DNA of 64,000 nucleotides from Candidatus Cloacimonadota bacterium. Its GTDB lineage: Bacteria; Cloacimonadota; Cloacimonadia; Cloacimonadales; Cloacimonadaceae. Below the pieces are notes generated by a model. The model searched no databases. It saw nothing but the letters and a program-made list of their open reading frames with translations, and had not been told where the DNA came from. Shown in pieces: positions 1-64,000 of this stretch. The DNA is taken from the NCBI GenBank assembly GCA_029781115.1, contig JAKOXG010000010.1, positions 4,582 to 68,581 on the forward strand. The letters are read 5' to 3'. The position numbers and the translations under genes were made by a program. Position 1 is the first letter of the stretch, and each line of letters opens with the position of its first letter.

Positions 1-771
1 ACCTTAGCGCAGTTTATGGCGCATGATACCTTCCGCAACCGCTATGAGCAGGGCTTAAGCCTGGGCATGCACGAGCTGATGTATCCTGTGTTGCAGAGCT
101 ATGATTCGGTGGCGGTGGAGAGTGACGTGGAGCTGGGAGCCACCGAGCAGAAGTTCAACATCCTCTGTGGGCGTGATATGCAACGCTATTTCGGTCAAGA
201 ACAGCAGGTGGCGGTGCTTTCTCCCATACTCACCGGCACGGATGGCGTGAATAAGATGGGTAAATCCCTCAACAACTACATCGCCGTCTTTGATACGCCC
301 AACGATAAATATGGCAAGGTGATGTCCATTCCGGACAGCCTGATCATCAACTACTATAACTATGCAGCCTTTGCACTGGAAGATGAGATCAAAGCCATAG
401 AGGCTGAGCTGAAGCAGGGCGTAAACCCCATGTTGATCAAGAAGCGTTTGGCGCATAGGATTGTGAGCTATTATCACAGTGACGCCGAGGCTGACGAGGC
501 TGCAGAGGCTTTTGACCGGCAGTTTTCACAGCGGGAAGTTCCGGAAGAAATGCCGGAATATGCTTTGGCCAGCGGTGAATACAGGCTTACCAATATCTTG
601 GTGGACAGTGGGCTTTGCAAGACGCAGGGTGAGGCCAAGCGTTTGATCCAGGGCGGAGGTGTGAGTGTCGATGGCGAAAGAATAGAAACCTGGGATCACG
701 TCCTGAATTTTGAAGCCGACACCATCATCAGAGCCGGCAAGAGAAGATATCTCAAGCTGGTAAAGGCATAA
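1..771 (+). CDS. tyrS: Tyrosyl-tRNA synthetase, C-terminal portion (5' end outside window)
   Basis: The frame is open from base 1. It has a KMSKS-class loop (KMGKSLNNYI) and a C-terminal S4-like RNA-binding module (GEAKRLIQGGGVSVDGERI). The TAA stop at 769-771 overlaps the next ATG. Confidence 0.9.
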   Translation, partial: TLAQFMAHDTFRNRYEQGLSLGMHELMYPVLQSYDSVAVESDVELGATEQKFNILCGRDMQRYFGQEQQVAVLSPILTGTDGVNKMGKSLNNYIAVFDTPNDKYGKVMSIPDSLIINYYNYAAFALEDEIKAIEAELKQGVNPMLIKKRLAHRIVSYYHSDAEADEAAEAFDRQFSQREVPEEMPEYALASGEYRLTNILVDSGLCKTQGEAKRLIQGGGVSVDGERIETWDHVLNFEADTIIRAGKRRYLKLVKA

Positions 772-1424
772 TGAGCGTAGAATTACAGTTAAAGCTTATG
801 CGTTGGACCATCACCACGGTGATGATCGTCATCGTCTTTTACAGCATTATTCTACACGAGATCAGCCATGCCTTTGTGGCTAAACTGCTGGGTGATGATA
901 CTGCCAAACGCTATGGGCGACTGAGTCTGAATCCGCTTAAGCATATAGATTGGTTTGGCACGATTATCTTGCCGCTGCTGATGTACTTTACGCTTGGATT
1001 TATGTGGGGCTATGCCAAGCCGATTCCCATCAATCCTTACAATTTTAAAAACTACAAGCGTGATACGGGGCTAACAGCTCTTGCCGGGCCATTGGCCAAC
1101 ATCCTGATCGGCATCGTGTTTGCCCTTTTCTACCACCTGAGTGCAGGAACCTATATCGTGAGCCAGATCTGCGTGAACGTGATATTCCTAAACTTTCTGC
1201 TGGCTTTCTTCAATCTCATCCCCATTCCGCCTTTGGATGGTTCCAAGGTGCTGGGCATGTTTTTGACCGATGAGGCCTACCTAAGATGGACTTATCAGGA
1301 GAAAAAGGGCATGATAGCCATCTTTATCATCATCATAGTCTCCAATCTCATGGGTTTGAATATCATTGGCAGATTGGTGATTCCGCCGGTGCGGTTTCTG
1401 ATGAAGATACTGGGCGTCGTGTAA
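771..1424 (+). CDS. Site-2 protease family (peptidase M50) membrane zinc metalloprotease
   Basis: HEISH (HExxH) lies in a hydrophobic segment, with an NLIPIPPLDG motif and several predicted TM helices. TAATG overlap with tyrS. Confidence 0.85.
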   Translation: MSVELQLKLMRWTITTVMIVIVFYSIILHEISHAFVAKLLGDDTAKRYGRLSLNPLKHIDWFGTIILPLLMYFTLGFMWGYAKPIPINPYNFKNYKRDTGLTALAGPLANILIGIVFALFYHLSAGTYIVSQICVNVIFLNFLLAFFNLIPIPPLDGSKVLGMFLTDEAYLRWTYQEKKGMIAIFIIIIVSNLMGLNIIGRLVIPPVRFLMKILGVV

Positions 1425-1598
1425 AAAAGTATAGAAATCACATTTCAAATACAAGGTGCAACCGGTTGAGAATGCATAATATAGCTATTGACATCCTTAT
1501 GGTGCAGCCGGGTGGCGCATATTTAATCCACTTTGGAACGTTATTTGCATCCAATACCTGACAATTAGATCAAACCTGGAAAACAAGAGGAATAAACA

Positions 1599-4500
1599 AT
1601 GAAAAAACACATTCTGTTAATCGTGGTGGCATTGATCGTAGGCTTTGCATTTGCAGCAGTCAATGATTATGTCCCTATCGACCACAGAGCGGCCTTTGAG
1701 GTCACCAATAGTAGCTCTGGCAAGATGAACATTCATTTCACGTTGCCGGACTACACCCTTGAAAATGTAACTGTGGGAGACATGCAGTTTCAAAAAGTCC
1801 ACATCCAGGATGCTGGACAGACTGTGCAAGATGGTCTTCCGCAACTTCCTTATTTGACAATCACACTTGCTATCCCATATCAGGGCGCACCACAGCTAAG
1901 CTTTATTGGTGCTCAGACGCAAGTAATCAATAACATCAGAGCGTTTCCCGTTCAAGAGGGGATAGCAGAAGAGAGCCCCAAGAGTTTTGTGTATGATGCT
2001 GAATTTTACCAGACCAACACTCTATATCCTCAAAGTCCCTTGGAATGTAGCGAGCCCTACATCCTCAGAGATTTCAGGTTGTTGAGTATCCAAGTAAATC
2101 CCTTTAGCTACAATGCTGCCACGCAAGAGCTCACCGTGAGTGAGAGCATGGAGTTTGAGCTGGATTTTACGGATCAACCCAGTGCAAATGAGATTGCAGG
2201 AGAGTTCACGGGCTATTCGCCTGCATTTACGAAGATTTACGAAGCCAATATCTTCAACTTTAATGATTATCGCTATTACATAACCGAAAATCAGCCACCG
2301 CGCTATCTGATAATCTATGGTGGCACCAACCATGACAACAACTTCCAAACTGCGCTAAACGACTTTGTGCTTTGGAAGAAGCAAAAGGGTGCGGAAGTGG
2401 ATTTGGCCGGCACCAGCGTAGCCGGAACATCAACTACTGCCATCAAAAGCTATATTCAAAGCAGATATGACAATCCGGTCACCCGGCCTGACTACATTGT
2501 CTTGATCGGGGATACCGGAGGTTCATACGCGATTCCCTGTTATACAGTAGACTCCGGTGCTTCAGACTACTCCTATACATTTTTAGCCGGCAATGACTCA
2601 GTGGGCGACGTGATGATCGGCCGCATTTCTGTGGAAAACTTCTCGCAATTGCAGAATATCTTTAACAAGATCTATCTCTATGAGAGAGACCTGAACATAA
2701 GCACAGCAGACTGGCTGAACAGAATGCTTTTGGTTGGAGACCCCGCACACAATAGCGGCATAAGCTGTATATATGTGAGCAAATACATCAAGGAGATGGC
2801 ACTCAAGGTCAATCCCAATTATACCTTTACCGAACTCTACAGTGGCTCCTTTTCTACCGGCATGAACCAGGCTATAAGCAATGGAGTGGGTTTCTTCAGC
2901 TATCGTGGTTGGATTGGTATGAGCGGTTGGAGTCCCAACGATTCACAACTTTCCAATGGCTATAAGCTGGTGCATGCAGTTATTCCGACTTGCTCCAGCG
3001 GAAACTTCAGTAGCACTGCGACCTCTGAAGCTTTCATAAGATTGGGCTCGGCAACTGCACCCAAGGGAGCTGTGACTGCAACGGGAATGGCTACCTCCCG
3101 CACCAGGACACTTACCAATAATGCACTTTGCGGAGGCACCTATGGTGGAATCTTTACTTGGGGCATGCGCACCATGGGTGAAGCGGTGCTAAATGGAAAG
3201 CTCTTTCTGCACGAAGTATTCGGCTCAAGCTACTATAACTCCATTATGTTGTATCATGCTTCTTGGTTCAATCTGATGGGTGACCCCACCATGGAAGTCT
3301 TTGTGGGAATTCCGGACACATTCAGTGCCATCGTTCCCACCACTATCGCTTTGGGAACACGTCTCATAGACGTAGTTGCGCTCAATGGAGCCCTGGAGCA
3401 TGTAGCTGATGCCAGTGTAACCCTTTCACAGGGACATAGCATCCTCAGCAAAGGTTACACAGATGAAAACGGAGCTGTCACCCTGCCTTTGCCGACCGTG
3501 ATGAGCAGTACAGATTGCGTGCTAACCATCAGCAAACATAACTTTAAGCCTGTCCAGATCACCATTACCGTGGATGCTACCGGCACTTTGACGCCTGGCA
3601 CGCTGACGGTGGATGACGACAACCAAGGCCAATCCCAGGGCAATGCTGATGGAGCTGCCAATGCAGGAGAGACTATCGAATTGACGTTTGGCATCAACAA
3701 TACCAAGGCGGAAGCTATCAACGGCGTGAGTGGCTATCTGATCTGCGATAGTCCCTATGTGACTATCGCTGATTCCACCGTCACCTTTGGCAATATCCCC
3801 GCAGGAGGAATGGGTTCAAACAGCCCTGCCGTCGTATTGCAGATTGCCAACAATATCCCCAACAACACCTACATAAGATTGACCATGCAATTGATAGATG
3901 ATCAAGGTAACGAATACCAAGTGGTAGACCGGCTCCAGGTGGGCAACGCTGAGATCATGTACCACTCCTATCAAGTGATAGATGCAGGCGTAAACAATGT
4001 GCTGGATCCAGGCGAAACAGGCGGCTTGAAAGTTACCTTGAGCAACGTCGGCGCTCAGGCCTTGACGGGTGTCTATGCCAGGCTTTATAGCGACAACGAC
4101 CTGGTCTCGGTCACCAGCAGCAACATCGTTTTTTATGGCGACCTGCTGCAAAATATAGAGATTACGCCCAACAGTGAAGCCTTCAGTCTCAAGGCAAGGG
4201 ATCAGGTGCTGCCCGGAATGACCATTCCCATGCGGATGAAAATATACAATGATGCAGGGTTTGAACAATGGGTCTACTTCAGCTTTACCGTTGGCAGTGT
4301 CACTGTGCACTCTCCTCTTGGACCAGACGAATATGGCTATGTGATCTATGATGATGGCGACGTGTTTTATGAAGAATGCCCCATCTATGACTGGATTGGA
4401 ATAGCGCCCGCAGAAGGTGGATTTGGCACAGCTCTACCCATCTCAGACACTTATTCCAGCAGCAACGAAGGCGACCAAACAAACGCTAATTCCTTGGCTG

Positions 4501-7088
4501 TGGTTGATCTACCTTTCACCTTCCAGTTTTATGGAGAACCTTATAGCCAGATCACGGTGAGCTCCAACGGCTTTATCGTGATGGGAATTACAGAAAATGC
4601 CGAGTTTAGAAACTATCGTATACCAGGGCCGATGGGTCCCAGTCCCATGATCGCACCTTTCTGGGATGACCTCGCTACACACACTGGCAGCGGCATTTAC
4701 ACCTTCTTTGATCGGAGCAACCATGCCTTCATCATCGAATGGTACAATATGCGCAACGGAGCAAACGGAAGTTCACCGGAGACATTCCAAGTGATATTGT
4801 ATGACCCTGCCGTACACGCCGGTTCAATGGGTGATGGTCCCATCAAAATCCAATATCATACCTTCAATAATGTAGATAGCACGACATCTGTTCCAGGTCA
4901 CCATGGTCGTTATGCTACGATAGGAATTAAAAACGCCCAGGGCAACATTGGCTTGGAATACAGTTTTGCCAATACCTATCCCGCCGCTGCTTCACCACTG
5001 GGCAACAACCGTGCACTCTATATCACCAATGTTCCCATCCACTATGAAGCACCGCATATGGTGATCGGTGAAACACATGTGACTGATCCCAACAATAACG
5101 GCGTGTGTGAGCCGGGCGAAACCATCAACCTGGGCGTGGAGCTCAGCAACATCGGCAACTCCGTGGCAGATCAGCTCAGAGCAACCTTGAGCACCATGAG
5201 TCCCTATGTGACCATGGTACAGGATACCGCCGCCTATTATCCCATCGATGGTGAATCTTCGGGCTACAACCGCACTCCCTTTGTCTTTACTGTTTCCGAA
5301 AGCTGTCCTGACGGAACGGTGTTGGAATTTAACCTCGATATCACCGCTGGAGAGGATGCTGCCTGGACCAGATCCTTCACCCTCAGAGTAGATGCTTCAA
5401 CCTTGGAATATCTGGGCTTCTTGATCAACGACGCAGACGCTGTCTATGATGGCGTGATCGAACCCGGAGAAACCATCAAGCTGGCCATCAATGTGAAGAA
5501 CAGATCCGCCGTGGCAGCCACAGGTCTGCTTGCAACGCTCAGTTCCCCTGATTCAAATCATATACTGATTAGTAACCCTATGATCCAAAAAGGCTCAGTG
5601 GATGCAAACGACATCGTCCAGTTTGTATATGAAATAGAGTTCAATCTCACAGATACCGAAAGCTCTTACAAGTCAATGCAATTCAATGTAAGTTTGGATA
5701 ATGGCAGGCCAATGAGCACCACCATCATGGTTCCCTTCAATATGAACAATATCTTCAGCGATTTTGAGACCGAAAATGGTGGCTTCACACCCGGATTAGG
5801 CTGGTCATGGGGCACGCCTGCTCAGGTGACACCCTTCTCGGGAACAAAGCTCTGGGCTACCAATCTGAGCGGAAACTATCCAGATTCCATCACTTGGGAC
5901 CTTTACACACCTGTTTATGCTTTGCAGACAGGCTCGCAGCTCAAGTTTATGCATCGCTATGGGTTTGAAAACAACTATGACGGTGGCAATATCGCCATCT
6001 CTACTAACAATGGAGATACCTGGACACTGCTTACACCCAATGGAGGCTATACACACAATAGCTTGACGGGGCTGAACTCACAACCGGGCTTTTCCGGATT
6101 CCTCAGTATGTGGCAACAAGTGGTCTGTGACCTCAGCCAATATGCAAACCAGATGGTGATGTTCAGGTTCCGCATAGGTGCGGACGAAACCAATGAATCC
6201 ATCGGCTGGTTCATAGATAACTTTGAGCTCAGCGGTGTTGACCAAAAGACCGGCTATATTACCGGAGTAGTGTTCCCAACTTCCGATGCCGATGTCACCA
6301 AAGCAAGCGTCAGAGCCAACACATTCTATTCAACCAACCCGGATGAAACCGGTCACTATACGCTGTACCTGCCCAATGGAACACACAGCATCACAGCTTC
6401 GTTGCCCTATCACCAGTCATCCACCGTAAATGGTGTCAGTATCTCGCCATCAGCTCCAACTTATGAGCTGGATTTCACCCTGATCAACCTGCCTCCTCCA
6501 TCTGAGTTGGCCTTTACTGTGGACAATGATACTGGATTGGTCTCACTTGCCTGGGGTGCACCTTTCGATCCGGTGCACCAAGTGATGGGGTATTATGTAT
6601 ATAAACGCTTCAATACCGGGCCATTTGTGAGATATCAAGAAGTCAATAGCCAGACCCTTGGCTTTGAGGATCACATTGACCTGGATATGTTGGGTCAATA
6701 CAAATACTACGTCACCGCCAAATATCTCAATACTGAAGGTGAGCCCAGTAATCTGGCAGAATTTGACTTCCCATACTACCCGCCTCCAGAAGCTGAGCAG
6801 ACACCTGCCCTGGTCACCAAATTGGCACAAAACTATCCCAATCCCTTCAACCCTACCACCACGATTAGCTTTGACCTGGCCAGACCCGGACAGGTGAAAC
6901 TGGACGTCTACAACATCAAGGGACAATTGGTGCGCAGCTTGGTTAATGGTGCTCTGAGTGCCGGTAGCCACAAGGTGGTATGGAACGGAACGGATGCCCG
7001 CAACCGCAGCGTCGCTTCCGGTATCTATTACTACCGCCTGGAAACCAAGAACTATACCAAAACCAACAAGATGGTTTTGATGAAATAG
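1599..7088 (+). CDS. Giant secreted peptidase C25 (gingipain)-family multidomain protein with T9SS C-terminal sorting domain
   Basis: Signal peptide (MKKHILLIVVALIVGFAFA) and AAGAGG RBS. C25-like region with a conserved Cys strand (IPTCSSGNF). Four CARDB-like xPGETxxL...N.G modules, a jelly-roll module (GWFIDNFEL), CarboxypepD_reg-like and Fn3-like modules. CTD is NYPNPFNPTTTISF...GIYYYRLETKNYTKTNKMVLMK. Confidence 0.8.
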   Translation: MKKHILLIVVALIVGFAFAAVNDYVPIDHRAAFEVTNSSSGKMNIHFTLPDYTLENVTVGDMQFQKVHIQDAGQTVQDGLPQLPYLTITLAIPYQGAPQLSFIGAQTQVINNIRAFPVQEGIAEESPKSFVYDAEFYQTNTLYPQSPLECSEPYILRDFRLLSIQVNPFSYNAATQELTVSESMEFELDFTDQPSANEIAGEFTGYSPAFTKIYEANIFNFNDYRYYITENQPPRYLIIYGGTNHDNNFQTALNDFVLWKKQKGAEVDLAGTSVAGTSTTAIKSYIQSRYDNPVTRPDYIVLIGDTGGSYAIPCYTVDSGASDYSYTFLAGNDSVGDVMIGRISVENFSQLQNIFNKIYLYERDLNISTADWLNRMLLVGDPAHNSGISCIYVSKYIKEMALKVNPNYTFTELYSGSFSTGMNQAISNGVGFFSYRGWIGMSGWSPNDSQLSNGYKLVHAVIPTCSSGNFSSTATSEAFIRLGSATAPKGAVTATGMATSRTRTLTNNALCGGTYGGIFTWGMRTMGEAVLNGKLFLHEVFGSSYYNSIMLYHASWFNLMGDPTMEVFVGIPDTFSAIVPTTIALGTRLIDVVALNGALEHVADASVTLSQGHSILSKGYTDENGAVTLPLPTVMSSTDCVLTISKHNFKPVQITITVDATGTLTPGTLTVDDDNQGQSQGNADGAANAGETIELTFGINNTKAEAINGVSGYLICDSPYVTIADSTVTFGNIPAGGMGSNSPAVVLQIANNIPNNTYIRLTMQLIDDQGNEYQVVDRLQVGNAEIMYHSYQVIDAGVNNVLDPGETGGLKVTLSNVGAQALTGVYARLYSDNDLVSVTSSNIVFYGDLLQNIEITPNSEAFSLKARDQVLPGMTIPMRMKIYNDAGFEQWVYFSFTVGSVTVHSPLGPDEYGYVIYDDGDVFYEECPIYDWIGIAPAEGGFGTALPISDTYSSSNEGDQTNANSLAVVDLPFTFQFYGEPYSQITVSSNGFIVMGITENAEFRNYRIPGPMGPSPMIAPFWDDLATHTGSGIYTFFDRSNHAFIIEWYNMRNGANGSSPETFQVILYDPAVHAGSMGDGPIKIQYHTFNNVDSTTSVPGHHGRYATIGIKNAQGNIGLEYSFANTYPAAASPLGNNRALYITNVPIHYEAPHMVIGETHVTDPNNNGVCEPGETINLGVELSNIGNSVADQLRATLSTMSPYVTMVQDTAAYYPIDGESSGYNRTPFVFTVSESCPDGTVLEFNLDITAGEDAAWTRSFTLRVDASTLEYLGFLINDADAVYDGVIEPGETIKLAINVKNRSAVAATGLLATLSSPDSNHILISNPMIQKGSVDANDIVQFVYEIEFNLTDTESSYKSMQFNVSLDNGRPMSTTIMVPFNMNNIFSDFETENGGFTPGLGWSWGTPAQVTPFSGTKLWATNLSGNYPDSITWDLYTPVYALQTGSQLKFMHRYGFENNYDGGNIAISTNNGDTWTLLTPNGGYTHNSLTGLNSQPGFSGFLSMWQQVVCDLSQYANQMVMFRFRIGADETNESIGWFIDNFELSGVDQKTGYITGVVFPTSDADVTKASVRANTFYSTNPDETGHYTLYLPNGTHSITASLPYHQSSTVNGVSISPSAPTYELDFTLINLPPPSELAFTVDNDTGLVSLAWGAPFDPVHQVMGYYVYKRFNTGPFVRYQEVNSQTLGFEDHIDLDMLGQYKYYVTAKYLNTEGEPSNLAEFDFPYYPPPEAEQTPALVTKLAQNYPNPFNPTTTISFDLARPGQVKLDVYNIKGQLVRSLVNGALSAGSHKVVWNGTDARNRSVASGIYYYRLETKNYTKTNKMVLMK

Positions 7089-7110
7089 CGATCTTGATAG
7101 ATCTAAGAAT

Positions 7111-7143
7111 AGAGGGGATCATGCGTGATCCTCTCTATTTTGT
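7111..7143 (+). terminator. Rho-independent terminator after the C25 gene
   Basis: 11-bp stem AGAGGGGATCA/TGATCCTCTCT with loop TGCG, followed by ATTTTGTG. Confidence 0.7.
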
Positions 7144-7267
7144 GAATGGGGAAATGGCGCTGTGTTCATCCTTTTTCTTAACCGAAAAGATAAAATGAAA
7201 ATCTATTTGCTTGGCGCACATATTTGATTATCGTATTAATACAGATACAAAAAACAAGGAGAACATA

Positions 7268-7933
7268 ATGGAAAACATACAGAAACCCTCAATGCCTCTC
7301 TTGGGCGACAAATTCCCCAGCATGAAAGTAGTCACCACGCGTGGTGAGATGAATCTGCCAGAAGATCTGAAAGGCAAATGGTTTGTGCTATTTAGCCATC
7401 CGGCTGATTTCACCCCCGTCTGCACCACAGAATTTGTGGCATTCCAAAAGCTTTATCCCAAGTTTAGAGACCTGGATACCGAGCTGATCGGCTTGAGTAT
7501 TGACCAGGTATTCTCTCATATCAAGTGGGAAGAGTGGATCAAAGAAAACATCAACGTGGAAATTGAATTTCCCATCATTGCGGATACCGGTGCTGTAGCT
7601 GCCACACTCGGCTTGGTGCATCCCGGCAAGGGAAGCAACACCGTGCGTGCAGTCTTTGTCGTGGATGACAAAGGCTATATCCGCCTCATTCTCTATTATC
7701 CTCAGGAGATGGGTCGCAATATGGATGAGATCCTCAGAGTGGTGGAAGGCTTGAGATTTGCAGACAAGAACAAGGTGGCTTTGCCAGCCAACTGGCCCAA
7801 GAACGACATTATTGACGATCATGTGATCATCCCGCCCGTTGCAACTATCGACGCTGCCAATGAGCGCAAAGAAAAAGCTGCCAAGGGTGAGATGCAGTGC
7901 TTTGATTGGTGGTTTTGCCACAAGAAAGTCTAA
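7268..7933 (+). CDS. Peroxiredoxin, Prx6 (1-Cys/archaeal-type) subfamily
   Basis: Peroxidatic motif [11 protein letters not shown] and a C-terminal Cx5C (CFDWWFC). AAGGAG RBS lies 7 nt before the ATG at 7268, so the ORF-track start at 7211 is probably too far upstream. Confidence 0.9.
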
Positions 7934-7958
7934 TCACTAACGATTTCTCACAACTAAA

Positions 7959-8000
7959 AAAGGTTCAAGGCTTCATCAGCTTTGACCCTTTTTTTATTTT
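7959..8000 (+). terminator. Rho-independent terminator after the peroxiredoxin gene
   Basis: Stem AAGGTTCAAGGC/GCTTTGACCCTT (one mismatch, one G:U) followed by TTTTTTATTTT. Confidence 0.65.
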
Positions 8001-8111
8001 CACCTGAAATCAGCCACTATGGGTGCTTTGCGATATGGGAAACAAAGTGTGCATTAGCAGTCCGAAGTTAGGCAGTCTGAAAAGGCATTTCACCCATGTG
8101 TTCCCTGCGAG

Positions 8112-8298
8112 CCACCCTACATCCTCCTTACTTAAATAAGGGTGGATATAGAATTGATGGTGGGAACGAAACTGCTGAAAGGATGAGGCTCACCCACCTC
8201 TTCCTTACTTAGCCTCCCGGTGATTACCCGGAGCCTCCCGGGAAAAACCCGAGTATCTCCACGGCATCTCCCTGCGGGTAAGTAAGCAACGAGTGAGC
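8112..8298 (+). repeat. Intergenic structured repeat, family 1, copy 1
   Basis: 8195-8260 matches 19985-20050 at 64 of 66 positions, with weaker ungapped similarity for about 30 more nt. It contains CCTTACTTA at 8126 and 8203. TAAGTAAG (8279-8286) and GTGAGC (8293-8298) can pair with 8204-8211 and 8188-8193. Confidence 0.75.
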
Positions 8299-8468
8299 TG
8301 CGAGTTTGTAACCTGGACGAAAGACCCCAAGAAAAAGCCTATTGCTGCACATAGCCTTAAAGCCGAACTCGAGGCGCAAATTTCAAATTATGTGCCTTTT
8401 CTCTTGACAGAAATAGCCAACTTTGTGGACTGAGTCATAATCAAAGAAATTACCTAAATGGAGGAATC

Positions 8469-10118
8469 ATGACCCCAAGGATTCTAATTGCAATTACAAT
8501 AGCGATGCTGTTGTTTGCATGCACTACAAACGTCGTTCAAACCAGTACAGAGCCTATTCCAGAATTTCATGGCACACCTACCAAAGTGGCATTTTTGCCC
8601 ATCAAAGCCAATGATTCATCAAGCCGTAACATCGTGAAATTGATGACGGTGAGAGACTTGAAGCTGGTGTTTCAAACCCATCCCAAGTATGAGCTTATGG
8701 ATATGGAAGAAGTTGCCAGGATTTTTAAAGATTCCGGACACAGAAATGTGGATGATCTGGATAAAGAAGATATGAAAGAATTGGCCGAAAGCATCGGTGC
8801 AGACCTGCTCATCAAGACCAATATGAACGTTGGACGCCCGGGTCTCTTCAACGTCAATAGCCAGTTTTACAGCATCCGTTCCGATGAGCTCAAGCAACAC
8901 TCCTACGATGTGGTCACCAATAAAGACCAGCGTTACAAGATGTTGCAAGAAAACTTGATGCCCGAAATCGACTCCTTTGTCTCATCTGAAGTGGACAAGC
9001 TTTTGAATAGCGCCATTCAAAACTATGTGATGGAGAAAAATGAAGAAGCAATCGAAGGGTTCAAATATGTGATCAGCTTGGACCCTGAAAAGCTGGATGC
9101 TTATTACTATCTGGGCTGCACCTATCAGAAGGTTGAAGACTACGAACAGGCAGAAGAATATCTGAACAGGGCTGTTGATATCAAACCTGATGATGAGCGT
9201 TGCCTGCTTGTCTTGAATGACATCTATGAGGCTACCGATCAAAAGGTGAAGCGCGTTGCCCTGATGGAACAGATCGCCAGCAAGAGAGAAGATGAAGAGA
9301 TCTGGCTGGTGGTGGGTAACATCTATGATGAACTGGGCAACAAAGCTAAAGCCAAAGAAGCTTTTGAACAGTCCCTGCGTATTGATCCTGATTTTACTCA
9401 AACCATCATCAGATACGGCTTCTGGCTTTATGAAGGTGAAGACTATGTGGGAGCAATTCCATTGCTGGAAAAAGCTGCTGAGCTCTTCCCCGACAACGAG
9501 CTGGTCTCCGACCGCTTGGGTGCCTCCTACTTCAAGGCAAACCGCATCGCAGAAGCTATCACGCGCTATGAAAACATCATCGCCAACGATGCCAACAACA
9601 TGCAGGCTCTCTTGACCGTGGCCGGTCTCTATCGCACCCAGGCAAATGAAAGCACAGATTCCAAAGTCGCTTCAGAAAGTAACAGCAAGGCCATCGCAGC
9701 CCTCAATAAAGCTAAAGCGGTGGATCCGGAAAACGCTATGGTCTATCTGAACTTAGCTGCTATTTACTTTGCCCAGAAGAAGAACAGCGATGCAGAAACC
9801 AACGCCAACCTGGCTTTGGCCAAAAACCCCTCTCTGTATCAACCCTACTTGATTCTTTCCGGTGTGAACCAAACTAAAGGTTCAGACCAATACTCACGCT
9901 TTGTTGACCTGGAAAAGCAATCACAGAAAGCGGTGGGTAGAAAAGCAGACCAGCTCAAGAAAGACCGTGAAGCAGCCAAGAGTAATGCTTTGACACATCT
10001 GCGCAACGCCAGGGCAAACCTGGAAGCAGCAAGAAGCAGAACCACTGATGCCCAGGCATTGAGCGACATCAACAACCGTATCAACGGTATCAATAACATG
10101 ATCAACCAAGTGCAATAA
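8469..10118 (+). CDS. TPR-repeat lipoprotein
   Basis: Signal peptide with lipobox (LLFAC), multiple TPR-like repeats and a coiled C-terminus. GGAGG RBS. Confidence 0.75.
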   Translation: MTPRILIAITIAMLLFACTTNVVQTSTEPIPEFHGTPTKVAFLPIKANDSSSRNIVKLMTVRDLKLVFQTHPKYELMDMEEVARIFKDSGHRNVDDLDKEDMKELAESIGADLLIKTNMNVGRPGLFNVNSQFYSIRSDELKQHSYDVVTNKDQRYKMLQENLMPEIDSFVSSEVDKLLNSAIQNYVMEKNEEAIEGFKYVISLDPEKLDAYYYLGCTYQKVEDYEQAEEYLNRAVDIKPDDERCLLVLNDIYEATDQKVKRVALMEQIASKREDEEIWLVVGNIYDELGNKAKAKEAFEQSLRIDPDFTQTIIRYGFWLYEGEDYVGAIPLLEKAAELFPDNELVSDRLGASYFKANRIAEAITRYENIIANDANNMQALLTVAGLYRTQANESTDSKVASESNSKAIAALNKAKAVDPENAMVYLNLAAIYFAQKKNSDAETNANLALAKNPSLYQPYLILSGVNQTKGSDQYSRFVDLEKQSQKAVGRKADQLKKDREAAKSNALTHLRNARANLEAARSRTTDAQALSDINNRINGINNMINQVQ

Positions 10119-10140
10119 ATTCCTAAAAGCCTCACAATAA

Positions 10141-10170
10141 AAAACCGGCCAAGCACGCTTGGCCGGTTTT
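10141..10170. terminator. Bidirectional rho-independent terminator between convergent genes
   Basis: AAAACCGGCCAAGC-ACG-GCTTGGCCGGTTTT: a perfect stem flanked by an A-run and a T-run. Confidence 0.85.
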
Positions 10171-10229
10171 CTTTGTTTAGCCTGTTTTAACCTTACTTAG
10201 AAGTGTCCCTACTTGGGAAGTCAGAGTGT

Positions 10230-11384
10230 TTATTTAAAAGCTTCTACGCCGCTGAAATCACGGTAAGGATCAAAGCTCTTCAGGATTTTGTGGTCTTTCT
10301 CGCTGAGGCTGGAGGTGCAGATACGGCTCACCAATTCACCTGTAGCAGGACCCATCATAAAGCCCTGTCCACACATGCCCACTGCGTGCAAGAGGTTGCT
10401 GCATTCTTCTTTGAAGCCGATAATGGGGAAGCCATCCGGGGTCATGGGGTATTGACCTCTCCAAGTGCGCCTAACCTTGAGATATTTCAAGCGTGGATAC
10501 ACTTCCAGGAGGCGCTTTGAGCAATGGGGCAGAAACTGGCTGGTGCTGAGGTTATCCACTCCCAAAATAGCCGGCTCGGGAGTGTAGCAAAAGACCACCT
10601 GTCCTTCGTGGTTTTGATAGAAGTAAAAGTTTGACGATCCTGGTCTGGAGCGCATATCTACTATCATGGGGCCAAAGAATCTGGCTACGGGTTCCGTGAT
10701 GCCGGCTTCATGGTTGTCCGGAAAGACCTGAATCTCGCTGTTTACCAAAGCTCCAATTTCACGGGCAAAACTGCCGGCAGCGTTTACGTAGATGTTGGCG
10801 GTGTATTGTCCTTTATTGGTCTTGCAACTTATTATCTTGTCATCTTGGAGGGTCAGTTCGGTGATCGTTTCGCCAAAACGGAAATCAACGCCTGCTTTGC
10901 GGGCGTGAAAGTACATGGATGAACTTACCAATAGGGGAGAGCAGGATCCATCTTCTGGGGAATAGGTGGAGCCCAGCAGGCCATCGGTATTGATGCCGGG
11001 AACCAGCTCTTCATATTCTTTGCTGTCCACCCAACGGATGTTGAGGCCAAAGCTATGCTGGACCTCCATCATGTCCAGCAACAGGTCTTTATCCTTCTGC
11101 TCCCAAGCTGGATAGCTGTAACCGTTGGAAAGCCAGCCAACTTCATCTCCGCGTTCCTCTTTCCAGTTTTTAAGCAACTCAATGGAGCGTTGGCAGAGCT
11201 GAATCTTGCCAAAATCGCTGTGTGTTGCTCTCACTCCACCGATGGCTTTCTTGTTGCTTTGCTGTCCGGGAGCGTGTTCTGAATCGATGACCAATACTTT
11301 TTGACCCGCTTCGGCCAAGAATAAGGCTGAGGGCAACCCGATAGAGCCGGCGCCGATAACAATCACATCATAAATCTTCTTCAT
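10230..11384 (-). CDS. FAD-dependent oxidoreductase, beta-type subunit (sarcosine oxidase beta / proline dehydrogenase PDH1-beta / OoxB / HcnC-like)
   Basis: N-terminal dinucleotide fold VIVIGAGSIGLPSALFLAEAG, DAO-family length (384 aa). ATGA overlap with the upstream partner gene. Confidence 0.75.
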   Translation of the reverse strand: MKKIYDVIVIGAGSIGLPSALFLAEAGQKVLVIDSEHAPGQQSNKKAIGGVRATHSDFGKIQLCQRSIELLKNWKEERGDEVGWLSNGYSYPAWEQKDKDLLLDMMEVQHSFGLNIRWVDSKEYEELVPGINTDGLLGSTYSPEDGSCSPLLVSSSMYFHARKAGVDFRFGETITELTLQDDKIISCKTNKGQYTANIYVNAAGSFAREIGALVNSEIQVFPDNHEAGITEPVARFFGPMIVDMRSRPGSSNFYFYQNHEGQVVFCYTPEPAILGVDNLSTSQFLPHCSKRLLEVYPRLKYLKVRRTWRGQYPMTPDGFPIIGFKEECSNLLHAVGMCGQGFMMGPATGELVSRICTSSLSEKDHKILKSFDPYRDFSGVEAFK

Positions 11385-13402
11385 TTATACTCTCCATCAG
11401 GGAATATATCTAAAACTGCTTCCACAAAGATCGGGCGTCTGGTATTGGGAACTACCTCTTCTGCAGGAATGCCTTCTTCGCGGATGATGTTGCGGATGAG
11501 GGTGTCGCAAGTCTTGGCACCGCAGGGCCCCATACCCGCTCTGGTGATGGCTTTGATCTGGTTGAGGTCTGTGATGCCTTGTTTGACGAGCTCTCGCACC
11601 TGTTTGGCGGTCACGCGTTCACAGAGGCAGACCAGTGCATCATCTGCCATGCTGGGGCTGATGATGGGCTTATCCAGGGGCAGGGAAACGGATTTATCTT
11701 GCGCCCTGAGTCCTGCCACCTTCATGGAAATAGCAGCGGGAACTTTCACCATTATCAATTGAGTGCGGCGGTCTTTAAAATCTACCACTCTGAAGACAGG
11801 ATATTCGCCCAGCTCGTTGGCATCAATGTCCATGAGCTGGATTACGTCGCCTTTCTTCACCGGAATGCTGCCAATCTCATAGGGAATGGTGACGGTAGGA
11901 GTTTCGCTGTCCTTTCTCTTGTCTACCAAAGTGACAGCCAAACCGGGACAGATTAGCAGGCATCTGAAGCAACCTACGCATTGTCCGCCGTAGATGGGTA
12001 CGCCCATCAGGGTTCCGTCCTCGGTGTGGATGGAATTGTTGGGACACACGGTTGTGCAAGGGTTGCAGGGGATTTCCTGGAGACAATGGAAGACGGGGAA
12101 TAGGTCTTTGCCGGGGTGAGGGTCTTGGTAGCCTTTAATCTTGCCGGGATGGGTTTTGAGCAATTGGGCTTTGGCATACCATTCATCGGGGATCTTGCCC
12201 TCTGAGCCTTCACCGTGCAGGATGTCGTTGGCGATCTTCAGGCCGGCTATCTTGCCATTGAACATGGCAGATGAGGCTTCAGCGATCTCCAAGGCGTCTC
12301 CAGCTGCGTAAACAGGGATGCCGGCAGCTTGAGCCTCTAAAGTGAATTCGCTCAGGGAATCCAGCCCTACGGCTACGAGGATGGTATCGCAGGCAAAGCT
12401 CTTCTCTGTGCCGGCTATGGCCTGGAATTTGGAATCCACTTCGGTGATGGTGACCGATTCTACCATCTCATCGCCATTGGCACTTTTGATTGAGTGCGAG
12501 GTGTAGATGGGAACGCCTAAACGCTTGATCTTGTCAGCATGAACCTTGTAGCCTCCGCACTGAGGCATAGCTTCAGCCAAACCTACTACCTCGATACCTG
12601 CTTGCAATGCATGATAGGCGGCGATCAAGCCAACGTTGCCTCCGCCGATGATAAATAGTCTGTTGGTGGGGCGGACGAGGTCTCTGTTTACGAGGGTTTG
12701 GAACGCTCCTGCACCATAGATACGCGCTAAATGGTTGCCCGGGAAGCGCAAAAACTTCTCTCTGGCGCCCGCAGCATTGAGGATGCGTTTTGGGATAACC
12801 AGCTTGTAGACGCCGTCTTTGATCACACCTACTTTCTTGTCGCTAAAGACAAAAAGTACGGTGCTATTGGTCCACACTTCTACGCTTTCTTGGGCTCTTA
12901 CTTCCAGGGAAAGCAGTTCAGCGATGTCGTGGCCTCTGGTGCCGGCGCGACTATCTTGCTCAGAGCCAAAAAACTTATGGGTTTGCAATACCAGCTTGCC
13001 GCCCATAATGTGCTTATCGTCCACCAAAAGGGTGTTTATACCCTTCTTGCCCAGCTCAATCGCAGCAGAAAGCCCTGATGGACCACCGCCGATGATCAAT
13101 ACTTCAGTGTGGATTTCTTCTATTTTCGCTCGCTGGGAAGGGCCTGTCTCCAGAGGAACTTCAGGCAGCCCCTCGGCGCTCTTCACGATCATGCCCGCTT
13201 TCACTTCTGTCATGCAGGCTTTGACCGGCACGCCGTTGGCGATTACAGTGCACTTTGCGCACTGACCATTGGCGCAAAAGATGCCTTGAGCGCTATCATC
13301 TGCGTGGTGATGACCAAAAATGTAAATCCCATTGGCTATGAGGGCTGAAGCTATCATCTCACCTTCATAGGCCAACATGGTCTGGGAATTGAATTCAAAC
13401 AT
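11381..13402 (-). CDS. Multi-cofactor oxidoreductase alpha-type subunit (2Fe-2S + FAD/NAD(P) + 4Fe-4S + BFD-like 2Fe-2S)
   Basis: Motifs: CANGQCAKCT, VLIIGGGPSGLSAA, LFIIGGGNVGLIAA, CNPCTTVCP, CVGCFRCLLICP and CLCERV...CGAKTC. The ORF track extends to 13525. MFEFNSQTM at 13402, with a purine-rich RBS, fits the family N-terminus better. Confidence 0.7.
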   Translation of the reverse strand: MFEFNSQTMLAYEGEMIASALIANGIYIFGHHHADDSAQGIFCANGQCAKCTVIANGVPVKACMTEVKAGMIVKSAEGLPEVPLETGPSQRAKIEEIHTEVLIIGGGPSGLSAAIELGKKGINTLLVDDKHIMGGKLVLQTHKFFGSEQDSRAGTRGHDIAELLSLEVRAQESVEVWTNSTVLFVFSDKKVGVIKDGVYKLVIPKRILNAAGAREKFLRFPGNHLARIYGAGAFQTLVNRDLVRPTNRLFIIGGGNVGLIAAYHALQAGIEVVGLAEAMPQCGGYKVHADKIKRLGVPIYTSHSIKSANGDEMVESVTITEVDSKFQAIAGTEKSFACDTILVAVGLDSLSEFTLEAQAAGIPVYAAGDALEIAEASSAMFNGKIAGLKIANDILHGEGSEGKIPDEWYAKAQLLKTHPGKIKGYQDPHPGKDLFPVFHCLQEIPCNPCTTVCPNNSIHTEDGTLMGVPIYGGQCVGCFRCLLICPGLAVTLVDKRKDSETPTVTIPYEIGSIPVKKGDVIQLMDIDANELGEYPVFRVVDFKDRRTQLIMVKVPAAISMKVAGLRAQDKSVSLPLDKPIISPSMADDALVCLCERVTAKQVRELVKQGITDLNQIKAITRAGMGPCGAKTCDTLIRNIIREEGIPAEEVVPNTRRPIFVEAVLDIFPDGEYK

Positions 13403-13545
13403 TATTTCTTTCTTCCGAGGCACCGGAAGAATGGGGTGTTGTTTTATCCTATGACTTCCCATTGATGCGGAAACTCCTTGTATACTATCTTGATCCCAAT
13501 TGTTTGATTTGGGCTTACCTGTCAAGCAAAACCCAACGCTGACTT

Positions 13546-14178
13546 TTACCGATCGCCTAAGTCATATTGGAGATAGGCGTTTAGCATATATAAGACCTTA
13601 TCAAAGTTTTTGTCTCCGAAGATGATTACGTCGGCGTTTTTCTTGCTGGTCTCGATAAAAGCCTGATGTGAAGGCCGCACGGTTTGCGTGTACTGCGTCA
13701 ATACTGTATCCACATCAAAGCCACGCTCCACTGTGTCCCTTTGAATGCGCCTTGCCAAGCGGATATCGGCGTCTGTATCCACGTAAATCTTGAGGTCTGA
13801 GAGCTTGATCAGTTCCGGATAGTAGAGGGCAAAGATGCCTTCCAGAATCACCACTTCGGCGTTGGCAATGCAGAGCTTGCCCTCGCTACGGCTGTGGGTG
13901 ACAAAGTCATATTCCGGCACGTTTACCGCTTCACCGGCCAACATCTTGTGCAGGTCTTCCAAGAGATAATCCAGATCTATGGCAGCAGGATGATCAAAAT
14001 TGACCTTCATCGCCTCTTCATGAGGCAGGTGAGAGAGGTCTTTGTAGTAGTTGTCATGAGAGATGATCACATACTTGAGCCCGATGATGCGCTTGCCAAT
14101 TGCCTTGGCTATGGTGGTCTTGCCGGAGCAAGTGCCGCCACCAATCAGGATCAAGCGTGTTTTAACGTCCTTATTCAT
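13546..14178 (-). CDS. udk: Uridine kinase
   Basis: P-loop GGGTCSGKTT, HDNYY and later Udk-like motifs. 210 aa. Confidence 0.85.
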   Translation of the reverse strand: MNKDVKTRLILIGGGTCSGKTTIAKAIGKRIIGLKYVIISHDNYYKDLSHLPHEEAMKVNFDHPAAIDLDYLLEDLHKMLAGEAVNVPEYDFVTHSRSEGKLCIANAEVVILEGIFALYYPELIKLSDLKIYVDTDADIRLARRIQRDTVERGFDVDTVLTQYTQTVRPSHQAFIETSKKNADVIIFGDKNFDKVLYMLNAYLQYDLGDR

Positions 14179-14193
14179 GCGCTGATAGCTCCG

Positions 14194-16083
14194 TCAGTAG
14201 GCAAACACAATGCCCGAAATGGGGAAGATCCATTGATCTGCCGCGGTTTGAACAGTTACGCTACCCGGGCTGTGGGAGACCTTGGGAAACCTGTTTTGTC
14301 CCGAAAAGATGGGCACTATCTCCATGTTTTGGATCTCTTCCGGGTAGCTGAGCTTCACTTTCACACCGTGGGTGAGCTCGTTTATATATACAGAAAACTG
14401 GTGCGAGGCTTTAGGGTAGTAGGATTGCACCTCAATGCCAAAGGCAACCTCCTTGCCCACCAAGTTCTTGAGTTGCGGGTGCTCACAGCGGATTTCAATG
14501 CAGGAATCGGCTATTTTGAGGCTGGTATCCAAGAGCAGGTCATTCACATACACTTGGGTGAGATGGAAGTAATCTTCGCTGAGTGTGATGCTGTTGTCCA
14601 AGAGCCAGCGATACTCCACATCTCGCTTGATAAAGTAGCGGTTTAGTGACTGAGCGTTGTTTGCACAAGCCACTATGAAATAATCGTTTTGCAGCACTTT
14701 CTTAAAGTTAAGCTTCATGGTGGCTTGCCAATGGTTTTCTTTGTTGCAGGCTGCCAATTTGATGTCGTAAAAGAAGTCTTTTCTATAGTGGATGTCCTGG
14801 TCTTTATTGAAGAAGAAGTGCTTCAGTATCTCCCTTGAGATCAGCTCGCCCATTTCTTCATTTTGCAGCCTTTGAGAGATAGCTGATTGGATGATTTGAC
14901 TCAGTTTAATGTCGCTGAAGTCGCTGGAAACAAAGTCTCTCCTGGCCAGAGGCGTGCTATGGGAAACCGCATCATTCTCCAGGTAATAACGCTTGGCTCG
15001 GCGTCCCACTTGGCAGAGGAGCTCATAGGAAGAGCCCTTGTAGAGTTGACTGAGCTCTTCGGGTCGCAGCTGATCGATTGCGCCCATCAAGACCACTTCA
15101 TCCATCAGCTTGGCATCCGGAATCTGGCTGATATCCACACAGATCATGTCCATGCTCACTTTGCCTATTACTTCGCAGAGCTGGGAGCGGATGCTTACCT
15201 TGGCTTTATTGGAGAGCATAAAGTCGTATCCATCTGCATAACCAACTGGGACGATAGCATATGTGCTGTTTTTGGGGGCTATCCAACTTAGGTTGTAGCC
15301 CAAACCTTCACCCTTTTTGATCTGCTTGATCTGAGCGATGCGGGATTTGAAGCTCATTACGGTCTTGAGCTGTATTTTATCCTTTTGGGATGCGTCTGTA
15401 TAAACGCCAAAGCTGAGTATACCCAGTCTTGCCATGTTGGACATTCCCAGGAGTTTATTCACTACGGCGCTGGAGTTTGCAATGTGGATAAACTCTGGCT
15501 GTGGCTGCATTTGGGTTATTATGGATTCAAAACGCTGAAGCTGTGATGTCGAGAACTCGATATCTTCCTCAGAGGCAGCAAAGTGAGAGCATACACCCTC
15601 AATATTGATCTGGGATAGCGATTTTGCCTCATGATACAGCTCTTCAAATTGCTCCAGCGCTACACCGCTGCGATGCATGCCACTGTCCAGCTTCAGGTGA
15701 ATATCGATACGCTTATTGTGCTTGAGAGCCTCTTTCTGCAGAGCCTCCGCAAAGCTGAGCTGTGAAACGCAGGGTTTTAGATCGTAGTCAATGATCTGCT
15801 CAATCTCATTTTCCAAAGAGGGAGAAAGGATCAGGATGGGAGCTTTGCAACCCTGGATGCGCAACAGCTTCCCTTCTTCCACGTTTGCCACCCCGAGGTA
15901 TTTAGCCCCTTCACTGATGGCTACGCGCCCAATCTCCAGTGCACCGTGTCCGTAAGCATCTGCTTTCACTATCTGCATGAAAGCTACGTCCTGAGGCAAG
16001 AGGCTCTTTAGCTGCTTCAGGTTGTGTCTGAAAGCGGCTAAGTCTATCTCCACCCAGGAGCGGTCAAAAATCGTCGTATCCAT
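14194..16083 (-). CDS. alr: Alanine racemase fused to an about 250-aa C-terminal domain of unknown function
   Basis: PLP-lysine motif VKADAYGHG and second catalytic region VPVGYADGY. The racemase part ends near residue 375. Residues 375-629 show no motif I recognise. Confidence 0.8.
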   Translation of the reverse strand: MDTTIFDRSWVEIDLAAFRHNLKQLKSLLPQDVAFMQIVKADAYGHGALEIGRVAISEGAKYLGVANVEEGKLLRIQGCKAPILILSPSLENEIEQIIDYDLKPCVSQLSFAEALQKEALKHNKRIDIHLKLDSGMHRSGVALEQFEELYHEAKSLSQINIEGVCSHFAASEEDIEFSTSQLQRFESIITQMQPQPEFIHIANSSAVVNKLLGMSNMARLGILSFGVYTDASQKDKIQLKTVMSFKSRIAQIKQIKKGEGLGYNLSWIAPKNSTYAIVPVGYADGYDFMLSNKAKVSIRSQLCEVIGKVSMDMICVDISQIPDAKLMDEVVLMGAIDQLRPEELSQLYKGSSYELLCQVGRRAKRYYLENDAVSHSTPLARRDFVSSDFSDIKLSQIIQSAISQRLQNEEMGELISREILKHFFFNKDQDIHYRKDFFYDIKLAACNKENHWQATMKLNFKKVLQNDYFIVACANNAQSLNRYFIKRDVEYRWLLDNSITLSEDYFHLTQVYVNDLLLDTSLKIADSCIEIRCEHPQLKNLVGKEVAFGIEVQSYYPKASHQFSVYINELTHGVKVKLSYPEEIQNMEIVPIFSGQNRFPKVSHSPGSVTVQTAADQWIFPISGIVFAY

Positions 16084-16086
16084 AGT

Positions 16087-17421
16087 TTAAAAGTATTTCG
16101 CAGCCAAGTCTGCCAGTTTGGAGCGTTCGCCTTTATCCAGGGTCATATGTCCTACAAGATCCTCAGCCTTAAGCTTTTCTACTGCTACGCTCAGGCCATT
16201 GCTCTGAGAATCCAGATAGGGGATATCTATCTGGTAGGGATCGCCTGTGAGCACCAATTTGGTGTTTTCGCCCGCACGCGTGATGATGGTCTTCATCTCA
16301 TGTGGCGTGAGGTTTTGCGCTTCGTCTATGATGATAAACTGGTCTGGAAGGCTGCGCCCCCGAATGTAGGTGAGGGGCTCCAATTCCAAGAGTCCATAGT
16401 CGATGAAGTCTTCGATAGACGGTCTCTTTTTGCCTTTACCAAAGGATTCCGAATCGTCTTTGAGCGAAAGCAGGATGTCCATATTGTCGTAGATGGGTTG
16501 CATCCAAGGGTTAAACTTCTCATTCTTAGTCCCTGGCAGATAGCCTAAGTCTTTCCCCAAAGGTGAGATGGGACGTGAGATCACCAGGCGGGAATACTGG
16601 TTTTCTTCCACCACTTTCTGCAAGCCGGCTGCCATGGCCAGTAGCGTCTTACCTGTACCTGCGATACCAGAAAGACTCACCAGGCGGATGCTATCATCCA
16701 TCAGCAGATCCAGCGCCATTTCCTGCTCAAAGTTGCGTGCGGTGATCCCGAATATCGATTGTCCGGTATAATATTGCAACTCGTAAAAGCTGTTTGCGGA
16801 AGCCATATACTTCATGAGGCGCGTCTTTTGCTCATCTTCCTTTTGAACAAAGCGCACAAACTCATGCGGATAGAAATCTCCAAAGGTATTGGGGAGATAT
16901 TTTTTTGTCATCATCTCGTTAAAGGCATCCTCATCCAATTCTATGGATTTCCAACCGGTGAAAAACTCGTCAAACTTGATGGTGTCGGTCTCAAAGTTTT
17001 CCGCGTTGATGCCCACGCAATCCGCTTTGATGCGGACATTTACATCCTTGGAGACCAGCGTCACCTCGTGATCCGGATATTTGTTTTTAAAGTAAAGAGC
17101 GGTGCCGATGACCAGGTTATCGTTTTTATCCAAGAAAAGCAAATTGTCCGCAGCTTCGGTAACGTCTTTATTTACGCTCACTTGGATGATGCCACCGGTT
17201 TCGGTCTTTACCCCTTCCTGCAGAGAACCCTGGGAACGCAGGGAATCAAGGTAACGGCCGATCTGCCGTGCATTTCTACTCTTCTCATCAACCCCTTTTT
17301 TGAACATGTCCACTTCTTCCAGCACCACGATCGGAATCACAACCCGGTGTTCATCAAAAGAAAACAGAGCCTGAGGGTTATGGATCAAGACGTTGGTGTC
17401 TAAAATGAAAATCTTCTGCAT
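16087..17421 (-). CDS. PIN domain + PhoH-like ATPase (PhoH2/YlaK type)
   Basis: PIN N-terminus (FILDTNVLIH), Walker A GIAGTGKTLLA and DEAQN Walker B. AAGGAAG RBS precedes the ATG at 17421, so the ORF-track start at 17502 is probably too long. Confidence 0.85.
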   Translation of the reverse strand: MQKIFILDTNVLIHNPQALFSFDEHRVVIPIVVLEEVDMFKKGVDEKSRNARQIGRYLDSLRSQGSLQEGVKTETGGIIQVSVNKDVTEAADNLLFLDKNDNLVIGTALYFKNKYPDHEVTLVSKDVNVRIKADCVGINAENFETDTIKFDEFFTGWKSIELDEDAFNEMMTKKYLPNTFGDFYPHEFVRFVQKEDEQKTRLMKYMASANSFYELQYYTGQSIFGITARNFEQEMALDLLMDDSIRLVSLSGIAGTGKTLLAMAAGLQKVVEENQYSRLVISRPISPLGKDLGYLPGTKNEKFNPWMQPIYDNMDILLSLKDDSESFGKGKKRPSIEDFIDYGLLELEPLTYIRGRSLPDQFIIIDEAQNLTPHEMKTIITRAGENTKLVLTGDPYQIDIPYLDSQSNGLSVAVEKLKAEDLVGHMTLDKGERSKLADLAAKYF

Positions 17422-17638
17422 TATATCTACTTCCTTTCTTGGCTTTTGAGGCACCAAACAAGGCTGCGAGCTGCAAACCATCAGATAGCTGGCAGGTCTC
17501 AACCATATTCGGCTCTGGATATGATATGCTAACTACATCCATTGAGCAAACATTTATCACTCCCCTCCATCCGTCAAGCTATTCTTTTCCTGCGTGCCCC
17601 AAGTTGGCTATACAACACTAAATATCCGGGCAAAAAAA

Positions 17639-17726
17639 TGGTGCTGAAGGGGGGACTCGAACCCCCATGAGCGTACTGCTCACTAGTCCCTGAAACTAGC
17701 GTGTATACCAATTTCACCACTTCAGC
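17639..17726 (-). tRNA. tRNA-Leu (anticodon CAG), long variable arm, encoded CCA
   Basis: Acceptor GCTGAAG/CTTCAGC, anticodon stem CTAGT/ACTAG with loop TTCAGGG, T-arm GGGGG-TTCGAGT-CCCCC. 88 nt. Confidence 0.9.
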
Positions 17727-17810
17727 ACTGAGTGTGTTACCATTCTTGGGAGAGGCTGGATTTGTCAAGCTGATTTTTTGTGTCGTCTATAGGCATGGTG
17801 GACTATTCCA

Positions 17811-17846
17811 AAAGGAAAAACCGGACACCACACTTGGCATCCGGTT
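17811..17846 (-). terminator. Rho-independent terminator after htpG
   Basis: On the minus strand, AACCGGA...TCCGGTT stem followed by TTTTTCCTTTT. Confidence 0.65.
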
Positions 17847-17872
17847 CGTCTATCTGTCGGAGAGGAAAGTGG

Positions 17873-19861
17873 TTATATCAGGTTTAGCACAGAGTTCGCT
17901 CTGTCGATGAACTCCTTGAGTTCTGTTCCAGTAAAAGGTTTCTGCTCCAAGAGGGAGAGGCTGTGAATGTAGGCGCAGAGGTTGTCCACTTCTTCATGCT
18001 TGCCTTCGGAATCCAGCTCCAAGATGCGCTTGATCACAGGGTTGTTCCGATTGATTACCAGTGTATGATACTTTAGCAAATCTCCGGTGGCTTGACGCGT
18101 GATGGCGTCCATATCATGCCAGCGACGCATATATTCGCTAAAGACGATCATGGAGGGGATGTCCGCGCTCTTGAGAGATTTCACTTCCACGGTGAGCTCT
18201 TTATAGACGTGGTTCATGAGCTCATCGAAGGCCTCTTGTCCGAGCTCCTCACGTGTTTCTTTTGAAAGCTCGTAGGGCAGGATTTTGGATTGCTTACCAT
18301 CCTGGATGATGTGGGGTGTGAGCAACAGGGATGCCTGAGGGTATTTCTTGAAATACTCTTTGAGGCTCTCCTCGCTGAAGGATGCTTCTATCTTCTGATC
18401 CAGGCCACGGTAGAAGATCTCGATGAGGCGCTGCGCTTCCTCTTGGTCTGCTGCGTCTGCCTTGTCTTCCAAAAGCTCGTTGATTTCGCTGTCCACACGC
18501 ATGAATTCTACGTTTTCCAGCTTGCTTTCCAGCATTTGGTAGAGGTGTGTATCCAGGGGTGAGGATTGGAAAATCACTTCCAAGCCTTGCTCTTTCATCA
18601 GGTTCAGGTAGCTCACCTGCGTATCTTCCGAAGCGGCATACCAGATGCGGGTCTTGCCCTCTGTCACCTGATTGCGGGTCTTGTATTCCTCCACAGTGAC
18701 GTAGTCGCCCGAAGCGGTCTTAAAGATGATGATATCCTTCAGTGCTTCAAAAAAATCCGCTTCCTTGAGCAGGCCATATTTCACGAAGGGTTGGATGTCA
18801 TCCCAGTATTCCTCATACTTCTTACGGTCGTTTTTGAAGGTGTCGATAAAGTGGTCTGCCACCTTCTTCACGATGTATTTACTGATCTTTTGCACCTGTT
18901 TATCGTTTTGCAAGAAGCTGCGTGAGACGTTGAGCGGGATATCCGGAATGTCTATACCGCCTTTGAGGAGAAGCAGGAAGTCTGGGATGAGGTCTTCCAG
19001 GTTGTCCGCCACGAAGACGTTGTTGCAGTAGAGTTTAACCTCTCCTTTGAAGTAGTCCGGATCGTTGCGGAACTTGGGGAGATAGAGGATCCCCTTGAGG
19101 TTGAAGGGAAAATCCACGTTGAGGTGAATCCAGAAGACGGGCTCCTTGTAGTCGTTGAAGATGTCCTGGTAAAACTTGATGTATTCTTCTGAAGTGACAT
19201 CGGTGGGTTTGCGGTTCCAGAGAGCTTCCTTGATGTTCACCTGCTCGTCTTTGAACATGATGGGCCATTCCATGAAGTTGCAATAGCGCTTCAGGATTTC
19301 CTTGATTTTGGCTTCACTGGCGTATTCCTGAGATTCTTCATTGAAATAGAGCGTAATGGTGGTGCCCACTTCCTTTTGCTTACCTGCTTTCATGATGTAT
19401 TCGGTGCTGCCATCGCATTCCCAGTAGGCGGCGGTGGCACCTTCTTCCCAGGAAAGAGAATCGATCGTAACCTTCTCAGCCACCATAAAGGCGGAATAGA
19501 AGCCCAAACCAAAGTGACCGATGATGTTTGCCTGCACGTCTTTGAAGCGATTCACAAACTCTTCTGCACCGGAAAAGGCGATCTGATTGATATATTTGCG
19601 GATCTCGTCGGCAGTCATGCCGATGCCGGTATCGATGATCTGCAGGGTCTTCTTCTTTTCGTCAAGCTTGATGGTGATCTTCATCTTGTCTGCATCAAAA
19701 GTTTCGTCTGCGTATTTGCGCTTGTTGATGGCGTCAACAGCATTGGAGACGAGCTCACGCAGGAAGATGTCATGCTGCGAGTAGAGCCACTTTTTGATGA
19801 TGGGGAAGATGTTTTCAGTGTGGATGCTCAGTGATCCTTTTTCTGTCTTTTTATCTGCCAT
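17873..19861 (-). CDS. htpG: Molecular chaperone HtpG (Hsp90)
   Basis: N-terminal GHKL ATPase motifs (FLRELVSNAVDA, DTGIGMT, GHFGLGFYSAFMVA). 662 aa. Confidence 0.95.
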   Translation of the reverse strand: MADKKTEKGSLSIHTENIFPIIKKWLYSQHDIFLRELVSNAVDAINKRKYADETFDADKMKITIKLDEKKKTLQIIDTGIGMTADEIRKYINQIAFSGAEEFVNRFKDVQANIIGHFGLGFYSAFMVAEKVTIDSLSWEEGATAAYWECDGSTEYIMKAGKQKEVGTTITLYFNEESQEYASEAKIKEILKRYCNFMEWPIMFKDEQVNIKEALWNRKPTDVTSEEYIKFYQDIFNDYKEPVFWIHLNVDFPFNLKGILYLPKFRNDPDYFKGEVKLYCNNVFVADNLEDLIPDFLLLLKGGIDIPDIPLNVSRSFLQNDKQVQKISKYIVKKVADHFIDTFKNDRKKYEEYWDDIQPFVKYGLLKEADFFEALKDIIIFKTASGDYVTVEEYKTRNQVTEGKTRIWYAASEDTQVSYLNLMKEQGLEVIFQSSPLDTHLYQMLESKLENVEFMRVDSEINELLEDKADAADQEEAQRLIEIFYRGLDQKIEASFSEESLKEYFKKYPQASLLLTPHIIQDGKQSKILPYELSKETREELGQEAFDELMNHVYKELTVEVKSLKSADIPSMIVFSEYMRRWHDMDAITRQATGDLLKYHTLVINRNNPVIKRILELDSEGKHEEVDNLCAYIHSLSLLEQKPFTGTELKEFIDRANSVLNLI

Positions 19862-19897
19862 TAGTATCTCCTATGATCTATCTTGTATTTTAGAGAT

Positions 19898-19925
19898 AAT
19901 TTACACGAGCCGGTGTAATTGTCAA
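19898..19925 (-). promoter_or_regulatory. Sigma70-like promoter of htpG
   Basis: Minus strand TTGACA-N16-TAAATT, about 35 nt upstream of the AGGAGA RBS. Confidence 0.5.
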
Positions 19926-19933
19926 GCCCAAAA

Positions 19934-19960
19934 TTAGCAGTTGAGAGTTGAGAGTGCTTA
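19934..19960. promoter_or_regulatory. CIRCE-like inverted repeat (possible HrcA operator) upstream of htpG
   Basis: Minus strand reads TAAGCACTC-N9-AACTGCTAA. The CIRCE consensus is TTAGCACTC-N9-GAGTGCTAA, so the arms match 8/9 and 7/9. Confidence 0.35.
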
Positions 19961-19984
19961 AATTCAGATGGCACACTGTTTCCT

Positions 19985-20080
19985 CACCTCTTCCTTACTT
20001 AGCCGCCCGGTGATTACCCGGAGCCTCCCGGGAAAAACCCGAGTATCACCGAGGGATCACCGGGAGGGTGAGTAAGGGAT
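19985..20080 (+). repeat. Intergenic structured repeat, family 1, copy 2
   Basis: Direct copy of 8195-8290. CCG[GA] starts fall at 20007, 20018, 20028, 20039, 20049 and 20060 (spacing 11, 10, 11, 10, 11). CCTTACTTA (19993-20001) can pair with TGAGTAAGG (20069-20077). Confidence 0.75.
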
Positions 20081-20168
20081 AAAGGGGGAATGAATATCTA
20101 AAAGCTCAAGCTCAAGGGAAGAAATTATGCGGATTGAAGCATCAGGGGGATGCTTTCGGATAACAAAA

Positions 20169-20244
20169 TGGAGCGGGCAACGGGGCTCGAACCCGCGACC
20201 CTCAGCTTGGGAAGCTGATGCTCTACCAACTGAGCTATGCCCGC
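20169..20244 (-). tRNA. tRNA-Gly (anticodon CCC), encoded CCA
   Basis: Acceptor GCGGGCA/TGCCCGC, anticodon stem TCAGC/GCTGA with loop TTCCCAA, T-loop GGGTTCGAGCCCC. 76 nt. Confidence 0.9.
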
Positions 20245-20300
20245 TCGCAATTGTGAACTAATCTATAGAATTGGTATGTTTTGTCAATCTTAAAATGCCA

Positions 20301-21638
20301 TCATTCCCATTCGATGGTGGCAGGAGGCTTGGAGCTGATGTCGAAAACAACTCTGTTTACTTGCCTTACTTCCTTGATGATGAGTGAAGATACGTGCTCC
20401 AAAAACTCATAGGGGAGGCGTGTGACGCTGGCACTCATCGCATCTTCACTATTTACGGCTCTGAGGGCGCAGACGCTTTCGTAGGTGCGCTTTCCATCTC
20501 TCACACCCGTGCTACGGAGTGGTAAAAGGACGGCAAAAGCCTGCCAGGTGCTGTGATATAGATCCCAAGCTCTGAGCTCACGGATAAAGATCTCATCCAC
20601 CAATTGCAGGGTGTGCACTCTTTGAGGGTTCACTTCGCCCAAGATGCGCACCGCCAAGCCGGGGCCGGGGAAAGGATGCCGGTCAATGAGCTCTGAGGGC
20701 AAACCGAGGCTCAGTCCCACGCGGCGAACTTCATCTTTGAAGAGGTTTCGGATGGGCTCCATCAGGGACAGTTTCATGGTTTCAGGCAGTCCGCCCACAT
20801 TGTGGTGGCTTTTTACTTGGGTGCTCTTACCATCTGCGCCGATGCTTTCGATCACGTCAGAGTAGATGGTGCCTTGGGCTAACCAGCGGGCATCTGGATA
20901 CTTGGCGGCTTCAGCTTCAAACACGTCTATAAAAGTGCCACCGATGATCTTGCGCTTCTTTTCCGGATCTTCAACGCCCTTTAGTTTGCTGTAAAAGAGC
21001 TCGGAGGCATCCACAAAGCGGATGTCCAGTTCCGGCATGCAGGCAAAATACTCTTTTACTCTCTTTGCCTCTTCATAGCGCATGCAGCCGTTATCCACAA
21101 AGATGGGGATCAGCTTGTCGCCAATGGCTTTATGCAGGAGTGCTGCCACCACGGATGAATCCACGCCTCCGCTTAAACCCAGGATGACGGTATCCGATTT
21201 TACCTGCTTTTGAACTTGATCAATAGACTCATGGATGAAGGCTTCTGGAGTCCAGGTGGGCTGGAGCTTGCATCTGTGGATGAAGTCCTGTATCAGGTCA
21301 AAATCAAGCTCATGCAGGCAGAAAAGAGTGGGTTCTTTACTTGCAGGAGCGAGCTCGCCTTCACTATAGTTTGGGGGTATATGAAGCTGCTTACAGATCG
21401 ATTCAGCCGTTTTGCCAATGGCCAAGATGGGAATACCCAAATCCCAGATGCTCAAATCCGGCAGGAGGTCTGAACGGCTGCCATCAGAAAGAATCAGGGC
21501 TTTGGGCTTACGTGAATCCACATCTTTCGCCGTATAAGGCAGCACTTCAGTGTAGAAGTGGTTCAAACGCAGGTTCTTGGCGATTTTCTGTGCATCAGGT
21601 GAGCCGAAATCCAATACCAAAACAGTGTCGTGTTTCAT
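20301..21638 (-). CDS. guaA: GMP synthase with complete ATP-pyrophosphatase/dimerisation part and a shortened, apparently inactive glutaminase domain
   Basis: PP-loop GLSGGVDSSV and C-terminal KPPATIEWE are typical GuaA. The N-terminal domain is about 60 aa shorter than the canonical class I GATase and has AIGKTAE where G-x-C-x-G-x-Q is expected. Confidence 0.85.
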   Translation of the reverse strand: MKHDTVLVLDFGSPDAQKIAKNLRLNHFYTEVLPYTAKDVDSRKPKALILSDGSRSDLLPDLSIWDLGIPILAIGKTAESICKQLHIPPNYSEGELAPASKEPTLFCLHELDFDLIQDFIHRCKLQPTWTPEAFIHESIDQVQKQVKSDTVILGLSGGVDSSVVAALLHKAIGDKLIPIFVDNGCMRYEEAKRVKEYFACMPELDIRFVDASELFYSKLKGVEDPEKKRKIIGGTFIDVFEAEAAKYPDARWLAQGTIYSDVIESIGADGKSTQVKSHHNVGGLPETMKLSLMEPIRNLFKDEVRRVGLSLGLPSELIDRHPFPGPGLAVRILGEVNPQRVHTLQLVDEIFIRELRAWDLYHSTWQAFAVLLPLRSTGVRDGKRTYESVCALRAVNSEDAMSASVTRLPYEFLEHVSSLIIKEVRQVNRVVFDISSKPPATIEWE

Positions 21639-21641
21639 CGT

Positions 21642-22268
21642 TTATCTCAAGAAGGGGTTGTTGGACTTTTCCAAGCCGATGGTGGTTTGAGGGCCGTGAC
21701 CGGGGAAAACAATCACGTCATCCGGCAGCACAAAAAGCTTTTCCCGGATTGATCTGATGAGCCCGGCATGACTGCCTCCGGGGAAGTCGGTGCGCCCGAT
21801 ACTGAGCTCGAAAAGAGTATCGCCACTGATCAGGTATTTCTCGATGTAGAGGCAGATACCTCCGGGTGTGTGGCCTGGGGTGTGGATCACCTTGAGCTCA
21901 TACTCGCCCAGCTTCAGGGTATAGCCATCTTCCAGGAGCACATCCGCTGCCTTGTTTTTCATAGTGCCGCCCATATACACGCTGAGGTTCTTATGGTTGT
22001 CTGTCAGCATGGCAGCATCATCTTTATGAATAGCCAGGGGTGCATTTAATCTTTCGGCAAAGAAGGCGTTGCCGCCTATGTGGTCGCCGTGTCCATGTGT
22101 GTTGATGATCATCTTAATCTTGAGTCCCAAGTCTTTGATCCTCTCTAAAAGCACCTCGGATGGGGCAGCAGGATCAACCACTATGCCCTCCAGAGAAACG
22201 TCGTCATAAAGCAGCCATGTGTTGGTGCCATAATCTCTTAGCAAAATGAAAGGTTCAATATGTAACAT
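21642..22268 (-). CDS. MBL-fold metallo-hydrolase (glyoxalase II-like)
   Basis: HGHGDH metal-binding motif and later HTPGHTPG. 208 aa. Confidence 0.8.
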   Translation of the reverse strand: MLHIEPFILLRDYGTNTWLLYDDVSLEGIVVDPAAPSEVLLERIKDLGLKIKMIINTHGHGDHIGGNAFFAERLNAPLAIHKDDAAMLTDNHKNLSVYMGGTMKNKAADVLLEDGYTLKLGEYELKVIHTPGHTPGGICLYIEKYLISGDTLFELSIGRTDFPGGSHAGLIRSIREKLFVLPDDVIVFPGHGPQTTIGLEKSNNPFLR

Positions 22269-22277
22269 CTTGTTTTC

Positions 22278-23273
22278 CTATTCGATTGATATTAGGTATT
22301 GCGCCAAGTCGTCCTTGGAACGCTTGTGTGCCATTATCTGTGATGATTCAATGCTGTCAATGCTATAAATCACATTGGCGGGATCCGGGGCTTTATTGCA
22401 GTAAGAAAGCAGGATGGAGGCGGCCAAGCGCAGTTCTTCCTCTGTGGCTTCTGGAGCAGTGAGCACGCCCAAAGGGCCGGGGACGTCCTGAATCTGCATG
22501 CGAGGTAAGTCTTTTGCCGCTTGATCCAAGCCATAGTTATCATCCTTATGCCTGCCCACGATCAGCTTCAAGGTGGGTGAGAGGCGGAAGTGACGTCCCC
22601 ACTTGAGCAATTCGATCTGGAAGGGATTGTATTGATTGTGGGCGATGAGGTCTCGCAGGCGCAGAGTAAAGCTGCGGTCGGTGAGTAAGCAGCCTCCGCC
22701 CGGGGAAGGGTATTCGGTGATGCCCAAGCTTTTGGCCAGCTCCATCTGCAGGGTGCGTCCGCGGCCTTGCAAATCCAGCATTTTCTCTTTATTAACCCAG
22801 CCTTCCAGGATAGGCTTGCTATCCGGCAGCAGCTTTTGGCTCAAGGGACGAACTATGAGGTCTTGCATCTCGCTGCCTTTGGAGACCTGCATCAGGGCTT
22901 GGAAGCGTTGAGACATCGGTCTTTGCCCCACCACTTCACCCGAAATGATGAAGGAAGCGCCCAGCTCGTCAAGCATCTGCCCAGCCAGCCGGAACATCAA
23001 GGCACGGCAGTCGATGCAGGGGTTATAGTTCTTTCCATAACCATATTTGGGGTGTTGCACTATCTCCAGATGCTCATTGGTGATATCCCGCACGATCAGG
23101 TCAATATCGTTTGCCTGAGCCATCTTGAGAGCTTTGTCCGGCATCAAATAGGGCGTGGAGAAAAATACGCTATGTACGATATAGCCAAGCTTTTGCATCC
23201 ATTTCACTGCCAGGATGCTGTCCAAGCCTCCTGAAAAGAGTGCGACTGCTGAGTGTTTCCTTGGTATTGTCAA
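22278..23273 (-). CDS. PP-loop ATPase of the ThiI/MnmA-like tRNA thiolation type (predicted)
   Basis: SGGLDS PP-loop, conserved Cys motifs NPCIDCR and GGGCLLTD. TTG start with a GAGGA RBS. Confidence 0.6.
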   Translation of the reverse strand: MTIPRKHSAVALFSGGLDSILAVKWMQKLGYIVHSVFFSTPYLMPDKALKMAQANDIDLIVRDITNEHLEIVQHPKYGYGKNYNPCIDCRALMFRLAGQMLDELGASFIISGEVVGQRPMSQRFQALMQVSKGSEMQDLIVRPLSQKLLPDSKPILEGWVNKEKMLDLQGRGRTLQMELAKSLGITEYPSPGGGCLLTDRSFTLRLRDLIAHNQYNPFQIELLKWGRHFRLSPTLKLIVGRHKDDNYGLDQAAKDLPRMQIQDVPGPLGVLTAPEATEEELRLAASILLSYCNKAPDPANVIYSIDSIESSQIMAHKRSKDDLAQYLISIE

Positions 23274-23303
23274 TTATGTTATCCTCGGGGTTGGTAGAAA
23301 GTT

Positions 23304-23336
23304 AAAAAAAGCAGGCTCGAGGCGAACCTGCTTTTT
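23304..23336 (-). terminator. Rho-independent terminator downstream of tRNA-Thr
   Basis: AGCAGG-N11-CCTGCT stem flanked by an A-run and a T-run. On the minus strand it is followed by TTTTTTT. Confidence 0.65.
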
Positions 23337-23379
23337 GAATGCGTTTAGACTCTAATTTGACGAGTATTGCCAAATCCAA

Positions 23380-23455
<76 letters not shown>

Positions 23456-23456
23456 T

Positions 23457-24134
23457 TCAATCTCTGATGATACGTAAGCTGAGCGGCTCTGCAGGATCAT
23501 CCGTAAAGTTCGCTGTATGCTCACGTTTATAGTCATGATCGCTATAGGGAACTAAGGAGCCCCCCAAGCTTAGTCTAAGACGAGGTGTGGTTATTAATTT
23601 GAAATTGATGTTTGTGCCTTGTGATAGATTCCTCGGATACCAAAAACAATCTGGATCTAGGAAGGTGAATTGTTGACCAATGGTGCTGGCCTTAAAAGGA
23701 GGCATATTGATGTAATAGTTGATGCGAACTTCTACCTGCTCCGGAAGTCCGGGATAGTCATCTATTTCCAGGATAAAGAAGCGTGCTGGGGAATCAGCAG
23801 CCAAGAGGCTTTCATCTTCAAGAGGTGGATTGAAGGTGAGTTCCGGCATATAGCTTAAACGTATATGTTTGCCATTGAGCCACACGCCTTGGATGCGAGC
23901 GGTTTTGGGCAGGAAGAAACCGTTATGTGCGAGATCGTCTATATCCGCTTTGTTTGCAATCGCCTCAAGCTGGAAATATAGACGCTGCAGTTCGGTCGAA
24001 AAGCGAAGCTCCATATTGAGCACGTTAGTGGGGAACTGCTTTGCCACGGCGGTGCGCGCCTCAACCAGTTCTTGTGCAAGCAGTGGTAAGCACATAATAA
24101 GCAGGCTTGTAAGTAAAATCAGTGTCTTTTTCAT
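23457..24134 (-). CDS. Secreted hypothetical protein
   Basis: Clear signal peptide (MKKTLILLTSLLIMCLPLLAQ) and GGAG RBS. No motif recognised. Confidence 0.6.
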   Translation of the reverse strand: MKKTLILLTSLLIMCLPLLAQELVEARTAVAKQFPTNVLNMELRFSTELQRLYFQLEAIANKADIDDLAHNGFFLPKTARIQGVWLNGKHIRLSYMPELTFNPPLEDESLLAADSPARFFILEIDDYPGLPEQVEVRINYYINMPPFKASTIGQQFTFLDPDCFWYPRNLSQGTNINFKLITTPRLRLSLGGSLVPYSDHDYKREHTANFTDDPAEPLSLRIIRD

Positions 24135-24275
24135 CCTTGACTCCTTATATTAGATGTTATGACCTCGTGTTGTCTCATCGTGTAAAATGGGCGATTTTAG
24201 TCAAGCTTTTTATTAAAGATGCTCTGATAAAGTGGCTTATATGTCGATTGGCAAGAAGTTACGAGGCGTCTTGAT

Positions 24276-25040
24276 TCAGACGATGTCTGTCACTATCTTG
24301 ATCATCAGCAGCGCAAGAACCACGATGAAGATGATCTTGATTAGCTTGTTGCCCTTTTTGAGCACTAAGGAAGAGCCCACCAGGTTGCCCGCAATTCCAC
24401 AAATAGCAGCAGGGATGGCAATGGCATAGAGCACCTTGCCTGCGATGATGAAGCCCGTCAGTGCTGCGGCATTGGAGGCCAGATTGACCAGCTTGGCATT
24501 GGCGTTGGCGGTCACGAAATCGTATTTGAGAGCCAGCGTATAGATGAGGATGAGAAAGGTGCCGGTTCCCGGGCCAAAGAACCCATCATAAAAGCCGATT
24601 GCCAGCCCGGCTAAGCCGCCCAGGAGCAGCCTCTTGCCCAGCTTGATCTGCATGGAACGGTTGACCGCTCCCGTCTTGGGTGTGGCAAGGATGACCACAG
24701 CAACGCTGGGAATCAAGATCAGCATGAGGATGTTGAAGAAGCCTGCTGAAACCGTGAGAGCGGTTTGAGTTCCCAACCATGAGCCAATCAATGCGATAGC
24801 AGCACTGCACAAGGCAACAGGGACATCCAGGAGTCCGGCCTTCAAAAAGCGAGCCGTGGTGAAGGTGGTGCCGCTGAGGGAGGCAAACTTGTTTGTTCCC
24901 AGAGCTGTGGCGGGCGGGATACCGATGATCCAGTAAGCCGGCAAAGAAATGAGGCCGCCACCTCCGGCGATGGAATCAATAACGCCAGCCAGGAATACCA
25001 ACGGCAAGACAATGAGATAATCGAGTGCAACAAGATGCAT
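24276..25040 (-). CDS. TauE/SafE (TSUP) family anion exporter membrane protein
   Basis: About 8 hydrophobic helices and two Gly-rich repeats (IAGGGGLISLP; GFFGPGTGTF). 254 aa. Confidence 0.75.
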   Translation of the reverse strand: MHLVALDYLIVLPLVFLAGVIDSIAGGGGLISLPAYWIIGIPPATALGTNKFASLSGTTFTTARFLKAGLLDVPVALCSAAIALIGSWLGTQTALTVSAGFFNILMLILIPSVAVVILATPKTGAVNRSMQIKLGKRLLLGGLAGLAIGFYDGFFGPGTGTFLILIYTLALKYDFVTANANAKLVNLASNAAALTGFIIAGKVLYAIAIPAAICGIAGNLVGSSLVLKKGNKLIKIIFIVVLALLMIKIVTDIV

Positions 25041-25041
25041 A

Positions 25042-28000
25042 TTATAGCTCTGCCCTAAACTCCAGTTTGAGTTGATGTTTGATCTTCTCTTTGGGGTAAT
25101 CGTTGAGGGAATAATCCAGGCTGACGCTGCTGAATTCGTTTATCCTGTAGTTCATATTCAGCTTAAATCCCAGGATAAAGCCGCCTCTTTTCTCTGGCAG
25201 AAAGCTCAAGAAGCCTTCCTGATCACGGACGTTGTATTGCAGTTTCAGCTCGCTGGAAAACCGGCCTTTCAAAGCCCAGCCACCCCTGTATCCCGGTTGG
25301 ATACCCACACCCCAGAGCCTGAATGCGTCCGTATCGGTGGTGGAGCTCCCATTTTCATCAAAAGCAAAGGCATCCAGCCTCAGGATGTTGTGCTTGCCAA
25401 AGTTGCGCATCACGAAGCCACTGATATTGTTGTTCTTGAGCTTGCTGCCGTAGCGATTGTCCTCTTCCTCTTTGTGTTGTAGCAGCATGCTGATATTATA
25501 GTTTCCCAGCCGATTCAAATCGATCTTAATACCTTTGCTGTCCCGGAAAGAATATGCTCTATCCTGATAGCGATTGTCTGTATTCTGCGTGGTTTCCCAG
25601 CTCAGTTGCGAGGTCATCTTGCCCGGTAGCAGCTCAATCCAGATATTCTGCTGGTAGTTTTGGTTGTGCTGAATAAGCTTGTCATCGTCTCGGTTGGGAT
25701 TGAGTAGAATCGGCAGACGCGGCAGGGCGGATTTGTCTCCCGTTCTCTGTAAAGTTCCCCAGATTGAGATGTCACTGTTGATGCGCTTCAATATGCTGTG
25801 TGGCAATATGTTGGCCGGCTTGATATAAAGTGAAGCCTGAAGGTTGTTTTCGCTGGATAATGATCCCTGTGATGAAGTCACGTAAGCCCAATCCCAGTCC
25901 CCATTGGGAGTGATCACCCCCGTGGAATCCACCGTGCCCAAGCCGTGTCCTATATACTGCAATTCCCGGATCCGAGGGTAAAACTCAGTTTGGTTGAGCT
26001 GGTAGTTGGCGATCAGCACCAAAGCCCGATTGAGAAAGCTGTTTGAAGAGCGGTGGTTCACCAGATCATAGCGGCTGCGTGTTGAATCGCTTCTGGCAAA
26101 GTATTCACGGTGGTTGTATTCCAGTTGCAGATTGTGGTTCAGAGTATTGATCTGTTGCTTGAAGACATAGGTTTGGGATTCGCTCTCTGCAGACTGCGCC
26201 GCCTGCGTGTGCTCAGTTTTATCCAGGATGAAGGAGAGGTGTGTCTTTGCCTTTTGCGCCTCGCCCAGCTCAAGGAATGGATTGAGCCTCAAGAAGCTAT
26301 CTTTGGTGTTGTTATCAGCAGATGTAAAACCCCGTTGGTTGGCAGAGCCTCCTATCTTGAACCACTTCAGCGCCCAGTTTGTTTCTGCGATATTGGACAT
26401 TGACGTTCCGGAAATATAGTCCTCGCTGTCGCTGCTGGAGCTGGTGATGGTGCTGTTGATCCTGGATGCAGGCAGGTATTTCAGAGCTTTGTTTTGCCAG
26501 CCTAAACGCCACACATACTGCCTGATTCCCTGCTCTGCCCGAATGTAATGCATAGAGATGCTGGGCTTGGCATAGGTGTCAAAATCCACATCCAGATTGA
26601 GCCCTATGTTTTCCATCGCCAAGCTGTCAGCCAGCAGCAAACTGCCTTGGTCATAATTTGCCACTTGGCTGCTATAATCGCTCAGGAGCACAGTCTTTGC
26701 CCAACGCTTCTCAGCTTCCAGGGATGCACTGGGCACTACCTTCTGATGCTTGGATTTAAAGCGCAGCCAGCTGTAGAGTATGCCACCCAGGTTGTCATCA
26801 TCATCACGATTTGAGAGGGTATTGGCGTCATGACCGGAAAAGACACCCTCCACTCCAAGGTCAAATTGCGCCTTTTGATATTGGGCTCTCAAGGCTACAT
26901 TGCCGGTGTTCTTTGGCGAAACCAGCTTCTTTTGCGGCATCCATTCACCCAAGCCTATGCCCACAAAGCGATACTTTCCGGGCGCAAACTGCTCATAATC
27001 ACCATTGCCCAGCCCCACATAGCTAAAGACAACCATATAGTCTGCCAAGCTGTCTGCCAGTGCATATTCGTAGTAGGAAAAGCCCGTATCATCCGTCACC
27101 AATCGATAAACTCCCTGCCCGGGTTCTACGAGGCTTGCTCCATCGCTCCAGGCATCGCTATCGCCGGCTAATTGCAGGGCTTGCCGGTCTTGAGGTGTAA
27201 AGTCAAACACCAAGGGATTGTCCTTGGAATCAAAGCTGCTGAAAAAGCGTTGCGTAAGGTGAAATCCCGGCAGCAGCTCCCGCTGGAAATTGAGCATGAT
27301 GCCGTGTTTGGGATAATGTTCTCCTGTGTATTTAAACCAGACCGAGACCTTATCCGACGAATAAACCATGCGGTTGAACATGATGGAGCCCTCTGCATAG
27401 TCGATGTAGTAGTCGCTGCCCCTTTCCTGCTTGATGCCGTTGATATATACCGTTTCGCTGCCAGCCACCACCAAAAGGCTGCCCAGCTCCCCATCCGGAT
27501 TCAAGTAATAAGGCCCCTGCTTCCCGTCTATAACATGGAGCTCACATTGGCTGTTCTCGCCACCTCCGGCCAGATAGGTTGCCTGCCCCCAGCTATCTCT
27601 GCCTACCTGCAAATCCACTCCCTCAAAACGGGTATAATAGTCCATGTAGCGCGTGCCTTCCTGCTTGATATCCAAGTCTCCCATAGCCAGAGACCAATGC
27701 GGTGCCTTGAGCTTGATAAACACCTGATCCAGGCTCGATAGTTCCTTGGAATCACCTTCCGGTGTGAGCTTTGATTCGCTGTCCGAAAGCTGTGCCATGA
27801 TGCTCACTCCCTCCGCAATCTCTCCACTCAATTTTACATGCAGTGATTGCAGCAGATCAAAACCCTCATCGCCAAAGCTCACGGCAAAGGTCTTGCTTCC
27901 ATTGATCAGCAGCTTGCCGTCACCCTGCCAGAGCTTGCTCTTTTGGGTGGGTTTGATGTTTTGGATAAGAGAATCCGAGAGAGCCTGAACTTGGTAGCTT

Positions 28001-28308
28001 TGTTTGGGCTTTGAGAGGGTGGGAGGGATGAGGATGTAGCTGACGCTTATCAGTGATGTTTGTGGCAAGTTTAAGAAGGTGATGATGCCCTTGCGATAGT
28101 CGATCTGATAATCTACCCCCTTGATCAATACCTGATCAGCGCTTTGGATGAGCTCGGATTGTGAGATGATGGGCGCCGCACCCAGTTTATATTCATAGGT
28201 GCCGGCAGCTAATTCGATGTTTTCTTCTTTGAGTAAAGAGCTGGCAAAGAGGGAGGATATGCCACAGCACAGCGTTAGAAGAAGCAGCAGGTTTTTGGTT
28301 TGCAACAC
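25042..28308 (-). CDS. Large (1088 aa) secreted, beta-rich outer-membrane-like protein of unknown function
   Basis: Signal peptide. The module xGSExVYxNGxxxxRGxDYxIDYxxGxIxF occurs twice near the N-terminus, followed by a long Tyr/Asn/Ser/Gly-rich region with alternating hydrophobicity. 1 nt from the next gene. Confidence 0.6.
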   Translation of the reverse strand: MLQTKNLLLLLTLCCGISSLFASSLLKEENIELAAGTYEYKLGAAPIISQSELIQSADQVLIKGVDYQIDYRKGIITFLNLPQTSLISVSYILIPPTLSKPKQSYQVQALSDSLIQNIKPTQKSKLWQGDGKLLINGSKTFAVSFGDEGFDLLQSLHVKLSGEIAEGVSIMAQLSDSESKLTPEGDSKELSSLDQVFIKLKAPHWSLAMGDLDIKQEGTRYMDYYTRFEGVDLQVGRDSWGQATYLAGGGENSQCELHVIDGKQGPYYLNPDGELGSLLVVAGSETVYINGIKQERGSDYYIDYAEGSIMFNRMVYSSDKVSVWFKYTGEHYPKHGIMLNFQRELLPGFHLTQRFFSSFDSKDNPLVFDFTPQDRQALQLAGDSDAWSDGASLVEPGQGVYRLVTDDTGFSYYEYALADSLADYMVVFSYVGLGNGDYEQFAPGKYRFVGIGLGEWMPQKKLVSPKNTGNVALRAQYQKAQFDLGVEGVFSGHDANTLSNRDDDDNLGGILYSWLRFKSKHQKVVPSASLEAEKRWAKTVLLSDYSSQVANYDQGSLLLADSLAMENIGLNLDVDFDTYAKPSISMHYIRAEQGIRQYVWRLGWQNKALKYLPASRINSTITSSSSDSEDYISGTSMSNIAETNWALKWFKIGGSANQRGFTSADNNTKDSFLRLNPFLELGEAQKAKTHLSFILDKTEHTQAAQSAESESQTYVFKQQINTLNHNLQLEYNHREYFARSDSTRSRYDLVNHRSSNSFLNRALVLIANYQLNQTEFYPRIRELQYIGHGLGTVDSTGVITPNGDWDWAYVTSSQGSLSSENNLQASLYIKPANILPHSILKRINSDISIWGTLQRTGDKSALPRLPILLNPNRDDDKLIQHNQNYQQNIWIELLPGKMTSQLSWETTQNTDNRYQDRAYSFRDSKGIKIDLNRLGNYNISMLLQHKEEEDNRYGSKLKNNNISGFVMRNFGKHNILRLDAFAFDENGSSTTDTDAFRLWGVGIQPGYRGGWALKGRFSSELKLQYNVRDQEGFLSFLPEKRGGFILGFKLNMNYRINEFSSVSLDYSLNDYPKEKIKHQLKLEFRAEL

Positions 28309-28315
28309 ACTGGCA

Positions 28316-28762
28316 TCACACCTTATGGATCACCCAACTCACCACGCCCCAGACCTGGAAATCCGCATCCTTGTGCACGCAGATCGGCTCAAATTCATCA
28401 CTTTCAGGGATCAACCAATACTGCTCATGCTCAATCCTAAGCCTTTTGACCGTGAGTTCTCCATCATAGATAGCCACCACGATTTTGCCCGAAACGGGCT
28501 CCAAAGAGCGATCCACCACCAAGATGTCATCAGGAAAGATACCTGCCTTGACCATGGAATACCCGTCCACTCTTACAAAGAAAGTGGATGCAGGATGTGT
28601 GATCAAATATTCGTTGAGGTCCAGGCTGCCTTCGACGTAATCAGCGGCAGGCGAGGGGAATCCGGCAGGGATCTTTGGCCCTACCAAAGGACGCTTCAGC
28701 TTGAGTTCGGTTTTGGGGTTGTAGATGGCTTTGATGCTGCCGTCGGTCTTAATATTTTCCAC
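28316..28762 (-). CDS. umuD: UmuD-like S24 self-cleaving peptidase (no DNA-binding domain)
   Basis: AGFPSPAADY, cleavage-region context, catalytic Ser in VDGYSM and Lys in LTVKRL. GTG start with no obvious RBS. No umuC/dinB-like gene adjacent. Confidence 0.75.
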   Translation of the reverse strand: MENIKTDGSIKAIYNPKTELKLKRPLVGPKIPAGFPSPAADYVEGSLDLNEYLITHPASTFFVRVDGYSMVKAGIFPDDILVVDRSLEPVSGKIVVAIYDGELTVKRLRIEHEQYWLIPESDEFEPICVHKDADFQVWGVVSWVIHKV

Positions 28763-28778
28763 TTTGCAAATCCCGGCT

Positions 28779-28817
28779 ATAAAAAAGATAAACCCCGAAC
28801 CGAAATCCGGGGTTTAT
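28779..28817 (-). terminator. Rho-independent terminator after the TPR lipoprotein gene
   Basis: Minus strand ATAAACCCCG-N9-CGGGGTTTAT followed by CTTTTTT. Confidence 0.8.
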
Positions 28818-28828
28818 CGATAGTTATG

Positions 28829-30010
28829 TTACTTGATTTGTTTCAGTATTTGTTGGGCAGTGTTGCCATACTGGCCGTCGTTCACGATTCTTTGCAAGTC
28901 TGCCTTGGCATCGCTATTTCTCTTGAGTCTGAAGTAGCTATCACCACGCAGCAACAGCGCGGTTGCATTGTTGGAGCTTTCTCTGAGCACCATGGTGGCA
29001 TAGGTAATGGTTTTGTTGTAATTTTTGGCGGTGTGATAGTAGCTGGCTACGGCGAGGGCATTGTTGGCGTTAGGCTCGATTGCCAGCGCCTTTTCCAGGT
29101 TTTCCACCGATTTGGCTCTGTTGTTGAGACTGCTATAGTTTTGGGCGATCAGGTTGTAGACAGTTGCCAAGACAGATTCAGGTGGATTGAGGCCGATCAA
29201 TCTCTCCAAAACGGTGTTTGATTCCGCCCATTTGGAGTTGTTGCGATAGAAGTTTGCAACCATTATCAGCACGTCTTTGTTGGGATTAAGTTCCAAAGCC
29301 ATCTCATAGTATTTCTTGGCTTCGTCATAGTTCTTTCTCTCATCATATCTGTTGCCCAAGATCAAGTAGGCATTGTAGTTTTGAGAAGTCTCAGCGTAGT
29401 CTTTGAGCACTTGGATGGCTCTGGCTTCGTCTTTGATGTGATCGTTGAGAATCTCATACTTGATGTTGAGGATATCCTCGTTGTCGGGATCCATTTCCAG
29501 TTCTTTGTCATAGGTCAATAGGGCTTCTTCATATTGTCCCGCAGCCTGTTGAGCGTAGGCAATCCTACGATACAGTGCTTTGACCAGCTCTGTCTTTTCG
29601 CCTTCAGGGATGGTGATGGGCTCGATATCCTGCATGATTGTCAGAGCGGATTGCAGTTGATCGATAGCATCGGTGTGGATTTCCAAATTAGAGCTTTCAC
29701 TGGCCATATCCATATAGATCTTGGCCATAAATAGCTGAACCTGCTCAATCTTCATCGCCACAGAGTCGGTCTCAGCAGCGGTGGGAGCGGCCAGTTCATA
29801 TTGAACAATAGCTTCGTTAAACTTTTCGATGGCATCTTCAAATTGCTCTTCTTCATAGTCACTTTGAGCGCCGGTAACGGCTGCATTGGCAAGCTCCATG
29901 GGTGTGGGAGGGAGTTCCACAGGTTCCTCCACTTTATTGCCCGAGCAAGCACCCAAAATGAGGATTAAGAGTACTGCGGGGAGTAGCATGAAATAAAAGC
30001 GCGGTTTCAT
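28829..30010 (-). CDS. TPR-repeat lipoprotein
   Basis: Start at MKPRFYFMLLPAVLLILILGAC (lipobox) preceded by GGAGG. The ORF-track start at 30043 is 11 codons further up. Multiple TPR repeats. Confidence 0.75.
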   Translation of the reverse strand: MKPRFYFMLLPAVLLILILGACSGNKVEEPVELPPTPMELANAAVTGAQSDYEEEQFEDAIEKFNEAIVQYELAAPTAAETDSVAMKIEQVQLFMAKIYMDMASESSNLEIHTDAIDQLQSALTIMQDIEPITIPEGEKTELVKALYRRIAYAQQAAGQYEEALLTYDKELEMDPDNEDILNIKYEILNDHIKDEARAIQVLKDYAETSQNYNAYLILGNRYDERKNYDEAKKYYEMALELNPNKDVLIMVANFYRNNSKWAESNTVLERLIGLNPPESVLATVYNLIAQNYSSLNNRAKSVENLEKALAIEPNANNALAVASYYHTAKNYNKTITYATMVLRESSNNATALLLRGDSYFRLKRNSDAKADLQRIVNDGQYGNTAQQILKQIK

Positions 30011-30228
30011 ATAACCTCCAATGTTATTTTCTATGGTATTCATATCCTGTAAATGAGGCTTTTTGTCAATGAGAAAATCGTATCAGCATAAAAAATAAAT
30101 ATTTGTGCTGCTTGGTTGAATTATTTCGATAAAGGTTAATTGTTTCATTTTCAAGCACTTGTGGTTTCGTGATGAACTTACGCACTTCACAAGTATGAAA
30201 AAAGTGTCTTAAAAAGCGCATTTTCTTG

Positions 30229-30256
30229 TTGACAGAAATTCGTAAGTGATTTTAAT
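30229..30256 (+). promoter_or_regulatory. Sigma70-like promoter of hup
   Basis: TTGACA-N16-TTTAAT, about 45 nt upstream of the AAGGAGG RBS. Confidence 0.5.
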
Positions 30257-30304
30257 AGCCCCAACAATATCTCTTACTCGTGATTACGAAAACAAGGAGG
30301 TAAA

Positions 30305-30589
30305 ATGAGCAGAGATGATTTGATTAAAAAGGTAGCAGGAGATGCTGGCATTTCTCAGAAAACAGCCGGTCTCGCTCTTGCGTCAGTTCTCGAAGGCATC
30401 ACCTTGGCACTTAAGAAAGGTGAAAGAGTTACCCTCGTTGGCTTCGGCTCATTCAGCGTAGCACAACGCAAAGCTCGTAAAGGCGTCAATCCTCGTACGG
30501 GCGAACCCATCAAAATCAGCGCCCGCAAAGTTCCAGTATTCAAAGCGGGTAAGAAGCTCAAAGAAGCCGTCATGGGAAAGAAAAAATAA
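30305..30589 (+). CDS. hup: HU-family nucleoid DNA-binding protein
   Basis: GFGSFSV...RKARKGVNPRTGEPIKI arm motif. 94 aa. Confidence 0.95.
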   Translation: MSRDDLIKKVAGDAGISQKTAGLALASVLEGITLALKKGERVTLVGFGSFSVAQRKARKGVNPRTGEPIKISARKVPVFKAGKKLKEAVMGKKK

Positions 30590-30610
30590 CCTACAACGGA
30601 TTTACTTCTT

Positions 30611-30640
30611 AAAAAGGCAGGATTCACTTCCTGCCTTTTT
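30611..30640 (+). terminator. Rho-independent terminator after hup
   Basis: AAAAAGGCAGGA-TTCACT-TCCTGCCTTTTT. Confidence 0.85.
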
Positions 30641-30689
30641 AATAACATCATTTTTCAACATCAAAATAGAACACAACAAGGAAAGGACT

Positions 30690-31781
30690 ATGTTAAAACT
30701 ACCCGTAGATAAGATTCACGAGTTTATGTTAGCCGTCTTGCAGGAGATAGGTGTCCCTGCTGAAGATGCCAAAGTCTGTGCAGAAGTGCTGATTGCCAGC
30801 GATCTCAGCGGCATTGAATCCCACGGCATCGGAAGATTGAAGATGTATTACGACCGCATCCGTGCCGGCATCCAAAACCCAATCACCAAGATAGATGTAA
30901 TCAGAGACAATATGGCCACTGCGGTTTGGGATGGAAACCATGGCATGGGACATGTGATAGGCAAACGTGCCATGCAAACCGCCATCGACAAAGCCGCCAA
31001 ATACGGCTTGGGTGCAGTAGCGGTAAGAAATTCCACCCACTATGGTATCTGCGGTTTTTATGCGAACATGGCTACCCGGCAAAACATGATCGGGCTCACT
31101 TTCACCAACGCCAGGCCATCCGTGTGTCCCACCAATGGCGTGCAGCCGCTTCTGGGCACCAACCCCATCTGCTTCGGCGCACCCACCTCGCTGGGCTATC
31201 CCTTTCTCTACGACGCCGCTACCTCCATCTCCCAGAGGGGAAAGATAGAGCAGCTCGGGCGTGAACAAAAGGACACCCCGGCAGGCTGGGCAATAGATCT
31301 CGAGGGCAATCCTCACACCCAGACCACCCAACTGCTGCAGGATTTGGTCAAACAGACCGCCTCGTTGCTCCCGATCGGTGGCAGCGATGAACTGACAGGT
31401 TCCCACAAGGGTTATGGCCTTTCCACCATGGTGGAGATCCTTTGCGCTGCTTTGTGTGGAGGCAGCTTCATGAATATGCTCTGGGGCAGGGACGCCGCAG
31501 GAAAACCCGCTCCTTACGCTCTGGGACACTTCTTCATGGCGATCAACATCGAATCCTTCATCGACATCGAAAGCTTTAAAGAGATTAGCACTGCCATCTG
31601 CCAAGAGCTGCAAAACTCCCGCAAAATCCCTGGCAGGGACAGGATCTACGTTGCCGGTGAAAAAGAGTATCTGATGCAGCAGAAAGTCAAGGCTGAAGGC
31701 GTTCCCGTCATCCCAAATCTGCAAAAAGCAATCCAGACCATGCAGGACGAGCTGGGGCTTGATCTGATTGACTTCTCATAA
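30690..31781 (+). CDS. Ldh_2 family NAD(P)H oxidoreductase (type-2 malate/L-lactate dehydrogenase family; includes ureidoglycolate dehydrogenase and pyrroline/piperideine-2-carboxylate reductases)
   Basis: Motifs GIESHGIGRL, NPICFGAP and GSHKGYGLS. 363 aa. The antisense ORF 30729-31724 is rejected. Confidence 0.8.
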   Translation: MLKLPVDKIHEFMLAVLQEIGVPAEDAKVCAEVLIASDLSGIESHGIGRLKMYYDRIRAGIQNPITKIDVIRDNMATAVWDGNHGMGHVIGKRAMQTAIDKAAKYGLGAVAVRNSTHYGICGFYANMATRQNMIGLTFTNARPSVCPTNGVQPLLGTNPICFGAPTSLGYPFLYDAATSISQRGKIEQLGREQKDTPAGWAIDLEGNPHTQTTQLLQDLVKQTASLLPIGGSDELTGSHKGYGLSTMVEILCAALCGGSFMNMLWGRDAAGKPAPYALGHFFMAINIESFIDIESFKEISTAICQELQNSRKIPGRDRIYVAGEKEYLMQQKVKAEGVPVIPNLQKAIQTMQDELGLDLIDFS

Positions 31782-31840
31782 GTTAAGGCATTATCAAAGT
31801 GCCAAATGCGGACAAGAAAAGCCGTAAGCTACTTTTGTGC

Positions 31841-31868
31841 TTGCATATCTGGCACTTTTATTTATAAT
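31841..31868 (+). promoter_or_regulatory. Sigma70-like promoter of the porin-like gene
   Basis: TTGCAT-N16-TATAAT. Confidence 0.5.
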
Positions 31869-31905
31869 GTATTAAGAAATCATAACATATAGGAGAACAG
31901 AACTA

Positions 31906-33027
31906 ATGAAAAGAACACTGTCACTCATCTTTGCGATCCTGATCGTGGGCTCTATGTTTGCCTTGGATTTCGATTGGGATGGCGAATTCCGCAGCCGCAC
32001 CGCTGCTTACAACAACTTCAATGGCGATCCAGGCGGCCATACGGACAACCGCCTCTGGCTTGGTTTTAACACGGAACTGCATTCCGATATAAATCTGAGA
32101 GCCTTGATTGAAGTAAATCATAGGTGGAGTGAAGCGGTTGCCCCATTTGGAGGCAATGTAGACGTCACAGCCAAGGAAGTATACATAGATTTCTTGGTAG
32201 AAGCCATCAAGTCCAGAGTAAGAGTTGGACATCAGCCTTGGGCTGACCATCGTGGCTTAGTGCTGGACTATACCTTCAGTGGCTTGAGTGTAATGCACGA
32301 ATTGAGCGAACAGATGAACTTTAAGGCTGCTTTTGGTAAGTATGCAGAAGGTATAAATGATAATCGCTATGACGATATTCAAGGCTTTATTTTTAGCTTC
32401 AACAATGAGGCAGACTTAGCCTATGGTGCTGATGCATTCTTCACTTGGAGTCGTAATCGTTTTGTGGATCCCGTCTTGCTCAAATATATCTCATTGGCGC
32501 CATATCTTAACATGAAGCTTGATCCCATCAATTTGGATGCAACTGTGATTTTCCAATTGAATGACAGCTATGATTGGATCAACGATGAAGTGGATACGGA
32601 TGCCATCTTTGGCGCTGCTGTCAACGTGGGAATGGAGATGGACGCTCTGGAATTGAATGCAGATCTGCTCTTCCTCAGCGATCATGACCTTGTCACTTTG
32701 TCTGACTACTATCAAAACAACCTCTATCTCTTTGGCTATGGGGAACATCATGATGACTTGGGTATGTATCCTCCCTACACCACAACTGAAGATAGCTATT
32801 TGGGCTTCACCGGTCAGGCTAAATATGCCTTGAGCGAAAAGATCAAATTCTTTGGTGCTGCTGGGTTCGTCAATGGCACCGGCATAGAATTGAACGGCGG
32901 CATGGAATACCAATTGGTGCCTGATCTCTTGGGCGTTGCAGCTTATGGTGCCTATGGAATCATCGACGAAGATATGAATAACAAAAACGCCTATGCCCTC
33001 GGTACAACTATCAAAATTGAGTTTTAA
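31906..33027 (+). CDS. Secreted beta-barrel (porin-like) outer membrane protein, unknown family
   Basis: Signal peptide, alternating beta-strand pattern, C-terminal TIKIEF with terminal Phe. AGGAGA RBS. Confidence 0.65.
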   Translation: MKRTLSLIFAILIVGSMFALDFDWDGEFRSRTAAYNNFNGDPGGHTDNRLWLGFNTELHSDINLRALIEVNHRWSEAVAPFGGNVDVTAKEVYIDFLVEAIKSRVRVGHQPWADHRGLVLDYTFSGLSVMHELSEQMNFKAAFGKYAEGINDNRYDDIQGFIFSFNNEADLAYGADAFFTWSRNRFVDPVLLKYISLAPYLNMKLDPINLDATVIFQLNDSYDWINDEVDTDAIFGAAVNVGMEMDALELNADLLFLSDHDLVTLSDYYQNNLYLFGYGEHHDDLGMYPPYTTTEDSYLGFTGQAKYALSEKIKFFGAAGFVNGTGIELNGGMEYQLVPDLLGVAAYGAYGIIDEDMNNKNAYALGTTIKIEF

Positions 33028-33053
33028 TCCCCAATAAATACAACACCTCTAAA

Positions 33054-33090
33054 GGGCTTCTCGCATCCCCTGCGGGAGGCCCTTTTTCCT
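33054..33090 (+). terminator. Rho-independent terminator
   Basis: GGGCTTCTCGCA-TCCCC-TGCGGGAGGCCC followed by TTTTTCCTTT. Confidence 0.75.
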
Positions 33091-33126
33091 TTCATCATTT
33101 TCCATGTGAAAATCCTAAGCTGAATG

Positions 33127-33400
33127 CCTACCATATTAGTGGGAGATTTTCCAAGCACTCCGGCACCGATAAAGCCAGTCCAAAATCAACTTTTGACCTC
33201 AATCTATAATATCATAACTTATAACCCCTATCAAAGACGCTCCTCAAATGCCCATTTCATGCGGCCTGCCAACCCCGCCCTTACTACCCTCCTGCTCCTC
33301 GAGTAAGCAAGCAGTTGGAAAGCAGGCAGTTAGGAGGGAGAGCGCAGGGGAGAATAATGCACCTCTCGGCGGGTGGTCAACCGATGGTAAAAGTCAAAAT
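33127..33400 (+). repeat. Intergenic repeat, family 2, copy A
   Basis: About 274 nt aligns by eye along its whole length, at roughly 70 percent identity, with the reverse complement of 57609-57883. The best block is CTCAAATGCC..TTCATGCGGCCT...CTCCTGCTCCTCGAGTAAG...GGAAAGCAGGCAGTTAGGAG. Confidence 0.7.
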
Positions 33401-33630
33401 TATCGGATACATTGGGTATAAGTCAAATAATATTGGCAACCGAATGTTCCAGGATCGCTATCTGAAAATGGGTGGGAGGGGTTGCAAGTTTCAACATGCG
33501 CAAAATTGAGGTTCCATTTGGTGTCGGTGTTAATTTTGTTTTAGCCGGGTAACCACTTCATTCCATGTGTGTTAGTGGGGTTGTTTAATACTTCTCACAG
33601 CGATATTTTCAGATTTTCACTGACAGAATG

Positions 33631-33644
33631 TTAGGCTTGCCTAA
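33631..33644. promoter_or_regulatory. Palindromic operator candidate (DtxR/MntR-box-like) upstream of the DtxR-family gene
   Basis: TTAGGC-TT-GCCTAA has perfect 6-bp inverted arms and resembles the TTAGG..(A/G)CCTAA core of DtxR/IdeR boxes. It lies 36 nt before the start codon. Confidence 0.45.
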
Positions 33645-33679
33645 CTTTGGCCTCATAAGATGAAACTCGAGGTGATAAG

Positions 33680-34198
33680 ATGTCTAACACACTGTTAAGC
33701 AAAAGCTTGGAAGACTACTTGGAAGTCATCTACAACATCATTGTGGTAGATGAGACTGCCAAGGCCAAAGACATTGCCGTAAAAATGCAGGTTAAAGCGC
33801 CGTCAGTAACCGGTGCTTTGCGCCAATTGGCAGACCGGGGACTCGTAAACTATTCTCCCTACGGCCAGATCACCCTTACCAAAGAGGGGGTGGAAGTGGC
33901 TCAAGAGGTAGCAAAGCGGCATAGAGTGCTGAAAGACTTCCTTATCAGGGTGCTTTCCATTGATGAACCCGAAGCAGATGTCGTTGCCTGCCAAATGGAG
34001 CATGCTGTCACCACGGAGGTCATGGACAGATTTACCCAGTTTCTCGAATTTGTGGATAGCTGCCCGCGTGCAGGAAGTTCTTGGATCAAAAACTTCCGCT
34101 ATTATCGAAATCAAAAACCAGAGGCGGGCTACTGCCATAAATGTATCAGTAAAACTATTGAGAATATAGAAGCCGATTCTTCGCAGGAGGGCATATAA
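33680..34198 (+). CDS. DtxR/MntR-family metal-dependent transcriptional regulator
   Basis: N-terminal wHTH with EDYLEVIY signature and a metal-site/dimerisation region. Unusual Cys-containing tail (SCPRAG...YCHKC). 172 aa. Confidence 0.85.
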   Translation: MSNTLLSKSLEDYLEVIYNIIVVDETAKAKDIAVKMQVKAPSVTGALRQLADRGLVNYSPYGQITLTKEGVEVAQEVAKRHRVLKDFLIRVLSIDEPEADVVACQMEHAVTTEVMDRFTQFLEFVDSCPRAGSSWIKNFRYYRNQKPEAGYCHKCISKTIENIEADSSQEGI

Positions 34199-34262
34199 GT
34201 CCTTGCAATGTATGTCTTTAGTCCCTAACCATTAAAAATGAACTAACGTATAGGAGATAATC

Positions 34263-35267
34263 ATGAGACTAATGATTACTATTTGTATTACCATGTTTGC
34301 CGTTCTGCTATCGGCACAGGTAGAGCCCCCGCAGACGCATGCTGCGATCATGCTTGATGCCAAGTTTTATCATGGCGACAGGGCAAATGATGGTAATTAT
34401 GACTTTTCCAACCGGTTCCAGGTGAGAAAAGCTGAAATCAGCTTTGAAGGCGAATTGGAACGGTTTGAATATGCAGCCGCTCTCGGGATGTGCACCTGCT
34501 CTGGAAATGCAGCAATGGTGGACATCCAGGAAGCTGAGATCATGTACAATCTGCTGGATTGTGCAAAGATCGGTATCCGGAAAGGACACGTGCTCAGAGG
34601 TTTTGCCTCAACCACCGAATGCCAAGGCCTTTTGGCATCCGAAAAACCAAATCATTCGATGACCTTTGGAACTTGCCATCCCATCGGAGTTGCGCTTGAG
34701 ACTTATCATGAGCTGTCACACAATATGGCGCTTGAGACGGAGCTCGGCTTCTTCAATGGAGGCAATTCAACCCTCGATAACGAGCATGAAGTCAATCTCG
34801 GTGTGATCTTTCAAACTCCACTGCCTGGACTTTCGGCCATGGGTGTTTATAACCATGCAAACCGAAAGTATTTTGATCCATCATTTAACCAATACTCGGA
34901 GAACGGATACAGATGGGCAGCAGGATTGGAATATGTGGCCAATTCCCTGTGGATAGCATCTGAATTTCACAGAGGAAAGGGGTTTGAGCGTGATGATCAG
35001 GAGATGGAAGCCTGGTATGCACAAGCTGGCTACGATATCGGAACCGGCCTCAAATGCCTGCCCACCATTCAGCCTTATGTATATTTTGAAAACTGGAATA
35101 AAGACGTCGCCAATGATGCCAACTACAAATTCCTTGAAGCGGGTGTGAACTTCAAGACTTCGGCAAATTCAATGCTCAGATTTGCTTATAAATCTATGAT
35201 CGAAAAACCGGCGGGCGCCGTAGCTGACCCTGATCAAATCCTGGCCAGAATCCAGGTTGCACTTTAG
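34263..35267 (+). CDS. Outer-membrane porin (phosphate-selective porin O/P-like)
   Basis: Signal peptide. RFQVRKAEISFEG resembles the OprO/OprP family signature. Beta-rich, 334 aa. Confidence 0.6.
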   Translation: MRLMITICITMFAVLLSAQVEPPQTHAAIMLDAKFYHGDRANDGNYDFSNRFQVRKAEISFEGELERFEYAAALGMCTCSGNAAMVDIQEAEIMYNLLDCAKIGIRKGHVLRGFASTTECQGLLASEKPNHSMTFGTCHPIGVALETYHELSHNMALETELGFFNGGNSTLDNEHEVNLGVIFQTPLPGLSAMGVYNHANRKYFDPSFNQYSENGYRWAAGLEYVANSLWIASEFHRGKGFERDDQEMEAWYAQAGYDIGTGLKCLPTIQPYVYFENWNKDVANDANYKFLEAGVNFKTSANSMLRFAYKSMIEKPAGAVADPDQILARIQVAL

Positions 35268-35276
35268 GAGGATAAA

Positions 35277-36158
35277 ATGAAGAAAAACTTGGCCATACTC
35301 TTACTTTTATTGATGGGAGTCGCCGTCTTTGCCGAGACGATCACGATTCTCCCCTCCGACGACATGTATACGGATGTCGAGCACCCGGGTGTAACCCCGG
35401 TTGTTACTGAGCTCTGGACTGCCAACTTTCCTCCTTCGGGACACTTTGAGCGGATCATGATGCGCTTTGATCTTGATGAGCTGAAGGGGACGCAGTTGGA
35501 CTCCGCAATTCTACACCTGACACGCTTTTACAGCTGCCCTTCCGGAGGCACGACTGCGAGCAAATTCTATCCCATTACTCAAAGCTGGACTGAAGATACC
35601 TGGAACCACGCTGTTCATATCGAATATTTCGAGAATAACGGCATGGATTACGTTTTTACGGGAGCAGGTGGAAACACTATTGTGCACTTTGAGGTCGACA
35701 TCACGGAGCTGGTCAACCTGTGGATAAATGACGTGATGGACAATAATGGGTTTGTGATCATGGCAAATACAAATCAGAAGTTTTCCAAGTTCTATTCCAA
35801 AGAACACCCAAACGAGTCTTACCGTCCCAAATTGACGCTCAGTTATACCCCGACAAGCAACGATGACGCCATCGATCGCCCAGCGCCTTTGGCCCTCACA
35901 AACTACCCCAATCCCTTCAATCCGGAAACTACTATCTCAATGTATCTGCCGGAGCATAGTGATGTGAAGATGAGCATCTACAACATGAGGGGACAGATGG
36001 TATTTGACATCAATTTGCCCGGTGTCCAAAGAGGGCACCACAACTACGTTTGGAACGCAAAAGACAGCGCTGGCAAGCCACTGTCCAGCGGTGTTTATCT
36101 CTGTAGAATCGAGAGCAGTGCCGGCGTAGTCACCAAAAAGATGGTTCTCCAAAAATGA
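35277..36158 (+). CDS. DNRLRE-domain secreted protein with T9SS C-terminal sorting domain
   Basis: Signal peptide. FDLDELKG...SAILHLT...ITQSWTEDTWN...NNGFVIMA...YRPKLTLSY pattern, and CTD NYPNPFNPETTISM...GVYLCRIE...KKMVLQK. Confidence 0.7.
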   Translation: MKKNLAILLLLLMGVAVFAETITILPSDDMYTDVEHPGVTPVVTELWTANFPPSGHFERIMMRFDLDELKGTQLDSAILHLTRFYSCPSGGTTASKFYPITQSWTEDTWNHAVHIEYFENNGMDYVFTGAGGNTIVHFEVDITELVNLWINDVMDNNGFVIMANTNQKFSKFYSKEHPNESYRPKLTLSYTPTSNDDAIDRPAPLALTNYPNPFNPETTISMYLPEHSDVKMSIYNMRGQMVFDINLPGVQRGHHNYVWNAKDSAGKPLSSGVYLCRIESSAGVVTKKMVLQK

Positions 36159-36673
36159 ATAAATCCTTAACGGTCGCAATGTGCGGGCTCCTGTGTGTGC
36201 TCCTTCTCACAAGAGCAGGAGCCCGCGCCTCCAATGATCTGCATTCGATTGCCGGGAACTACGTTGAAGATGTCCCGATAGGTGTTGCCTGTGTTGACTC
36301 GATCAGGTTTGTGGTCTATGAGCCAGAGCCGGATTCTTTCAGATACTTTGTTGTGAGCGACGACTTTGTGAAGCTTAAAGGCTACAAAGGCTATACCAAC
36401 CTGGGAGTATTACTGAATGACGAAGCTGAGATACTGGACGTCTGGATCGTTTCATCCGGGGATACCCGGCGCATCGTAAACAAAATTAAGCACAGCGGGA
36501 TGCTTCAGCAATTTCGCTCTGCTTCCAAAGGTAAACAAATAAAGCATGTTACCGGTGCGACCATCACCAGTAATACTATTTGTAAGACTATAGAGTCCAT
36601 GCTACCGATACTGAATTCCAAAATTGATGAGATGCGTGATTTTAGCATTGGTATCAGAGACATCCAAAAGTAG
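36155..36673 (+). CDS. FMN-binding domain (NqrC/RnfG-type) extracytoplasmic protein
   Basis: Signal/anchor peptide. The VTGATITSNTI motif matches the [ST]GA[ST] flavinylation site of FMN_bind domains. ATGA overlap with the upstream gene. Confidence 0.7.
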   Translation: MNKSLTVAMCGLLCVLLLTRAGARASNDLHSIAGNYVEDVPIGVACVDSIRFVVYEPEPDSFRYFVVSDDFVKLKGYKGYTNLGVLLNDEAEILDVWIVSSGDTRRIVNKIKHSGMLQQFRSASKGKQIKHVTGATITSNTICKTIESMLPILNSKIDEMRDFSIGIRDIQK

Positions 36674-36985
36674 AGGGTTTAACCTGGGATTGTAAGTTCT
36701 GTTCGCATGAATCCCAAAAGCCGTGTCTAAGCAGGTTGATCCTCTGAAGGAAAGGTTGGGCCGGTGACCATACTGGAAGCCGGCTCAGCCGATTTAAAGG
36801 GGAGGCACTGTGGTAGATCTGATGAAAAACGGGCTATTATCGGGGTGGGTGAGAGGCTTGTGGTATAAAAGCATTGACAAGCAAAGGCAAATAAAAATTA
36901 TGGTCTTTTAAACTCACTAATTTGTTGAGGAAACGTCGATTTACTATAAATATCAATGTTTTAGATACACAATAAAGAGGAAATA

Positions 36986-39040
36986 ATGAAAGAATATGAT
37001 GTTAAGAAGATACGCAATCTTCTCTTAATGGGATCGAGTGGTGCCGGTAAGACAACCTTGGCAGAGCAGATCTTTTATCAGACTCAGACTACCAACAGGG
37101 TTGGCAAGGTTGAGGAAGGCAACACGGTTATGGATTTTGATGCTGAGGAAGTGGCAAGAAAGCTTTCACTCAGCCTGAGCGTAGGTTTTGTAAACTATAA
37201 AGACCACAAGGTAAACATCCTGGATGCTCCCGGCAGTCCAGATTTTATAGCCGATGCGATCGTAGCCATTCCCGCAGTGGAAAACGTGGTTTTGGTAGCC
37301 AATGCAGTGCAAGGTTTTGAGGTTGGGCTGGAATTGGCAATCGAGCAGGTGGAAGATAAGAAGGTGGGCAAAGTCCTGCTGATTAACCGCATGGACAGTG
37401 AGCATTCGGATTTTCAGAAAGCCCTGGATTCCATCTATGAAAACACAGACCTCAGAGGCACTCCTGTGATGATTCCCATTGGCAAGGAAGGTTCTTTTGA
37501 AGGCGTGATCGACCTGATCAAGATGAAAGCCATCCGTCCTGACGGGGAATCTGACATCCCTGCAGATATGCAAGGTGCAGCCGAAGACGCACGCTTTCAC
37601 CTGATGGAAGCGATCGCTGAAAATGATGAAGAGCTGCTCAACTACTTTTTGGAGCACATGGAGCTCACCGAAGAGCAAATGATCAAAGGGATCAAGACAG
37701 CCACCGCCAATGGTGACATCGTGCCTGCATTTGCCTGTTCCGCTGCCACCGGTGTGGGCGTGAAAGCCTTTTTGGATGGCGTGGTAGCCTATCTGCCTTC
37801 TCCTGCTGAAAATTCCAGAATCGAAGTGCTATCCAATGGCGAAAAGACAGAGTATGTCTGCTCTCCCGATGGCGAGCTTTTGGGATATATGTTCAAGCTT
37901 TACAGCGATCCCAACATGGGAGAATATGTCTATGTGCGCATTCTTTCCGGTAGCCTGAAGACGGGCACAGAGTTTTACATCCCCGAAAAAGACGCCAAAG
38001 ACAAAGCTGGCAACATGTATTATATGTTGGGCAAGACGCGTCACGACACCAGCGAGATTCGCTGTGGTGACATCGGCGCCTTGGTGAAGCTGAGAAATGC
38101 CAGAGCCTTGAATAGCATGGTTCCTGTGAACTCCAAGATTCAGTTCATCCTGCCTGAACTTCCTGAACCCACCTACTGGCAGATGATCCGTGCCGCCAAC
38201 CAGTCGGACGAGGATAAGATTGGCCAATCCTTGCAAAGAGTGATTGCCGAGGATCCCTCTATAAATTATGAGATGAATCCGGCGACCGGCGAAAACGTGA
38301 TTTCCGGCATGGGTGAACAGCAGATGGCTTTGGTGCTCAAGAAGCTGAAAAACCGCTATAAGGTTGACGCTATCATGAGAGAGCCCCGCATCCCCTACAA
38401 AGAGACGATCATGGGCAGCGCCGAAAGCCAGTATCGCCACAAGAAGCAATCCGGCGGACGCGGTCAGTATGGTGAAGTGTTCTTCAGAATCAAGCCCACC
38501 GAGCGTGGAGAAGGGTTCCAGTTTATCAATTCCATCGTGGGTGGCGTGATTCCCTCAAACTTCATTCCCGCCATCGAAAAAGGCTTGATCGAGACCATGG
38601 AAAAGGGTATCATTGCCGGCTATCCGGTTGAGGATATCAGCGTGGAAGTCTATTATGGCAGCTATCACGATGTGGACAGCTCTGAAATGGCTTTCAAGAT
38701 CGCCAGCTCCATGGCCCTCAAAGACGGCTTCCAAAAATGCAAACCCATCCTGCTTGAGCCCATTCATGATCTTACCATCATCGTTCCCAGCGAATACATG
38801 GGCGATGTGATGGGTGACATCAGCACGCGTCGTGGACGCATCATGGGTATGGAGCAACGTGGCAAAAAGCAGTATCTCAATGCGCAGATGCCCGTGGCAG
38901 AGATGTATCTCTACTTCCCTGCACTCAAATCCTTGACCCAGGGACGCGGCCGCTTCACTCAGAAGTTTTCACATTATGAAATGGTGCCCTCAGACATCAC
39001 CCAAAAAGTGATCGCTGAATGGGAAGATGCAGACCAATAA
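36986..39040 (+). CDS. Elongation factor G family GTPase (EF-G paralog)
   Basis: G1 GSSGAGKTT, G3 DAPG, G4 NRMD and domains II-V (HKKQSGGRGQYG; domain IV/V motifs). 684 aa. Confidence 0.85.
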   Translation: MKEYDVKKIRNLLLMGSSGAGKTTLAEQIFYQTQTTNRVGKVEEGNTVMDFDAEEVARKLSLSLSVGFVNYKDHKVNILDAPGSPDFIADAIVAIPAVENVVLVANAVQGFEVGLELAIEQVEDKKVGKVLLINRMDSEHSDFQKALDSIYENTDLRGTPVMIPIGKEGSFEGVIDLIKMKAIRPDGESDIPADMQGAAEDARFHLMEAIAENDEELLNYFLEHMELTEEQMIKGIKTATANGDIVPAFACSAATGVGVKAFLDGVVAYLPSPAENSRIEVLSNGEKTEYVCSPDGELLGYMFKLYSDPNMGEYVYVRILSGSLKTGTEFYIPEKDAKDKAGNMYYMLGKTRHDTSEIRCGDIGALVKLRNARALNSMVPVNSKIQFILPELPEPTYWQMIRAANQSDEDKIGQSLQRVIAEDPSINYEMNPATGENVISGMGEQQMALVLKKLKNRYKVDAIMREPRIPYKETIMGSAESQYRHKKQSGGRGQYGEVFFRIKPTERGEGFQFINSIVGGVIPSNFIPAIEKGLIETMEKGIIAGYPVEDISVEVYYGSYHDVDSSEMAFKIASSMALKDGFQKCKPILLEPIHDLTIIVPSEYMGDVMGDISTRRGRIMGMEQRGKKQYLNAQMPVAEMYLYFPALKSLTQGRGRFTQKFSHYEMVPSDITQKVIAEWEDADQ

Positions 39041-39068
39041 TGGCTTATACAAACTAAGATAAAACCTT

Positions 39069-39105
39069 AAAGGAAAGCCGCTTAGGGTGGCTTTCCTTTT
39101 TCTTT
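39069..39105 (+). terminator. Rho-independent terminator after the EF-G paralog
   Basis: AGGAAAGCC-N9-GGCTTTCCT followed by TTTTTCTTT. Confidence 0.85.
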
Positions 39106-39106
39106 C

Positions 39107-39135
39107 TTGACAACAATCACTATAGATTCTATATG
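39107..39135 (+). promoter_or_regulatory. Sigma70-like promoter of the yebC-ruvCA-rsmB operon
   Basis: TTGACA-N17-TATATG. Confidence 0.5.
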
Positions 39136-39186
39136 TGAACCAGAGACAAGAAACACTAAGATTAATTAAGATAAAGAGGTTTTTTT

Positions 39187-39933
39187 ATGTCCGGACACAA
39201 TAAGTGGAGTTCCATCAAACACAAAAAAGCCGCAAGTGACGCCAAACGCGGCAAGATCTATACCAGATTGGTAAGAGAGATCATTTTGGCTGCCAGACAA
39301 GGTGGCGGTGATCCAGATATGAACCCGAGACTGAGAACAGCTGTAAATAATGCCAAAAAAGAGAATATGCCCCGGGATAACATTGAACGTGCCATCAAGC
39401 GCGGTTCTGGAGAAGTCGAAGGCGAAGCCTTTGAAGAAATGACCTATGAAGGTTATGGGCACAATGGCGTCGGCATCATCGTCGATGTGATGACGGATAA
39501 TATAAACCGCACCGTATCTGAGCTGAGACATATCTTCTCCAAGTATGGCGGCAACCTTGCAGAAACAGGATCGGTATCCTGGAATTTCGATCAAAAAGGC
39601 TTCTTCAACGTCCCTGCCGAGGGCTTGGATGAAGAGGAGTTCTTCATGCATGCCCTGGAGGCTGGAGCTGATGACATCGAGCTGAACGACGACTACTTCG
39701 ATGTATACACTCCACCTACAGAATTCCATACCGTGCTGGCCAAGTTTGAAGACGAAGGTTTTACGGTTGAGAACGCTGAACTTACCATGGTTCCCAAGAA
39801 TACGGTGAATGCAGATGACGTAGCGGCCAAATTGTTGAAGCTGATCGAGATGCTGGAAGATTTGGACGACGTGCAAAAAGTGTATGCCAATTTTGAGATT
39901 TCAGACGAGATCTTGGAATCTCTGAGCGAATAG
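39187..39933 (+). CDS. yebC: YebC/PmpR family DNA-binding regulatory protein
   Basis: MSGHNKWSSIKHKKAASDAKRGK N-terminus is diagnostic. 248 aa. Confidence 0.95.
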   Translation: MSGHNKWSSIKHKKAASDAKRGKIYTRLVREIILAARQGGGDPDMNPRLRTAVNNAKKENMPRDNIERAIKRGSGEVEGEAFEEMTYEGYGHNGVGIIVDVMTDNINRTVSELRHIFSKYGGNLAETGSVSWNFDQKGFFNVPAEGLDEEEFFMHALEAGADDIELNDDYFDVYTPPTEFHTVLAKFEDEGFTVENAELTMVPKNTVNADDVAAKLLKLIEMLEDLDDVQKVYANFEISDEILESLSE

Positions 39934-39938
39934 GGAAA

Positions 39939-40418
39939 GTGATCCTGCTCGGCATTGATCCCGGCAGCAGAATCTGCGGCTATGGGCTGATCGAGGTTCA
40001 AAAGCGGTTGATTACTGCCGTGGGTTGTGATGTGATCGATGTGAGCAACATCGTCTCACTGCCCAAGCGTTTGAGTGCCATTTTCGACGCCATGGAAAGC
40101 ATCATCAAAGATTACAAGCCGGATGCTGCCGTGGTGGAGAGTATATTTTATCACAAGAATGCGAAGAGCGTTTTTACCCTGGGACAAGCGCGGGGCGTGA
40201 TTCTTCTCTGCCTGGGCAGGCATGATGTCCCTGTCTTTGAATACACTCCCAGAGAGGTGAAAAAGGCTGTCGTGGGCAATGGGGCAGCCAGTAAGCAACA
40301 GGTTCGCTATATGATAGAGCAGGAGTTCAAACTCAAAGGCAGCGAGAAACCTGATGATGCCTACGATGCTTTAGCCATTGCCATGTGTCATTTCAACAAA
40401 CTAAGGTATATCAAATGA
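39939..40418 (+). CDS. ruvC: Holliday junction resolvase RuvC
   Basis: ILLGIDPGSRICGYGLIE and the later D/E catalytic motifs. GTG start. Confidence 0.9.
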   Translation: MILLGIDPGSRICGYGLIEVQKRLITAVGCDVIDVSNIVSLPKRLSAIFDAMESIIKDYKPDAAVVESIFYHKNAKSVFTLGQARGVILLCLGRHDVPVFEYTPREVKKAVVGNGAASKQQVRYMIEQEFKLKGSEKPDDAYDALAIAMCHFNKLRYIK

Positions 40419-41020
40419 TCAGCTATATACGCGGGAAAGTGATCCATAAATCACCGGTAAAAGCCGTCTTGGAAAATGCTGCCGGCATGGGGTTTGAGAT
40501 CAATATCCCCATCAGCACCTTTGAAATGATGCCGGAAGTGGGCACTGAATGCGTTCTTCACACTATCTTGCATGTGGTGCAGGACGACGTCAGGCTCTTC
40601 GGCTTTGGTGATCCGATGGAAAGAGAACTATTCCTCATCCTCAATACAGTGTCCGGGATTGGCCCCAAGATTGCCCTCTCCATCATCTCCACCATGCCTA
40701 TACCCACCTTTGTGAGAGCAATAGAAAATGCCGAAGAGGCTGTCCTGACACGCGTGCCGGGTATAGGCAAGAAGAGTGCCCAGCGCTTGATCGTGGAGCT
40801 TAAAGGTGGCTTGAGTCGTGTGAGTGATCACTTTGGCCCTGGAGATCATGTCTTGCATGAGGACGTGTTTGCGGAAGTGGAAAGTGCACTGCTCACCCTG
40901 GGTTTTAATTCCAAAGAGATTCGCAAACAACTCTCACTCCTGCCCGCAGATGCCAAAGAGATGAGTGCGGAAGAGCTGATCAAAGAAACCATCAAGCGGC
41001 TGTATCAAAGGAATCGTTGA
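40415..41020 (+). CDS. ruvA: Holliday junction branch migration protein RuvA
   Basis: MISYIRGKV start in ATGA overlap with the ruvC stop. HhH motifs (VSGIGPKIA; VPGIGKKSA). Confidence 0.9.
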   Translation: MISYIRGKVIHKSPVKAVLENAAGMGFEINIPISTFEMMPEVGTECVLHTILHVVQDDVRLFGFGDPMERELFLILNTVSGIGPKIALSIISTMPIPTFVRAIENAEEAVLTRVPGIGKKSAQRLIVELKGGLSRVSDHFGPGDHVLHEDVFAEVESALLTLGFNSKEIRKQLSLLPADAKEMSAEELIKETIKRLYQRNR

Positions 41021-42334
41021 ATGTTGCGCAAAGAAGCATACCAGACGATACTCAAGGTCTTTAAAGACAGAGAGTTTTCGGATACTCTCCTGCAACAGAG
41101 AGCCAAGAGAGTGGTGAGAGCCGGCGAAAACCTCGCACTATTCTACAATCTGGTGAAAGGTGTGGTCAAGATGAAGGGACATCTGGATCACATCGTCACA
41201 CATCATACTGACCCCAAGAAATATGCCGACACAGATATTAAGATCAAGATCCTGCTGTATATAGGCATTTACCAGCTCAAGTATCTGGATTCCGTGCCGG
41301 AATATGCAGCCATCAACCAAACAGTGGAGCTGGCGAAGGAGACCTTCAACCCCACAATTGCAGATTTTGTAAATGCGGTGCTGAGATCATACCAGAGAAA
41401 TCCAGAGATTACTTATCCGGATGATCCCATCGAAAGGATAGCTCTGGAACATAGCTATCCGGTGGAGTTGGTGCGAAACTGGGTGGAGCTTTGGGGCGTG
41501 GAAGATACAGAATATCTGATGCTCTATTTCAATGAAAACCCCGCTACGCACATGCGCGTCAATACCACCGCTACCACTCCGCAAAAGCTTCAGAACTACT
41601 TTGCCAAGCGTGAGATAGAAATCATCCCATCTGGCTATGGGCCAAATATGTTTTACACTCACCAAGCGGATAAGGTCTTGGATGATGTGGCTTTTTCGGA
41701 AGGATACTTCAGCATTCAGGATAGTTCGGCTGCGATGGTGGTGGATTATCTGGACCCTCAGAAAGATGAGAACATCCTGGATCTATTTGCCGCCCCCGGT
41801 GGGAAGTGCACCTATATCGCCGAGTTGATGGAAAACACCGGCGAAGTCGTGGCTGTGGATAAGATCCCAGCCAAGATGAAACTGCTCAAGCAGGCGGCGT
41901 CACGTCTGCAGCTTAGCAATATCAAGCAGGTGATCGCAGATGCCTTTAAATATGGGCCTGTGCTGCCCGTCTACGATAGAGTGTTGGTGGATGCGCCCTG
42001 CTCTGGATGGGGCGTAATCGGCCGCAAGGCAGATATTCGCTGGCAGGCTCATGAGAATGTTGCGGAATTGGTTGCATTGCAGGAGAAGGCTTTGGATATG
42101 GCGTCAGAATTTGTGAAGAAAGATGGCTTCCTCATCTACTCTACCTGCACGATGAATCCCTTGGAAAATGAAAAGCAGATTGTAAATTTCCTGGATAAAA
42201 ACCCCAAGTTCAAGCTCGTTCCTGCAAATGGAAAGGTGCCGGATGAGTGCATCAAAGATGGCATGTACCGCAGTATACCTTTTAAACACAATATAGATGG
42301 AGCCTTTGCTGCCAAAATGCAGAGGATAGTGTAG
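41021..42334 (+). CDS. rsmB: 16S rRNA (cytosine967-C5)-methyltransferase RsmB/Sun
   Basis: NusB-like N-domain, SAM motif DLFAAPGGK, catalytic DAPCSG and YSTCT. Confidence 0.9.
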   Translation: MLRKEAYQTILKVFKDREFSDTLLQQRAKRVVRAGENLALFYNLVKGVVKMKGHLDHIVTHHTDPKKYADTDIKIKILLYIGIYQLKYLDSVPEYAAINQTVELAKETFNPTIADFVNAVLRSYQRNPEITYPDDPIERIALEHSYPVELVRNWVELWGVEDTEYLMLYFNENPATHMRVNTTATTPQKLQNYFAKREIEIIPSGYGPNMFYTHQADKVLDDVAFSEGYFSIQDSSAAMVVDYLDPQKDENILDLFAAPGGKCTYIAELMENTGEVVAVDKIPAKMKLLKQAASRLQLSNIKQVIADAFKYGPVLPVYDRVLVDAPCSGWGVIGRKADIRWQAHENVAELVALQEKALDMASEFVKKDGFLIYSTCTMNPLENEKQIVNFLDKNPKFKLVPANGKVPDECIKDGMYRSIPFKHNIDGAFAAKMQRIV

Positions 42335-42925
42335 ATGGATAAAGAGAAGCTTCGAAAACTCGGCTATTACGCCATGATAGGGCTGGGAACCATCCTGATT
42401 ACTGCCTTTTTGGTGGGACAGGTGATCATGCCCGTCATATTTGCCAAACCCAAAAGCATCATGGTGCCCAATGTGCTGGGAAGCGACGTCGGCACAGCTA
42501 AAAAGACCTTGCAAGAGGCTGGACTGTATGCGGTTGTGAAGGATTCCCTGTGGTCTGATACCGCCAAGATAGAATCTGTGCTGGAACAGCGTCCCGCTGC
42601 AGGGGAGATGATAAAGGCCGAAGGAACCGTATATCTGGTGATCTGTAAAGGCTCACAAATGGTGGCTGTGCCCACGGTGGTGGGACATAACTATGAAGAA
42701 GCTTTTGTTACCTTGCGCAGCGCAGGACTAAGAGTAGCAGTAGCAGACTCCATGCACAGTGCGAGCTTTCCCAGGAATACGGTGATGAGAACTTCGCCAC
42801 CCAGCGGCTCGAGAGTGCAGAAAAATGCCCTGGTAAGTCTATACATGAGCCGGGGGCCGGAAGAGGTCAGGGAAGACGAGGAATTTGGCAGCACAGAGGA
42901 CGAATATCCTCCGGGAACCTATTGA
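42335..42925 (+). CDS. Membrane-anchored protein with two PASTA repeats and no kinase or transpeptidase domain
   Basis: One TM helix, then two repeats of the VP.v.G......A...L...GL pattern. 196 aa. Confidence 0.7.
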   Translation: MDKEKLRKLGYYAMIGLGTILITAFLVGQVIMPVIFAKPKSIMVPNVLGSDVGTAKKTLQEAGLYAVVKDSLWSDTAKIESVLEQRPAAGEMIKAEGTVYLVICKGSQMVAVPTVVGHNYEEAFVTLRSAGLRVAVADSMHSASFPRNTVMRTSPPSGSRVQKNALVSLYMSRGPEEVREDEEFGSTEDEYPPGTY

Positions 42926-43161
42926 TGCGCTGCCAAAGCATTAAGATCCAGTTGAAGATAGCACCTCATCTGCAAGTATTGGCTGGCTTAATCATCGAAT
43001 CAATAGAGGGTCTGGCCATCCATAGTCAGGGTGAAGATAAAGACCATCTGCAGCTATTGCTGGACAGTTCTTGCCTGGATGATCTCAAGGGGTTTATCCA
43101 TAGCTGGAACAGCTACTTTGCGCACGATGCGGGTGCACAGTTGCAGTTGCCTCGGATGTAG
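42922..43161 (+). CDS. Small hypothetical protein (79 aa), uncertain
   Basis: The ORF overlaps the stop of the PASTA gene. No motif recognised and coding status is unproven. Confidence 0.3.
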   Translation: MMRCQSIKIQLKIAPHLQVLAGLIIESIEGLAIHSQGEDKDHLQLLLDSSCLDDLKGFIHSWNSYFAHDAGAQLQLPRM

Positions 43162-43175
43162 CTCTACGGGCTGGT

Positions 43176-43826
43176 TTAGAAACTGTAAGATACGTTGATT
43201 AGGGGCGACCTTTCTTTGAGGCTCATATACACTTGTGAGCGTTTGTCTTTACTCGTGAAGCGCAGGGCATCAATGCCGCTGATCAGGTGGTTTACGATCA
43301 TTATGCCCTTGGTAGCCATGGCGTAATCCCTCATCTTGGAAGCTCTTATCCTGATCTTGCTGTAGGCGGCTCTTTGGGCAGTGGAATCCCAGCTCCAATA
43401 CATCTCTTCAGGATAGGCGTGCTTGTTTAGGTAGTCCTGTTGTTTGACGGGATCGTCAGGGTAGAGATTCATCGCTTCCTTGAGGATTTTGGTGTTGTAA
43501 CCATCAGCGGCAAAGCCTCCACTATTGTATCTGCTGAGGTTTCTAAAATAGGTTTCAGAGTAGGAACCGGGCTGAATATGAGCATATTTGAGAGCAAATT
43601 CATAAGCTTCTCGCTGAGCAAGCTTTTCTTCGCTGTTGATCATCATCATGCTTCCGATGATTGCAGCTTCACCTGCAAGCATAGCATAGCCATAGTTTCT
43701 GCCATGGATTACCTGGGGTAAACCAGGAATGGCGAGAGCACCCAAGACCTTCAAACCTCTGCTTTGGGCAAATAAACCGCAAGCTAAGAGGCTGATCAAA
43801 AGCAGGATAATAGTTTTGCGTATCAT
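43176..43826 (-). CDS. Membrane protein, paralog 3 of a three-member family (possibly DUF5683-like)
   Basis: Signal/lipobox-like N-terminus (LLACG), IPGLPQVIHG motif + TM helix, Tyr/Trp/Asp-rich middle, NHLISGIDAL near the end, terminal Phe. Confidence 0.6.
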   Translation of the reverse strand: MIRKTIILLLISLLACGLFAQSRGLKVLGALAIPGLPQVIHGRNYGYAMLAGEAAIIGSMMMINSEEKLAQREAYEFALKYAHIQPGSYSETYFRNLSRYNSGGFAADGYNTKILKEAMNLYPDDPVKQQDYLNKHAYPEEMYWSWDSTAQRAAYSKIRIRASKMRDYAMATKGIMIVNHLISGIDALRFTSKDKRSQVYMSLKERSPLINVSYSF

Positions 43827-44479
43827 TAAAACTCCAAGGTATAATGCAACATCATGGTTTTATCTTCATTGAAGCCAATATGCATGGCTGGTGGTTTTGA
43901 GCTGGGTCTTTTGCTCAAGAATAGAGCATCCACGGTGCTGATAGCCCGATTCAGCAAAAGAGCTCCCAAAGCGAGGGATTGGTATTGAGCGCTTCTCTGT
44001 TTCTTGCGTCTCAGATTGCGAAACTCCTTCTGGTGCTCTGCACTCTGCCAATGCCAAGCCTCTTCATCGGTATAGAGGTTGCGGGATAAATACTCAGCAT
44101 AACCATCCGGATCGTAGGTGTAGATCAGATAGTAGTTGCGTGCCCTCATCTCTTGGTAGTCGTTAAAATCATCACTGGATAGATACGATTGCATATCTTG
44201 GTATTGCCAGTCAGGTATGTCCAAACCGGTTCCAGCATAGATGTTGGCATAGCGTTTGGAGCGGTTTGTATAGTCTTTCACATCCTGTTTGTAGGAGCTC
44301 CAGGCAAATAAAGCAACCAGGTCTGCACCTAACATCACGCCGCCACGTGTGTGCTTGCCCAAAAGCAGCTCCGCACTTCCGGGAACCAGGGCAGACATCG
44401 CGGGATAGGTGATCCTGGGCAAAGCGGCGATAGGGAAGACCAAAGCCAGGAGACAGAGGGTTACAAAGAGTGGTTTCAT
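43826..44479 (-). CDS. Membrane protein, paralog 2 of the same family
   Basis: VPGSAELLLGKHTRGG + TM helix, W.WQS middle, NRAISTVDAL, terminal Phe. 1-nt overlap with the neighbour. Confidence 0.6.
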   Translation of the reverse strand: MKPLFVTLCLLALVFPIAALPRITYPAMSALVPGSAELLLGKHTRGGVMLGADLVALFAWSSYKQDVKDYTNRSKRYANIYAGTGLDIPDWQYQDMQSYLSSDDFNDYQEMRARNYYLIYTYDPDGYAEYLSRNLYTDEEAWHWQSAEHQKEFRNLRRKKQRSAQYQSLALGALLLNRAISTVDALFLSKRPSSKPPAMHIGFNEDKTMMLHYTLEF

Positions 44480-45487
44480 CTAAAAGTTCCAGACTAAGTT
44501 TACGGTAGGGTGCAGCTTGCCTTCTCTAACCGAGGTGTAGTATTTGAATTGGACTGGTGGTGCTTCTGTGAGGTAGGTTTTGTTTACCTTACTGGTGAGC
44601 AGTGTGGCGTGTATTGCTGAAGCGATATGGTTGAAAGCCAGGCCCAATGTGGCGATCCTGCCATTTTTGTAGGAGGCGTTGGCGTCTTTGCGCATCTGTA
44701 TATAATGCTGTCTGGTGGGAGATGCGATTGCTGAACCAGGAGCAATGTGTTGTGCTGAATTTGGGTCATTGATAAAGTCTGCAATGCGCTTGTTTGCTGT
44801 CCAGATGCTTGAATGTTCATCCTGAGTATTTGCCCACATCCAGGCATCCATAAAAGCTTCATTATCAAAGGCAAAGCTACCGTCTCGGGGATCGACGGCA
44901 AAGTTGTGATACCAGTCCGCCCAACCGAATACGTATTTATTGTATTTGCCGATGTCTTCATAGAAGTGCTGGGTATTGGTGCCATCCAGGCGGAAAAAGT
45001 CTTTATCGTAGATGTCGTTGGGGTAAACGTCTCGCAGCACTACCTCTGTCCGTGCTTGGAATGTCCTGTTGTAGCGAGGCCCGGTGTAGTCTATGCTGTA
45101 ATCGATGCCGTTTACGGTATAATTGAAGGTGGTGCTGATTGTCTCCTCAGTGGCATACTTCTCAAAATCTTCCGTGCGACTGTTTCCCTGCATATTGAAG
45201 TAGATAATGCCGCCTATAAGTCCTGCCTCGATGATGGGGAAGACCCAAGTGGCGACTGAGGATTTCTTGGCATAAAACTGTCCCGCTCCCGGCAGAACAG
45301 CTGAAAAGAGCATGGCCAAGCGCGCATCCTTCTTCTGGAAGTTGATCTTGATGATGTCGTCACCTTCGGATGTTTGCTCGCTGGTCTCTTTGGAGCCTGT
45401 GCCAAAGATCCAGTCATCATCACTCTTTTTAGCCAGAACGGGGCAGAGGAGCCCCAAGCAAAGTAGGATTATTATCGTCTTTTTCAT
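44480..45487 (-). CDS. Membrane protein, paralog 1 (longer middle region) of the same family
   Basis: LPGAGQFYAKKS + TM helix, NHIASAIHA, terminal WNF. ATG at 45487 with a GAGG RBS is preferred over the GTG at 45502. Confidence 0.6.
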   Translation of the reverse strand: MKKTIIILLCLGLLCPVLAKKSDDDWIFGTGSKETSEQTSEGDDIIKINFQKKDARLAMLFSAVLPGAGQFYAKKSSVATWVFPIIEAGLIGGIIYFNMQGNSRTEDFEKYATEETISTTFNYTVNGIDYSIDYTGPRYNRTFQARTEVVLRDVYPNDIYDKDFFRLDGTNTQHFYEDIGKYNKYVFGWADWYHNFAVDPRDGSFAFDNEAFMDAWMWANTQDEHSSIWTANKRIADFINDPNSAQHIAPGSAIASPTRQHYIQMRKDANASYKNGRIATLGLAFNHIASAIHATLLTSKVNKTYLTEAPPVQFKYYTSVREGKLHPTVNLVWNF

Positions 45488-45498
45488 AGCATATAACC

Positions 45499-48400
45499 TC
45501 ACTTAATTACGGCAAACTTGATGCGTGCGCTCTCATCCTTATTTGCCAAAGTTAGATAGTAGACCCCGTTGCCAAGCTTGTGGTCGATACTGAAGTCTCT
45601 CACCTGCGTGGCAGAGGCTTCGTAGCTGCGTTCCAGCACCAATTTGCCGGAGCTGTCGAATATCTTGATGGTGGTGGGATAGTTTCTCAGCATATCTGCT
45701 CTAACTCTGAGCGTGCTGCTCACCACGGGGTTTGGATATACGTAGATGCTCAGCTTTTTACCTGATGCTTGAGGGATGGCTTGCGTGCCCGTAAGTTCGC
45801 CGCATGAGCCATTTCTTTCTCCAGCCCAGAGTATGGGGTTTTCAGCATTGTTACTACAGTGATAGCTCAAGGCATCACCGCTCTGGTAAAACCAGTAGAA
45901 TTGCTGCTGTTGCGGCAAATAGTATAGATAGGGTGATTGCCTCTGGCCGGAAAGTCCCAAAGATAGCTCAGGATGATAGGTTGCATCCACACCGTAAGCC
46001 ATGTAGCCCATATCAGCAACAGGGATCTGCATAATGGGCAAAGAGTTTAGCTCCAAGGCGTAGACATGTTGCCGAGGAGCAAATTGTGTATCTGTGTTTG
46101 TGTAAGGAAAGCCTTGTCGCAAGGTGCCATCTGCAAGGGTGGCATATACCTTGTTTGCATTGCCCCAGAAGAGAATAGGAGCATCGTCATCGGTAGCCAT
46201 GATACCCAGTTGTGTGGGCAGGCTGGTTTCTATGTTTTTGAATATTCTGGTGAGATGTCCCTGAGAGATACTCCAGACATCACCGCCATTGGAGCACAGA
46301 TAGATGATGGATTCCAGGGTTTGAGCATCGGTAAAGGAGACCGGCTCATAATCACCAAAACTGTCTGTCAAAGTGTAGTTGGCCAAGACATCCATGTCTA
46401 AAGATAGTATAGATACCATGGAAGGCTGCAACACAACCAGCTTATCATGAGCAATGGCCATAGCTTTGGCATCCGGAATGGGAGCTATGGATATGATGCT
46501 GTCGTCCTGAATCTTCATCACATTTTGGCTTGTAGCCAAGTAGATGGCATCACCATGTGCAAGTGGCTTGAGTGTGCAAGGGCCTCCCAAGTCTATATCA
46601 GTGTAATCTAAAGTGTCGTTCCAAAACTCCACAATCCTCAGGCGATCTTCCAAGCAGAGGACGATTTCGTCATAGGGCTTATTGTTTTGCCTGCTTATGA
46701 TGGGCTCAAAAATGGGCTTGGAGCATTGCCAGGCAAAGTCGCCCATGAGGTTGAACCATGGATCTGACAGGGTGCTTAAAAGCCGGATGGCGTCGTTGGT
46801 TATCACCGGCACCATGTCCTGTCCAAAGCAGGTTTCCATCATGGGGGCTATGGTGGCATCAGGATTGATGTCTATGGTGTAGCTGTTTTCAAAGAAGCCG
46901 GCTGCCAGCTCAAAGCTCATCACTGGATTGGGATGACTGATATCCTTGAGCCAATACAAAGAAGGGACTCCACGGGAGTCGGTGAGAGCAGGTTTGGTGT
47001 GAGGGCCAAGTTCAGGCCTCCAAGGCGTTTGAGACCAGGATACAAATCCACCATTCCCGTCCAAGCGGGGCTTGCTCTTGTGGAAATATTCATAGGGAGT
47101 GCCCGTCCACCACCAAGACCATTCATTGCCGATATCATCCAAGCCGTCAGCTTCAATGACCTTCACGCCGCGTTTGCTGCGGATGGTGTTGACTGTATTG
47201 TTGTCAAAGTTGCTCACCCAGGTTCCATCCGAGTAGACCACACCCTGATTGTAGATGATGTCCTCATTGATATGCCAGGCGAGGATGCCGCCTCCCTCAG
47301 AATCACCGTTGGGCTTCAGGAAGGAAGGAAGTAGATAGTCATATTCATAGGAAGGGGAATTGTCTGGGTCATCAATGGGGCTGGGGTGGAGGATTACGCG
47401 CCCATCCAAAGCACTATAGACAGCCGTAGCTCCATCACCGTCAGGATCCACGCTGCGATTTTCCAGCAGGATATATTCATGTTCAGAGAGGTTCAGCTTG
47501 TAAATGGTAGGCTCAAAGTTGCCAGGAGGCTGCTTGTAGCTTGAGGCCGCCAAACGATGCTGCAATCCCAATTGCTCAATATTGATATCCTGCATCAGTC
47601 CCACGGCACGGAACTGATCCTCAAACAGCAGGGCACGTGAAAAAGCACCCGGCAAAGCAGGCAAGATCCCCTCTACATACACGTAGGAGCCATCATCCAA
47701 CATATCCACCAGGATGCCGGCTCCGCCGCTATCCATGATGTCAAATACGCCAACCATAGGCTGGAAGTTTCTGGTGTTGTAGAGGTCTACCAAGCCCAAG
47801 GAATGGCCAAATTCATGCACCATGACAGAGTTTATCGCACCATAGCCACTGTGGAAGGTTTCTCCTTCTTTGGTGCTGGTGGAGAAATCTTGGCTGATGG
47901 TGGCAGGGACGTTGCAGGCATGACAGATGAAGTGTGTGCCATTATCGACAGGCACGGCCTTGGATTCATTTACGTGGATGAAGAAGGAGGGGATGTCGCT
48001 GGGAGTGTCGCCGCTGGTATCATGTTGCCAATCTGAACCCGCATGAATGATCATGTAGTGATCGTAGGATGCAAAGTCAATCTCGGGGCATTGGGTATCC
48101 GCAAGGCTAAAGCTTTGATAGAAATACTCCTCCATGAGCGAGACAAACCGATCACCACTGGCATTGGGGGGATTGTAGTAGCCCATAGTGTTGGGAAGGG
48201 TGATAAAGCTGCCATCCTTTGGATATACATCATATTCCAGATCATATAGCCCAGCAGAGACTGCCAGGTAATAATGGCGAACCGCCTCCAGGTTGGCTTC
48301 AAAAAACTCCCTGTCGTGCGGAGGTGCACCGATGGAATAGATATAGTTGGGATCAGGCTCCAACTGAAACTGCCCATTGCCGGTGGTATTGGGATCATCC

Positions 48401-48672
48401 ACCACTTCCTCTTGAAACTGTACCAAGATCACCAGCAAGCGGTTGTAATTAGACGATTTCGCATCTGATCTGCTCAGCGGCTTGGATATCAGTTGCTTGG
48501 TATGCGGATGCCGTTTTGGCTTGGAGAAAGCTTCAGCTCTCAGCAAGACCAGCTTCTGGCTCCCAAACGCAGAAAGCGGCACCAAGCCTATGCATAAGAT
48601 AAGCAGAATGATGCCGTATATAAAGCTCCCCGGAGCGCAAAGCAAGCTCCGGAGGCTGAAATGGTTTCTCAT
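45499..48672 (-). CDS. Peptidase M6 (immune inhibitor A-like) zinc metalloprotease with T9SS C-terminal sorting domain
   Basis: Signal anchor, VMVHEFGHSLGLVDLY zinc site typical of M6, and CTD VYPNPVVSSTLRV...GVYYLTLANKDESARIKFAVIK. Confidence 0.8.
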   Translation of the reverse strand: MRNHFSLRSLLCAPGSFIYGIILLILCIGLVPLSAFGSQKLVLLRAEAFSKPKRHPHTKQLISKPLSRSDAKSSNYNRLLVILVQFQEEVVDDPNTTGNGQFQLEPDPNYIYSIGAPPHDREFFEANLEAVRHYYLAVSAGLYDLEYDVYPKDGSFITLPNTMGYYNPPNASGDRFVSLMEEYFYQSFSLADTQCPEIDFASYDHYMIIHAGSDWQHDTSGDTPSDIPSFFIHVNESKAVPVDNGTHFICHACNVPATISQDFSTSTKEGETFHSGYGAINSVMVHEFGHSLGLVDLYNTRNFQPMVGVFDIMDSGGAGILVDMLDDGSYVYVEGILPALPGAFSRALLFEDQFRAVGLMQDINIEQLGLQHRLAASSYKQPPGNFEPTIYKLNLSEHEYILLENRSVDPDGDGATAVYSALDGRVILHPSPIDDPDNSPSYEYDYLLPSFLKPNGDSEGGGILAWHINEDIIYNQGVVYSDGTWVSNFDNNTVNTIRSKRGVKVIEADGLDDIGNEWSWWWTGTPYEYFHKSKPRLDGNGGFVSWSQTPWRPELGPHTKPALTDSRGVPSLYWLKDISHPNPVMSFELAAGFFENSYTIDINPDATIAPMMETCFGQDMVPVITNDAIRLLSTLSDPWFNLMGDFAWQCSKPIFEPIISRQNNKPYDEIVLCLEDRLRIVEFWNDTLDYTDIDLGGPCTLKPLAHGDAIYLATSQNVMKIQDDSIISIAPIPDAKAMAIAHDKLVVLQPSMVSILSLDMDVLANYTLTDSFGDYEPVSFTDAQTLESIIYLCSNGGDVWSISQGHLTRIFKNIETSLPTQLGIMATDDDAPILFWGNANKVYATLADGTLRQGFPYTNTDTQFAPRQHVYALELNSLPIMQIPVADMGYMAYGVDATYHPELSLGLSGQRQSPYLYYLPQQQQFYWFYQSGDALSYHCSNNAENPILWAGERNGSCGELTGTQAIPQASGKKLSIYVYPNPVVSSTLRVRADMLRNYPTTIKIFDSSGKLVLERSYEASATQVRDFSIDHKLGNGVYYLTLANKDESARIKFAVIK

Positions 48673-48695
48673 CAGCTTAAAGGCCTACTGTGTGA

Positions 48696-49724
48696 TTAGA
48701 AATCGAAGCCTACTGAGAAGATTTTGTTATAGTCTGCGAGGTCTCCCGCTACAATCATGCCAAAATCTGCAGTGAGGCGATAGCGATTGTCAAACTTGTA
48801 TTCAATACCCACGCCAAAGCTGGGGCCTACTATTTCGCCGGCATGATCTGCAAAGTATCCGCCGCGAAGGGAAAGAAGCTGCAGGTAAGTGTATTCAATA
48901 CCAGCGCCAAAGATGGTTTCATCTATCGGATCCCAGCCGGAAATGAAGCGTGCCAGGAGAGCATCTTCATTGGCGAGGATTTTGCTTGCTTCGACGCTTA
49001 AGGTGAGCTTGCTGATGGGATCGTCAAGAGCGCGGTAAGCTGCTCCCAGTCTAACTGTCATGGGTGTAGGGCCGGATTGTTCTTCGTCAACGTGAGTTAC
49101 ATCCGGGCCAATATTTTGAATGGTTAGGCCAAAGTCCAAACCATCAGTAAAGATGTCCCGAGCTTTTGCACCCAAGTCAAAAGCAAAAGCCAATGCACTA
49201 CCGGCATCTTCTGTGTTACCTTGACCAGGTCCCAGATATTCGTAGGCCAGCTTGAAATTGGCTCCCACGCCCAGCTTTTGGGCTATCGCTTCATAGCTGT
49301 AGCCCACGGTCGTTGCAAAACCGAAGCTATGGAAGTCTCCCAAATAGTTGCCGGCTTCGTCAGTATTTGGCTGTGTTCCATAATCCAGCAAGGTGAGATG
49401 CACGTTGATATTGCCAATATCCTGGAAATACTGGTTCCAACCCAAGTATTCATAAAACAGGTCGTCGATATTTGTTCCTTGCAGCCAAGGTACGTGAGTT
49501 CCAGCCAACTGCGTTTTACGGTTGAATGCAGTGGCTCCAGGGTTCCACCAAGGGGCGTAAGCGTCATCAGCAACTGCTGTGTAAGCTCTCCCCATTGCAT
49601 TTGCACGCGCTCCGGGCTCAATTGTGAGAAAGAGCAGTGTACCTTGAGACATTCCTGCCATCGTGGCAGGAATTGCCAGCAGCATGGCCAAAGCCATGAG
49701 CACGATCGTGTTTCGTTTAAACAT
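48696..49724 (-). CDS. PorV/PorQ-family T9SS-associated outer-membrane beta-barrel
   Basis: Family signature FLTIEPGARANAMGRAYTAVADDAYAPWWNPGATAF, beta-rich, C-terminal VGFDF. ATG at 49724 follows a GGAGA RBS; the ORF-track start is 49742. Confidence 0.7.
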   Translation of the reverse strand: MFKRNTIVLMALAMLLAIPATMAGMSQGTLLFLTIEPGARANAMGRAYTAVADDAYAPWWNPGATAFNRKTQLAGTHVPWLQGTNIDDLFYEYLGWNQYFQDIGNINVHLTLLDYGTQPNTDEAGNYLGDFHSFGFATTVGYSYEAIAQKLGVGANFKLAYEYLGPGQGNTEDAGSALAFAFDLGAKARDIFTDGLDFGLTIQNIGPDVTHVDEEQSGPTPMTVRLGAAYRALDDPISKLTLSVEASKILANEDALLARFISGWDPIDETIFGAGIEYTYLQLLSLRGGYFADHAGEIVGPSFGVGIEYKFDNRYRLTADFGMIVAGDLADYNKIFSVGFDF

Positions 49725-49898
49725 TCGTTCTCCTATATTCATATTGTTCAGCCCGGCATACTAAACAAACCGGATAGTGGTTAAGATTATTTGTGCAAAG
49801 TGAAAGGAATGAAAACACCTTTCTATCATTGCGTAAGTCTCTCATTGTCGTATAGCTGCCTGAATGCACAATTACGGGACGTCTCTCCTTTTTTTTGT

Positions 49899-49985
49899 TG
49901 GTGCCGAAGGCCGGAATCGAACCGGCATGAGCCGAAGCTCGGTGGATTTTGAGTCCACTGCGTCTACCAATTTCACCACTTCGGC
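49899..49985 (-). tRNA. tRNA-Leu (anticodon CAA), long variable arm, encoded CCA
   Basis: Acceptor GCCGAAG/CTTCGGC, anticodon stem GTGGA/TCCAC with loop CTCAAAA, T-arm CCGGTTCGATTCCGG. 87 nt. Confidence 0.9.
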
Positions 49986-49998
49986 ACGCATAGGGTTC

Positions 49999-50026
49999 AA
50001 TATATGGAATGCAGCTTAATTGTCAA
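49999..50026 (-). promoter_or_regulatory. Sigma70-like promoter of tRNA-Leu(CAA)
   Basis: Minus strand TTGACA-N16-TATATT, ending 13 nt before the mature 5' end. Confidence 0.55.
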
Positions 50027-50177
50027 GCAAAAACTCACTTTTTACCCTCATTATCATGCGAGCTTTTAACTCAATTTGCAGAATATTAATACCGGTCACA
50101 GCATCGCATGATTGTGTAAGATAACATATAGCAGCCAATTTGATGTCACCCAGTATTACAGCACTCGCTTGAAGAGA

Positions 50178-51071
50178 TCATCTGTTCTGCAGCCAGTTAC
50201 TGGACAGGATGATAAGCAATCCGGCTACGGTCGCCCAATGGATCGGTTCCCCCAAGATGAGATAAATAAACAGCAGCGATACAAAAGGAGTGATAAAGAT
50301 CAAGTTGGATACGATGGCTGTATTCCTTGCTGTTTTGAGGGCATTGTTCCAGATCAGGAAGGTGAGCCCCATCTCAAATATCCCCACATAGAGAGCGCCT
50401 GCGATTCCCAGGGCGATCTTGCCCGAGGAGACAAACCAACCTTGCCCACCTGACGCCATCATCACCATGCTGTAGATAAAGATAAGAACAGAGCCTACCA
50501 GGAAGTTATACATCAGCTTCTGTGAAGCTTCACGCTGGTCTTTAAGGTTCAGTATCCAATAAAATGCCCAGATCACGGAGGTGCTGATGGCGATTGTCAC
50601 CCCCAAGGGATCATCGATCTTCATATCTGCAAGTCTCCCTTTGCTGGCGATCAGGAACACACCAAAGAAGCTAAGAGCGAGAGCCAGGAAGTCCAACTTA
50701 CGAAACTTCTCTTTAAAGAAGATCATACTGAAGATGGGCAACATGATAGCCCAAGTATAATTGAGCACCTGAGCCTGCTGCGCAGGCAATCGATCGTAGG
50801 CATAAAAGAGCATCAGATAGTAGACGAAGGGGTTGATCAATCCGGCGAGCAGGGACTTCTTTAAGTTTGATAATGGATCTGCAAAAGCCGACTTGCCTTT
50901 GGAAATGAGATGATATGCAGCCAGGAAGATGAAGGCAAAACAGGATGAGAAAAACAGCAAACCCAACGGAGTGAGGTGGCGCAGGGTTAGCTTGAATGCG
51001 GAGGCCACCGTACTCCAAAACAGGATTGCCAGTGCGGCATAGAGATAGGCGGGTTGCTGTTTGATCTTCAT
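50178..51071 (-). CDS. EamA/DMT-family transporter
   Basis: Ten hydrophobic helices in a two-repeat arrangement. 297 aa. Confidence 0.75.
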   Translation of the reverse strand: MKIKQQPAYLYAALAILFWSTVASAFKLTLRHLTPLGLLFFSSCFAFIFLAAYHLISKGKSAFADPLSNLKKSLLAGLINPFVYYLMLFYAYDRLPAQQAQVLNYTWAIMLPIFSMIFFKEKFRKLDFLALALSFFGVFLIASKGRLADMKIDDPLGVTIAISTSVIWAFYWILNLKDQREASQKLMYNFLVGSVLIFIYSMVMMASGGQGWFVSSGKIALGIAGALYVGIFEMGLTFLIWNNALKTARNTAIVSNLIFITPFVSLLFIYLILGEPIHWATVAGLLIILSSNWLQNR

Positions 51072-51139
51072 CTTTAAGGCAATAAAAAAGCCTGCTCTAT
51101 AAGGAGGGTATAGAACAGGCTATCTGTGTCTTGTCAGAT

Positions 51140-52225
51140 TTACATTTCTTTATAGATGTTTGAATACTTGGTTTCCAAGGTTTTGTTTTTGGTTGCTTTG
51201 GCAGCGTTGATGATCATCAACACGGCATCTTTGCTGGTGGGGTTGAGTTCATACCACTTTTCTGCCATGGTGATCATTTCTTCAGGGCGGTTCATTTCTG
51301 CCAAAAGGTAGGTAATCTCGCGCAGTTCTTCTTCGCCTTCATGTATGGCCAAGAGCTTCCGCATATATTCAAGTGCGAGATCGAAGTTTTTAATCTTATG
51401 GGCGATCACTTTTGCGTCAAACAGAGCGTCCGTGTTTTGGGGTTCAATGTTGAGCACCATCTGCAAGCTCGACAAAGCTTCTTCATACATCTCAAGCTCA
51501 AATTGACATGTGGCTATCAATTGCAGAGTGTTCACATCTGTGGGCTCTTTGACCTTCACTCTTTCATAAAATTCCAGAGCTTTGGCGTAGTCTTCCTTTT
51601 CATTGTAATAGAAGGCGCCCAAGTTCTTCAGCACTCCCACATCATCGGGATTTTTAGCATAGATTTCCATCAAAGTCTGTTCTGCAAGCTCGGATTTGGA
51701 TGGGTCATCGCTATAAACCTCATACATCATTCTCAAGGGTTCATCACGCTGGGGATCCATCTTGAGCAGCTTTTGGTAGATTTCGACGGCCTGTTTGGTG
51801 TTTCCATCAGTTCTTTCCTTTTCTGCGATCTGGAAGATACGGGTCCAGGAGCTGGTGCGCAGGTCTGTGAGTTCCTTGACTTCTCGGCGGTCTGCATCGG
51901 TGAAAGGATCAAAGCTATTGTAGGTTTCAATGGATTTGCTCACATAGTCAAAAGCCTTCGTGTAGTTTTCCAAAGCCGTGCCGGGAATCTGCTCTGCACG
52001 AGCGTAACTGATGCGCCCCATACGGTTCAAGGCTTCAGCATGTTCGGGACAATCTTCAAGTACGATGAGATAGTTCTTCTCGGCATCTTCGATGATTTTT
52101 TGACTGTAGTTCATGTTTGCTGTACGCAAGGCTACATTAGCCTTGGGGGACAGTTTCTGTCTGGGGCCTGCACATGCTGTGGTCAGCAGGATCACGGCCA
52201 AGACGATAATGGAAAGGTTTCTCAT
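51140..52225 (-). CDS. TPR-repeat lipoprotein
   Basis: Lipobox LLTTAC and multiple TPR repeats. The long antisense ORF 51341-52303 is rejected. Confidence 0.7.
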   Translation of the reverse strand: MRNLSIIVLAVILLTTACAGPRQKLSPKANVALRTANMNYSQKIIEDAEKNYLIVLEDCPEHAEALNRMGRISYARAEQIPGTALENYTKAFDYVSKSIETYNSFDPFTDADRREVKELTDLRTSSWTRIFQIAEKERTDGNTKQAVEIYQKLLKMDPQRDEPLRMMYEVYSDDPSKSELAEQTLMEIYAKNPDDVGVLKNLGAFYYNEKEDYAKALEFYERVKVKEPTDVNTLQLIATCQFELEMYEEALSSLQMVLNIEPQNTDALFDAKVIAHKIKNFDLALEYMRKLLAIHEGEEELREITYLLAEMNRPEEMITMAEKWYELNPTSKDAVLMIINAAKATKNKTLETKYSNIYKEM

Positions 52226-52587
52226 GCTTTATCTCCATATTATGTTTTTATAGACTCTATGATCCATTTTATCAAAGAGCCATTTAAGTCAAGCCTTTTG
52301 TGAGAAGACTCCATAATCCTTTTACACTTAGAGTGTTAAGAAAATGGGCTCTCGCAGAATACTCCAAGATAGAATCGAAGTATAAGACGTTTTATCCATG
52401 GTTTGCTCAAATCTGAGCCAATCCGGGGAGAGATGAACTTGCAGACTCCGATACAAATGCCTCAAGGCCGCATTGGAAGCTGTATCCTTAAATAGATACA
52501 TAAATTGATTGACGAAATATGGCACCTCAATTATTGGTGGACAAAATACACCTTTAATCTCGGCCAGTGAGCCGGAAAGGAGCTTAA

Positions 52588-53526
52588 ATGTCTGACACAC
52601 CTCAATTTTTAGGGCGTAACGTCTTTGACTTGGACGATTACAGCAGAGCCGAAATCCTCTATATTTTGGAGGCGGCCAAGGGCATGAAGGAGATCAACCT
52701 TCGTGAATATAAGAAAATCCCCACCCTCCGCGGCAAAACTATTTGCACACTTTTTGTGGAAAACAGCACCCGCACGCGCATGAGCTTTGAGCTGGCTGCA
52801 AATCGCTTAAGCGCGGACGTAGTGAGTTTTGAAGCCACTGTGAGTTCGCTTCAAAAAGGTGAGAGCCTACAAGACACTGTTTACACCTTGGGTGCCATGG
52901 GCATCGACCTCTATTGCATCCGCCACTCATCACCCGGCGCACCGCAATTGGTGCACAAATACTCCGGCAAACCTGTTATCAACGGTGGTGACGGCCGCCA
53001 CGCACATCCTACCCAAGCCCTCTTGGACATCTTCTCCATCTGGGAAAAGCTGGGTTCCCTCGATGGGCTCAAGATCACCATCGTGGGCGATATCTTGAAT
53101 AGCCGTGTCGTGCGGTCAAACCTCATCGGTATGAGGAAGTTAGGTGCTGAGGTCACGGTATGTGGCCCGCGCACGCTGATGCCTTCCGGGATGGAGGATG
53201 TCTATGGCTGCAAAGTTGAGTACAACCTCCCCCGTGCTCTCAAAGATGCCGATGTAGTGATGGGACTGAGGATGCAGATGGAAAGGATGACCGAAGGTCT
53301 TTTCCCCAGTTTGGAGGAATACAGCAAGCACTATGTGCTCTCCAAGGACACCATCAAATACGCCAAAAAGGATGCACTGATCATGCACCCAGGGCCGATG
53401 AACCGCGGCGTAGAAATCCTGCCAGAAATCGCTGATGGCAAGCAGAGCATCATCGTGGAGCAGGTAGCAAATGGCGTAGCGATTCGCATGGCTCTGATGT
53501 TTTTGATACTCGGCGGAAAGGCATAA
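52588..53526 (+). CDS. pyrB: Aspartate carbamoyltransferase catalytic subunit
   Basis: STRTRMSFE and HPTQALLD motifs. 312 aa. Confidence 0.95.
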   Translation: MSDTPQFLGRNVFDLDDYSRAEILYILEAAKGMKEINLREYKKIPTLRGKTICTLFVENSTRTRMSFELAANRLSADVVSFEATVSSLQKGESLQDTVYTLGAMGIDLYCIRHSSPGAPQLVHKYSGKPVINGGDGRHAHPTQALLDIFSIWEKLGSLDGLKITIVGDILNSRVVRSNLIGMRKLGAEVTVCGPRTLMPSGMEDVYGCKVEYNLPRALKDADVVMGLRMQMERMTEGLFPSLEEYSKHYVLSKDTIKYAKKDALIMHPGPMNRGVEILPEIADGKQSIIVEQVANGVAIRMALMFLILGGKA

Positions 53527-53537
53527 GGAGAAAAACC

Positions 53538-54815
53538 ATGAAAACACTCATCAAAAACGGAACCGTATATTTAGCAGGCAAGTTTCGCAAGCAGGACATC
53601 TTCCTGGATGGAACTCAGATTCGTAACGTATCATCCAAACTGGAGGTGAAGGCCGACAGAGTCATTGATGCCACAGGGCTGCACGTATTTCCCGGATTTG
53701 TAGACATCCATGCTCACCTTCGAGACCCGGGGCACACCTATAAAGAAGACATAGTTTCCGGCACCAAAGCAGCCGCTCACGGTGGCATCACCAGCGTCTG
53801 CGCCATGCCCAATACCGATCCGGTGGTGGACAACATCGCCTCGGTGGACTACGTGCAAAGGCGCGCCAAAGACTTAGGCTCTTGCAAGGTTTACGTGATT
53901 GGAGCCATGACCAAAAAGAGCGAAGGTCTGGAGATCAGCGAGATGGCCACCATGAAGTCTGATGGAATCGTGGCGGTATCGGATGATGGACAATGCGTGC
54001 AGGATGCCAAGATCATGCTCAACTGCATCCGCTATGCCCAAAACTTTGATCTCCCCGTGATCGTCCATGCCGAAGACTACTCTCTCAGCGGCAAAGGTCA
54101 AATCCATAGCGGCAAAGTCTCCACTCAACTCGGACTCCCGGGCATCAATGCTTTGGCAGAAGAAGTCATCATTATGCGCGACATCATGTTGGCAGAAAGC
54201 ACTGGCGCCAGGCTGCACATTGCGCATATCAGCACCGCAAAGTCGATTGAGCTGGTTCGTGCAGCAAAGAAGCGTGGTGTGCATGTCACCTGCGAAGTCA
54301 CGCCTCATCATCTGCTTTTGACTGATGAAGCCTGTTTGAGCTTCGATACCAACACCAAGATGAAACCACCTTTGCGCCCCGAGAAGGATAGACAGGCCTG
54401 TGTGCAGGCCCTTATCGATGGAACCATAGATTGCATCGCCACAGATCACGCTCCACATGCAGATTTTGAGAAGATCAAGGAGTTTGATCACGCACCCTTT
54501 GGCATCATTGGCTTTGAGACTGCCTTTGTGGCTCTCTATCACCATCTGGTCAAGCCCGGCATCGTGAGCCTGGAACGCATCGTCGAAGCCTACTCCCTGG
54601 CGCCGGCAAGTATTATGGATCTACCCAACAACGAGATCAAGAAGGGTAATCCCGCAGATCTAACCATCGTAGACCTCAACGGCGAAACCACCATCGACGA
54701 AGACTTTATCTTTTCCAAAAGCAAAAACACGCCCTGGATGGGACACACCTTCTCCGGGCGCATCAAATATACAATTGTGGATGGTAGAACCACTTTTGCG
54801 GACATCCAATCATGA
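53538..54815 (+). CDS. pyrC: Dihydroorotase
   Basis: DIHAHLRDPG metal motif, later HIAHIST and ATDHAPH. 425 aa. Confidence 0.95.
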   Translation: MKTLIKNGTVYLAGKFRKQDIFLDGTQIRNVSSKLEVKADRVIDATGLHVFPGFVDIHAHLRDPGHTYKEDIVSGTKAAAHGGITSVCAMPNTDPVVDNIASVDYVQRRAKDLGSCKVYVIGAMTKKSEGLEISEMATMKSDGIVAVSDDGQCVQDAKIMLNCIRYAQNFDLPVIVHAEDYSLSGKGQIHSGKVSTQLGLPGINALAEEVIIMRDIMLAESTGARLHIAHISTAKSIELVRAAKKRGVHVTCEVTPHHLLLTDEACLSFDTNTKMKPPLRPEKDRQACVQALIDGTIDCIATDHAPHADFEKIKEFDHAPFGIIGFETAFVALYHHLVKPGIVSLERIVEAYSLAPASIMDLPNNEIKKGNPADLTIVDLNGETTIDEDFIFSKSKNTPWMGHTFSGRIKYTIVDGRTTFADIQS

Positions 54816-55546
54816 TCACCAAAGACTCCTTGAAAGTGCTGGACGTTAGCAGTCCTGCACCCCAGTATGTGTGCCTCAAACTGGATGCTGGCAAACCCTT
54901 GCAAGGGCTGCTTCCAGGCATGTTTTACGAGCTGAGAGCACCCTCCCAAAAGGGAAGGCTTTTCAAGCCCATCAGCATCCTGGAAGTGGAAGAGAGCACT
55001 TTAAGCTTTTTGATCAAGGTCGTGGGAGCCGGAACCCAAGCTTTTACTCAACTGAAAGCAGGCGATAGGGTAGAGGCCATCGGCCCCTTGGGCAATGGCT
55101 TTCCCGGCATCGCTGGACGCAGGGTGCTATTGGTGAGTGGTGGCGCAGGATATCCTCCTCTGGCTTGGATAAAGCGCAAGTCAGACGTTGCAGGATTTTG
55201 CCTGCATCTGCATGGCTGCGCCAGTGCTGATGAGGCTTTTCCCTGTGACCTGCTCTACACGGATGATGGATCCCTGGGCTCCAAGGGCTTGGTCACCGAT
55301 TCGGTTGATTGCTTGATTGCAGAGCATAACATCGACCTTGTTTTCAGTTGCGGGCCTGTTCCCATGTTGGCCAAGCTCACAGAACTCTGCATGCAGATAG
55401 AGCACTATGTCTCCATGGAAGCTTATATGGCATGCGGGATTGGGGTGTGTCATGGCTGCGCCATCCCCGTTGATAAAGCTTTTAAGCTGGTGTGCAAAGA
55501 TGGCCCTGTCTTTGATGCCACCCAAATCAGATGGAGTGAGCTATGA
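54812..55546 (+). CDS. pyrK: Dihydroorotate dehydrogenase electron-transfer subunit
   Basis: FAD/NAD-binding fold and C-terminal 2Fe-2S motif CGIGVCHGCA. 4-nt overlaps with pyrC and pyrD. Confidence 0.9.
   Translation: MITKDSLKVLDVSSPAPQYVCLKLDAGKPLQGLLPGMFYELRAPSQKGRLFKPISILEVEESTLSFLIKVVGAGTQAFTQLKAGDRVEAIGPLGNGFPGIAGRRVLLVSGGAGYPPLAWIKRKSDVAGFCLHLHGCASADEAFPCDLLYTDDGSLGSKGLVTDSVDCLIAEHNIDLVFSCGPVPMLAKLTELCMQIEHYVSMEAYMACGIGVCHGCAIPVDKAFKLVCKDGPVFDATQIRWSEL

Positions 55547-64000: not shown

Follow-up and report, generated by a model that had tools for sequence, protein, structure and literature searches.

A porV-linked cassette of an M6 protease and DUF5683-like proteins in Cloacimonadota, a candidate accessory of the T9SS

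To our knowledge, nearly all that is understood of the T9SS mechanism comes from Porphyromonas and Flavobacterium. The closest described counterpart of the locus considered here is the porU-porV pair and, with it, the PorU-PorV-PorQ-PorZ attachment complex of P. gingivalis and F. johnsoniae. Cognate outer-membrane carriers of another kind, the SprF/PorP-like proteins, have been documented for type-B CTD cargo (Gorasia et al. 2022, PMC9143113). A P. gingivalis protein of the DUF5683 family, PG0140, appears in an outer-membrane-vesicle proteome comparison, where its location is listed as unknown (PMC13744359). A literature search on DUF5683, PorV2 and M6 proteases with the T9SS gave nothing relevant, and none of it describes NF052323, the family of T9SS-dependent M6-like inactivated metalloproteases. 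The gene set described below therefore matches no described system found in that search, which agrees with the original prediction.

The window, that is, the whole stretch of 64,000 nucleotides of Candidatus Cloacimonadota DNA that was analysed, carries five tightly packed minus-strand genes between positions 43176 and 49742, all of which were recovered in an ORF check where they had been predicted. In order, they encode a predicted outer-membrane barrel of 348 aa with a signal peptide, assigned as the PorV ortholog (48696-49742), an M6-type zinc metalloprotease of 1057 aa (45499-48672), and three DUF5683-like proteins, namely A (340 aa if read from a GTG, 44480-45502), B (217 aa, 43826-44479) and C (216 aa, 43176-43826). 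According to the junction sequences, the barrel and M6 genes are separated by 23 nt, and M6 and A by 11 nt, or by a 4-nt overlap with the GTG of A; A and B abut at TAGATG (0 nt), and B and C overlap by 1 nt at TAATG. A probably starts at the ATG at 45487, giving 335 aa, since this is where its orthologues begin and where the database gene call (335 aa) begins too. A candidate operon promoter on the same strand, TTGACA-16 nt-TATATT (49999-50026), about 260 nt upstream of the barrel gene, is a pattern match with 11 of 12 consensus positions, and such sites are no commoner in the region than in shuffled sequence. Judged from the genes and their neighbourhoods, we lean towards reading this cassette as an accessory of the T9SS that travels with PorV, the Cloacimonadota variant of a porV-linked module, and not as a private shuttle for one cargo.

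The M6 protein starts with a signal peptide and a catalytic domain, continues through ~390 aa that are unassigned and closes with a T9SS type-A CTD. Its N-terminus is hydrophobic, as in a signal peptide, and its tail (residues 978-1054; 45511-45741, minus strand) matches TIGR04183 at 34.2 bits (cut-off 23) and PF18962 at 31.9 bits (cut-off 27), such that both marks of type-A cargo, the CTD and the N-terminal signal peptide, are present. The zinc-binding catalytic motif, HEFGHSLGLVD at residues 286-296 (47785-47817, minus strand), is intact. PF05547 is matched at 24.1-26.4 bits, above its cut-off of 22, in keeping with the immune-inhibitor-A-like protease with a T9SS CTD that had been proposed. 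As TIGR03296 is reached with only 47.4 bits against a cut-off of 110.8, the protein is regarded as a distant member of peptidase family M6; no solved structural relative was found. The pattern HEFGHS[LM]G.[VPIA]DLY is present in all cassette orthologues (22/22), and two orthologues from other orders carry HEFGHGLGFVD and HEFGHSLGFLD. Loss of the catalytic site, which defines NF052323, is thus absent from the window protein and from its 22 orthologues. In the M6 tree, the M6-like proteins of T9SS modules, members of NF052323 included, are split from generic M6 proteases (SH-aLRT 99), and the window protein joins porV-linked forms with an intact site (SH-aLRT 97), while the HExxH site is missing in the clade that holds Ignavibacterium album. 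By these sequence comparisons, the window M6 belongs to a clade of T9SS-tailed M6-like proteins encoded beside porV in several lineages, and in Cloacimonadota it has a complete zinc site that is kept by purifying selection.

The three small proteins, predicted to be related to one another, are indeed so. B and C are paralogs that find each other by BLASTP at E = 1e-9 and A finds C at E = 0.008, and a profile-profile comparison of the A family with the B/C family gives a probability of 98.4 % (E = 9e-15) over 191 columns. A matches PF18935 (DUF5683) at 32.1 bits (cut-off 26.7) through its N-terminal part only (model positions 2-58 of 151); B and C gave no family match in the profile search, PF18935 included, and 2 of 19 members of the B/C family match that model. 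All three share a PG motif (LPGAGQFYAKKS in A, VPGSAELLLGKH in B and IPGLPQVIHGRN in C), a W-x-W (WMW, WHW and WSW, respectively) and a terminal Phe, as had been noted; the proposed second-helix consensus N-[HR]-x-I-S-x-[IV]-[DH]-A holds for B (NRAISTVDA) and C (NHLISGIDA) and needs relaxing for A (NHIASAIHA), which has Ala in place of Ile. Across their orthologues, the A, B and C families all show a cleavable signal peptide and end in an aromatic residue, and C is not considered a lipoprotein because the Cys in its signal peptide is unconserved. The AlphaFold2 model of A (pLDDT 77.6) shows a signal peptide, a PGAGQ motif, a ~140-aa head domain framed by a helical hairpin and, at the C-terminus, two paired strands with a final Phe, and that of B (pLDDT 81.8) follows the same plan with a smaller, all-helical head; the C-terminal hairpins of both are of low confidence. 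No fold match was obtained for the A model in the PDB or for the B model in a fold search. The putative membrane helices of the three proteins are weakly hydrophobic (Kyte-Doolittle 1.1-1.7 over 19 residues). Homologues of A number 343, and all those with an organism name are from Cloacimonadota; the B/C-type profile is matched by 1780 cluster representatives at E <= 0.001. From sequence and profile relationships, A, B and C are homologous and predicted to be Sec-exported; A belongs to the wider DUF5683 family, B and C probably do so too, and B and C are the product of a duplication within Cloacimonadales.

Wherever the flank suffices, in loci drawn from 13 families of Cloacimonadales, barrel, M6, A, B and C follow one another in this order, and because the arrangement is maintained while the flanking genes differ, it is more than chance. 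The tandem B-C pair is conserved throughout the order, and a three-gene core of barrel, M6 and one DUF5683-like gene occurs in two further families of the class, taken as two other orders. The linkage persists down to ~30 % identity and through complete turnover of the flanking genes. In one family without the cassette (f14), the small protein was found in 0 of 6 closed 1.6-Mb genomes and M6 in 0 of 1, and T9SS CTD proteins were found in 0 of 3. On the points singled out beforehand, the barrel scores within the PorV/PorQ family, the small-protein family is uncharacterised and the gene order is conserved, and the set looks like a functional secretion or anchoring module, as originally suggested.

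Homologous loci extend well beyond the phylum, as was examined independently on 80 metagenome loci. Two of them (L052 and L054) carry porU, porV, an M6 gene with an intact HEFGHQLGLVD, DUF-A and DUF-BC; six others (L061, L062, L071, L084, L090 and L094) carry porU, porV, an M6 gene without HExxH, a gene for a ~1040-aa protein and DUF-A. L062 is I. album, as it is 100 % identical to a UniRef entry for the species; its M6-like protein passes NF052323 with 1172 bits (cut-off 600), and downstream of this gene lie a gene with Peptidase_MA_2 and PD40 and then a DUF5683-like gene. Hence, porU, porV, a gene for an often catalytically dead M6-like protein, a zincin-propeller gene and a DUF5683-like gene form a locus in I. 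album and other metagenome lineages, and in view of this homologous order the window holds the Cloacimonadota variant of a widespread porV-linked module, in which the M6 site is intact, the small protein comes in three copies, and both porU and the zincin-propeller-Omp85 gene lie elsewhere.

It could be argued that the M6 is an ordinary nutritional protease, displayed or secreted, that is co-transcribed with porV so that the carrier and an abundant cargo are made together, the DUF5683-like proteins being envelope proteins of general use with no tie to secretion. Cloacimonadota are regarded as amino-acid fermenters, and a protease that is both conserved and secreted may serve nutrition alone; the intact and conserved catalytic site speaks for this. 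The genome, moreover, is rich in T9SS-tailed proteases, with large CTD proteins, an S8 and a C25-like peptidase among them, flanking other PorV-family genes, and further DUF5683-like genes lie away from T9SS genes (C10:49139-49720 and C4:112505-112855). However, M6-like proteins of other lineages that lack HExxH still hold their place beside porV and a DUF5683-like gene, which argues that the conserved role of the family is not bulk proteolysis, and a linkage that outlasts divergence and flank turnover to the extent given above is not what this explanation anticipates; on balance, it is considered rather unlikely.

Another explanation, implied by the suggestion that a dedicated PorV-like gene serves a single neighbouring cargo, is that the barrel is an extra PorV paralog specialised on one cargo, carrying or anchoring the adjacent M6 only, in the way that PorP/SprF-like proteins act with type-B CTD cargo. 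The count of PorV-family genes bears on this, and nine were found in the genome, six of which are immediate neighbours of a CTD gene (rough binomial p ~2.5e-4); cargo-adjacent PorV-family barrels are accordingly a real theme in this genome, and a precedent exists in the documented type-B carriers. The window barrel itself belongs securely to the PorV/PorQ family, as predicted, with 211.7 bits against NF033709 (cut-off 90; model positions 4-326 of 326), 53.6 bits against PF19572 (cut-off 27), the family signature EPGARANAMGRAYTAVADDAYAPWWNPGATAF at residues 42-73 and a match to the F. johnsoniae PorV structure 6H3I_F (E = 3e-7). With the PorV equivalog model NF033710 it scores 112.3 bits, below the cut-off of 250, yet this is the highest value among the nine paralogs, the next being 84.9 bits, and the cassette barrel is the best PorV-family match in 6/6 genomes tested. 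Furthermore, it clusters (SH-aLRT 96) with canonical PorV genes that adjoin porU in other lineages, among them that of I. album, which passes NF033710 (265 bits, cut-off 250), and the remaining paralogs of the genome all fall outside the clade of the barrel and I. album PorV. A within-phylum origin, that is, a tree with all Cloacimonadota barrels as one clade, was rejected in the AU test (p-AU 0.001), the group tested having been chosen after the tree was seen. If the barrel served M6 alone, the ~100 type-A cargo proteins would be left without another good PorV candidate in the genome. A cargo-specific paralog is thus improbable, and the idea of a dedicated extra PorV gives way to the conclusion, reached by orthology, that the window barrel is the PorV ortholog of the genome, predicted to be the general carrier for type-A CTD cargo.

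That M6 replaces PorU as the CTD signal peptidase/sortase of the phylum, with M6b, a degenerate paralog of window M6 (HQFGH or other degenerate sites) that forms a second conserved locus with a PorQ-like barrel and an S8 protease, replacing PorZ, is suggested by the way in which a CTD-bearing protease beside porV mirrors porU-porV and the second locus mirrors PorZ-PorQ, but this is most improbable, since a bona fide PorU is encoded elsewhere in the genome (NF033707, 597 bits against a cut-off of 420), porU shares an operon with the M6-like gene in other lineages, and a PorZ-like candidate adjoins sprA, though at 81-111 bits, below the cut-off of 260.

With the cassette taken as a PorV-travelling accessory of the T9SS, M6 would be exported through the SprA translocon, SprA being present in the genome, and would ride on PorV by means of its CTD. 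By analogy with PorU in Porphyromonas, it would most likely then stay at the cell surface bound to PorV, where its substrates might be T9SS cargo or spent CTDs, making it an accessory to cargo processing or PorV turnover. In the DUF5683-like proteins, the predicted hairpin bears a conserved polar cluster, which combines an acidic residue of helix 1 with N-[HR]-x-x-S-x-x-[DH]-A of helix 2, and the predicted C-terminal strand, ending in Phe, resembles a beta-signal; these proteins are probably outer-membrane-associated partners of the PorV/M6 assembly or of the zincin-PD40-Omp85 barrel, the gene of which is part of the module in other lineages but has a separate location in this genome. Going further, one may tentatively entertain that PorV, an M6 or M6-like CTD protein, a DUF5683-like protein and the zincin-PD40-Omp85 barrel constitute an ancestral, unrecognised outer-membrane sub-complex of the T9SS in FCB phyla outside the studied Bacteroidota, which would work at the stage of PorV, for instance in the removal of cleaved CTDs from it or in cargo maturation, and of which Cloacimonadota would have kept a catalytically active M6. 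Because porU is not adjacent in Cloacimonadota, the link of the module to the attachment step comes from the other lineages.

Genes that remain linked to porV, and in many cases to porU, in Cloacimonadota, Ignavibacteriota and other uncultured lineages point to parts of the machinery or to obligatory partners of it that may be missing or hidden in the model organisms. The intact active site retained by the Cloacimonadota partner suggests that the dead M6 forms elsewhere are derived, and the Cloacimonadota version adds that the small DUF5683-like partner can exist in several copies and that a parallel degenerate-M6/PorQ-like/S8 locus is present in the same genome. The large, uncharacterised DUF5683 family, for its part, gains its first consistent genomic context. 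As Cloacimonadota are abundant in anaerobic digesters and ~6 % of the ORFs of this genome (~109 CTD proteins by an in-house iterated HMM) carry T9SS tails, the display and processing of surface proteases is relevant to protein breakdown in digesters.

Compared with the porU-porV pair and the attachment complex, the locus is alike in placing PorV beside a large CTD-bearing protease, and a homologous module is physically joined to porU in other lineages; this genome likewise pairs a PorQ-like barrel with a degenerate M6 paralog, as PorQ is paired with PorZ. The neighbour of PorV in the window, however, is an M6 zinc protease and not the C25-type cysteine peptidase PorU, and DUF5683-like genes are not among the known parts of the complex. 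InhA and other members of peptidase family M6 share the HEXXHXXGXXD zinc site and the PF05547 match with the window M6, which is very distant from them, has a T9SS tail and the uncharacterised region, and falls in a separate clade. With PF18935, the window proteins share the signal peptide, the PG-x-G-Q/E motif and the next helix, and A, B and C differ from it by head domains inserted between the two helices. The SprF/PorP-like carriers resemble the arrangement in that the gene of an outer-membrane carrier adjoins a T9SS cargo gene; those carriers serve type-B CTDs (PMC9143113), whereas here PorV/PorQ-family barrels accompany type-A CTD cargo and the window barrel would be the general PorV. 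The nearest likeness within NF052323 is the I. album protein (L062), which has the same architecture of M6-like domain, unassigned region and type-A CTD, belongs to the same T9SS-module clade, and like the window M6 is encoded by a gene that immediately follows porV and precedes a DUF5683-like gene; the family is defined as inactivated, whereas the window M6 has an intact site and scores 229.1 bits, below the cut-off of 600.

The cassette, a run of five minus-strand genes at 43176-49742, opens with an ORF for a 348-aa barrel (48696-49742), followed by ORFs for a 1057-aa M6 protease (45499-48672) and for the small DUF5683-like proteins A (44480-45502), B (43826-44479) and C (43176-43826). According to the junction sequences, 23 nt separate the barrel from the protease, and 11 nt separate the protease from the ATG of A at 45487, the start found in orthologues and in the database gene call; counted from an upstream GTG, A instead overlaps the protease by 4 nt. 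A and B abut with a 0-nt gap (TAGATG), and B and C overlap by 1 nt (TAATG). A candidate promoter, TTGACA-16-TATATT, recognized only by pattern matching, precedes the barrel gene by ~260 nt. The GC content of the region (0.48-0.50) is the same as that of the remaining window and gives no sign of horizontal transfer of the cassette. All motifs quoted in the original prediction are found in the window sequence.

The barrel had been expected to score within the PorV/PorQ family, and it does so clearly (NF033709, 211.7 bits versus a cut-off of 90), while remaining under the equivalog cut-offs for PorV (112 versus 250 bits), PorQ (85 versus 220) and ‘PorV2’ (31 versus 325); it also matches PorV of F. 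johnsoniae (6H3I_F, E = 3e-7). In a 33-row tree of the PorV family, built with a ‘quick’ method and including seven other paralogs from the genome of the window, one clade holds all cassette barrels, namely those of Cloacimonadota, of lineages with a live M6 protein, and of Ignavibacterium album and its kin (SH-aLRT 96), and all seven paralogs fall outside it. Constraining all Cloacimonadota barrels to one clade, a grouping defined post hoc from this tree, lowers the log-likelihood by 40 units (p-AU 0.001). Moreover, the cassette barrel is the top PorV-family match in all six genomes examined. These three results speak against the proposal that the barrel is an extra PorV dedicated to one cargo; on sequence comparison, it is the PorV of the lineage and no additional private copy. 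The PorV-family genes of the genome, which the original prediction had left to be counted, number nine (contig and position C8:53277, C13:97455, C13:81181, C1:47471, C22:116011, C13:10256, C3:81108, C4:22858 and C1:5965), against 8-12 in other Cloacimonadota. Of these nine, six directly adjoin a gene with a T9SS C-terminal sorting domain (CTD; rough binomial p ~2.5e-4), and PorV-family barrels next to cargo genes, the true PorV aside, seem to characterize the phylum.

The protease passes PF05547, the model for the catalytic domain of M6 peptidases (24-26 bits versus a cut-off of 22), with the zinc-site motif HEFGHSLGLVD at residues 286-296, and ends in a type-A T9SS tail (TIGR04183, 34.2 versus 23 bits; PF18962, 31.9 versus 27 bits). 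Its middle region of ~390 aa has no Pfam match even at E = 10, and a PDB sequence search found no solved relatives of the protein. The catalytic motif HEFGHS[LM]G.[VPIA]DLY is retained in 22 of 22 orthologues, and the score against NF052323, the model of a ‘T9SS-dependent M6-like inactivated metalloprotease’, is 229 bits, far under the cut-off of 600. In a 45-row tree of the first 640 residues, again made with a ‘quick’ method, the M6 proteins of T9SS modules all split from generic M6 proteases (SH-aLRT 99), M6b, a second and degenerate paralog of Cloacimonadota, forms its own clade (SH-aLRT 100), and the porV-linked M6 proteins form one group (SH-aLRT 90), within which the protease of the window clusters with live forms (SH-aLRT 97) and those lacking HExxH constitute a clade apart (SH-aLRT 99). 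Because the generic outgroup is active, loss of the catalytic site in the porV-linked M6-like proteins is most simply read as derived.

Protein A passes DUF5683 in its N-terminal part only, B and C have no family-model match, and PF18935 is matched by 2 of 19 B/C-family proteins. B and C match each other at E = 1e-9, and the A and B/C families align in hhalign with a probability of 98.4 % (E = 9e-15) across the PG motif, the two long helices and the segment N-[HR]-x-x-S-x-x-[DH]-A; on these alignments the three proteins are mutually homologous, as had been predicted. AlphaFold2 monomer models (pLDDT: A, 77.6; B, 81.8) have a common plan, in which a signal peptide and two short helices bearing the PG motif precede a pair of long helices with a head domain between them. 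In A the modelled head spans ~140 aa and includes two hairpins, in B it is all-helical, and both models close, at low confidence, with a C-terminal strand pair ending in Phe. Foldseek against the PDB with these two models found no solved relative (best E = 0.9). A likeness of A to Wzz-type co-polymerases, suggested by two helices around a head domain, was set aside as an impression only (Wzz entry at E = 8). The long helices are weakly hydrophobic (Kyte-Doolittle 1.1-1.7), and all small-protein orthologues carry signal peptides of the signal-peptidase-I type. A lipoprotein anchor for C was rejected: its signal peptide contains L-L-A-C, yet the Cys varies among orthologues. The C-termini of nearly all orthologues have alternating hydrophobic residues capped by F, Y or W, a pattern that looks like a putative outer-membrane beta-signal. 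A genome-contig search with A gave matches in two close Cloacimonadota relatives only. A further DUF5683-like protein of 193 aa, with an APGWGQ motif and a GLEIEF end, is encoded at C10:49139-49720 in a locus unrelated to T9SS, beside genes for a small lipoprotein and a UvrD-like helicase.

Within Cloacimonadota, 41 relatives from 13 families of Cloacimonadales were compared, and M6, A and the B-C tandem lie close together in 39-41 of them. Conservation of gene order, put forward for a synteny survey in T9SS-bearing phyla, was upheld across the mapped loci of the order: ORF maps of more than 20 loci, made with a simple longest-ORF picker, give barrel, M6, A, B, C in every contig long enough, and the flanking genes differ among these loci. 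A profile of the B/C family matches 192 of 201 genomes of the phylum, and two families outside the order (f15 and f16) have the barrel, M6 and one DUF5683-like gene. In family f14 of the same class, represented by closed genomes of 1.6 Mb (G041-G043, G045, G048 and G081), the small protein was found in 0 of 6 genomes, M6 in 0 of 1 and CTD proteins in 0 of 3 tested. The cassette is thus present where T9SS cargo is present, and f14 may have lost the whole T9SS.

Aligned M6 and M6b sequences, used as the query against metagenomes, gave 80 loci, whose ORFs were mapped by phmmer and hmmsearch. Some loci are of the Cloacimonadota type; among the others, two (L052, L054) carry porU, porV, a live M6 (HEFGHQLGLVD) and both types of small-protein gene, DUF-A and DUF-BC, and a truncated contig (L055) carries porU, porV and a live M6. 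Six others (L061, L062, L071, L084, L090, L094) have porU, porV, an M6-like gene without HExxH, a gene for a ~1040-aa protein and DUF-A, and the same set is found on three contigs without porU (L066, L073, L074); loci L098-L123 include many unrelated generic M6 genes with no module-type neighbours. L062 is Ignavibacterium album, with 100 % identity to a UniRef entry of that species; its PorV passes NF033710 (265 bits versus 250) and its M6-like protein passes NF052323 (1172 bits versus 600), the latter gene being followed by a Peptidase_MA_2 plus PD40 gene and then a DUF5683-like gene. In the live-M6 lineages (L052:4847-7999; also L053, L054 and L055), the PorV barrel forms the C-terminal portion of an 860-1050-aa protein, preceded by a long N-terminal extension without assignment. 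NCBI curated models show that parts of the module have already been catalogued; the cut-offs of NF052323-NF052325 (PorV2, M6i and PorU-related) are reached by no gene of the genome studied here. In the literature searched, no description of the porV-linked module was found, and no paper dealing with what DUF5683 does, with ‘PorV2’ or with M6 in T9SS; the only ‘PorV2’ match, in PMC10994853, pointed to no protein so named in the matching passages.

Judged from gene neighbourhoods and phylogeny, the M6 and DUF5683-like proteins belong to a gene set that stays with porV through deep divergence. Because it does so whether the M6 site is alive or dead, the pattern favours a link to PorV, either physical or through successive functional steps, over a role as a bulk protease. 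In P. gingivalis, the CTDs of PorU and PorZ are retained and bind PorV and PorQ. By analogy, the M6 protein would ride at the surface on PorV, and the small proteins would be its partners in the envelope, where their C-terminal strand might dock on a barrel, for example PorV or an Omp85 fusion encoded elsewhere in the genome. We give this reading as a whole, PorV-linked set, riding M6 and envelope partners together, slightly better than even chances. The main rival, to which perhaps a quarter of our belief would go, holds that M6 is an ordinary cargo co-expressed with its carrier, which accounts for the live site but leaves the conserved position of the dead orthologues unexplained.

The wider T9SS complement of the genome (2.25 Mb, 99 % complete) bears on two further alternatives. 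SprA is present, and directly downstream of sprA lies a gene for an 844-aa CTD protein (C14:80507-83041), whose C-terminal part matches the PorZ model at 81 bits versus a cut-off of 260 (relatives up to 111), making it a candidate divergent PorZ. That M6b replaces PorZ is unlikely, as this PorZ-like protein, although under the cut-off, adjoins sprA. M6b (1031 aa, HQFGH) is encoded at C1:44375-52579, directly after efp, and is followed there by a 305-aa PorQ-like barrel, which scores 120 bits with the PorQ model, and by a subtilisin-like S8 protease of 1391 aa that ends in a T9SS tail. This order is kept in eight of eight other Cloacimonadales genomes checked; the M6b site varies among HQFGH, HEFGH with GLPT replacing the third zinc ligand, and no motif. 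The same locus type also occurs at metagenome loci L036-L043, L078, L092 and L093. That the cassette M6 substitutes for PorU is ruled out because the genome has a true PorU (597 bits versus a cut-off of 420), which stands alone on contig C7. The genome has a PorU-like paralog as well. The locus C4:18031-28896, which encodes a PorU-like paralog of 1672 aa, a 336-aa barrel resembling PorV2, a lipoprotein-like protein (257 aa) and a gingipain/C25-like CTD protein (1264 aa), echoes the PorU-related (NF052324) and PorV2 (NF052325) models, with all scores under the cut-offs. Among ~1661 ORFs with a length of 90 aa or more, an iterated in-house HMM detects a T9SS type-A-like CTD in ~109 (6.6 %), which is very many for a genome of this size.

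The Omp85 fusion is a 1006-aa zincin-PD40-Omp85 protein (C10:184622-187642; PF13485, PF07676 and PF01103 all above cut-offs), whose zincin part is a Peptidase_MA_2 domain with HELTH and whose gene is a solitary one. The protein is a member of the WD40-Omp85 class described by Heinz and Lithgow 2014 (PMC4104836). The Peptidase_MA_2 plus PD40 protein in the porV module of I. album has the same N-terminal architecture. Since the live-M6 lineages carry both DUF-A and DUF-BC, the split of A from B/C is older than the phylum; B and C separated inside the order. The Cloacimonadota variant differs from the I. album type in having an intact protease site and three DUF5683-like genes, and both its porU and its Omp85 fusion lie outside the cassette locus.
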